A stretch of 64,000 nt of DNA, from the NCBI GenBank assembly GCA_023515725.1, contig JALDTO010000179.1, forward strand, positions 62,001-126,000, in the 5' to 3' direction. Every line of letters begins with the position of its first letter. Position 1 is the stretch's first letter. The DNA comes from Amoeboaphelidium protococcarum X5. Taxonomy: Eukaryota; Fungi; Aphelidiomycota. The notes under the pieces are model-generated. The model did not search any database. It worked only from the letters and a program-made list of their open reading frames with translations, and was not told the origin of the DNA. This document shows, in pieces, positions 1-64,000 of the stretch. The position numbers and the translations under genes are program-made.

Positions 1-215
1 GTAACCATACTAACTTGTAGATCTCTGCGATTCAGAACAGCGGTAAGTTATTCGAAAATATGATCTCAAGTTATAAAAGAACAAGCTATAGCAGAACAGA
101 ACAGAACAGAACCGAGACACAGAGGTCAGTATAAGTATAAACCGCGGGGAGAGGGTGAAATAGAAATGTTGGAACAGAAGAAGCGCGTTAATTTCACACA
201 GTTTGATATGAAACA
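1..215. mobile_element. Possible LTR or solo-LTR fragment, truncated by the window edge
   Basis: Window starts GTAAC (TGTAAC if preceded by T) and the segment ends GAAACA at 215. Non-coding-looking, with (ACAGA)n repeats and TATAA-like motifs. No internal gag/pol visible. Confidence 0.25.
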
Positions 216-808
216 ACATCACGGGTGCGGCCTTGAGATCGCCATAGTTGAAACAGGCAGGGCGGCGATGGTGCATTATGACTGTGAGGCGCCGATATGA
301 CTACAGTATTAACACCTACCAACCCGTCCACATCTACTTTGATAATTACGTATTCAGAAAGTTCCCTATTTGCACCATTTAGTTGCGTTCTCAACTCATC
401 CTTGTCTTAAGCAAGTGACTGCTTTGGATAGAAACTGAGCAAAGTGATGGCGCTCGATCTCTCAACCAAAAGTTCAGCTTATGTGAGTTGGTGAAGGTTC
501 CCCCAAGAAATCAGTACAGTGACAATTCATTAAGGCGAAAACATTTAGATATACAAGATACCGGACTGAAAGCGTATACATGAGCGTGAAGATAGATATA
601 GAGCCTGTTAGAAAACAAAAAGCTTTAGAAAGATCAATGATACAAAGGACTGATGATTTATTCAGACAACTGGAGCATCAGCACAATAAATAGTTATCTT
701 TTCTCCAGGCGAAATACTTAGTGCGGGACTCCAACACCACTTTGACCACATCATCAGACACCAGACCGCGCTAGCCATGGGTAGGCAGATGAATGTCATG
801 AACCCAGA

Positions 809-1486
809 TCAATTTAGAAGCTTCGGGAGAAGTTGTCGTGAGGCTCTTAAAAAGTCTCTGCGATCAATAGATGAAAATGGATTTGACCTCAAATCTAGAA
901 ATGCCACAGAAGGACAACTCAGTATAGACTTGATGGCTCTATCCACTTCCTCTCGATATTACGCAATCCCATGAATGCGGTTGGACGACAAATCCAAGAT
1001 TAATCCAGATGGAGCAATCAAATTACGAGTGCTCAAATCTTGAACCATTTCAGATAAATACTTCATATCCGAAGACATCAGATTGTTCATTGACATAGCG
1101 ATAAATCTCACTTTGGACTTAGGTATATCACCGCCTTCCGACAACCAACTATGCAACCTGGGTACTGTCATGCGATTTTGGGTAGCACTGGAAAGATCAG
1201 TTGGAACTAGCAAACCACAGGCACGTACGATACCATCCTCATTGACAGTAACAACTTTGCTTTCCATTGAGGGATCCACCGAGCGCTGGTGTAGCGGCAT
1301 CAAGTACCTTTTAATCAAGACTCGCATCAGCAAACGATGACAGGGCAGCACATCACCAACCATGTCATCAGGGTCGTCAATTTCATTCAAGTCCACAACA
1401 TCCAACTCGTGGAAACACTTGGCTAATGCGCCCAATTTGACCCTTTCTCGTGGATCTTTACACAACTCATCCAGAAGTTTAGGCAT
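809..1486 (-). CDS. Hypothetical protein with two LRR-like motifs, possibly frameshifted near the 3' end
   Basis: Table-6 ORF MPKLLDELCK...LILDLSSNRIHG...AFLDLRSNPFSS ends at TGA 811-809. A shifted frame continues as protein-like sequence (SKLIWVHDIHL...). Confidence 0.45.
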
Positions 1487-1742
1487 TGCACTTGTATTAT
1501 ACAAAATAGTGGACCTTACCGCGCTTTAGTGATTGATAAATGAATGATTTATGGCTGAACTGTTTGGTTCTCAATGCCACTTGTGGACCGTCACGATATC
1601 ATCATCAGCAAGTAGTGGGAAGATTTTAACGCGGTTTGATATGAACGTTTTATTGTGAAGTTTATAGATTACTCAAGTCGCATAGATTCGGAATCAAATT
1701 AAAGTAGATGAAACTGGTATAATCGATAGAAAGCATTGAATT

Positions 1743-2438
1743 TCATTAACTATCTGATGCGCTAAAAGTTTACCTTAGCAATCGCAGTTGTAATTAAAAT
1801 CCAGTGTTCGGTAAGGCCTATTTCCTCTTTGATCTCACCAGCGCTAATGCACCATCATAATCCATATCATGCACGGTGATCAAATGAGCAATCACAAGAC
1901 TAACACTTCGCGATACACCAGCATAACAATTTACTAGCACTGCACAGCCAGACTTTTACGCAGCGAATATTATCTCGTTACACTTTTGTATATACTCGTG
2001 CTTCAACTACTGCTCGACAACGTCATCCATCCTGATTGCGGTAATAGTAATTCCATTATCGTCATGTTATGGACTCTGCTTGAGAGGTATAGCGCTGATT
2101 ATATGTCTAATGTTTAGCCTGACTAACAATGGCAAGTTGAAAGCAGCGTCCACAGATCCAACATACAAATAATCTAGAATCTGTGCGGGCTTTGAGTCAT
2201 CGCTTGTATCTTCTATGAACCAGACATCTTTTTACTCTCTTTACTCATCACTGATAGAATTATTATTATTATCAGCGATTGAATTCAAGACTTGTTTTGA
2301 TGAAAATTCTCCAGTGCCAGGCAACTTGACCTCAACGCGACGAGTTCCATCAATAGCAGTGACCACAGTACCTTATTCATTCATTTTAAGTTTAGCTGCT
2401 GCGTCCAACAGCTACTATCTTAAATCAACCTTGGGCAT
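1743..2438 (-). CDS. Atypical dual-specificity phosphatase, DUSP19-like
   Basis: 231 aa in table 6. Motifs PAQILDYLYVGSVDAA, VLVNCYAGVSRS (CX5R) and ALPNTGFQLQL. N-terminal GTVVTAIDG resembles the DUSP19 leader. Confidence 0.85.
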
Positions 2439-3934
2439 TATATTCTCACAGCTCTTACTGTTTACACTGAGATTTAGATATGGGGAATAGATCTATAAAT
2501 AAGTCAATCTACACTCAATCATTAATGCAAGCAGAGTCCCGATATCAGACTCAAAGTCTCAACTTCAAGTATGCTTTTATATTCATTAAGACTTTGTACG
2601 TAGATATGATGACAGGAGGTTAATAACGCGACTTGTAACAGATTCAGAGAGGTAGAATGCAGGTAGAGAATATTACATTAAAGAGTGCAACTTGACACTC
2701 TTGATATCCGAGGCTTAACTATTTATAGAATCTGCTTCAGAATCAAGAGACCAAGTTTGAGGGTAAAATGCAGATAAACTTCCATCATTATCCGTGGAGG
2801 GAAAATCAAAACTGACAGGCAGCGGTTAAGTGACATAGGCTAGAATCAGACAGAATGGTTATAACATACAATATCCAGCATATGCGGTCAATACGTCGAG
2901 ATTAAGATATACAAACAGAGTCAGAATGAACGAGTATCCAATAAAGTAGGCATACTTTTACTCCAAGTACTTGATGATCTAAGTAAACGGGATAGATTAA
3001 ATACTACCAGCCTCAGATGATATCTTCTGCGGTAAGAACGGCTCAAATGCATACAACGAATACAACATGCAACTCTAGATGAATGATACTATTTAAAATA
3101 GAGGCATCGATTAGAATTGCCATCGAGGAATATAGAAGAGCACTTGAATTTAGATCAAGGATACAATGAGAAATACCAACCGCTAAACTTGATTTTAAAT
3201 GACGCGCTTTATATTAACAGAGTTTGATGAAGGCTGACTATAATTTACAGCTTTGGATAGATTTAATTCTGGTAAGAGCTTGGCGATTTCTTGACATTTG
3301 GTCGTATTCAATTGCATAGATAGTAGGCAGAAAGGATAAGCCCACGCCAGCATGAACAATTAATGAGCGGCTGGACTCATCACCGCCACGTTGGTCACTT
3401 GCATAAACGTTATACTTCCCATGAAGAATGCAAAATTCACCATAGACATCTTGCCAAGAATTCGCCAAACTTCCACACAGACTTTATAACGTTGCCGCAG
3501 TCCATCTTCTGTTTGCGGCTGTAACTAATTAGAGTCAACCATGGCCATATACTAAACGATGGGTAATACCAGAATTCGCGACAAGCTAAATATATTAACA
3601 GAATCAATCACTCCATGGCAGAAGCATGTCATTTGAATAAGCATGGAAGTGGTGAGACTCAATTCTCGCTATTACCTCGCAGACATTGTTAGAGTTGCGA
3701 CAATAGTATAATCGGTTAAATTATTATTATTATTATTAATAAGTGGTCAATGTATAGAGACAGTAGCGATGTGGCAAAGGTAACGAAAAGATTAAAGCGA
3801 TCAAGTCGAGATCAAAACGCAAAATGACTGACAGATAAAATCTTAGCAGCACTCAATACTAAAATCAAAATGAGATGCATTGATGATGTAGAGAAAAAGC
3901 AAAATCATAATCATGATAACAATTCACGAAATAA

Positions 3935-6900
3935 TCATTGAAACAACTTCCTGCCCAAGTTGACACCTTTAGCAGCTTCATTCAGGTCATATGAAGAGCA
4001 ATCAAGGAGAATATTCTTTGGAATACCAAGACCTTCTCCATCAGCGTGCACGAATTACATCAATTGATCTGCTGCGTATTGTAAATTCTCATTCACGCCT
4101 TTCTATTAAACATGACTTAGCAATGGATACTGAATACACCTCTACCATATCGCGTAGATTATCATTTGGGTCGACTGATCAGGAAGATACTGTGACAGCT
4201 GTGCAAAGATGGAGTTTAGAAATTCCAATGCATCAGCCAGCAAGTCTAGATCGGCAAAAGACTTTACAATCTTTGGCCACAGCTAGAGAGAGACATCTTG
4301 ACACAGATTGACGGACACAAGATACCTACTATTACTCAACACCGTCTTCATTGTGGAGAACTGGCACTCTAAATCATCCAGTCCTGCCACGCCGAATCGT
4401 CCATTTGCTCCTTCAGATGGAACTCCCTCAGCTTTCAAATAGGCATTTAGTAGAATACTTCCTTATGGCTCAAGCTTAATTTCAATTGCGTGTTACCTCT
4501 TCCGCTTAAATGCAGAGGTGAGAGAAAGCACGCCACGTCCAAGTTCAATCTCCGATGCATTGGAAAGCACTGAAGCTTCAGCCATGTGACAGACAGAGAA
4601 GTTTAGCGCGGGACACTGAGCGATTAGACAATTAAAATCTCCACCATGCATAAAGATGCTATTGTCAACTTGTAAATTTCGAGGATGAGCAGTTGTAAAT
4701 CTGACATTATTACCACTCTGAATAGTTTGAGTTTAAGCAATCAGGGAGCTTCCACTTTTAATTAGGACCACTGGATTGGTTCTGGTACCATATAGCCCAG
4801 ATCGGGGCTTAATATCATTAAGTGATAGTAGTTCTATTCGCAGCAACCCACTAAGACCATCACTGGTAGATCTAGATTTGCTGGCTTTATCTTTACGCCA
4901 ATAGGAAACGATACCGGTGACCTTGGATCCATCCAATAAGTCATACAAAGTCTTGAGATTTCTGACCAAGTAATCGATATTAACAAGACCAACTATGAAA
5001 GCAAACAACTTGTCCGGCTGGTCCTTCTTTTGACTCTTGTTCAACGAGTCAGATGATCCCTTCGTACTACTCCCCAACAAATCCCACACAACAGAAGATA
5101 AACCTTGAGCTGACGCAGATGGCATAGCTTAAAGTTTCTGCAGTTGTTTTTAACAAAAATACTGTAAACCTTATAATACAACTTGTGCCAGCCGAGATAG
5201 TATCTATGCTTCATATACTCTGTCAGTTTCTCGGAGCAAATGGAGAGACTCTTTCACTGAGGTTATAGACTAAGTCATGGCAGTCATGACATCTAAAGCA
5301 CTTTAACTATGATGGCCAGCTGTTGACTGCTGCGTAGTGGCAAAATCATCGGCGCCTATGGCATTATCTATCCACTGGTTCATCTAACGACCAACAGTGA
5401 CCAAATATCGTTCCAGAAATATCACGAACCACCCGGAAGCTGACTTTTCTAAACTCTTGTTATTCTTCATGAATCTACGCCACGACTTGGACATTGTGGA
5501 AACCAATTTCATCAACTCCAATCCAACCTGAACAACTTCCTCCTCATTATTTAATGTCTACGTAGACGCTGAAGCAGGACGAGCATCTAAAGACATATCG
5601 CTGGCCATACTAACTATCCTATCTGACGGCGTCAAGTGTGACAACTATCCGAGCCGCTTAATCTGCTCTTCCGCAGTCGATCTCAGATTCTCCATCTCCA
5701 AGACAAAGAACTTGATGTACGTCTCCAGATTGACAGAAACTAGATCAAAGTTATCTTCATTATTGAATCCTTTACTGTACACGTTGATATCTTCATCAAT
5801 TTCGTCAAGTAAAACGTAAGCAAGTTCGCGCGCCTTTAACAATGCAATCTCCAGCTGATTCTCAGAGCCTGTCAATGGCGGCACGGCCATCTCAGCCAAT
5901 TGATGAAATCTCCCTGCAGCACTTGAGCGAATTAATCCATACAACTTTTCAGTAAACCGAAATTTGCCATTTTTAAAATCATGTTCTGAAATAGCAGCAG
6001 CCAGCTCCACTTAATCTTACTTAAACTCGTTCTTGACACGATTCGGTTTCCGTAATCTAGAGAATGGATCATCATTATCATTATCATTGTTAGCATAGTC
6101 CATAGTTTAAAAGTCACCACTATTCAGATCATGTTCAGCTATTCTTTTATGAGAAGAAGATTGAACTTAGGCAGAACTATTAATGTCAGATTATATCAAC
6201 TCATTCTTGTCCAACATTCGAGTAAGTAACACAATACAGTCTATAGACACCTGGATATGCTCCACTGTATTCTAATCATAGGCTTTAGTTCGCTTGCTTA
6301 TAGGAAAGTATAGCTTAAAATTCTTAATCTGATCAGTCGTATAAACCTCCATCTTCTTCAGCATTTCTAGAACGATCGGCTTCTCATGTTCAGGTAACCA
6401 GGTGCTGCCCTTTTTATAAACACTCTAATAAAATTGATGATAAGCATGAAACAGTGCTCTAGCGTGAACTCGTTAATCTTGGTAGTAGGAGAACGCTATT
6501 GACAAGTAGATGGTCAATCGCGATATTGCAGGCACCAACCAGACACGAGCAAATTCATCAAGAACAGCTTATGATTTTTTGGACAGAGTCCAAGCAACCT
6601 GTTTAATAGGATACTCAAATAAATGTTTATCCTTGCCAACGCAGAGATCTCTTATAATCGAAGCTTCCAGCACAATCTTGTACATTGATTAGAGATTAAT
6701 CTTACCACTGATTAGCTTATGTTATAGCTGCTTCAACCGAGCAAGTTCTCTACTAGTATTACTACTACCCTGGCCAGATGATGACTGATTCTAAATTAAT
6801 TACTATTAAGATTGAGGAGTTGTCAATTAAATAATAGAAGCTCGATCATCCGCGAATCCGGTCATCTCAACTTCAACTAAAATACTTCCACTAACCTCTC

Positions 6901-7606
6901 GCTATTTCCATTTATCTTTAGGAGCATCCTGAGAATTAAGCTGGAGTTATTGACTATAAAATCCAGATTTAGCACAATCTCTCATCACTTGTGAATACTA
7001 CAGTCTCACAGCACCCATAAATTCCTCTTTCACCTCCTAACCTGTGATAATATTATCCTTCTCCTTGTGATTATAAACAGTGATAAGCACAGATTACGAA
7101 ATGTCATTGACTGTGAGTGAAACTTGTTGATTCCAACGAGGTGATAGAGAATCATGAACAGGCTCTGTCTAATACCGTTACTACTAGCCGAGATGATCAC
7201 AAAATTCGATAACTGCAAAACAATTCCGAGGCCTTCCTTTATGATCTGGTAGAAGATCCTGAGCTTATACAAGGCGCATCACAACATTAACTTCAGTGGC
7301 GGCACCTGGTTTCCTTTTATCGTTCATCTGACGAGATTTTTAATTCTTGGATTCATCCGGTTCTTCATGTAACAGGGGATATCTACTATCCCAGAGTTTA
7401 AGATATTCAGCCACAATAGGTGCAAAGCTTGGACTCTATCTCTTTTACTCTGCTCTATCCAACCATTTATAGAACGCATCTTCAGTGATAAAATCAGAGA
7501 AACTCAGACCACCATTCTCAAGCTATTCCAATCGAGGTTGAACGTCCTTCTCAATGATAAGAGAAAGTTACTTCAAATACTTTTCAGGAACCGGTTCATA
7601 ACTCAT
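3935..7606 (-). CDS. C2 and Munc13-homology (MUN) domain protein, Unc13/Ync13/Git1-like
   Basis: Single 1223-aa frame in table 6 joining track ORFs 4733-5125 and 5645-6010. N-terminal C2 (LVQAQDLL...SLSPRWNQ), MHD1-like WIDNAIGADDF...HSQSALDV, second C2 (IELLSLNDIK...NPVV...LEPQGSILL) and MHD2-like FVHADGEGL. Confidence 0.75.
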
Positions 7607-8285
7607 AATTGTACTATTTTTCAATTCTAAAGTCTCAATCAATAATTGACTTTATATTTGAGAATGAGGTGATAAAGGAGTGAGTGAGTGATGTTGGTTT
7701 AACAATTTGGAACTAAAATGATGAAACTGAAATCCAGAGATGAAACGAAATGAAGGAAACGAAAAGGATGATGATCAGCAACTCGGATGTGATCAAATAA
7801 TATTATACACCAAACAGCAAAATTTAGATTTTATGCACAATGTAGATTTTATTATGTCAACTTTATTGTTTTTCGCTGATGTACTTTAAGCATTTTCGAA
7901 TTATCGAGTTTACTATATGATGAAAGATCGCGTTCAGTATCAGAACGAAGGTATGGAACGGGTCTCAATTAAAATATCATCAAGTATGCTGAAACGAATT
8001 ATATACACCTGCAAAACGTGAAGAAAACTTTTATGAAACATAATAAAATGATCGCGGTTGATGAGGCTTATCATGATAAATAAATTGCTTGGATACGCGC
8101 CTCGAGTAGTTCATCTGTAAATCAATGAAGCTCAATGTGCTAATAATAAATTTGATGTGCTTGCTATCAGTTTACATTTAGATAGACTTGGTACTCTCGA
8201 TATCCTAATAAATTAAGCTAAGATTTCACTACCAATTTATATCATCTTAATAGTGTCTTTTGAAAAGAAAACGGGGGAAAGCGTA

Positions 8286-9737
8286 ATGAAAAAGGCATTG
8301 AAACAGATTTTTGGCGTTGGTGGAAATGTTGAGCAGCATAAGCAATTGCATCAAGAAAGTGCTGGGTCTGGCCACAATGGTAATAATAGTGGAAGCCGAA
8401 CAACTGCAGTTTAATCCACAGCATCTATTAAGCCTCATAGTACCCGTAGTACTAAAAACAATGGGGATTAGAAATCAGCCAAGTCTTCTGCTAAATCGCT
8501 GTCTTCATCTAAAGCATCATCATCTGCGAAATCTCTAAATCAGCCGAAACAAGGAGCAGCGTCGCATCAGCGTCCATAAAGCCCTGTGCTGCGTCCTGAT
8601 ATGGCAGATCTGCCAGAGTTGGGAACGTTTAAGAACTAGATTATAAATAGTGGTGCAGAAGATACGGAGAATGCATTCCGGAAGGATCAGTATAAGTTTG
8701 TAAAGTCACTCGGTCAAGGTACGTATGGCAGTGTAAAGGAGGCAATTCACTTGACCACGGAGACTCACGTTGCAATCAAGTTGATTCCCAAAGACAAGGT
8801 GCGCAACAGAGAGGCTAGATTGCGCAACGAGTTGCAGATTCTGATGAAGGCGAGACATTTGAATTTATTGGCTCTGTTAGACTGGGGATTCGGGTAGTCT
8901 CGCGTGTACATTGTGACTGAGTTGGCATCTGGCGGGGAGCTATTTGATGTGATCATACAGCGTCGTTAATTCTATGAGTATGACGCCGCAACGATCACTT
9001 TTGCTATTCTGGATGCTATCAAGTGTCTGCATGATCATGATATTGTTCATCGCGATATCAAACCAGAAAATATATTTTTGCGGGATCCAGAGCATCAGGA
9101 TTTCGAGAGTCTTGTAGTTGGTGATTTCGGAATATCTGCAATCCTGTCCGATAGTAAGCGATTCCTGTAGACTGTGGTGGGTAGCCCAGGATACATGGCG
9201 GTAGAAGTGCTGATGGAGAGACCGTATGGTAAGCCGGCTGACATTTGGAGCATTGCCACTATCACTTACATCCTGCTGTGTGGTCAAATGCCTTGGCGTG
9301 GAAATGGTTCATACTCGTCCGAGTTGCAGGCAATCTTGAACAATCCGCTAGACTTTAAGGACGGCGTGTGGAAGCGCTTGGCACCAGAAGCTCAGGATTT
9401 CCTAATGAAATGTCTAACCTTGGACCCGGATACTCGAATGACCGCAGATGAGGCATTAAATCATCTATGGATCCAATAGAATGCAAAGCAAGCTCTCTCT
9501 ATTCCACGCGAACTGACCGGAGAAGAAGTGGATCTCCTACCAGAAGTTATGGAGGGATTGAACGCTGAGAGGAGTAATGTACAATTTACTGATATGGATA
9601 ATACTCTTGCAAATGGTTAGCGAGATATGCACCGTAGATAATCACAATCATCAATGGCCACTAGTGGATTTGGATCCTCCGCTGATACCACTCCATCCAA
9701 CAGAAGTCACGAAAACTTGAACCATCTGGTTATCTGA
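8286..9737 (+). CDS. Ca2+/calmodulin-dependent protein kinase family Ser/Thr kinase
   Basis: LGQGTYG, VAIK, ELASGGELFD, HRDIKPEN, DFG, GSPGYMAVE and DIWS all lie in one frame, interrupted only by TAA/TAG. Ends at TGA. Confidence 0.92.
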
Positions 9738-9885
9738 GCGATGCACTGAGTGGAATACATACCGAGGAACTTATATGATGACAATGATGACAATATAGAT
9801 TAGTATAGACGTTAAATCATGTAATTCATTCAGTAAATGTCACAACAATATAGATTTCTCACAACATAATCCTCAAATATTATCA

Positions 9886-11409
9886 TCAACTGTAATCAAT
9901 GTGCTGTAAAGACTATAGTACAAAGTCAGACTTTAGCTTTAATACCAGAGACTGACAATCCATCACACCATAAGGAATTATGAACACATCCTCCTCAATA
10001 TCGTATACTAGAGATGTAGGATAATTTATTCGCGGAGACACGGTTGAATACTATTCTGACTGCGGCATGGTAAAACTGCCAGATATATGAGATATCCAGA
10101 ACTGACCACGACCATCTTTAAGACGATAACGATCAAAGCAGAGACGTATAAAGTAATTCCGATAAACGCCCACCTGGAGAACATCTAGAGATGATTAATG
10201 CTGAGCCACAGAGTGAACGATAGCCAGATAAGATTACTCTGTAGGAGATTCACGAAGAGATGCGAATTTGGGCACATCACGGAGGTCTATAAACGCAGAA
10301 GATCCACGAAGAGTTGACATGTCGAGAGATCCGGACCTCAATTATATCATTGACGGTAACTACAACATATGAATGTGATCATCTTCATATTCGAGTGCAA
10401 AGCTATTACCGCTAAAAGTATCCACAAAAACCAATCTAAGAGGATGAACCAAGTACAGAAACACAAGTCCATCCAATCCTTCAGCTATCCGAAAGTATTC
10501 TCTATTGGAAGCGGTGGACATGTCTATAGGAACATACATCCAATTCTTTTACTTATAAGGCGCATCTTTCCATCTTGGACTCAATTAGCTTGTGCCTAAA
10601 AATCTTAATTCTACTCCTTTGATGTAATTGGAAGATGACATATCATAATCGTCACTATTATGAGAGCCATAATCAAATCGAGATGATAAATTTCCAACCT
10701 GTATTTATCGTAAAAACAATCGCGGTTTTCCCCATCGTTCACTGCTAGATAAAAGAAATAATCTCCTCTAAGAGTCAGCACTACCATCTCTTGCATTTTG
10801 ATTTTTATCACTGCTGACATCTTTAATGTGTGGATGAGCTACAATCCACCGCGGATCCTCCTATCCAGTGTGATACGCACCAATATCTGGAATTTCAAAA
10901 TCTGGCAGTCTATACATAATCTATATCTCATGATACAACGTCTTCTACTATTATTATTATAACTACCGCTCCTTCATCTAGGATGCGCTAATAAAACCAA
11001 TGACAATAGAAGACTCGGCAGGTCGGAGCATTTTCAACAGGCTCGACACTGTGCCAATAACGCCGCCGCACTGCGACCGCGACGATTCCCTCACCGCGAC
11101 AAACCAGACACCATTCCAATGCGCCATCGTTGGATTCCAATAGGTGCATGAACTTTTACAACAAGATTTGGCAGTCTATAAGTCCAAATCCACTTCCTGA
11201 TCTGCTGAATAGCTGAATTATAACTCCTGGATGGTACGAATACTTTACAGAAATTTGTCATCCTAGATGAATAATTAGAGGTTGAACGATGCATACAGAT
11301 GATACACAAAACTCAGAGCATATATAGAGACCCCAAAGACTATGAGCAATACTAAATTACACGGATGTCTTTTATTTCGAAGAAGCCGCAAGAGACGCCT
11401 AAGAATCAT
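9886..11409 (-). CDS. Type II membrane five-bladed beta-propeller glycosyltransferase/phosphorylase-like protein (GT91/GH130-like), paralog 1
   Basis: 507 aa. N-terminal TM helix, then motifs WNPT, GQEDPRW, KQKNWM, LRGSSA, INYPT and YGVMDC. Confidence 0.6.
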
Positions 11410-11536
11410 AAGCTTGTTGAAATTTAAATATGGGATTACTTAATTGTTAGACACTCTCAGCTCAAAGGCGAGAGGAGGAAGAATTGCAAAAGAGATTAGA
11501 AAAAAACGCATTACCGTTTAGGTGAAACAATTAAAA

Positions 11537-12955
11537 TCAAACTTGTACTTTATATAGCATATTCATCACGTATCGCTTATCAATAGTGAATAGCAAAGAT
11601 TCACAATCAGAGTCGCCGACGCTTATATAAAATACATTCCCACTATCTTGGATCGTGGTTGGGTACGAGATTGAGTGAGATAGACGGCTCTCACTGCCAT
11701 ACGGTAGAGTGAAGTGCCGAGACATATGGCTGAGATGCCAGTTGTAATCTGTTGTCCCGTCTTCCGCGTTAACTCGAGTGAACATTGATATTCTGACAAA
11801 GTGGGAGACATAGACGAGGCTCTTTTGGGTGAGCAAGTGCCAATGAGCCATTGCCAACCAGGCGGCAACTTCGCCATCTTAGTGGTGAATGTCATCCTCA
11901 GCTTGAAGGGGAATAAGCGCTGAGGATCCCAACAGTCGATCACCTAAGCCCAAGTCATGATACAGTATGTGGTTACGGAACATCATTGTCGAGTTGCCAG
12001 TTTCAGTGTCCACCCACATGAGTACCAATGGGGCAAGACTGTACACAAAGAGGAGATTCTTATCGCGTGCAACATCTTTAAATCTCCAGTTCCAGCTAAC
12101 ATCTTCCCACTTGAGATTATGAACGGGCATGTGAAGCCAATTCTTCTACTTCATTGGTTCCCCTTCAAACGGCCAAAGTAGAAGCGGCTCTCTCGATTTC
12201 AATATTACACTTTTTTAAGAGTTATCGATACTGTTGTCGCCCATTTAATCTCTAATAGCTACATCAATCTTGGTGAGATGCATTCGAGCCTCTCCGTGTC
12301 TCTCGAACGGAGAAATTATAAATGCATTCATCCACCCATCTTCTTAGAATCCCTGATCAACTACCCAGCGAGGATCTTCATGGCCAAAATATTTAGTCTG
12401 CCACGTCCTTCGTTCAGCCTGTTATAATCTTGCTAATGGTCGCACCTTAATGTGTTAATCTCGCTCACTATCAATTGATCCTCTACTGAAGTCAGGCACT
12501 GATCCAACCACTTGACCAACAACGACCGAGCTCACTTTACTCCGCGCCTTCTTTGCCATAGACATCCAAGTCCCTATTGGACCACCGCAATTAGAATCCT
12601 AGGATTCTCTAACAGCGACAAGCCAAATATCTCTATCGTATCTTATTACTGTTGGATTAAAGTACGAACAGCCGAAGCGACAGTGTTCAGACAACTCCAG
12701 CTAGTGCCCAATTTCTCGCCTGTCCACTTCTGAGGTATATTCGCTGTATGCAGCAGATGAAAAGTCTAGACTTAGTTTATTTATACTTTTAATAGCACGA
12801 GGATCTAGTATAGTAAGATAGCTCGCATTCCTCATCTTGTAGTCTCTTCGGATTGACAACAGTACATGGATACTGAATAAGATTGCAATTAGCATCAAGA
12901 CCCGCCTAACACTGCGCTAACTAATCCGAAATATCTATCGAGCACTTTGTAGCAT
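11537..12955 (-). CDS. Type II membrane beta-propeller glycosyltransferase-like protein, paralog 2
   Basis: Same frame as track ORFs 11537-11857, 11879-12130 and 12701-12898. TM helix, then GHEDPRW, KQKNWL, LLGSSA, ISYPT and VGDSDC. Alternative in-frame ATG at 13096. Confidence 0.6.
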
Positions 12956-13233
12956 AATACTTAATAGGTAGCACCAACGCTGCTTAAAGTCCCTCAATAG
13001 ATTATCTGAACCGGGCGAAAGCTTGAAACACCGAAAGTCTAAATTGACAACGGCGCAGCTAAACGCGTAATGGATCCTGTCACTCTGCACCTTCATGCGT
13101 ATACTGTACCGTTATATTGAAAATTGGGAACACCTTAACTCAAATGATAAATAAAATAATGACAAAGTAAAAAAATAGTAAACAGAAAGTAAATACAAGG
13201 ATTCAATATATCTATTCATTAGCCACATAATAC

Positions 13234-14046
13234 TCAGGAAGAATCAACTTCCACGGACGGCGAAACTTCACGTCTACTACCACTACTGCTACTATTAAAA
13301 CGTTCCAGTACTCTCTTTTTTACAATGTGATCCATCAAGGGCCTCATTTTCATCGCACCTTCAATGGCGAGCTGATTGATCTGACGAAACTTGTTGATGT
13401 GGATTCGCGACTCGGCCGTCAGCAGAACGACGCGAGGCATACCAGATCCACGCTCAATCTTATGGGGCAAGATGGCAACGGTGAGACGCGGTACATCGTA
13501 ACTCGCCGACTCTTCATAATTATTTAGGTCCACTATAGGCTGATCGCGAACAATGCCCGCCACCGTGGAACATATATAATCTGTCATGGGGATACCAGCA
13601 TCAATCAAAGCCATTGACGTGGCGTTTATAGCAGCAGATAGGAGACCACCATCGGCAGAGACTACCTGTATCTCAATCACGATATCAGATCTTGGGAACA
13701 ATTGTGTATGAACAACTTCAGAGAAGCACAGGGATACTGTAGATGCAATCTCTTCCAGGCGTTTATCGAATTTCATCTATCTTTTGCGTTCCATGGCGGT
13801 ACTGGAGAACGGAGCCAATTTGATATCACAGACGATTCGGCACCGATCACCAGTATCTTTGGCACTGGATTCCTGAGGTCCGCGTACAATGGAAAATAGC
13901 TTCGTGTTTCCCATTTCTATCAGTGCAGAGCCATCACAATGCTGATGAACTCCCATTCGAAGGGAGCAATTTCTCAACTCATCGCTCCGCCTTCCATCGA
14001 TCCTCAATCCTTCTGGGTTGTATAAATCTAGACTTTATTGCTACAT
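13234..14046 (-). CDS. RRP41: Exosome complex RNase PH-like subunit Rrp41/Ski6
   Basis: GLRIDGRRSDELR, DGSALIEMGNTK, FPRSDIVIEIQVVSADGG, ALIDAGIPM. Two track ORFs are joined across an in-frame TAG. Confidence 0.93.
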
Positions 14047-14402
14047 GGATATAAATGCATTTAAAATATATATTACAATCATTCACTTGAAGAGGCTTAC
14101 CATAATTGTTGTGTTCTACGTCACGCTGTATGATTTTTCAGTTTTTACCGCCGATAAAGCAAGCGGTTGAAAATGGTCATACTTTTATTGATGGCTGTGT
14201 GTTGCTGTGGGCGTTCGTTTGATCGATCTTTGATCCTTTCCAGATGAACGGGCGATCTTTTACTAGTTTTTACTTGCAGTGTAACTACGTTGCACAAAGC
14301 TTAAAAATTTCAACTGATTGTTATTACGTAGATGAATAGATGAATTACTTACAAATAAAAAATGAATTTGGTATAATTATTACAAACTTATTAACAAGCA
14401 TA

Positions 14403-14948
14403 TCACTGGGATGATGGAACGGTAGACTATCGAAGAGATTGGGCAGCTTCCTTTAATCGCTCCGAAGCTTCTACGAATGCTTCACCGATCACGGTTAAAT
14501 GTAAGATCCATCGACTCTCTGCATCTTACGGTTTATCTTTCTACTATAGAATTTGTACTGATCTTATGTAATGCGGCCCATCATTTATACATTCTCCGAG
14601 AGGTATTTGCTTTTGAATTGCATCAACATCAGTTCTAACTAGGATGCGCATCAATTACTACAGCGATTCAACTTGCGCGTGCATTTACATCAGCTACTGC
14701 GATAACTGAGAAAGAACTGCATGAGGCATCTTCTTGGAGTAATTGACAGACTACCCGCTACCATCCATATTGCCATCACGTAAAGACTGCCGTATCTTAT
14801 ACTCTTATAAAACATCGACCCAATTCACCGCAGGCAACATTCTAGCTAGAGTCCGTTCGTAGCTCGGCAAATGAGCATACTAATCATCTACTGGCTGTCC
14901 ATTAGATTCCTCATCAAAGTGGGATATTCTCTCTGCATTCACAGTCAT
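14403..14948 (-). CDS. Hypothetical protein, 181 aa
   Basis: ATG-to-TGA ORF in table 6 (MTVNAERISHFDEES...) with helical, Gln-rich composition. No family recognised. Confidence 0.45.
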
Positions 14949-15150
14949 CGTCTCAATTGTCTATCTACTGTAAATCCAGAACGTATCAAGTCACGGTTGC
15001 TAAGGAAGGCTTAATATTAGCTGAACAACCAACACAAGTACAATGTGGAGATTTTGATCCTCTTAAAAAAACTTCAATTTAGAAAAAGATCAAAATCAGC
15101 TCAAATTATTGTTTCAACCGATTTGTAATTTTAGATATAGAGAATAAAAA

Positions 15151-17985
15151 ATGTCATCAAAATAGCTGAGTATGGTGTCTAAATGGGTCAAAGGCTCGAA
15201 AGGATCTTCTTCTGGTAAATCTAATGCGTCCAAATCTGCGAGATACAAAGAGGTGTTTGGCCTCTCTTTGGAAGAGTATATATTCATGGATAAGGCAAAG
15301 CATAACCATTACGATGTTCCTATCATTCTGATTGCCCTGTGTGAACATTTAAGTAGAAAAGATATTGCCAAGACTGAGGGTGTTCTGCGAATATCTGGTG
15401 GCTCTTAGGATGTAAATAATTTAAAATCCAAGATTGTGGATGCATATCTCCATTCCCCAGTGAACATTCTCTCCCTTTAGAAAGCACTGCAAGTCTCAAA
15501 CAATGAATTTGCTGATCCGCACGTTGTCGCCACAGTGCTAAAACACTTTCTACGTGAGATCAGAGGAGGCGTGGTGGCTATTGAATTTTAGGCTAAATTA
15601 TCTGAATCTTGTCAGCAGCTAAATTCTGTACAATAATCCTCTAATGCTTCTACTCCTAAAACCTCAGATCTTTAACGGGCTTTAACGTCTGTCCGATCAG
15701 TTTTGAATGCTATGCCTTTGTAAAGTAAGGACTGTCTGCGGTATGTCATCATCTTTATGAAGAGGATATCTTCATTCTCAGTCTTTAACAAGATGGCGAT
15801 TGCCAACTTAATATTGCTATTCTCTCCGAATTTGTTTGAATAATCAAAGACTGCGATTGCTTCGTAATTTGGTGGTTCTAATGAATCTCTCAATGATAAT
15901 CAACTGGCTAATTAAAACAAATTATCAACAACGGGCGAAAGTTCTGGCGCAATGATGGATTTTGTTAAACTAAGTCAAGTTCTGAATACTTTGGTGCTGC
16001 ACTTTGAATCGCTGTTTGGTAGAGCAAATTCGGATGACGAAGGTGATCGTGTATTTGAAGTGGATCTAACGCCATAGGAGATTAATATTTTTCATGGTGA
16101 CAACTTTTCTGCTCTTATTAGTAGCTCTGTAAATCCAACAAAGTCTGCCAATAGCAAATCTGTTGTTAATAATAGTAAACGGGTTGATGATGCTGATGAG
16201 TCGTAGAATGATATGAAAATGCAGGGTGACCTGAAGAAGAGTAATAACAAAGTGGATGACGTGAATAGTGTTTAGAGTCAGATGTTGCTATCTCCTTAGG
16301 ATGAGTCGGAACTAACAGAAAAGTTTTAATCCGTCAAGTTTAAAAAAGGCTTCAAAAAGACGATGTAGAAGGCTTTATTGACGTAGAAGAGTGTTGTCGC
16401 TGGTACTGAGCAAAGGGATGACGCGCTGGCCAAAGTTAGTCTCAACGCTATATCGCAGTCCACGTCGAATTTGGATTTGCAAGATTTATCGGTCCAAGAT
16501 GGAGGAGAGGAGATATTGAGAAACTCTAAAGATGCCGGTATATTATCGTCAGTGACCAAGTCTAGAATTAAAGGACCTCTACGTCGTCGAGCTCCTAGTA
16601 TCGGTGCCTAGAATTAAGAGGAAGAGCGCGTAGTCATTGAAAGTCAAAGGTACTTGAAAAGACCTTCGAAAAATTAGAGCTCTGTCGAAGATACTAGCAG
16701 TATTTCAACGACAAAGCCTGCTGGTAAATCTGTCAGATTTAGCTAGGACAAGCAGGAGATAAGTTCCACAGTACCAGCGTCCGATCCATTATATGAATCT
16801 AGTGATGATGACGATGCTATTCAGTCGGTCGAGTATGATAAATGGGACGAGGAATTTCAATCTAGGACCGACAGCTCATCCAGGCAAGTCTTACAAGTAA
16901 AAACTCAGTTGAATGAGAAAATGAAAAAGCTCCGGGAACTAGATAGTTTAATCAAGCAGTAGAGTCCAACGAGAGATTAGCGTAATGTGCAGGCAACAGA
17001 TAGTCTTAACAATAACAGAAATAAATAATCGTCCTTCTAGGAAGATTAGAGGCCGCAGTAGTAGGCTACTGTTGAGACGCTGAGAAGTCCGATTTAATCT
17101 GCAGCTCGTCCATCAGAGTATGATGATATATTGGATAATTACTCAACTTAATCGTTCCCTCGCGCATCTGAAAATAAAGCGCGGTAGAACTCTAAATCTG
17201 CTGAACTATTTGGTGGAGAGTCGGGTGATAGGCCGAGATCAGCTACTTTAAGCAGAAGGAAGCAGAGTCAAGGTGGTGAGAGAAATGCTCTGTTTAGTCC
17301 ATCAACGCCTGGTATTGGAAAAGAGCAAATGATTAAAGACGAAGATTTTGAGGAAGTGATTGATTTGGTGGAGAAATTGCCAAGCTTAAAGTACTCCGCT
17401 CATTTTACTTAACGTGATTTGTAACTTTATTAGGAACGTCTCGACATTGCGCGACCAGCATTGGCAAAGTACTAGCGGTATTTGCGGCTCATCAAGGATG
17501 CACTGCAATTAGTGGACCAAGAGCTTACATCTAATGAGCATGATCTCAGGCGATAATATTACGCTGAAGAGTTGGAAAAGTTCAAGGCACTGCTCGATTA
17601 GTACCGGTCGCTGAAAGCGTTCCTAAGCAAACAGCAGAGGCAGTAGTAGTTGAATTACCGCGATCAACTTTAATACCAAGTCGATGAGCTCAGCTCTCCT
17701 CTTACTCCTTTCCAAACGATTGAGCGTAAGAGGAATCCGTTGATGCAAAAGTATAATGATACTTTATCGTTGAAAGAACAAGCAAAAGTGAAGAGAACAG
17801 TGCAAGTCAACGTTGAGGATCTCAAGGCTGAGAAGCATGAAGTGAAGAAGAAGATTGTAAAGCTGAAGTAATAACTGGATGAGGCACAGAAGAATGGCGA
17901 GCAAAATGGGGCTCAAAAGCTCAAATAATTACTTATGTAGCATCATGAGCGATATCTAGTGTTAAAGAACGTATTATAATAATGA
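15151..17985 (+). CDS. RhoGAP domain protein with C-terminal coiled coil
   Basis: VFGLSL, VPIILIALCEHL, TEGVLRISG (arginine finger), DPHVVATVLKHFLRE and NKMAIANLILLFSPNLF, followed by a low-complexity middle and a coiled-coil tail. Confidence 0.85.
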
Positions 17986-18456
17986 ATATATAGATAAATT
18001 TGTGACGTAAGTTTATTATGCGCGATTACACTTGACATCTCTTGAATAGTCGTCTGATGTTTTTGGTGCAGGAAATTGGATTTTATTTGTAAGTGTTGTG
18101 ATATTAGTATGTGAGAGCAATCCCCGTCAAAAATCTGATACCTGTCACCAAACCATAGAATCCATGTAATTTCGACAATCCCTGAATGACAATGGTTGAC
18201 AAGTGCAGATTACACAGAGACTTAGCGATCTTAAACTCAGTTTGCATAAAAGGCTATTTTTAGACTTGGTCGGAATCTGGGCCAAAATCAGCCAGACGAC
18301 AAAAGCATGAAGGCTATTATCATGCTTTATTCCCACATTAGTAGCTCTCCTTGTCAACCGCTTATTACTGCTTGCACATTCTTTAGCTTACAGATAATCT
18401 TAACAGTGAGAAAGAATACTAGTTAATATCTCTGCACATTTGACCAATCGTACATT

Positions 18457-19647
18457 ATGAAGCTTCACATTGATGAATTGCCGCTGCCGCCAGCTATTGA
18501 CATAACCTCCGATAGCGCAGCGATGCATGACCTTAAGCTGTCCAATGGTATTGCTGGTGATAACGTTTCCCCTTCTGTAAATACTGCATCATCCGATAGT
18601 CCGTTTATCCCTAAATCTAATGCTTTGGGAGATAAAGCTTCTGATACAACTGCTTCCACTCCAGTTGCTGAGCTAAAACCAGCTTCGCCCAAGATTCGTT
18701 TCAATAATGATGAGTACACAAGGTCTGCCAAGTCTGATCACACTGCGAATATTGAAGATATGCTCAAGGCCAGGCCCGCATTCCCTCCTACTGCACCTAG
18801 CGTATTCCGCACTCCCAACACCAACATTGTGACTAATCGCTAACTGGACACTACTCCTGAGCTACTGTCAATCAAGCAGGCTATAATTGATTCTCAAATA
18901 TATGTGACTCCTCCCAAGCTGTACATCCGTATCATTGGCTTCCGTTACTCGAGAGATGGCGAGGATGCAGCAACGCAGGCTGATATGTCGGTGATGTCTC
19001 ATGATGAAAATAGCACCAACAACAAGGCTAGCCAGAAGCGAAAGAAGGTTATGGATCTGCGCGTCGATATCTCAAAATTCATTGATACTGACTATCTGAT
19101 CTATAACCCCGAGTCAATTGGTAACTATCATCTGGATAGGAGACATAAGCACAAGTCACTGAACATTTACAAATACGTAGCATCCAGCAAGTTGAAGGCC
19201 GTCTGCCAGTCAATTAAAGACAAATTTGGTGATGAGTTTGATCATCTGAGCGTGCGCATAACCAATGATGAGTTCGTCGAGCACATTCCAAAGGCCTACA
19301 AGGGAATGTTCTTTGGTGAGGGATGTTCCAAGTCTTTGCGAATTGCAATCTGCCTCGCCTTTCCACCTATAATTCCAGCGGTGCTGTTTGAATTGGTGAA
19401 CAAAAAGGACTATGATACCGGATTCGTTTTCCGTATCAGAAAGTCTAATATTGAGGCAATCGAGAAGGAGCTTGCGGAAGTTGCCTCTGCTGGAATCCGG
19501 GATGTCGATCCATCGCAGCGTAAACAGGAGAATCTCGATCGCGTCCAGAAGAGCGACGGCGAGTTGGCAAAGCGATCTGCCATTGAGCAGGATTGCATCA
19601 TTAACAGCCCTGAGATGGCAAAAACTAATCAAGTTAGCACTGTGTGA
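18457..19647 (+). CDS. Hypothetical protein, 396 aa
   Basis: Track ORFs 18457-18843 and 18904-19647 are in one frame and joined through TAA. Contains PPKLYIRIIG and a hydrophobic segment IAICLAFPPIIPAVLF. Confidence 0.7.
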
Positions 19648-19764
19648 TGATGATAATGTATGGAGACTATAGGTACACTGATATTGTGTACTTGGCTCTC
19701 AACCAAATGAAGAAATAAATGTTGATTAGGATAAATCAAAACGTACTTGGTTCTTGAAATTAAC

Positions 19765-20682
19765 TCAAAATAAATTCACTTTGTACTCTTTTTGAAGCAA
19801 CTACTTTGCAATATTTGAGATGTGCTTAAATCTATCACTGCCTAGATGAGTTCCACCAAACCAGCGCGACACAATAACAACCACTTTGTTGTAGCCACCG
19901 CTCTCAAGCAAACTCAGCAATCGAATACCGGCACCTCCTTCGCCATCGTCATCATAACCATATTCTACGTTATCAATTCGATACGCGACGATATTATGAC
20001 TTGCTTTCCGAATTTTACTGTTCTGAAGAAGAGTATCCAAGACTTGTGCAATCTAATCTTTACTATTAATCCTTGCCATATGTGCCACAAAAATTGACTT
20101 TCTGTCCACTATGGGTTCTTCTGACGACACAATCTTGATCGAAGTTTATCGTTTTTGTGCTTCAGAGTCAGTATAGTTAGTTGTCTTCATAGCCTCAGCA
20201 TCTTTATTCAATGAATGATCGTCATTAAGAACGCCACTAGCTGCAGATACTTAGTTCTAAGAAGATAGCGTTTATCGCCGATCAAGCCATTACCATAAAT
20301 TTCCATCTTACTATGACAGCTCTTAATCGAGACGCGACTATAGTTGTTCGCGCAAGTACTCGATCCAGTCATATATAATGGAGGACTTTGTATCAGTGTA
20401 TTGCTACTGAATATCGTTGTTAACGCGTTACATGAAGTCCTTGTCAGAAGTCAGCCATTTCACCGGACAATTGAATGATTCCCTAATTGTGATCTTCGGA
20501 GCACTTTCTGATGGATAATTCTGAGGCATTTCAATCTCAATTAACACGACGATACTGCCATCTTATTACTGCGAGTTTAAATGAAGCCGATATAAAATCC
20601 GATTATCCTCAGAGACTAGTAGCTCTTCCGGCGAGTATATTGACTACAGGACTTCAATCTCTTATTACTACTCTTCGTTCAT
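19765..20682 (-). CDS. YIH1: IMPACT/Yih1 family protein (RWD plus UPF0029)
   Basis: RWD start MNEEQQQEIEVLQSIY, then DRKSIFVAH, ASHNIVAYRI, DDDGEGGAG and VSRWFGGTHLGSDRFKHI. Confidence 0.9.
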
Positions 20683-20859
20683 TCTATGATATTAAATACA
20701 AAACGTTAAAGCAGATCACGGCGAAATGTAACTCTAAAAGGGCCCGCAAAGACTATCAACTATATACAGTAATAAAATTAAAGGTTTTAAGATGCAAAAA
20801 AAATTAACATGTAATTGATATTCTAATCTTTTATTGTACGTAGACACTAAGTTTATGCA

Positions 20860-22503
20860 TCAATGATAAATTTGCTCATAAATACAAAATACTGTTCCCA
20901 TCACAGCCAATGCAAAAAAGAGGGATAGTACACAGACAGCCACAATACGCTTGAGCAATGTTGATTCTAACATTTTATCAGAGGCTTTGTCTTCAAAGAT
21001 ACATAGCTATAAATGATGAGACTTTGAAATAAAGCCAGCGACAAGGGGGGCAGAATCGATTTCGCCACCATCAAATCCTTACCTACTAGAAAATACAAGC
21101 CAGCATAATACGGGGAACAGTATGGAGTTAATAGTACAAAACAGACTACCAAGAAGCGCCAGTACGCGATCAAAGTGTGGAAATATAATAGCCACTACTA
21201 GGACAAGTACACATATAAATGTCTTTACCAGCGTTGTTCTTAAATACAGCCACAGCGACTTGTACCCTTTGTACATATTCTCTACTTCTCTATCATTTTA
21301 GCTATCAGAAAGAAGTTAGGACTATTCATCATCATCGTCGTCGTCCTTGTCACATTGAGAAGGATCAGTATCCACTACATGACTCTTTGAATTCTATACA
21401 GACGGCGGAATCAATATAGATTCATCATCACCAGCATTGACTTTCGAAAACAGGAAATTCTCAATCTCTAACACTATAGGAAATATGAGCAATGGAAACT
21501 TTGTGAATGGATTAATAATGACCAATGCCATGGTAATAAAGTAAATGACACGAGGATATGCGGGGTCGCGTAGATTCTCAGTAATAACACTCTGGACCCG
21601 ATCGCCAAACATCAAATAACCACAACTGCCCACAATTATATACAAGACAAATGCTGAACTAAAAGCAACATTTACACTACGAGCAAACTTTTGCGGTTAC
21701 TTCATGGAAGCATAGAAGCCGGGAAAGCATGGGGCAGCGGAGAATCCAGCCATGAATAAACCGAAAGCTGCAGGCACAGATGTCCACTTCTCAGGAAGGA
21801 GATACGTGTTGCTGACTGAACGCAGAGATCCAATAGCATCTGGTTTATAGAATCCATCAAATAATACGACCGCCGTAAGATTAATTATACAAACAATTCC
21901 AAGCAGACTGGCATAAGATAGATTAGACAAACTCTTGGGCCAGGTACAAACCGTCATTAAAGACCACGCAACTAATTTTACATACAACTCATACTACGAA
22001 AGATCCAGAGTCAATACCACTGAATGAGAGGCGAGTAATAGCATCGCCACAGAGCCAGCGAATAACTCACAAATGAACAGAATCTGGATGAACGTTCTCC
22101 CCTTGAGTCCAAAAGCAGCCTCGCCAATATCGCCGTACGTAACAAGAGCATCTTTCTTCATGGATAACATGGACTCTTTACATTCTAGCTAACTAGACAG
22201 TCGCCGCTATTGTTATTTAACTGGAGAATCTGACGCAATCTATGACTAATAATCGCCGCCTAACCATTTCATCTTGAGCCACTTGTACTGACATGCCCCT
22301 AAAATCTTCCCGCAATAAGCAGACACATATCCGCATAGCATCAGCAGTAAGACTGCACACAGCCAGCCGCACTTTGAAAATGCAGACGGGAGACATAGGA
22401 GCGATACACCCAAAATCACATTAGCCGTATTAAAGATAGTCTGCAGTGCACTACTGCCGCCAGATTGTCGATCACAATCACTCTATCGCTGTATATTACT
22501 CAT
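20860..22503 (-). CDS. Aa_trans family amino acid transporter, vacuolar AVT1-like
   Basis: QTIFNTANVILGVSLLCLP, TYGDIGEAAFG, GYLMFGD, NPFTKFPL, FDRVLALLGS and multiple TM helices in one 547-aa frame. Confidence 0.9.
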
Positions 22504-23010
22504 TCACTAACTAGTTTATTATTGATCACAATAAATTGAATTAAAATCTAATATTCAAATTGAATACCAACTCCACAATTAATATTAATGAGATGGTAGA
22601 TGGGCGAATGTGATGGCAGCAAAGTTCAGGTGATCGCCGCTGCCTTTAATTGTTTTTTGCTTGTTGTTTTGATGAGAAAGTCCTCGCGATTGCCTCAAAA
22701 TGACGTTAGAACACGCGGATTTATCATCACCTCAAAGCCGTGAGAATTTCGACAACCTTATGACTAACGCACCGACAGTAAACAGTAAAACAGTAAAAAG
22801 CGAGAGCGCGAGAGGAGGAAGAATGAAACGCGCTCGTGTCGATAATACCAATGACAACGACGACACAAACGCTGAAACAATAGAACACTGTAATCTTTAT
22901 CCCCCACTCACATCCGCTATTATTTATTTAGTGTAGAATAGGCTTCGGAATTCTAACAAGGCCAGCAATCTGATATAAAAAAGAACTCATTTTTAGAATA
23001 ACTACGAGAC

Positions 23011-26000
23011 ATGATGGATAAGTGGTTGAAGATTAAGCCCAAAGCTGTGACTGGTGAGGGACCACAACAACTGGGCGCTGAGAAGAAAAAGGATGGTCGC
23101 GGTGGGGCTAGACTTAATGCCGGTAGGAAGAAGAAGATTGTGGAGGAGCCAAGGTAAGCTAATTATATAATTGCATGGTTTTTAATACTGCAAATGTAGA
23201 TTCAAGTTGCCAGAATATCGTGGAGGGAAACGCGCTGGTGCTGGTAGAAAGTCCGCTGCAGATTCTACTGACAATGATAGATAAGCTTCCAAAAAGATCA
23301 AAGCAGTCGTGGCTGATGATATTGTGGACAATGATGACTAAAATTAGCCTAATATTTTCATCAATGTCCCGATTGTAACCTCTGAAGCAGCTTCTGCGGA
23401 CAGTAGATTGTAGGCAACGCCCACAGTTGAAACAGCTGATGCTGTAGATTAGCCCCCCTTGCTTTAACCAAATTTAGCTCCGGTGTTTGGGACTTTATCT
23501 GTTGGAACATCTAGTGATGAAAGTGCGAAGATTGATCCAGTGTCAGATCAGGGAAGAGATATTGATGATCCGTAGGACGGCTCTGACCATATTTTTGAGG
23601 AGTTGAACTGCGGCTTCCGCTCTGACGTCTAATCTAATCAGGAAGTAGATGAACTGTCTGAAGAATTTGAGGATGATTTGGCTTAACCTAAGGCTGGCTC
23701 TGTTGTTGCAGAGTATCTTGCTTCCGTCTTTACCAGAGTTAAAGATCGCAACAGTAATGTAATGAAAGCTGTGAGAGGTGGTAGTTTTTGGATTGAACCA
23801 CCTAATCCTCTTGTGGCAATAACTAAGTCTATCAATGATGGACTTTAAGTGAAGCCAAATGATTTTTACTATCCTAGAGTGTTTGTATTTGTACCTGATG
23901 TGATGTTTCCTCATCTAAAGATCCCATGTCCGAATGCTTCATGCTCATCTGCGTCAGTGGTTCCAAAAGGGTTTCCCGACTATATGCGAAGAATCGTTGA
24001 CTTAGAAGATTGTTATTACATCGCTACATGCAGGTATTAATGCAAAGATTGTAATACTCATTTTGTGCCGACGTCAGCGGATGTTTTGCGCTAGTTTCCA
24101 TTAGAGGTTTAGTTTGCATTCCCATGCTTATTGTCGAAGCGCTCTGGAATTGATTTGAAGATTGTAAAGATGCTTAACATCTTTATTGATCAATCAATGG
24201 GTCCTTAAGCTGTAGCAGACTATCTAAAAGAGTTGCATTCTTTAAAGCATCAAGAACTGGAGGCTCAATATTACTCTGCGTTAAATACTTTGAAAGCTGT
24301 ATATGCGTCGTAAACGAGACTCTTTGCGTCTAAGATTGACTCTTCCGCTGTTCAATTTTCAAAGTTCGCCGATCCCAATGGGTACTCTGGATTCACACCT
24401 TCTGGCAACTATTTGCTATCCGTCTTTCTGAAAGATTATTAAAGAAAGAAGTCTTACTACGATCTGGAGGTACAAAGAAGAGGTGGAAAGGTGATTTCGG
24501 TTGACCACAGCTTTAAGTGGACGAAGCACTTAATGCAAGTTAACGGGTAGTAGTTATTCGAAGGATTGCACTCAGTCATGAATGAATATGAAGAGATTCG
24601 CCAACAATCATTGGTATAATCAGTGTCCAACGACTATCTGAGGGATCAGATGGAGAACATGTAGGAGACGTACAATAATTTGGGGCATTAACCGCCCGAA
24701 CTGGTTTACACGGACAATTGCTGCAACGATAGAGCTTTCTACGAATCTGTATTTCCAAGCCTTCGTCATTCTACATAGCTGATATCTGAATTCCCTAATC
24801 CAAAGCAAATTATTTACCTCAATGATTATTCATCTGCCTGTGCTTCTGCTTTTGAGTTATTTAATAGATGCGTATCCTCCAAAGATCAGGTGAAGATTGG
24901 TTTGGACTGTGAATGGACTATTAATAATGTTGGAAAGGCGGGTAAAGTGGACCTATTGCAATTGGCGTTTCAAGATGGCGTTGTTTACTTGTTTCATCTC
25001 ACTTCTTTCAAGCAGATTCCTCCAAGTCTCAAATTACTTTTGGAATCGTAATAATGTCTCTTCATTGGTAGATCTATCGGCGGCGATGTTAAGTATTTGC
25101 TATAAGATTTTAACATCCGTGTCAGTCAAACTCTAGAGTTATCGAAATGGGCTAAAGACGTTGGACTTGTTAAAAAGGCTACGCTGAGCCTGGATGCTCT
25201 CGTTTAAATAATTCTTGGCTATTAGCTGGAAAAGTCTGCCAATGGGCCTCGATTGTCAATTTGGGCGAAATCTAAACTTACATAGGAGTAGTAAATCTAT
25301 GCCGCTAAGGATGCGATGGCAAGTCTTTTAGTATATCTGCAGCATATTGATAGAGAGTTTGATATTTCTTCGTGCGTTAACTCTGATGATTGTTGCAGTC
25401 CTATTAGTGATGGATCGGAGTTTAACGCTAGTTTGACAACAAGGGTGCTTCTAGATTCATATCATGCCATGGCGAGAATTCCGGTTAAGAAAGGTCACGC
25501 GTTTACGCCTCAGTTTTGCCGTAAATTTAGAGATGCTTTATTTATCATACATCCCTAAGATAGAGCTGCGCTAGAATAGTACGTAAAAGAGAGCGATGAG
25601 TATGAGTCGTTTGATGATTTGATGGCTGCAAGGCCGGATTGGGTTCTCGAGCGATGTCGGCGTGAAATTCCTAGTCCTATGGAGCTCCGCAAGCGGCTTG
25701 AAGCATTGATTGCCGAATATATAAAGGACTGCTATTGTGATCCATCTGATGGTGTCCGACTCCTTGATGAAGATTGTCTGGATGCGTTCAAGAAGCTTTT
25801 TGTTCACGTCGATAAAGGATGCTTATCCGACCCTGTTGGAATCGGATTGTATTACGAGACAGGTCAAGATAGTAATGGGCTGACAACTTATCGATGTATT
25901 AGAGGTACTAGTGATCTAGAAGGGGGGATTCATCAGAAATTAGTGAGGAAATTTAAGACTTGGAATGCCGGCCCTGCATTTGCTGACGCAGCTCTAAGTG

Positions 26001-27091
26001 TAATAAGACACCGATTTAATGTAAGAGCAAGCGAGAGAAATCGTCTAGGCTTTCCTAAGTTAGGACATTATGACCACTTCCTAATAAACCTTGTGTAAAA
26101 GTTTTCCAAGTCTATTTATGGAAGCTCAGTCCACAAGTGGTGGTCTGATTTGACAGATCTCACACTAAGTTCAGAATAGTTCGGAGTTATCCCTTGCATT
26201 CCTCGAGATTAATATGAGAGCGTATCTGAGGAATAGATTAGGCATTACAAGCCATCTATCTAGTATTTGGCAAAGAAGACGAAGTCTGTAGTTCCTTACC
26301 TTCCTATGCTCAATTCTCAAGAGCACTAATAATTTGGAAGTCTTTTAAATTTGCACTTAAGGCAAGTTGGGAGTATCAAAAGAATATCGTTTCAGAAGAT
26401 GGCGGATGAGTGGAACACCGGCTATCGCTGTGCAACTCCGGATGGTCTCACTATATTCAAGAAGATTCCTCGACATTTAGAGCTATATCTTTCTCGATAC
26501 CTTGACATTGTTACACGAAGTTCTGCTCATCGCTTGGCCTCCACCTCGACAGCGTAGTTGAGCGCTTTATTGGAAAGTGACATTGGAGCTATATCACTGC
26601 ACTAATTGAAGCCTGCGGAAGTCGATTAGATTCCTCATAACGCGGTTTGCGTTGATGATAGCGACAATGATAGCCTCAGCTAGACATTGGCGGAGAAGAA
26701 TCTAGTGGCTAATGTCACATGCCAGCAAAGTAGCATAGTAGATTAATAGCTGGTCGTTTAGCCAGTCTCTGTCATCTCTGGATCACAATCATTGTATCGG
26801 AATGCTGAAACCAGCAGTCGGCGCATGTAATTAGTTGCGACGAGTGTATCAGTAAGTAAAAAGTCCTCTAATCAGTCAGTATAGGTAGCACCAAAAGAGA
26901 TTTAAGTTGCGTAACCAAAATCTTTGAGTCTTAAAAATAATAAGCAATGCAAAGGTTGCGGTCTAAGAAGGTATGACAATCCTGGATGTCCCGGTGGAAC
27001 CGCCCGCGGTACTTGCATCGAGAAAATCAAACGTGGAGAAGGGAAGAAGACGATCCAATCAAAAGGTCGTACGTAGTCATCCAGCTCGTGA
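23011..27091 (+). mobile_element. Dada-like DDE DNA transposase gene with embedded DEDDy 3'-5' exonuclease; join(23011..23153,23200..27091), ~1344 aa
   Basis: Cys-rich N domain (IPCPNASC...RYQCKDC), D1 ISVDHSFK (24503), D2 VYTDNCC (24713), exonuclease GLDCEW/GGDV/YAAKDA (~24890-25325), LDSYH DxxH (25454), GCLSDP, RGTSDLEG E (25919) and C-terminal CKGC...C...C. One 46-nt GT-AG intron. Confidence 0.8.
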
Positions 27092-27164
27092 TTTATCCAC
27101 ATCATCATCTCTATAAACGTGAATTTAGTACCGAATTTATTGATTTCTTATCAAAATACTGCAG

Positions 27165-27188
27165 TTTTTTTCAAAATTTTGAAAAAAA
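27165..27188. repeat. Perfect 24-nt palindrome TTTTTTTCAAAATTTTGAAAAAAA
   Basis: Self-reverse-complementary, about 75 nt downstream of the transposase stop. Confidence 0.7.
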
Positions 27189-27776
27189 ATCAAAACCCAC
27201 TGGTGCGTCTATCCTCCCGGAGCCAGAATTTCCCCATGAATCGCGATCGAGAAGGGGTATAGTTCTCTTATATATTGAGTGTACTTTTAATTTGCAGCCA
27301 ATAAATGATGTAGCTCATAGTTCATATCATCTTATGCCATATCTCTGAATTTTGGTGAAGCTGGATGGATTGGTGTCAGTTTCTTCGTAAGTGGAAGTTA
27401 ACCCACTGCGACATTGTCCCAACTGTTAATTAAGCATAACTAAAGTCAAATTGTCTGTATCTTTGTTGTGTGATGTGAATGGTAGATTCCTGGTTCCCAG
27501 CTGGACAAGTTGCTGTACAACCAGCTAATATCCGTACAGAAGTCCTCGTCACCGCATGTATCCTGTTTATAAGATGTCTCCCGCTCTCTCTTTCAATCGA
27601 TTGCACAAATCTGATGTCCATGACTTTGTAATGAAACACATTAGTTTAGAAGGATTGACTGAAGAATTTATCTGTTCCGGTTCTACTAGGAGTCAAATGA
27701 AATCATTCAAAATCCCAAGTAACTTTTGAGCGCGCTTGCCAAGCCGCATAATTTGAAATTGACCAAGCATTTGAGC

Positions 27777-30700
27777 TCATTCTGATTCTTGAAATCGACT
27801 TTGATTCTTGCTGCACAGATATTTTGGTCGAGGCTCATCGCATATCAGACATATAAGGACCTGTGTAAGATTTTCAGCTGCCATGATATCTCGATGATAA
27901 AACTTGTGGCACTTTCTACAGTACTTGATTCTCATTCCAAAGCTCTCACAAACACAGCCACAACATGGCGCCTTTTAAGAAGTGAGGTGCTCATCTAAAA
28001 AGACAACAGGATAGCCTAGAGACCTCACCTTCTGTACAAAGTGGCGCTAAAATGAGAGATGAATTGTCTATTTACTATCAAATTGAGTATTTCCAATACC
28101 AAACACCACTCGGCCGTTTGACTTCTAAAATACGCTAGCATCAACCATATTTAGAATAGCATTAGTAGCTCTATCAAACTCTGCTCTTTAGGCCTTTTTA
28201 AAGTCCCAATGTCTCTTTTGCCATATTTCAGATGAATAATATGACCTTAAATGCTAATAGATATCAATGTACCTTTCCCAATAGCATTCCATTGACTCTT
28301 CTTCTCCGCGATACATAGACCGTTCTAACTGAGTAATATCAGATGGCCTACCTTGGTGATACTTTCTAAACTTACGTCCAGGCTCATTGACTGCAGAAGA
28401 TTTCAAGGCTAATGCTCTAATAATACGCGATTTTCCATGCCCTTTAACAGCTACAACTCCAGCAGTGTATCTTTCGCCAATGTCAAGACAGCAAATCCAG
28501 TGCTCAGAGAGTTTATCCGGCTGAAGTTTAACAGTGTCAGACACCTGCATTGTACCTTTACTCAGTCTTTTTCTCTAAGCAGCCTCTAGCAAGCCTTCAC
28601 CTTAACTTTCAGCAAGACGTCTCACCTACTACTTACGCCTGATATCAATCAAGTGAACTTTTAAAACTTTACCGTTAGTTATGAAAGTGTTAGATAGTAT
28701 TCTACGCGTAGTGTCACATGCTTCTGGCATATACTGACTGAGCAGCCGCAATCCCTTCTTCAATTTAATACCATAGCATTCTCGTAATGTATGACCTTTC
28801 TACTTTACCAACCCACCTTCACTATAATAACATTGCAGATCTCGAAGAAGCTCTTATTTGCGCTCTTACTCCATCTATGGATTATTATTGATTGAACTCT
28901 AAAGTAGCCTCATCATTGAATTTTCGGTAAAAGTAACATAACAATCTTGCGGTGATGACAAAGGATACCCATATTGACGGTCCTTGGGAAGCAGGTCGTT
29001 CAAAGACTAAAACTTCTAAAACACAGAAGGCATCTTGTCAATTTCCTCAATTCTTCTGCGTAACTCAGGATCATGCTCCAGCACTTGTGCAGCCAACAGT
29101 TCGACTCTGCCAATTACTTGAGAAGCAAACTCAGAATCTAACTAAATAGCAAGCTAGTCCACAATTTCCTTAATGTTTAAAGTGCTATCAAATTTTCTTT
29201 CCAAACTAATCATGATATTCATCTACTATCCAAGCAATTGCCCAAATTTGAGAACAGCGGCACCTTTTTGGCTTGCAATAGATCTCCCATTACGTAAAAA
29301 TCTAATCACGCCTTACCAAAACTTCCTACCTCCCTATCCCGGAGTGTCAGAGTAGCAAATATCATCTAATAAGGAAATTTCATCAGGATATTACTCCAAA
29401 ATAATGCCAATAAACCATTGTACACCTAATTAAGCCATTCTTTTCAAAAGATTAATGTCTCTCACCACTGTCTGAATTGTAGCGGCCAATTAATGTTACA
29501 ACTACTACGACAAAGAACCCTTACTGAGGCATTTTCTCAACGATCCAACCTCCAGAGTAGACATAGAATGAGCACTTTTCAGCTTTGTCATTAGCAATGT
29601 CTCTTCTGTATTATTTCTTTTCTAACCACTTGAACGCGCATCACATTTATCGCGAGTTACAGAGCTGCTAGCACGATAGTTGCCACGTCTCGCTGTCTGG
29701 GAGGACTAAACACGTCTCTTTTTACGCGGAGCTACCTCAATATTGTCATATTAACTAGTATCATCACTCTCCTCCTAGCGTTCTTCATGACTTTCAATAT
29801 CACGGATGAACTTTGGTGTCTATTTCTTTGGCTGAGGTATTTCCGATTTAGACTTGCGATTCCTTTCAACCTCCTGGAAGATATATCGCCCACCGCTTTA
29901 TATTGACGTACCATTTTATCGATCATCAACATACTCCTTCTTATAAAGAGGCAGAAATCTATTGTAGCCTTTCCACCTATCTTGAAGAGATAAATAAGAC
30001 ACCTCTTCACGAGACTTTCCAACATGACGGCTTTAGATTTTCCACTCTTAGTAGGCATCTATTTTTACAGATTTCAGCTAAAGGACGCTTTCATGCCACT
30101 TGGAACAAAGATTCCTTAAGGCATAAACTTCGTGGTACTGACCATGAGCAGCTGTCAATGAGCTGGCAGATATTTCGCGTCGGATCCATTCCAATGTACC
30201 CATAGAGACGAAAACTTCATCCTCCACATGCTTGAACAGATTATCAAGCGAATTCTTTTCATAGTTCGGATCCCCCTCTAGGGACTGAACAATGAGCCTC
30301 TCTTGATTAGAGTCGAACACACGCTAGGCCTGACAGAATATGGGACCAACTTCCATTACACTCTGATATTAACTAACGATACTCTTAACATCTGAATGAC
30401 CGGCTTCCATCAGCTTACGAATGATTTTCAAATTGCGCCCAAAACCGAATCCTTTTACATTGTCAGAGTAATCGTTACCTGATACTACTGCGAGCGCAAC
30501 CCAGGCAGAATTAGTTAGATTCAATTTATCGCAGACCACTTTCCTATCCAGCACAAAAAATTTCATTAATCCGCAGCCAAATGTTGGCTTTGCAGCTACT
30601 AAGACATCCTTATGCATGAATAGATCAGAATCAAAGCTTACTGCGACGACTGGATCTTTACACTTGGCAATGTGAACATCTGCCTCTCCACACGCAACTT

Positions 30701-31223
30701 CAACATTATAGCCCGCTTTAATCAGCTCCTACTGTAGATTTGACGCGTCATCAGCCTTAAAATGCCAAGTAGAGCGCTCAAGCTTTCCAATCATGCACCA
30801 CTTTGCTTTACTCACTTTCTGATCAACCGGCAGATTTTCCAAACAATTACGCAGTTTCAGAATTTGTTTCAGTCTGGCATTGACGCGTTTGAGAGAAGTC
30901 TGAGATTTCTCGCAAGTCTGCTCTCCTTCAAACACCAATGTGACAATGTCTTTTATTGGCCTAGCCTCACCTTAAACCATCACCATTTAATTAAGAGGAA
31001 GCGCTGTCTTTACGAGATGGATGCTAGCCTCGAGGGGATTCTTGCTGCGATTGTAAATCCTGCGCAGATGACGATAGAATGTACCATTGAAGTCTACCAT
31101 AATCTTGAACTGTGATCCTAAAGCTGAGGTGGCCATTTAACACATTCTTTATATATCAACTGCTCTTTGATTGCTAAAGAGGTTCAGCCTTCTTAATTGA
31201 CGATGAACTCCCTTTACACCCAT
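27777..31223 (-). CDS. XPG/FEN1-like PIN 5'-nuclease fused to a Fanzor (TnpB-like RuvC) nuclease, 1148 aa
   Basis: Continuous table-6 ORF. PIN part: MGVKG, MVD, LVFEG, GEADVHIA, SFDSDLF and SGNDYSDNVKGFG (H3TH). Fanzor part: FITNGKVLKV, CLDIGE (D914), VVFGIG, FLDEHLTSQ (E1078), CCGC...CRKC, HRDIMAAEN (D1112) and RPKYL. Confidence 0.85.
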
Positions 31224-31850
31224 GGTCTTCTTCGAGTTGAATATATCTTACACAGGAGTGAATAGAGGCCTGACTCAATTAAAGCGTGTTGGACGCATCG
31301 TATCAACGATGATCTGGCCAATAATGTTAAATCATCCGGTTGAAACTGGATCGTCGACGGTAATTGCGCAAGAAAGCTCATATTCATATTATGAGTTAAG
31401 AAATAAGACTACAATAGGGCAACATTGTTGGAAGATATTTAAAGCATGCTGATGCTGATTGGTTAACGACTTAACATTATTTGCGTGTTAATTAGTGATA
31501 GTGTCAAAGGTAATTAATTCATCCATAGAATCAAAGAAACCATTTTTGTAAGACGTTCATTCGTAAAATCTTTCATCGAATAACAGATCTTTAACTGTCC
31601 CTCCAACTTGAGGAAGGTAGTCTGCCAATTCGCTGTTTCTGTGCTCCTGGTAGAAGTATTAGAAGAGTCGTGATCAGTGAAGTCTAGACAACAATTAATG
31701 AAACTAATCATCATCAACAGTATAAATCGTTCAATTACGTCTTCATATACAATATTATGAGCAATTTACAACCCACAGATCGTGAATGAATATTCACAGG
31801 TTCATGCTTGAATTTCTTCTTTGCGAATGTTATTGTTCTAAATGTAATTA

Positions 31851-32111
31851 TCAACTTTACAAGATGCACATTGATATCAAGGCCGAAAGCTTATAGAGAC
31901 CTTTCGCCTCTGGTTCATAGACGCCGTGATTAGTTAGAGGATCAGCGTCACTCTTAGGACAAACTGAGACAACCACTTCAGTGTTTGGCTTTTCAATTGC
32001 CACAATAAGTGATTGACCCGTAATTGGATTGAATACCTTGTACTTAAATTGCTTTTGAGGCTTGGCCCAAGAAACGGTTTGCACACCAATGATCCCGTTA
32101 AAGATTAACAT
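31851..32111 (-). CDS. Small hypothetical ORF, possibly the first exon of a spliced gene extending to ~31560
   Basis: ATG-initiated frame of about 86 codons. A downstream segment after an AG reads RLFQYFYQEHRNSELADYLPQVGG...ERFYE*. Confidence 0.3.
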
Positions 32112-32992
32112 ATTAGATTTGATTCAAATTTCGCTTTAAATTAATTGAGAAGAAGAAAGTAATTCAGGTGAAATGACGCCTTTTATGGGTGCGTGGTAAA
32201 GCAGCAGTATTTGTTAGAGGCGTTAACGGTCGGTCAAGTTATGAAGATTGACGCGTTAACGAGTGATTGGTGACCATGAGTTTGTCGCCTCTTTTCTTTG
32301 GCGGATTTTTGGAATAGTGAATTTAGAGTAATTAAATATAATATTATCTGGAAATAGTGCTTTCCATGACTGACAAATATGTCCATTGGAACGGTGGTTC
32401 CCGTGTCTCTGCTGGTATTAATAATACGGACAGCCCACGTATCAGTATTGGCTAATGCTTCGTTAATCTCATGTGATTGGCCAATTAGCGAAGCAATTAA
32501 ATCAGTTACCTTATTTGGCACTTGTTACTATTCCTGCTGATTTTAGCAATTTAACATCATATTATAGAAAGGAAAACTTAAGAAGTTTCGATGTTGCAGA
32601 TTGTTTTAAGAGGCAAAAGTCCAATCTCTATTCTAGAAAGCACCACAAGACGGAGAATATATAATCGAAATGTACATTATGTGTATTTAAGACGCAAAAG
32701 TTCATTCTTGTATAGCTCTCATGCCTTCTTACTGCCATTGTAGATCTAGGATATCTGAATTGTTTGTACGCGTCAAGAAATGCCTTGCGGTTGTTTGAAC
32801 TGCGGCGATAACTTGAGTCAACTGATGATAAGAAACGCTAATCCACTGACTGTTTGCGAAACAATTGTTCCGTCCCAAAGCCACATGGCCCCTTCCCACC
32901 ATTATCTTTACACCAAACAGTGGCGCTTATTTGGAGTATTTTGTCTCACGACTCATTATATTTCATTCACCAGTCTGTCTCTTTTCGATATA

Positions 32993-34558
32993 ATGACCAG
33001 TTTAAACTTTATGGATGTGCTGTGGTACTCTGTGTATAGTGCGGCGGCATTCTTCTTAATGCAATTTCTATATGAAGTGTACAAGGGGAAAAGTGTCAGA
33101 AGAGGCGTTCCCGGTCCGGTGATTGTTCCCCTGTTGGATAACTTAATAGAATGCATATTGACACTGGGACAAAGTTTTGACTCGCTAGTGGAATACACTT
33201 TGAAATTTCATGACAAGGTGTACTCCTTGGACGGTGAGGTGAAATACGTGGGAAAACCCAAAACTTGGATGGTCAATCTGCCCTTCATTCCGCGGCACTT
33301 TGTCACCACTGATCCGGAGTGTGTCGAGTTTGCGCTCAAGACAAAATTTGAATTGTTTGAAAAATCTCCCGAATTGAAGCATTTACTCGCCCAACTTCTT
33401 GGTAAAGGGATATTCGCATCGGATGGACCTCGTTGGTTGGCATAGCGTAAGGCTACCAGTTAGATATTTCATGTAAAGAACTTTAGGGAATATTTTATGA
33501 CTGTATTCCGGGAGGGGACTGATTTGCTGATAAAGATTCTAGTTAAAGCTGCGTCTGAGGGAACGGTGGTGGATTTGTATGATTTATTTCATCGATTCAC
33601 GTTGGATTCTTTCAGCCTCATTGGTTTTGGTAAGTAATTACATTGCTTGCAGTCTTATTTAGATGGCGATTTGAGTCCTGTTGCATTTGCTGCGGCTTTT
33701 GATAAGGCTCAGCATATCACTGCACTTCGCACCATGTCTTCCATCTGGCCTATAACAGAGTACTTTGATGGATCCGCGCAGATTATGAGAGATTGTGTTA
33801 AAACGATTAATGAATTTTCATCTCAGTGCATTGAAGAACGTCGTTAGGATCCAGATAAGGATAATAAAGATGATTTGCTTAGTAGATTTATGCGTTTACG
33901 CGATGAAGAGACTGGTGAATTGTATAGCGATCAGGAACTTCGAGACACGATCATGAACTTGATAATTGCCGGTAGAGATACAACTGCATAAACATTAAGT
34001 TGGGCGTTTACTGAGTTATTTAAGCATTCGGAAGTGATTGAGAAGATTCGTGATGAATTTCAAAGTCAAATTACGGACTTCAATATTGACGACTTTTCTA
34101 GACCGAGTTATGATGAAGTGCTCAAGTTGTAGTACGCTAAAGCTGTGTTCAATGAAACTCTAAGATTGCATCCTGCAGTTCCGCGTCAGTCCAAAGGAGC
34201 ATTAGAAGATGTGACATTGCCTAATGGGGTTTAACTGAAGAAGGGAGAAGTGTTTGTATTCTCATCCTATGTCATGGGCAGACTGGAGAGTATATGGGGT
34301 GAAGATGTCCTAGAGTTTAAACCAGAGCGCTTTATAGACCAAAATCACTCCCCTTATAAGTTTCTCGCTTTCAATGCTGGTCCACGACTTTGTCTTGGTC
34401 AATAGATGGCATATTTGGAGGCTATCACTGCTCTGGTACTCGTGTTAGATCAGTTTGATTTTAAGCTTGCTATGCCTGAGGAAGAGATTCAGCATGCCAT
34501 TGGACTGACGTTGCTGATGAAGAATGGACTTAAAGTCACGGTTGAAAAGAGAATTTGA
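32993..34558 (+). CDS. Cytochrome P450, CYP86/CYP704-like fatty-acid hydroxylase type
   Basis: N-terminal [14 protein letters not shown]-helix AGRDTTA, ETLR, FKPERF and heme motif [10 protein letters not shown]. Confidence 0.95.
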
Positions 34559-34713
34559 GACTCAAAATTTGGATTATAATGAACAATATCTTGCTAGAAA
34601 TATTATGATTGTATTATACTATAATGATCAAAATAAAATACTATCGAAAAAACGAAAAATGACAGTTATTTTAGTAATAACTGGTAGTTAATAATACAAT
34701 ACAAAACTCAATT

Positions 34714-37346
34714 TCATTCTCCCTTAATATTGGTATTCTAGTCTTGCAAGTTAGACTCCAAAGACTGCCTGTCATTATCCTTCTTTTTAGATACGACAGA
34801 GTCACTTTCTTATTGAATTGCACCTTCATTCAGTCGATCATCTTCCTTATCGTGCAAATTCACGTCTTTTACTTGACCAACAACTTAGTCAGCAATATCA
34901 GTAGACTCTTACACCACTTCCTTTGTGGTAGAATTACCAGAATCATTCCCGTTTTGTGAAGTTGCCGTACCAATAGATGTGATATGATCTACAGATATTT
35001 CGGTGGTATTATGTGAAGTCTCAATAGCTGCAAACAGATCAGTTTATAAAACAGGCGCACCAAACAGCTAATCTAAAAATGCCTTGCCTTACAAATTAGA
35101 CGCTTCAGCAGGAGTCTACTTCAACTAACGCTTGCCTTGACCGCTGGCACCAGTACTATCATCCCCATCATCATTGTCAGCAGTTTCATCCTCTTCACCA
35201 ATAGAAATTCTCGTTTAATCAATTTGATTCTTACTACCATCATCGTTGTTCCTAGACACGGAACTTCGATTATTTTATAGGCCAAAACTCTGATAATCCA
35301 CCCAACCACCAGCATCATCGTCATCATCCGCAGATCCGGCAGAGGTGGATCCATAACGATTTGGGAAATCTGAAATCACCTACTGGATCATAAATCTTGC
35401 CATCTAATCCGATGACATGTCAAAGTACGATAAACTTTACGCCTACTACTGATCAATCTCACCAGATGATAGCTAAGCATTCTAGGCAGTACCATTCCCA
35501 GGAGTGGACAGTGTTAATCCATTCATTCCGGCACTGAGTGGAGACGGTATAAACACAGGCTTTCCACCTGCAAATTGCCTGTTGTTCTTCAATTCTGCAT
35601 CTTTATACCACCCATTAACGTATTCCTACCACTCCTCATCATTAGTCAACGGCGCAATAACATGCTATTACAACTCACTTTATGCAGAATCTTTTCCATC
35701 ACCATCATCGCTACTATTTCCGGTGTGTCTGGAGATGAAGCTCAGTACTTTTTCAGTCATCAGAGTAATGTGTCCCATATTGCCAAATCTCAACGATTTT
35801 GGCTGTGCTACACTAACCTGATTCTGCTTGTTGGCTTTACAAATCTATTTACACAATTCAGCATCCTTGAAAAGGGAAATGATTAACTATTCTGAATACT
35901 GCAGCGGTGCATCAAATAGATTATTCAAAAGCTGAACCACCAAATTATGCAGCAGATTATTCCAAGTGAACTGAAAGAAATACCCCAGAATTATAGCAAG
36001 AATGCCATTATCAAGAAGAAGCTTAAACACTGCAGGCTTGGTATTTTCATGCTAATGACTATCCATAGATTGTAAAGATGCCAAGTTGGCCAGAGTACCT
36101 AGATTGGAATGCATCTTACCACTGGCAGCTTCCAATAGATTAACAAAGAATTCAACCAAGGCAAGTCTCTCACCACCAAAAGGTATAAGTATTCCAGTGC
36201 TCAAATCTCTTGGCACTAATTTACCAACAGGCTTCTACAGAATATTCTTCAGTTATAACACGGTATCGTTACTGCAAACCACATCAATCAGCTCATCAAT
36301 ATTCAACGGATCCCTCTTAATGATAGGAGCAGGCGCTGTCATAGCTCCAAACTCACCTCCGCCGCCACCACCACCTTCACTCATCTGAGATGCCATATCA
36401 TCTTCATCACTCTGAGTATAATGCTTGATCAATTCAGTCAGCAATTTAACACCATAGACAATACAAGATGACTACTGCTGAATATTATCACCTGGTGGTC
36501 GTGTAATGAACGAAATCAGCTTCTCCACATTCTACTTTCCTTTTATTTACTGTACTAAAGCATTACAGTTTAATAGATCAGAATCTACAATCTAAGATTA
36601 TGAATAGACAGAGATTATATCCACGAGTAACAACTGAGCTGTTGAATGCCACTGATAATCAAGTGCAGGACTGAACATGTCAAACATTTTATCAATTAAT
36701 GCCGCCTCCGAAAGCCACCCAGTAATATCATGTCCTTCTTCATAAGTATCACAAGCTATAATTTTAAGGATGACATCACCAATAGCAAAAGTACAAGCAT
36801 GACGAAGAAGTTATTGGACACAATTCTACTTCTACCGCAGATACTGCAAAGTTTCATGCGTTCGCTTCACCAACAGAGTTCCGACAACTTTATTAAAATA
36901 CCCCGCATTAACCGGATTGATATCTTCTTCAGTGTCAATAATAGAGTATAGAATATCCATAAACTCCATGTGACTATCCACAAGTTCATTAATGAAAGCA
37001 TTCGTCTCACAGCACAAAATCTCTGAAGCCACAAAGGGAAACTTAAAGCGTTCATCCGCCAATAATTCATTCTACTCCACTTCAGTCTCTGGAATCCCAC
37101 ACAACCAAGTGATGATTAACTTGAGGTTGTTCTCTTGACATAGACTACAATGAACATGATAATTTAAAATTATATTTCAATGGTGGATTTCAATTCTTAC
37201 AATTCAATAACCTTGGTGTTCTAAGTCTTGACTTCCTGCAGTAGTTCATCCTCTCGGAACAATTCATACAAAGTACATCCACCCTCTCTATCCAAGAGGT
37301 TCTCAATATTAGATGAAGTCTACTGAAATCCAAATCTCCAAAACAT
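34714..37346 (-). CDS. SIT4-associated protein / PP6 regulatory subunit (SAPS family); intron 37145-37200
   Basis: MFWRFGF start, RFKFPFVASEILCCE, NAGYFNKVV, FFQFTWNNLLHN and MGHITL. Confidence 0.9.
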
Positions 37347-37784
37347 AATATTGTCTCTTATAAAGTAGGAATATTAAATTTGTCGATTATGACTTTTAGA
37401 ACTAGCTTGATAGTAAATAGAAGCAAAAGGGTATTTGAGCAAGAATGAAGGAAAGAAGAAAGAGACGAAGCAGATTGAAACAAACGAGCCGTCTGTCTGT
37501 CTAAGTAACTCTGAACTGTAATCATAAGCAGAGAACGCGATCACTCTACAGAGATGCGTCGTGGAGAAATAAAGTGTCTCTCGGAGGTTAAAACATGATG
37601 ACGCGTCCCCTCTCTACGCTATCACTTGGGCGAGCAGGCAGGGAAGCGAGTCTAGCCATGCCGTTCTCGAAAAATTTTCGTTTCATCCTCTCAGTAGAAT
37701 TCATTTAGTCATTTATTTCTATTAGTACAGCAGTTGTAAAGTCTCGGGGAGTTATTTTTTAGTTTAAAGTGCTTATTGTCAGAG

Positions 37785-39074
37785 ATGAAGTCTATATGGA
37801 GTCGGCGGTTTATAATTCCAGCGGTGGTTATATTAATTGTGGTGTTAAACATATTCGTGCCGTTCAAGTACACGCTCTTCAACTCTGATTAATGGTACGG
37901 TAGTAGAGGTAGAAAGCCTGACTCTCCTGCAAAGTCGTCACCAACATCTGAATATAATAGATCCTCCCTTTTACATCCAAATTCATCTTCCACTCAGTAG
38001 TCGTCCTATATTGAACGTAGGCATCTCAAGGTTAATATCAAGATTTATAATAAACACTATCTGGGTAATGATTTTGGCGGTGAGATTAAAGGATGTCGGT
38101 TGGGAAATGAGACGATTAAATGCCATATGTTCAAACGAACAGAAGATGTCAACTAAGATTACATTGACGCCCTATGGTATCATATTCCTACTCACTTTGG
38201 CCAGTAGGAACCGGTGAGGATGTAGAATGGAGTTCAGACAAGTTGGAACATTGGCTTCTCATACGAATCGTCAGGATATTATGCTCGAATGAACGATGCC
38301 GAGTATATGAGCAGATTTGATCTCCTCATGACATATAGATTAGACTCTGATGTCGTACTTCGATACTTTAGTAACGCGTCCGAGTATTACTCTTCGCCTG
38401 CCATTGGACTTGATCAGCGATATCCTGCAGTCTTGTACGTGCAGAAGAACTGTGATCCCCGTAATGGCCGTGAAGATATTGTGCGCGATCTCATGGAGGC
38501 CGGTGTACCCATTCATGCGTATGGAACTTGCTTGCATAACCAGGATAAAGTTTTGACTATTGGTAATGATACATCCTGGACTGCGGATGTCTTTAAGGGT
38601 GGAGTGAATAAAGAACTGCTGGCCAAGCATTATAGGGCATGTGTAGCTATTGAAAACAGTAATGCTCGCGACTATGTATCTGAAAAGCTGTGGGATTCTT
38701 ATCGGTGGGGATGTGTTCCTATTTATTTAGGAGCTCCAAACGTTGTGTCTGATTTTATGCCTTCAAATGATAGTGCGATATTGATACCTCCGCGCAAAGA
38801 TTTAAATTTCCTGCCAGTTGATGGCCGCGTAGATTCTCAATATCAAAGCAGATCGGTTCAAGATGCTGTACGAGATATCCAACTCGCATTACGTGATGAT
38901 GATGAATACTATCGGAGGTAAAAATGGCGGCAGGTCCCGTTTCATCAACGATCTCCTGGATTTTAGCGAATAATGAATATAACTCAGATGCCATCTCAAG
39001 ATTGTTAGATGTGTGCTAAAATCGCTTAGTTGAAACTGAATTCTCTCCGGAAACTTTAAAGGATGCTTGAATGA
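37785..39074 (+). CDS. Alpha-1,3-fucosyltransferase (GT10)
   Basis: Type II TM anchor, MTYRLDSDV, GT10 motif YRACVAIENSNARDYVSEKLW and VPIYLGAPNV. Confidence 0.9.
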
Positions 39075-39490
39075 AATTTGAGCTGTCCAGAGTTTGTCTC
39101 ACTGCCACTGATGTTATATTCGGTTGATTATGGTGATGTTTTCATTCAATTGTTCGAGTGTTAATAAGTATAAGTTAACCTTTTATCTGTACATTTAAGA
39201 TTAATGCCTCAATATGATGCAAGAAGTAGACTTGTTTGGCAGTGCGCAATGTACCTTTGTGTTTCCCCTTGACACGTTGGCGGTCACTGAATCACTCCCG
39301 ACGCGTCCCTTTTTTGTTTTTCAATCTCCATAATAGCGGCGCGTTGATAAAATTCAAAAGAAATTCTCTTTCCATCTGTATTGTGACAAAATATTGGCTT
39401 TCTCGCTTGCAATTGTATAGTGCAAAATCTCTATTTTTATATCAAAATCTAAATTGTATTCAAATACTGCCAATTGTATATCAACTAAAT

Positions 39491-40429
39491 ATGCGAGATC
39501 GGACTGGTGATTTTCTGAGTACCACTAGCCGCAATAATGGCGAGTCTATGGAATTGACTTCTATCCGCACATCCTCTGGCCACTCGCTGAATGACATCTT
39601 GGCCTATCTGGACTCTGTGTCAAAGTAGATCTCTGACCTGCAATCCTTGATAGATCAGGTGGAAGGCAAGTAGCGCAAAGCATAGCGCGTATTTGAGTAG
39701 AATAATACGGATACTCTGATAGAGACTAGACAGGAAATCGAGGCTATGAATCGTGATGCTAATTCCCTCGCACTCAAGATTCGTAACAGATTAAAAGAGA
39801 TCTAGAATATCATCAAGAGCGAACTGCTGCCGGGTAGTGCTGATTACAGAATGGCCAATACATAATACACTGCTCATGCCACCAAAATGCGGGACATTAT
39901 CATCTCGTATCAGAGAAATTAAGAAGAGTAGTAGCGTCGATAGCGCGCCAGATTTGAGCGTGAGTATAGAATTGTGAATCCTTCTGCCACTTAGTACGAG
40001 ATTGAGGAGATTATGAACAACAAGACTGATTTTAGCAATGAACAAGTGTTTGCCAATCACATCCTTCGCAGCACGTATAATGAAGAAGCCAAGAGCCTGC
40101 TGAAGGATGTGAAGAGTAGGTAGCATGATTTGACTTAGTTGGCTGAGTAGATTGAAGAACTGGCCACGCTATTCACAGATTTGGATGAACTTGTGAATAT
40201 GCAAAATGCTTAGATTGAGTCTATCAGTCAGCACATTGAGGGTGCCAAGGTTTATACTGAGGCTAGTAATGCCGAGATGACGCGCGCTATTAAAACTGCT
40301 CACTCTGTCCGTAGACGCAAGTGGTGTTTGGCTGTGTCTTGCATTATCTTATTGGCAGTGCTGGTGGTTGTCATCATTCTCGTTATTGTTCCGGCGGCTT
40401 AGAAGAGCTTGAACGCTGGTGCGTAGTGA
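39491..40429 (+). CDS. Plasma-membrane syntaxin (Qa-SNARE, Sso1/syntaxin-1-like)
   Basis: MRDRTGDF start, Habc helices, REYRIVNPSAT, SNARE motif with ELATLFTDLDELVNMQ and a C-terminal TM. Confidence 0.9.
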
Positions 40430-40764
40430 ATTGATCCGTATATCCCCCTTCTTCAGTTCCCATAGTCTCAATAGTTGATCTAGTTTGCATGAAATAGCTG
40501 TTTCTCATATTTATGATATTTGCATATTGAGCATTTTCAGATGTCTTTTTCTATATATTCTTTATTGCCTTATACAGCCGACAAGCACAATCACCAGTTT
40601 CTGCAGAGACTTTCTGTGCTTCAGTGACTTTTCGCGGCGCGTTTCGTTTCTTTTTTCCCGTCCCTCCTTGAACAACATAGAGCATTATACTTGTGTTGCA
40701 TTTACTGTTCTCTGATATATTGTGCATCACCCGTAGATATTAAATCAGAATCACCTAAGGCATT

Positions 40765-41182
40765 ATGGGCAAATTATTGGTGCGCTTATTCAAGCCTAGT
40801 TTTGCATTCATGTCAATTTATGGAGTCGTATTGTTTGATTTATTCCACTCCTAGTCTTTACTTGGACTGTCTAGTACCTCGAAAACTGTTTTGCCATTTG
40901 TACGTTTATTATATTTTGTAAATTGAGTGGCTTTAATATAGTGATGTATCTCTACTGTAGCTTCCATTGATTCTATTGATATTATTCGGTGCATACTGTG
41001 CATTAACATTGATATACAACGTTTTGACTATCAACGACTGTCCTGAAGCTTATCAAGAGTTGCAACGAGTAAGTTATCTGTACATTTCGGTTCTTAAGAA
41101 ATTGTAAGATACATATGAGTGTTGGTAGGAAATTATTGAAGCCAAATAATACTTATCGAATCGCGGTGTTGATATGAATTGA
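40765..41182 (+). CDS. DPM3: Dolichol-phosphate mannosyltransferase subunit 3; exons 40765-40899, 40961-41068, 41129-41182
   Basis: LPLILLILFGAY...INDCPEAYQELQREIIEAKQYLSNRGV. Two GT-AG introns preserve the frame. Confidence 0.88.
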
Positions 41183-42028
41183 ATTGTTGAAAATATATAT
41201 TATGACTGTACAATACATAGAACTCTGGTTTTTCCTGATTAGGATTTTATTGTATCATTTGGCAGATGAACTATATCCATATGTATAATTATACCGCTTG
41301 GCAGAATGTATTGAGTAATATGAGAGAACATTTGAGTAATACGCGCTTAATGGAATGAGCTTTGATACAGTGTACTTTTGAGAACAAGTCAGAGCTACAG
41401 TACTTTATGACATTAATGCAAACGCGTCACTTTTCAAACGAGTTTCACTACTTCACAATCTGGTGACAATACAGCTCTCCAGAACGAGTTCAATCATTTG
41501 ATGGTGTGATAGAGTGGATCTGTGTCCTCAAAAATATGTTTAGGAATATAAGTTCATTTGACTTCTTGGAGTTGACAATACCAGCATTTTTAAGACTTTC
41601 TTGAATCACTTCGCTTAGCGTTTTGTCAACTGAACATAACGCTCGACTATTTCTGAAATCAAAACGCGCAATTGATAATGTATTGGCCTTATGCGGTGGG
41701 CGGCTTTCTAGCTGGATCTGCAATGGAATACTTGTTGATTACATTCAACTTTTGTAAGTATATAATAAAGTAGCATTTATGGAGTATATTATAACAAAAT
41801 TTATAATTAATTCTTGTAGATGAACATATACGAGTGAGTGAGAGTAGGAAACGTCTTAAGGAGCGAATGGATATCGATGACGCGGTGGAGCGGTTAATGA
41901 GACGCGATCCTGGCAAGTTTTAAAGTCTAGCTGACAGCTGGGAACGCATAAAGATCATGGAAGACAGTGAAGAAGAATAACAATAATATGAGTAATAAAA
42001 GAATTAATGATGTAAAGAGAAGTTATTA

Positions 42029-42655
42029 TCATGTATGCTTTGTTGCCAGCGAGCTAATTATGAATCTATCAAGTTTTTCGTTGTCAGTATTTGAAGGAAT
42101 TCGAAATAATTGCCTTAGCCTGTACACGTCAGGACTGAACTTGACACTATCAGACACAGAATTGGCATATTAAGTTGTCCACTACACTAGCTATTTCATC
42201 AAAAAGATAAGATTTGAACTTGATTATTAACATTATATACCTCCGATGAAGTTCCATCTATTGGGAGTATTTCCACCACCAACAAATCATCATCCTTCTC
42301 ATCAAAGCCAAAATATTTAAAAGCTTCCGACACCTACAAAGTCTATTATAAATTTTACATCTATGCTGATTGATAAAACCATAAAGCTTACATGCATTGC
42401 AGGCGATATATTGTAGATAATTTCGCCATACACAGTGTTGGCTTTGAGATTATTTCTATGACGCGACTCCAGTGCATTAAATATCGCCAATTTGAGTATA
42501 GTGTCATTGTATATCATCTACCGTTTTATTAGAGCCGCAGACACTTTTCCAGACATTACATCTTTCTTTAGCTAGAGTGGGTTCTTAATACCGCTCAATG
42601 ATGATATTTACACGCGAACAACCTCATCATTATCAATCTTGAACTCGTATTTCAT
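42029..42655 (-). CDS. CGI121: KEOPS complex subunit Cgi121/TPRKB (two short introns)
   Basis: LKANTVYGEIIYNISP, VSEAFKYFG and C-terminal ISSLATK. Confidence 0.8.
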
Positions 42656-42821
42656 CTTGATCAAAGATTATTATTATTAGTGCCTTGTCAATGTTTGATA
42701 ATTAACGAGCAAATTAAAAATCGTAAGTACAGTACACTATAATCGCCGATCAAATGAACAATTTAACTTCTTAAGATATAAATTAAAAAGCACAATTCAA
42801 ATTTAAAAGAGTCTGAAGTTA

Positions 42822-44237
42822 TCACATTTTACTAGAGACACCTTTCGTTGCACTCATCTTCATGGCGAGGACGTGCTCTAACTTGGCAACTGCACCATGC
42901 TTCCGCTTGTAGACGGGGAATCGCAGCTTGAATTCTTCAACCAAATCCCCTAAACTGGTAATCTTCTTCCTTGATGCGGTGGGAAGTTCATCAAACTGCA
43001 ATTCAATCTGGAATTCAGAAGGTAGACCAAAGTTGAACGGATATGCGTCAAAAGTAGCTTCGGAACTAGTTTTGAGTTCACTACCATCATCGTCTAGTTC
43101 CTGAAAAAACCAATCAACATCCTCTGGCTTGACGTCTTGCAAGGATTTAGGATTCCATTGCGGCTTGTTGTCTTTATCAATCAATAGAGCGCGGACACCT
43201 TCATGGAAATCTCGACATTTATCACCACTCTGCAAAGCTAGTAAAGTTCTGGAAGCCAGAGTGTACTCCAATTCAAAGCAGGATAGAAAATCCAACTCCT
43301 TACCCTCACGCATCTATCTTGTAGTTATGTGCAGACTCATCGGAGACATCTTCATCATTGTCTGGAGCGTGTACTGAGCAAATTCTGAGCCATCCTTCTA
43401 CAAATTCTCAACAGTCTCAAAGATACTCTCATAAGAGAAACATTTATCAATAACGCTCAGTGCTTGATTCTTCTACAGAGAGTACTAGCCATAATCCAAT
43501 TCGCCGCTAAATTCTTCAATAGCATCTGATATCACCTCGGGATTATCACTGTTCAGGTGTTATAGACGCTCTTCTAGTAGAGGCAAATTCACTGAAGGCA
43601 CAAAGTGTGTAGCAATACCAGCCCATACCAAATCTTGCGCTTTCAATCTAGCACCAGTCAGAGCCAAATACAGCCCCAACTTGCCATCAAGTCGTGGTAA
43701 AAAGAAGGATCCGCCAACATCAGGAAATAGTCCAATCGCAGTCTCTGGCATGGCAAACACCGATTTCTCAGTCGCCACTCTTAAAGGCGCGTGTACAGAC
43801 AGTCCGACACCACCGCCCATAGTAATCCCATTCAGTAGAGCCACAATAGGCTTAGACTGAGTGCCAATCATATGATTCACGTAGTACTCCTTAGCAAAGA
43901 ACTGATTAGCATTAGGTAACTTGTTCACTGCAGCGGTAACTACAGCCTTGACATCACCTCCGGCACAAAAAGCTCTACCTTCTCCCTTAAGCAGTAGACA
44001 TTAAGCTGCGCGATTATTCTAAAAATGTTCCAACTCCACTCTTAGAGCGTCAATCATTTCCACATTCAGTGCATTCAAAGCCTTTGGTCTATTCAGCGTG
44101 ATAGTCTGCAGCGAACCATTTCGCTATGCTAGAACACTCTACATTCTAAAAAAATAATTATATCATTCGTATCTACATAATTTTTAAAGTGATAAATATC
44201 TTACACTCATTCGCTTGCCAAATTAAATAGTTGACAT
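42822..44237 (-). CDS. HIBCH: 3-hydroxyisobutyryl-CoA hydrolase (HIBCH/Ehd3-like); 5' intron, start approximate
   Basis: [46 protein letters not shown] and [14 protein letters not shown]. Confidence 0.92.
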
Positions 44238-44360
44238 ATTTCACCTAAATGGTCGCTTCTCAATCAAAAGAAAAAGAGACAAGCAAGAAATGCACCGATC
44301 AAGACAATACCCAAAAGGAACACAATTTATACAATATATACAAACTACAATTAAAGGTTA

Positions 44361-46706
44361 TCAATTCCCAATATAAAGCTGAGATGAATCGACGGTGGAT
44401 GGGTCAATTTAGTCAGAGGTGAAGCGTGCGAGATAAAACTTGCACATATTGCGCATGATGGTGTCCTTCATTTTCATCTCCTCCGTCATGGATTCCCCCT
44501 CAACATCACGCGTCCAGTAATCTTTCATATCTGGGCGGGTGTGCGTATATATTCCCGTGACAGTCTTCATGTTACTTTGTCGCCACTTCTTACCAAGTAC
44601 GCCAACCATATTCTTCGATAACTTATAACACATTCGATCCAAATCAAACTACTCAATCTTGCCAATCTTCTTCAGAATCAGTGGAGTTTTATACTAAATG
44701 AGCATACCAGTTCTCACCTGCTTATTCTTCACCAACTTTTACATTATTCTCAGAATGTTGATCACAGTGTAAAAGTTTCTACTGCAAAACTGTATTTAGT
44801 GCGCAGACTGAGCAGACTATTTATCAATCGCCGACTTGCCAAATACATCAAAACTGTCTCTCGCCTCATCACCGGCATTATCAACGTCAGTCTATGCAAG
44901 ACTCAGAGTGTCTCCACTACCACCATTACCACCATCAATATTGTCCACGTTGAAATCCTTCCGAATGTACAATAGAAACCTTTGGAAATCAAACTCCTCC
45001 TCCTTGAGCAGATACGTGGTCATGTTCTGATTCAAAACTGATAGCATAAGAATCATAGCATTAGAATCCACCAAGACACAGCTCAAATGTTCAAAGAGAC
45101 AACTATGAACAATTTTAGAGTGCTTGAGAATCAGCAAGATAATAAATGTGACAACTTTGGCGCCAATCTCCTTCTACCTTTAAAATTCAACTGCATTACG
45201 AGCCTGTGCAGATTAACTCTTCTACCAACCGTCTGCTATATCAACTTTGAACAATTGCACCACTTTCTAAAGAGCAGCTCCCAGATTCTTCTAATTAGGT
45301 AAACCATTCAACGAGAGCAAAATCTTGAGGCACGACACCAGGCACTCTTCAACCAATGATAAATTCTGATGAAAGAATTGATTAACTTTAGACAGCTGAG
45401 GGGACTCGGATGAAAACAGATTACTCTTACCATCACTATGATCGCCATATTAACGCAGACTCATTAGGTATGGCACACTAGATAACTGCTCGGCAAACAT
45501 ACTGCGATCACTAAAACTGATACCCATTGAATTTGCCAACTTGCACTCCTAGCTCTACTGATATTGAGACAATGGAATGTATAAATTCTTCTTCTACACT
45601 TGCAGAGCCTCTTCAATAGACTTGGGTACTTTCGTAAATAGAACCGGCGCAGGATCTAATGGAGTAGCAACATTTTCATTGCCATTACCTGCTGCTGATA
45701 GAGACTGACTACTATACGCTGAAGATTGTGGAGACAATGGAGTCTGTTACTACTATTGAGGAGTGGTTGTAGATTACAGTTAAACACCTCTTCCGGTGAA
45801 CTCTTTAAACGGATCATGATTAAGTACAGTGGTAAGTTTGTCATCTCTATTTTGCATAATTTCAAATCCATCCAGGGCGGCGTATCTTTCAATCATCTCA
45901 TTAACAGCCTTCTAATAATCATGCGGGTATAGCTTAGTGCGGCGCTCATTATCAAAATCAAACTCCTACAAGCCGTTCTCTTAACGAACAATATTCTTAG
46001 TCTTGTTAACATCTTTAAACTAGCCAAGTGAGATTCGCAATAGTCTGTGTATGATAAGGAGCACTTTCTTGAGTGGAAACGAATCATAACTCTCCTTCAG
46101 TGCACGTCCAAGTTACACCATATAAAACTTTAAATGTACCTCAAAGGATTTAACTATATCACAATCCTACTTTTATATTTGTTATTATTGTTGGAAGCAT
46201 ATGATCAGATAGTATATAGATATCATCACGTCAATTTAAGTCATTTTAGGAGATAAAGCGAAATTGCTGACAAAGAGTTACTCAACAATAGTCTAAACTC
46301 TGTCAACAGAGACGGAAGAACAAGACTTCTTCATAGTTGATTTACTTAATATGCCATCAGGACAATTACCCAGAACTATCCACCATTAGAGAATTTAACA
46401 AAAATCAAACTTCTCCACACAGCCATCTAACAAGTATTCAATGCACGACTAGATACGACTCTCATCTTGAGAACTAAGCTCTCTGGAACACACTACATTC
46501 TACTCTGACAGTCGTTCACCTTCCCTGATAATAGTCAAATCTGCCATAGTAAAGAATTCATTCAGTAAAGTGTCTATGCTATCACTATCATTGTCAGGAG
46601 CATATTTAAATTAAATTTGTGAAGCCTTCTTCCTCGGAATATTCTTCACCATCTACTTGAGCTAGGCAAGCGTAATAGAATCAGCTGGATCACTCGAAGT
46701 TTGCAT
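44361..46706 (-). CDS. FAR11: STRIPAK component Far11/STRIP
   Basis: DSITLAQLKQMV near the N terminus. C-terminal FSTVINILRIMQKL...QYKTPLILKK...GKKWRQSNMKTVTGIY. Confidence 0.85.
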
Positions 46707-47060
46707 TATTATTTACTATTATCTCTTTAATTGAAGATCTTTATAACTGGAATATAAGGTTTAAACTGGGAATACGCAAAGCTTTAATTGATGATTCTGA
46801 AGACTATAACAGATTGTAACAGAGTCTACCTACCAAAGTGATAAGGATAATCGCAAAGAGAGAAGAGAAGTACGGCTGAGATGAAATCAAAGCCAACACG
46901 CTCGTTGTAAACCCACCATTATTTGTGTATAGTGGACTTGGACAGTATTTAAATAGAATAAGGAAGGCAATTAAATACATCAATAGTATTGAATCAGCCA
47001 GCTTAATTAATTTAGACAATAAAAGAGAGCGAATCAAGTTTTTATTAACATCAACAAAGG

Positions 47061-50000
47061 TCACTTGCTTTCAATGTGCACAATGGGATTCCAGGAGGAT
47101 GGCCGCCGTGAGATAAAGTTGCGACAGGTCTCAATCTTTTACAGGACGACCTGATCTTTTGGAATATAGTTGCTAAACATCTCAAATCCATATAACGCTT
47201 CTTTAAACTGCCCATTAGTGAAGGCATCAAATGCTAGCTCATACGCGTTGTAAGCCTGCAGTGTAGAGTCTTTCATCAACTTGCGGAATCCAACGAGTTC
47301 ATACACTTTCACTGGAGTGGATTTACCTCTAACCATCACAATATCAAGTGGACGCGTCACAAAGTAATTCTGATGCAACTTGTTCTTGGTATACTCAGTG
47401 ATCATAATTACCGTGCCATATCGTTTATTGAGAGACTCGCAGCGAGATGCCAAGTTGACATTATCTCCGAGGCAAGTGTAATTGAGACGCGTCGATGAGC
47501 CAACGTTTCCAACAAGAGCTTTACCGGTATTAATTCCAATTCGCATGTTCAAGTCTGGTAAACCTCTGGCGGCCCATTCCTATTACAACTCTATGAGTCT
47601 TTGGCGGCTTTTTAACGCAGCACTACAACATATCGAGGCGTGATCCTTTACCGAGAGGGGTGCATTCCAAAATGCAACAATCGCATCACCAACATACTTG
47701 TCTACCAGCCCCTGATTCTGGATATAGATATCGGACATGGCAGATAGATATTCTTTCATCATTTACACGAGAACTTAAGGTTCTAATTTCTCAGCAATAG
47801 AAGTAAAATTGACAATGTCAGAGAATAGAACCGTGATTTCCATTTCATCTACACCCAGCACTGCTTCTCTCTTCATCTTCACTAGCAGGGTGACAACATC
47901 CAGAGGGACATATTTACTAAACGACTTTAGACCAGTTTTCATTGCACTCATGGCCGATCTCAGGTACTGGACTTCTTTCAGGTAGATATCAAAATTGAAT
48001 AGCGGACTCTTCCTCATCATGGATATCCTTCTGCTGATTGGAAGAAGGCTCTTTGGACTGTTCTCTTAATGCTACTTTTAAGATGAATGTTAATTTGTAC
48101 CACCATGAGTCGAAGCATCTCCGGTGTTGTCAAAGTCCTCAAAGTTGAGATCGGCAACTGAGAGCATTTCAAGGGCGATTCGCTTCAGCGGCTTACCAAT
48201 TGCTCGAGTGACAAGAACTGACACTATCAGAGATAAGAAGAATACCAACACAGACACCATTGGTATGAGAACGTAATGGGCTGTCTGAATATCGCCATTG
48301 TATGCAGAGTATGGGATATACGCAACCATCACCCAGTCAATATCACCCTGGCCGCGATAATAATGCTGCACAATGACATGAGAGTTGGCTTCATCAAACA
48401 CTATAGGACCACCACTTTCAGGCCACACAATTTACCGCAAGGATCCATTGAACATCTGCTTGAGTTGTCTAATTGTTGATCTCACCTACTCGGAAGTGCT
48501 CAACTCTGCATAGATGCGATCACCAGTAGGTCCCATATTGGGAATATCTATTGATGAAGTGGCCACGAGGTATCCTGTGCGTCTCTCAATAGCAAAAAAT
48601 AGTGGTATCTAAGAAGTATCGCCAGTGAGTGATACAGCTGCATCCTGAAAGTACTTGGCCAACGTAGCAAGCGATATATCCACAGCACTGACAAACTGTA
48701 AACGCGATTAAAAGTATACTGGTCGGACTGCGGTGATGCCAAACGTGATACCTTAAGCGTACGTGTACACAGAACTATAACCAGGACGTGCAGCGGCTAT
48801 AGCCTGTCGGAAGAAAGGCCTACTCAACGCGGAATAATTAGCCACTTGCAGAGGAGGATTAGACGGCGAAAACGCATCCAGCACACAAGAGGTGTCATTC
48901 TAAATACAATTGCTTTAAATGCGAACCACCCACCTGTTGGGACGTGTAGTTCTATTCAAATACTTGACCAAGATGTGCTTGGAGTCAATTTCACCGGTAG
49001 AATAGTCTTAATCCAGTGCAACGCCTGCAAACATATTATCAGGCCCAATGACGTAAATTTGATCATAATCTTACGTGCCAAATGTCATCAGAGCATACAA
49101 ATGCCTCAATCCTCTCATAGTATTGTGTATCGGATACTCTGGAGAACTGTAGATGGACTCTGTGAAAATATTGATTCTCTCTGCACCACTAAACGCCCCG
49201 TCCAGCTTCAACATGACATTATTTATGGTGGTATTAGACATTGACGAGATGGCGAGTGCAGTAGATGCAGATCCAGAGTAGAAGCTGACCAGAGTGACAG
49301 TCAATATAGCAATCAACAAGATGATGACATTAAATACGCTAATGACATTTCTAAGGGACATCCATCTTCTAGGCACACGTAGAGAATCCAGTGAGTATCT
49401 AATCTTCTGCTTATAGACATCACAACTCTCACTCTTTGTGATGAAAGTTGCCAGACTGGAGTGTCGGAGGCGATCAGAGTTATTAACCGTGTTAGCATTG
49501 ATCCAAGTATCAACTGCACTTGGCTACCTGCTCTTCTGATGGCCATATGAACTGGAACGTGCTCGCATTGCATAATCACCAGACGCATCTTGAGAGTTAC
49601 GTTTATAATCATCAGGCGATACAATGGTAATGGATCGCATATGAGGCTTCCCAGATGAGAAAGCATTTGATGTGAATTCTTGATCATTCAAACCGGCGAC
49701 CATGAGTCCATCATCACCAAAACTAACCTCATGAGTTATAATCGGGATACTGCAGGGAATATCATTCGATCCTTCTTGCTTGAAGATGCTAGTATTCATA
49801 AATATCTATCTTGATTCAGATGCGCCTGTGGAGCTTCGCTTGCGTCTACCATCAACATCAGAGCATTGACTTGATTCTTTACTTAATCTATCAATAGTTG
49901 AAGTTTTACTGCGTCGACGCGCGGTCCCGTACTTCTAATCTTCATCACCAGAATTTTAGAAATCATTAGATGGCCGCTTCCCATTAGTTTGCCATAGTGA

Positions 50001-50378
50001 CAGCAATCGATCAGCAAACGAAGACTGTCTCCTTGGTGCGTAAGCTTCCGAAGCATTTGATGCCTGCTTGTAAAGAAGAGAAGAAGTAGCTTGAGCATTG
50101 TCATTACTGCCAATGGACTCGCTCGATGCAGTTGCTAGAGATTGTGGAACTTGAGATCCACTACTATCATTCCCCAGATCAATGCCAGACGTCGCCCCAT
50201 AAATTATGGATGACGATTTCTTCACAACAAATCTATCGCTTGATTGAGGTTTCAAGCACTTGCCGATTTTGGTGGCATCAAGTTTCAACTCACCAAGCAT
50301 TGAATGCTCAGATTTCTGCTTCATCAGCTATCCATTCCCATTCCCACTCTCAGTGCCCTCAGTTCCTAATGAAGACAT
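47061..50378 (-). CDS. Membrane sensor class III nucleotidyl (adenylate) cyclase: TM, extracellular Cache-like domain, TM, HAMP-like linker, cyclase
   Basis: 1105-aa frame joining six track ORFs. [32 protein letters not shown] and [20 protein letters not shown]. Confidence 0.9.
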
Positions 50379-50782
50379 TTTATTAAGCTATTTAGTGGCA
50401 ATATAATCTCGATGATTAAATCACAGAACTAAGTACTTCTTGATCAGAGGTCATGTTTGTTTCATGTGGCGATTATTGTTAGGCTCATTTCCTCTCTATC
50501 GATGCACCTCAGTAATCGAAAGGGCGTTACTACGCAACAACCATTGTTACGACTTTAGTCGTGATAGTCTTTAGTAAAGCACTAATATTGAAGGTGTCAA
50601 AAGCGTAATATGAGAATATTAAATATTCCTGTACTAAAAACAATGGAAGTCAACTATTATTATACGCTTCAATTTGTTATTCATCAGAATTTGGCTCAAC
50701 GTTTTACAAAGTGATGAACGCGACATTGCAATGATTGAATAACTTAGAGGATGCTGCTTTCGATATTTTATATACATGGAAG

Positions 50783-52146
50783 TCAAAATATATCATAGAA
50801 ACAGTCCAATCCTTATCCTACACCAAAATAGAGTTGTATTAGAATTGTGATGCTTCAGTATATCAACACCACACTTACCAATCTCCCACAGAGAAACACC
50901 CGTTTTGGAACGCGACACAAACTCTAAGCGCTTCCTGATAGACTACATAATAAATATGAGTACACAAGTATAGAATAACAATAATAAATATACTTTTTTA
51001 GTTGGATAATAAATCACAGTGCCTTAAATAGAATCTTCAAATCTACATTCCTCAATCTTCTCATCCCAATAAGCTGCATATTATGAAGAAGACGTTTTCA
51101 GCTCATCAATGAATTGCGTTCCAATGACGGCTCTTTACTATTCAGATGAATTGGGATCAAATAGATATCCGTACATGTTCATACCAACCAAAATTTTGTT
51201 ACAAGCATTCCAAGTAGTCGATTCTGAGAGGTCGCCACAAAGCAAAGCAACTTCATCAGAGATCCAACTCAGTGGAGCATTGGGCCCAGGTAAACCACTA
51301 CCAGAATAGTCATAAGTCATTAGGGAGAAGTAGCTGACATCATTGAGTAATTGTGAAAAGTGTACAGAGGAGAATGGCATAATCTGTTATGATTACTATC
51401 CAGGTGAGGACTTGAAACGCGTCGATGGTGGTATTACCAAAATCAACTCTAGTGCATTTTTACGCAGATGCTTTGATATAAGTTTAATCACACCCACAAA
51501 GTATTACGGCAAGTCAATTTCCAATACCATGCCATCAAAGTTGTTCTTATTGCATAGTTTCACAATTGACTTTAATAATGACTTGACCAAATACGGATTA
51601 TCGGTTGCCTTTAGCAAATTGATGGCGTCAGTCTAGCTCTGCAACTCAAGTCTAAACCTGGGCATAATTTCAACTTTATGACTACCATCAACGCTAGACT
51701 TTAGTGTAGATTAATTATTACCATATTTTACTCGCTAAATCCACTGAGAATCAACGTCATGTTCACCATTAATATCATATCCACCACCATTTCTACACTT
51801 ACACAATCCAATTACAACTGAGAACACCTCTTACAGACTGTTTCATTCATATTTACCGCGGTCTAATCCGGAACCATACCGGACTTATAATGTCAAATTT
51901 TGATCTAAACTTTACAGCAACATCATAGCCGTGAGAGTTCCATGGAGTGACGTACGCAAGAACTTTCACATGTTTATTTAACAGTCTATTCTCAGCATTG
52001 ACACTGATTTGATCATAACTAGAAAGCATAAACTCCACAGTTTCCTCACCTTCAATCATTTCCAAACCATCCTCTAGAATGTGTTGTTCCTCAGCAGCAA
52101 AGAAAGTTGAACATAATATTAAAAAAGTTAATATTGATTTTATCAT
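50783..52146 (-). CDS. CHID1: Chitinase-domain protein CHID1-like (GH18 fold, probably non-catalytic); several introns
   Basis: Signal peptide, [26 protein letters not shown] (no DxDxE), [16 protein letters not shown] and SLWEIGQGLD. Confidence 0.85.
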
Positions 52147-52201
52147 GATAGTTTTACTCTATTTAAACTGTTCGTTGTAACACTTATATCGAGGCGATTT
52201 A

Positions 52202-54694
52202 TCAAGTAGAGGAATTAGAGGAGGAGGAGGAGGAGGAGATTGAGAGCAGCTGATCGAATGATATGGGCTCAAAGTCAGGCTTGGAATCCTTGGTCACTTT
52301 CCACAGATAAATGACATCACCGTCAGTATATATAATTTAACCACCAAAATTAAACAGAACGCGACCACCAGAATCCGACTAGCCTGTTGGATAGAAGAGA
52401 ATTCCATTCTTATCAGCCAGATACCGCAACGTTTCTTTCATGCTTAAACGTGTAGGATGCGCGTTGATCAGCTTTCTTCTATTGCTAGATGATGATGATT
52501 TGATACTTTCAGAATGTTATTATTGATATGGCTTGGAGAAACGGTCATCCATAAATCCCACAACCGAGCCACTGCGCAATTTATAATTCACCATGTCAAC
52601 GACATCATTGAGCATTTACTCAATCTCTGGCATTAAAAGCATATACTCTGCGAACAAGGCCTGAATGCTGGATTTTTATTAAAGTACTTTGTCTATAACT
52701 AAATTATCATCATCATCATCATGACTCCCTCCATCTTTGAGAAGTATATAACAGTGATGCATTAACTAGGGATAAAAGTATTACTCCATCAGACTTAAAA
52801 TAGCAGATGATCTTAGCAGAGGAGACCATTTAAACAGTATTTAGAACTGTAAGTCAAATGTATCAAAGTCTATATGTGCAAAAGATATTCTTAGTTTTGA
52901 GATGACAACATTATCGACTAGTCTGTTAATAGTATCACCATGTAAAACATCCAACCAAGGCTCAAGAGTTTCAAATCCACAATCCATAAAGATGTCATCC
53001 TGCTGCAGCGAGTTATAAAGTTCACCAACGACAAACTCTGTAATTTCTTCCAACTGATTCTACCCCAGAAAGGGAAGCCATTAAAATATCCAGCTCATAA
53101 CATCTTGGATCTAGGATAATTTGAGCTCTTCCATTATCATTGGCTAAACGATGGTATCTAATAAATCATCCATTATTGCCTGAGGCACTATCTGTTGCCA
53201 TCTAATAAATAAATCTGTCAAGAGTTACGGCTTTTTTATATCTAGGTGATTAATAACATAACGGCGAACGACCGGAAGCCAGCAGGTGAACATTAAATGC
53301 TCATAAGGTGTCATTTATCTCTCTTGAATCTCTTCATGTTCAACCATTTCTTCACTCTCGACTCTTATTACAGGCATCCACGAGGATACGATACCAATTA
53401 ATTCAGTTTCAATCGAATGAGATAAATCTTGCTCTACAATAAGTGACCACTACTAGAATATTCTCTTAAAATCAGGCAAGACTATTCCAACCAGGCACTC
53501 ACTGGTTTAACGTTTATCACCGTCATTCAGATCTAAAATTTGAATTTAATTGAAGATTTCATCATATTATGACACCATCAACCTTTACTCTTAGTCTTGC
53601 GAATTGAAAGCGACTCTAAACCCTGCTAATAACTACTGTAGTAACGAATAATTCTATTAAGTCAGCTAAAAAGTAGATAACTACTGTTACGCATACTCTA
53701 TTTAATCCAATACTCGGCATTTCTAATCTTATAATTACTTTAGAACTAGTTCAGCATTATCTAATCGCCTCTCAATCTTTTCAATTTCACTCAATTTACC
53801 CAGATCATCATGCCGCATACCATCAACATCAGCATCATACTCTAATCCTGATACAGAATCACCTCCAAGATTTATATCGTGAAACCTAGTATGCTCAACA
53901 ACGTCTTGTCCCGTGTAATCATAAATCTTCAACAAATCTCCACCACCTAAGTCAGTCTTGAAATGAACTTTACGTTTCTACTACTTACTTTAAACACTCT
54001 TTCTGACATACGACTTATCATACATGCTTTCATCATCATCGTCATCATCATCATCATCGTCTGGTACAATCTTTTACCTTTTCTGAGTCTTGGAAGACTA
54101 TTACTTTTACGATTACCTCGGTTATTATTACTAAGACTTGGATTAAGATTAACCAAATCCAATACCTTTACCGCGTTATCTCAGCTCCACCTCAACTGGA
54201 TTAACTATACCTTTCCGATCTTCACTTGCGCCAATCCCACTACCCACTTTCCACCCCATCTTCTATAGCAATTTACTTCCAATACCTTTCGTTCGCTTCT
54301 CCCAACTTCCAATATCATTCTATGTATTAAATGCGGCTTCATATTGTATCTGATCTTCATCTTTCCCAGATTACAACTACCATTATGCCGACTGATCCAC
54401 CAAAGACTTGCTCGATCCAAACTATAACGGTAACTGATATTACTGAAACTATTACTTATCATTATCCTCATTCATACCAGAATAATCATCTGCTGATGAA
54501 CTCTAATCCTCAGTATCTTCTAACTTATCTATAATATTCATATCATCAGACTTGACAGTATCATCCATCTAAGTGGTGGTGGGAACGAAACTCACTGGCT
54601 TGAATGGATCAAATAATAGTCCACCACCATGCTGCACATCTTCTTCCACATCAGACTCTCCATATATATGCTACTACTTTCTCTTACTAGTCAT
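52202..54694 (-). CDS. TFIP11: Spliceosome disassembly G-patch protein TFIP11/Ntr1/Spp382
   Basis: G-patch IGSKLLQKMGWKVGSGIG...GIVNPV...GKGIGF, then a GCFC-like region (EHLMFTCWLPVVR, WLPFLG). 830-aa frame. Confidence 0.85.
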
Positions 54695-55126
54695 ATGATT
54701 ATATGGAGTCAGTTGAAATAATTAAAATTTTACAATATAAAGAGGGATAATATAGTTGACGCGTATCAATGAATGATAGGTGAAGATGAGAAGAGAAGAG
54801 AGACGTTGAGAATGGCTTAGAGAAGGAACGCCTACAGTATAATGCTTAAAGTGGGCTGTAAACCTTCAATTCCCCAATAGCAAAGAATTAACATTCATAA
54901 TCGCTCACACAAAAAACCTTATAGATTAAACTTATTCTGCTTATTCATAAAAAGCGAATGGACACACGTTCTTGAGGCGGATGATTTCGATTGGATTCGA
55001 TCATTTTCTCCTTCGCTGATCGTCGTCTCTTTTAGATCGCGATTGATTAGGATTTGACTATACACCTAGTAAACCATCTTACTTTACCCTCTGGATTCGA
55101 CTCTTGTTTGCAACACTGAAAGGATT

Positions 55127-56251
55127 ATGACTTAGTAGTAGACAGCTAGCGAAACTTCAATCAACACTGGTAGTAATTGGAAGAATATCAACAATTGGCA
55201 CTGGGTGAGTAAGGACTGTCTGCCGTGGTCTGCAGATTATCTTCGCACCCACTTGACGGGGTTGACGTGCACAGATACCAAGTCTAATACCAAGCTGTCG
55301 GTTGCGTCTGTTGATTCTGTGAAGGGCGATGTGGATTTAAATGTACGCAAGGGGAAGGTGATTTACATCTTTGATTTGCAGGTGAAATTGAATGTTCATG
55401 TCATGGATGCTGGCAGTGCCGGTGATTAGGTGGGCAGTGCTGAGGTGGAGATTAGCGAAGCCTTTCACGATTCTGAATTGGATGATTATCTGTTGGACAT
55501 CACCGTCAAAGATCTCAAGGATGGCCGCAATGCTGCTGATGTGAAGAAGATCATCAAGTCCCAGTTGATACCACAAGTTCACGAGACGCTGGTTGAGTAA
55601 TTCCCTAAAGCTTTGGTGGATGAACATGGCGAGACTTTGCTTGTCAAAAGTGCTTCTCCCACCTCTCAATAATAATCTTAGTCTAAAGGATCGGAGTAGG
55701 ATGATTCCAAGAGCTAGTAGTAGAAAGTTACTTAAGAATTCAAGTGCGGCACAGTAGCATCCTCTTAAACTTCCTCATACTCACAGCAGTCCAATAGTAG
55801 TAAATACAAAAAGAGCCAATTTAGCACCAAGACAGAGTTCAAGTGCAGTAAAGCTGATTTGGTGGCCAGTTTATTCCAACCTCAGCGCGTCAAAGTTTGG
55901 ACCGGTGATTCTTCAGCTGTTATTGGTCTGTAGAAAGGATTGCAATGGCGTATCTATGGCAATGGAATTAACGGTTAAATTCTGGATGTGATTCTTAAGA
56001 ATCAGAGCACTTCAAACTCTGTTGATTATGACAGCGTCGACAAAGTTGTACTCTCCTGGTCGTTGAGTTCATGGGAATCCGCTGGCTATGAGCCATCTAA
56101 AGTAACGCTCACCTTTGATCAAGGCTCTGATTCCACCACTATCCACGTCCAGCACGATAATGTGCCGTTTGTTGAAGAGGAGCAGATCAAGTAGAACTGG
56201 AGTGCAATGTACTTTGACAAGATTAAGTACGTCTTTGGATACGTGATTTGA
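55127..56251 (+). CDS. AHA1: Hsp90 co-chaperone Aha1
   Basis: NINNWHW motif, NVRKGKVIYIFD and a C-terminal AHSA1/START-like domain. Confidence 0.92.
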
Positions 56252-56418
56252 TTCAATTGGGGTATCGTGAAAGCAATAAATACACCTATCTTTAAGACTA
56301 ATGATGCAAGTTGCTAAAAGATTTTAAAATCTAAAGTACTAACTTTTAGAGAGACAAACGAAATTACATACGGTACTGTTATACTTCAAAGAAGGAGGAA
56401 GCTATCTGAACATCAGGA

Positions 56419-58275
<1,857 letters not shown>

Positions 58276-58682
58276 CTTATCTTGATCGCTTATTAATGCA
58301 ATTCACTCTTAATAATACTTTAGAAATTTTAGTTGAAGCAATGGATGATGATATAAATAGAGAAGAATTACAAAGGGGCACTACGTGATAGCCGATGAGA
58401 TCAAATCAGGATGGTTTAAGCAGAGAGAAGAAGAAGGGAAAGCGAAGGAGAGATCTTTTTGCAGCGGCGAAAGCTCCCTTGAAATGATGCGGTGGCGAGA
58501 GTTGGAGGCGACATCACGTCATTTGGGCACAAGATCTCGGCGTTATATTTCATGTTCTTTTGATAATGATGACCATTTATTGTAAGATATTAGATGTTGA
58601 AGCAGAATTATTGACGTTTAATATAACAGATGGAATAATTTTCTTCCTTATACACTGACATATAGTGGGAAAGTCAAAGTTT

Positions 58683-60413
58683 TCATTGTTCTTGCTTCAA
58701 GAGACGTTCAGATTCGTCAATTTCCGGTTAATCTTCCAAATTATCACCATTTTTTAAAGTATCGCCACTTAGAATTTATGAGGCAAAACTTTCAATTTAA
58801 TATGGAGTATTCTACTAAAGATTAGAATTGCATTATGAGACGATAGTACTCGAACCAAGGCTATTTGAGCTTTCATCGCTAGTTATGATATTATCGCAAC
58901 TCATCATCCCCTGCTTCTCTAGCTGATTAACACGATTTTCATTATCCATCAAGTGCTCATATTCACCTTTATCCAAATACACTTCTCTTCTCGTTTTATG
59001 TCTGACTGTAGATTTACGTCTAATTCGGACAGCTTTTCGCTGAACTTTATGCTTAAAACCGTGCTCAAAGCTATTGATCTGTTTCTATTACACGCTGATT
59101 TAATTCCCATCAAGACATTATGGCATCAATTAAGTATCAGTAGGTGGAATCATGTCTGTCTCATCCAAGATGTCCGAACCAATCATCCGCTCAATTATAT
59201 CTTCCATGGTGACTATTCCGATAGCAGAATGTTCACTGTAGCCTTTAGTTTTTTCAATGATGATTGCTAGATGACATCTGGCCTCTCTCATCTTGCGGAG
59301 TGCATCAAATGCCTCCATATGACCGGCTAAATGTAAACAGCGTACTACTGCGTGACTCTTCACATCTCTAATACGGCAGGTATGCTCTTTATCAGTAATA
59401 CTTCCCTCGAAGCGACTACATATCAATCTCTTTACAAGCAAATTACCGATAATGTTAGATCGATTAGCCTTGAACACTGGTATTCTACTATAGCCAAGAG
59501 CATTAATCACTTTCAAAGCATCATTGTCAAGTACCGTGTCTATATCAAGAACAAAGGCTTTATCCAGAGGAGTCATTAACTATTAAATCTGCATGGACTT
59601 CACATCGAGAACGCTTTTGATCACACGAACCTCGTCTTGAGACAAATCACCCAACTAAGCCTTACTATGCATATCTACAAGCTCTTTCAGTTCTGCGCGC
59701 CTGTACACTACACCTGTATGAGTACCAAGAACAAGAGTCAGTAATTTAGCGATAGGCCAAGCTATAGGATAGAGAATGAACATCAATATGCGAACGAGCC
59801 AAGCCATTCGCGCACCAATGACCAAACCGTGACGACTACACACTGCCTGCGGTATAATCTCCGCAAACAGAACAATAAGAGCTGTAGAGATTATCACAGC
59901 GTACAAGCCACCACCAGCTATCAGATCATCAAATAGTATAGGAAGTGTCTCATTAGCAAGCATGTTGGCTATTAACAGAGTACACAATAATAAATGACCC
60001 TTCTTCCTAAGTGGCTCCACTAGAGCAGCATATTGCTTCTACTCCTCTGAACCACTTCTCCTTATGATACGCAGCGAGTTCTCATCCAGAGACATGTAGC
60101 CAAGCGTAAGGCCAGATACCACAGCGCCCAGCAGAAGTAACAACAGGATGGCACCCAATCTCCAATAGAATGCCAAGCTACCGACAGGAATAGCAGACTA
60201 AGCTGACGAAGAATTAATACCGTTGGTTATCAAGAGATGCGATACATTTTTATCATCCTTACTTTGCAGTAATTAACCATGGTCATGATGGCGATCACTA
60301 TGATGTCGATCCGATGATAATCTGTTCGGATATGGAACAGCAACAACTAAGCCAACCGTATAAATAATAGCAAATATAAGCGATGTGAAGCGTATCCTAG
60401 TCACTGCTTTCAT
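58683..60413 (-). CDS. CNNM/Mam3-like DUF21-CBS metal transporter
   Basis: SGLTLGYMSLD, HLLLCTLLIANMLANETLP, FAEIIPQAVC, MTPL, GYSRIPV and GIVTMEDIIE. Confidence 0.92.
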
Positions 60414-60660
60414 TTTATAATATACGATACTTTTTTCAAGAGACCACAAGGTATATAATAATGAAATTTAGGGAGCGAGAAACGATTACGCGGAGATCGT
60501 TGTCGCGACCGCCTGATCCTTTCAAGCAATGGAACGATGAAACAACTCTCTCTCATTCACTCACTCTTTCTCGTCTTGTCTCTATTTTCCTTCGTTATGA
60601 TCATTCCATCCCTTGTCAGAAGTAGAGATTACGTCGCTCCATATTTTATTTGCGCGTATA

Positions 60661-63037
60661 ATGAGTAAAGTCAGTATAGCTTATGAATTACCTTTGACTG
60701 AATATGGAGTGGGGCATCGTCTTGGTGTGAATAGTATCGTGTCAGTAGACGATTTGGTGTACTCTGGTGGTAAAGATGGTTAAATTATACGTTGGTCTCT
60801 AGAATATAACAATAAAGCTTCAAATGTACTTTGTTTATTAATGAATCACAATCTAAAAGTATCTTTATAATCTCAATGTAGTTGAAGATTAAATCATAAA
60901 ATGCATGGCAAGCACATCATCATTGGATCAATGATTTATAGTTTGCTAATCAAGCATAAACGCGTAACTATTTAAAGACTTGAAAGTCTTACATTGATTG
61001 TTTTCTTATGATATCTATGTAGTGGTATCTGCTAGTTCTGATGCTACGATTAAATGCTGGAATCTTTCAGACTCGCTCAAGAATGACCTTTAATGTTCTA
61101 CAGTACTTACAGGACACGTTGACTTTGTAAAGAAAATTGCTGTTCCTTTTAATAACGGGCATTAATTAGTTTCTACCGGACTTGATGGTAGAGTTATTAA
61201 ATGGGATCTGAATGTAGAAAATGGCGGTGCTGTAGGTAAATTTGTGAACATTTGTATTTTTCAATAGCTTTGCTTTGATGATTGTGTGTAGATCTTGTCC
61301 GCGGGCATTTGAGTAATCTGGAGTCTAATTACTCGTTATCAACGTCTTAGGATGGTAATATTGTATGTGCTGGAAGTTTCAAAGGGGTAATATATTCCTA
61401 TTTCGTAATGGCCATTATAGTTTAATAACTTTTAGTGTGTTCTGCACTTTGTAGATGATTAATATCATTGATCCAAGATTGGAACACACCGCACATTCTC
61501 TTAAAGCACATAATGCGTCTGTAAGGAGTCTATTAAGTTCTGCCGATGGATAAACTTTAATTTCTGCCAGTTCAGACAAAACTGTCAAAATTTGGTCGCT
61601 GCGTATGATGCGATGCCTCTAAACAATATGCGACTTTGAGGATTCAGTCTTTGAGTTATCTTCACAATCCTAACATGATAATGTCGATTCGGATTTGTCT
61701 CAATTTTATGCTGGGTGCCGTGATGGTTCTATTTGGCATTTTAGACGTCGCCGAAGTGGTGCTCAAGAATATATCGATCATGTGGTGGCGTTGAATGAGC
61801 GACCTATCGCTGCTCTGTGCTGGCTTCCACATCGTAATTACTTGGTGTGTGGAACAGATTAGTCAAAAGTTGAGTTGTGGGATAGTTCTGTGGATTTAAG
61901 CGGTGACGATGATCTTCTTATACCAGCTATAGAGCCCATAGCTCAAAGTTAGTGTCATGACGGTATTCATAAACAGCTCATGTTGGACGATCGCGTGTCC
62001 GTTTTGACCATGGCCATATCTGGAAATGTCTAATTGGTAAATATTATTTATGGCCAAGTGGTTAAGTAGTACGAAAAAATGAACAATAAAGATTTTGAAG
62101 CGTTGTACAACAGACTCAACCAATCCAGCGACTGGTGCGCGCAATGGTGCAACGTTGAATGTGTCAATGGACTCTTAAGAGTCATTCTGAATGAGATGAA
62201 AGCTTTCGATGGTGAACTTTATGAGAGTGCTATTAGGAAATCCTCGTCTTCTCATGCTGATGGCTAAGATATGCGAGTGATAGTTGGAAAGCTTGTACTG
62301 TCTTCATTACTTAAAGCTTATATAGATTGGAAGTAGATGACGCAAAGTTCTGATGGAGTCGCCAAGCTTGAAGGATAAGAGAAAAAGTTTCTTGTCAAGT
62401 TCTTACCTGATACTAATCTTATGCTTTAGATGGATCATAACGATGCATGTGTCCCTGTTTAGATATTTTCATGCAAACTGGGTGATGTGAAGTAGAATTT
62501 CTAGTTACTGGACAAATATCTTCCCATTTGGATTGACACCTACATTATAAAAGTATTATATGCTTGTTTTGAGGCTTCTTCTGAAATATCGCGCCCTAAC
62601 TTGTAGGATGTTCCAATTCAAAAAGATATTGTGAAGATATCATTTACCGTACTGCCCCACTCTAAGAGTGCTCTACCTCGTCTATCATAATCGTATGCTC
62701 CTTTATCCATCAAATTATATACTGATCAACATTTTGTGTAGAAAAGATAAGCTGGTTACTAATAGAATGATTTAATTGGCTAAAATCGTAGACTTTATCG
62801 CTGAAGATTTAAGCCAAAGTCACAAGACTCTATTCGGTAACAAGGATTTGAAAAAGTCTCTTATAATTTTGCTCAATGACCAGGTAGGGCACTGAATTGA
62901 ATGACGATGAGATACATTATTATTACGCGTGTTTGTAGATTTTGGATTATCAACTGACTTTGGCGACTATTAAGTACAAGCGATTCAGTGGTAGTGAATT
63001 GATTCTTCATTACGCAGAATAGCAAGAGCTCCAGTGA
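60661..63037 (+). CDS. WDR48: WD40 protein WDR48/UAF1-like (USP activator); about seven short introns
   Basis: HRLGVNS, HHHWINDL, GHVDFVKK, SSDKTVKIW, WCAQWCNVE, VKISFTVLP and C-terminal LTLATIKY...ELILHY. Confidence 0.82.
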
Positions 63038-63282
63038 TATTGATTGTGGTTTGTGTGAATATTGTATGTACAAGAATACATCCATTCCTTTTACCAAAGT
63101 TAAAACGTCCATCGTCAAAAGTTGTTTGTAGTTTGATTCGATTGAAATTTAATTTCGTTTCACTTCGCGTCGCGTCGAAAACTTTTCCCCTGTGCGGATT
63201 TCCATTTCTTGTTTCTCCACTCCATTCAGTCTCCTGAAAACTAGATATCATTTAGAATATTAAAGTCACCTAGTTCAAAGGA

Positions 63283-64000
63283 ATGACGTTAGAACTTACT
63301 GTAGATAAAGAAAATGAATAGCATCTGTATGTTGGAAATGTTTAGTATCCTAATAAAAAGTTGAAACAATTTCCGAATTCAGATATATTGGATACCGTAG
63401 CATTGCCGGACAAGTCTCACTGCGCGAAACTCAATTTACACCAATCCTCTCCTCATCAGGCCCCAACTCGAAATTATCCCATGATTGACACTCTTGCTGA
63501 AGATTCAATTCTGAATGACTTTGATGATAATGACTTCACATCCCAATAATTGTTGAATAAACGCCTCTCTATTGGCCCTGGGAAAGATCCACTCAAGTTT
63601 TCGCCTTTGAAACGCGATGATGCCTCAACACCTGACTGCTATCCTAACTTTCATGAATTGGCTAAAGACTCACAGATTGTCTAGCTTGGGGATAAAGTTG
63701 CTGATGGCGTGGCCAACTCTACCACTGCTGCTGTAGCTGAAGATTAACACAGTGCTCTGAAGAAGACTGCACATGTTCGCTTTACATCTGACGAAGATCG
63801 TTTGATTGAAGATGGAATATTCAAGTTTGGTCATGATTGGCCATAAATTGTCTAGTGGGCAAAGCTGAAGCGCACTCCTAAGCAAGTTAAAGCGCGTTTT
63901 GAGAGACTTTTGTTGAGTTAGGCCAAAAGAGGTGGTAATATCGAGAGTGCGGCTCTGAATGTGCCCGGAGTTAGACAACAAGATGCTGCTCAAACATCTA
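63283..64000 (+). CDS. Myb/SANT-domain protein, 3' partial
   Basis: Open table-6 frame to the window end with RFTSDEDRLIEDGIFKFGHDWPQI...KRTPKQVKARF. Confidence 0.7.

Follow-up and report, generated by a model that had tools for sequence, protein, structure and literature searches.

The question raised by this locus is whether a eukaryotic transposon carries, in one polypeptide, both an RNA-guided DNA cutter and a nuclease that could process the ends of its cut. What eukaryotic transposons gain from Fanzors is so far deduced from TnpB homing in bacteria, and eukaryotic cells usually repair breaks by end joining, at the cost of the target. The window, a 64-kb stretch of Amoeboaphelidium protococcarum DNA, holds on its minus strand a gene that an earlier, sequence-only reading described as a PIN/XPG 5'-nuclease fused to a Fanzor-type RuvC and hidden by the recoded genome; its features, together with those of the mobile element around it, are collected in Table 1.

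As for the reading frame, translation table 6 (TAA/TAG as Gln) gives a single ORF of 1148 aa with 46 in-frame TAA/TAG codons and one TGA, at its terminus; the standard code would place 47 stops in this frame, and the whole window reads as gene dense only with table 6. The TAR codons align with Gln at 45 of the 46 positions in an intact sister copy from a second strain, and at 20 positions in a copy of a second subfamily, B, which is 50% identical, so the single ORF proposed earlier is borne out. That it was hidden is an overstatement: the window's own protein is present in NCBI as a 1119-aa prediction starting at Met30 (P0024), and the gene is therefore un-annotated, not hidden; its sister copies are listed as hypothetical proteins. 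A single, intronless transcript is predicted from the open frame and from the colinear, intronless homologues. Three contig runs of unknown kind, ~96% identical, cover non-coding parts and another flank and are uninformative as to expression.

Table 1. Features of the PIN-Fanzor gene and its element, in window positions
Feature	Position	Strand	Basis
PIN-Fanzor ORF, 1148 aa, table 6	27777..31223	-	translation; NCBI protein P0024
FEN1/EXO1/XPG-family PIN 5'-nuclease domain (aa ~1-305)	30309..31223	-	profile, Pfam, NCBIfam and structure searches
Helical extension and charged, basic linker (aa ~306-540)	29604..30308	-	sequence, homologue alignment
REC/WED region (aa ~541-900) with TNG motif	28524..29603	-	homologue alignment, Foldseek
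RuvC-I D914 (DIG), bridge/REC2 helices, RuvC-II E1078, degenerate Zn finger, RuvC-III D1112	27819..28523	-	
Whole mobile element, 5'-TCCTTTC...CTAG-3'	27686..32573	-	copy boundaries; exact junctions read where sister insertions have an empty allele
Candidate omegaRNA scaffold	27684..27750	-	motif conservation, pairing; last TA target-derived
Predicted guide (host right flank)	27669..27683	-	copy comparison; length by analogy to Fanzor1/2
233-bp solo-LTR-like repeat (TG...CA, 5-bp TSD AATAC)	32212..32444	-	copy comparison

The N-terminal half has the features of a FEN1/EXO1/XPG 5' nuclease: a PIN fold, the seven acidic residues (D44, E99 in VFEG, E180, D182, D198, D200 and D251 in GNDY), a helical gateway with K106 and R113, an H3TH motif and an MGVKG start. 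The acidic residues and the gateway pair are kept in homologues down to 29% identity, with Asp replacing E99. A profile built from five homologous N-terminal halves matched archaeal FEN1 (E=3e-12) and human EXO1 (2e-9) in the PDB, the window protein matched NCBIfam fen_arch at 4e-5, and Pfam XPG_I (PF00867) was above cut-off in the homologue P0018, whose structure model has the DNA-processing EXO1/FEN1 structures as its closest folds. These profile and structure searches, the conservation among homologues and the purifying selection described below all back the original assignment, and this half is a predicted FEN1/EXO1-family PIN nuclease with its catalytic residues intact. The language-model neighbours of the PIN half of P0018 (1-345) are clusters of NCLDV FEN1-like and poxvirus G5 proteins, a lead that would fit the domain having come from a virus.

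Beyond the linker, in which PRKKRR may serve as an NLS-like stretch, the protein contains the split RuvC D-E-D triad and the TNB/Zn-ribbon of the TnpB/Fanzor superfamily. In homologues with as little as 29% identity, D914 (codon at 28484), E1078, at the alternative RuvC-II position, and D1112 never vary, and the placement of all motifs from MGVKG to D1112 agrees with that given before. The structure searches used proxies: P0002 was folded for the C-terminal half and P0018 for the PIN half, and P0014 and P0024 served for the sequence scans. Foldseek matched the model of the P0002 half (pLDDT 62) best to SpuFz1 (E=8e-7), then to Cas12f, PpFz, GtFz, Fanzor2 and TnpB, and VIA gave Z values of 11-13 against Cas12, TnpB and Fanzor2. 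The best full-length matches were also Fanzor1, but with a TM of only ~0.3 on a pLDDT-62 model. By sequence, the C-terminal motif had mimivirus Fanzor2 as its best PDB match (E 4e-5), and PF07282 was above cut-off in P0014, which is 95% identical to the window protein; a Pfam scan of the stop-free pieces of the window ORF gave only sub-threshold hints.

The claim of a Fanzor signature stood only by half. The alternative RuvC-II Glu lies six residues before the Zn finger (E1078-x6-A1085), the canonical position reads GIGN, without the Glu, and a TNG conserved in all homologues is, by position, a possible counterpart of the Fanzor1 TDG motif. DPG, a motif near-exclusive to Fanzors (PMC10711439), was not found at RuvC-I: the window protein has DIG, and DIG, DFG or DLG occurs across all homologues. 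The Cys cluster noted after E1078 is indeed the zinc finger region, but a degenerate one, with Ala1085 in place of the usual first Cys (E+7), which is present in P0018 and P0017. As the alternative Glu is there but DPG and the first Cys are replaced by DIG and Ala1085, the protein is Fanzor-like by anatomy and may or may not belong to Fanzor1 in the strict sense; its C-terminal half is probably an RNA-guided DNA cutter of the Fanzor type. In P0018 (L064:567-4412) three Zn-finger cysteines are gone and the 3' motif is another one, but the catalytic residues of both domains are kept.

The fusion is not confined to this copy. The genome holds two subfamilies of the PIN-RuvC protein, with ~48-50% amino acid identity and both domains in each, and the same architecture occurs in standard-code metagenomic contigs, in the proteins P0002 (1102 aa, 33% identity) and P0018 (1281 aa, 29-33%) and in a gene of L065 that is split by an intron. 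One cluster of the ESM Atlas (58 eukaryotic 1312-aa TNB proteins, score 0.99, taxa known for three) hints at relatives, with or without PIN, in Mucoromycota. The word-based homologue searches returned few relatives, so that these counts are a minimum for the range of the family, and none was found in viral contigs or in bacterial and archaeal genomes. Among recent copies, dN/dS was 0.16 for PIN and 0.16-0.24 for RuvC (Fisher p 1e-5 and 2e-4), and both halves are therefore kept by purifying selection; many genomic copies carry frameshifts. That the two domains belong to one protein, as first proposed, is thus confirmed by the standard-code homologues and by both subfamilies: the fusion is real and conserved across distant organisms, and we could not find the pairing described. 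No paper on a natural Fanzor-XPG/PIN fusion turned up in a search that lay outside subscription journals and Repbase, and primary Fanzor papers that were examined mention no such natural fusion.

This sequence evidence also decides against an artefact, in which two genes are joined by the wrong code or the gene forms a composite with a Dada-like transposon. There are 46 TAR codons to be read through and a DDE-like element is found at a distance of 460 bp, but the standard-code homologues carry the fusion in one ORF, and an 8-bp TSD of its own marks the neighbour as a separate insertion; the spacer between the two is kept in the empty allele, and the composite was rejected. Chance adjacency is refuted on these grounds and is almost certainly false.

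The gene sits in a dispersed element of 4.9 kb (~4.65 kb minus the LTR-like insert), a transposon context that the earlier reading had not shown; its copies match from 32573 to 27684 and then diverge, are 92-99% identical and occupy strain-specific sites. The solo-LTR-like repeat lies in the 5' non-coding part; sister copies lack it, and it has dozens of copies in the genome. TIR, TSD and a transposase ORF are absent from the element. Empty alleles of two sister insertions are present in the genome, and their flank matches overlap by one T (three empty alleles: C249 and C57; C98, the last read directly); insertion therefore takes place as A^TA, with no duplication, and the termini are 5'-TC...CTAG-3'. 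A Mariner/SPu-like TIR or TA-TSD was discarded, given that there are no inverted ends and the empty alleles show no duplication.

These ends recall Helitron1, for which the rule is TC...CTRR termini and insertion between A and T (PMC3627910). Subfamily A has TC...CTAG, whereas subfamily B ends in CTTG; A/T insertion without TSD was read at the two sister insertions, and stem 2 of the scaffold described below forms a subterminal 3' hairpin directly before the end, shared with the omegaRNA candidate. The empty allele of the window copy (C249) is too diverged at the junction for exact reading, its left end is T|TC, several left ends lack A|TC, and the empty site of subfamily B is consistent with A^T, with altered junction letters. 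Helitron Rep genes and domains occur elsewhere in the genome, and none of them was seen to share these end sequences; no autonomous Helitron with the same ends was found, and no transposase was found within the 3.8-4.5 kb of the homologous metagenome contigs. Given the CTTG end of subfamily B and the left ends without a preceding A, the Helitron call is likely and not proven: the element is likely a Helitron-ended, non-autonomous DNA transposon. As side observations, a (TA)9 run stands at the left junction of a subfamily-B copy (L037 / G000:C264 ~1836100), and the empty allele in the other strain (L089:800-810) reads ATT where TA is expected, possibly a scar or an escape from the TAM.

At the right end, a conserved motif begins ~27 nt past the stop codon, on the same strand: stem 1 (GCGGCTTGGCAAGCGCGC), then AGTTAC, then stem 2 closed by TAC/GTA. 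The genome has 12 occurrences, every one at these elements, against 0 in the control; the motif also directly follows the stop codon in the contig of P0002 (L058) and in L087. The letters of stem 2 differ among subfamilies A and B, L058 and L087, with the pairing kept in each; the probability of the C:G closing pair is 0.8-1.0 in five of six, and L087 has z=-4.8. Folded as a single sequence, the scaffold did no better than shuffles (z -1.0), the z-scores are modest for most, and Rfam gave no match. The flank behind the scaffold varies from copy to copy; the resemblance of one right flank to the left end was dismissed as chance. At the level of sequence, this is the conserved structured right end followed by a variable guide that characterises OMEGA systems, and the motif, which the earlier reading had not reported, is a strong candidate for the omegaRNA. 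Scaffolds of characterised Fanzor1s include target-derived bases as well (PMC13565253, PMC10711439).

In both resolved empty sites of the A family, TATA stands directly before the guide match, and the filled sites have AGTA or TGTA, which could provide a ready self/non-self rule, at two sites so far. The empty allele of the C158/C344 insertion (G000:C98:611213-611237) has TATA and matches the guide of the C158 copy at 14/15 positions, and coexists with the filled allele. Three remnants with only the 3' end (G000:C192:885658-886041, C212:302261-302640 and C98:1558910-1559131) keep the motif, with guides of their own, and are possibly ghost guide loci.

Taken together, these data suggest a Helitron-ended, non-autonomous transposon whose OMEGA-type nuclease has a second nuclease built into it, a reading to which we give about an even chance. 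A host Helitron Rep/helicase would copy the element in trans, and its 3' end, with ~15 nt of flank, would be transcribed as an omegaRNA whose scaffold includes the target-derived TA. The RuvC half would cut empty alleles at an A/T-rich TAM ending in ATA beside the guide match, sparing filled alleles with AGTA or TGTA. The PIN domain, held at the break, might then remove 5' flaps or resect 5' ends, and this processing could lead to homologous recombination from the filled allele, so that the element is restored or spread. Fanzor1 in Helitrons and restorative homing are both established (PMC3627910, PMC13565253). Homing is at least not efficient now, because the empty site with TATA and the 14/15 match survives in the same genome, and the frameshifted copies also speak against efficient homing today. 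Engineered exonuclease fusions lowered the indel activity of MmeFz2 (PMC12923547), which counts against the reading, though indels are not the read-out of homing. That the protein represents a separate eukaryotic DPhiG/Ealt lineage of RNA-guided nucleases, which acquired a FEN1/EXO1 domain and forms single-gene elements whose one protein would both cut at an RNA-specified site and process the ends of the cut to force recombination, possibly mobilising the element without a transposase of its own, is a doubtful, more tentative proposal.

Other roles for the PIN domain have to be weighed. It might act on RNA or RNA:DNA, trimming the 5' end of the omegaRNA from the mRNA or clearing the R-loop or RNA after the cut: FEN1/EXO1-family enzymes also cleave RNA flaps and RNA in hybrids, and the position of the scaffold, so close behind the stop codon and on the same strand, means that it must be freed from a longer transcript. 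Fanzors without PIN nevertheless yield mature omegaRNA (PMC10432273, PMC10530073) and the nearest folds are DNA-processing enzymes, which make this role unlikely. The Helitron-type ends and scarless A^T insertion suggest another possibility, that PIN serves transposition by finishing rolling-circle copying for the trans-acting Rep while the Fanzor separately protects donor sites. Rolling-circle strand transfer does yield displaced 5' flaps, but host FEN1/EXO1 should supply their removal and a physical link with an RNA-guided domain that persists over large distances suggests action at the guided site; we regard it as quite unlikely.

The missing transposase could also mean that the element mobilises itself, PIN and RuvC nicking, excising or priming the copying, with TC/CTAG as convergent ends. 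The elements are single-ORF with recent, dispersed insertions, and neither a partner with shared ends nor a transposase in the homologous contigs came to light; on the other hand, we know of no strand-transfer chemistry to new sites by either fold, the guides match only the current flank and the Helitron1 rule is followed exactly at two junctions, which leave this very unlikely. Non-autonomous Fanzor elements are, moreover, common (PMC10530073). A RuvC half that binds without cutting, or is silent, would leave the fusion as a 5' nuclease guided by RNA, or as a selfish passenger no longer used for guided cleavage; DIG in place of DPG, the degenerate Zn finger (lost in P0018) and the surviving empty target fit such a state, which is equally improbable given the invariance of D914, E1078 and D1112 and the purifying selection.

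Returning to the two-nuclease, Helitron-ended element, the known systems most like it include Fanzor1s (SpuFz1, PpFz1, GtFz1), with which it shares a eukaryotic, transposon-borne RuvC, the alternative Glu before the Zn finger, a predicted enlarged REC, TNG at the presumed TDG-motif position, an A/T-rich predicted TAM, the best Foldseek matches and a candidate structured right-end RNA whose final stem includes the target-derived TA. Unlike them, the window family adds a ~300-aa PIN and a ~230-aa linker (1100-1300 aa against 600-800), has DIG/DFG and not DPG, a degenerate Zn finger and no TIR/TSD, and is 12-13% identical. The Chlamydomonas Helitrons CRe-1,2,3 (PMC3627910) likewise have Fanzor cargo in a transposase-less element of rolling-circle type with over-represented 3' ends, but they are Helitron2, with ATIRs, a TTTT target and variable TSDs, whereas the window element is Helitron1-like and carries PIN. 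Fanzor2 and TnpB with Ealt (ApmFz2, TvTnpB, DPhiG-Ealt clade) offer the same combination of DPhiG and Ealt; the window protein differs in its much larger REC, lack of HTH and eukaryotic host, and no serine recombinase or Y1 transposase lies near its ORF.

On the PIN side, FEN1, EXO1, XPG and GEN1 (including NCLDV FEN1-like proteins and poxvirus G5) share the fold, seven acidic residues, gateway Lys/Arg and H3TH, but in the window family the domain is fused to an RNA-guided-type nuclease and transposon-borne. Engineered Cas/Fanzor-exonuclease fusions (T5, TREX; PMC12923547) also place an RNA-guided cutter and an end-processing nuclease on one chain; they are artificial and lowered MmeFz2 editing, in contrast to a natural, conserved fusion.

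With this fusion the element may be able to process its target site as well as cut it, and a natural, long-conserved 5'-nuclease fusion would directly answer the end-joining problem in evolutionary terms. It makes the homing model testable by knocking out single domains, for which a candidate scaffold, guide and TAM and real empty alleles are available, and could serve as a natural model for an editor that favours HDR or long deletions, where artificial Fanzor2-exonuclease fusions fell short; it would also be a case of Helitron1-type ends doubling as a guide-RNA scaffold.

As for the surroundings, the DDE/Dada-like element spans 22751-27224, with a 1346-codon frame (23051-27088, plus strand) and the 8-bp direct repeat AGAATTTC on both sides; it is missing in the C249 allele and has a second copy on C264. 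Beyond the other end of the PIN-Fanzor element lies a gene (32759-34555) that, from its translation, is a putative CYP86/704-type cytochrome P450.
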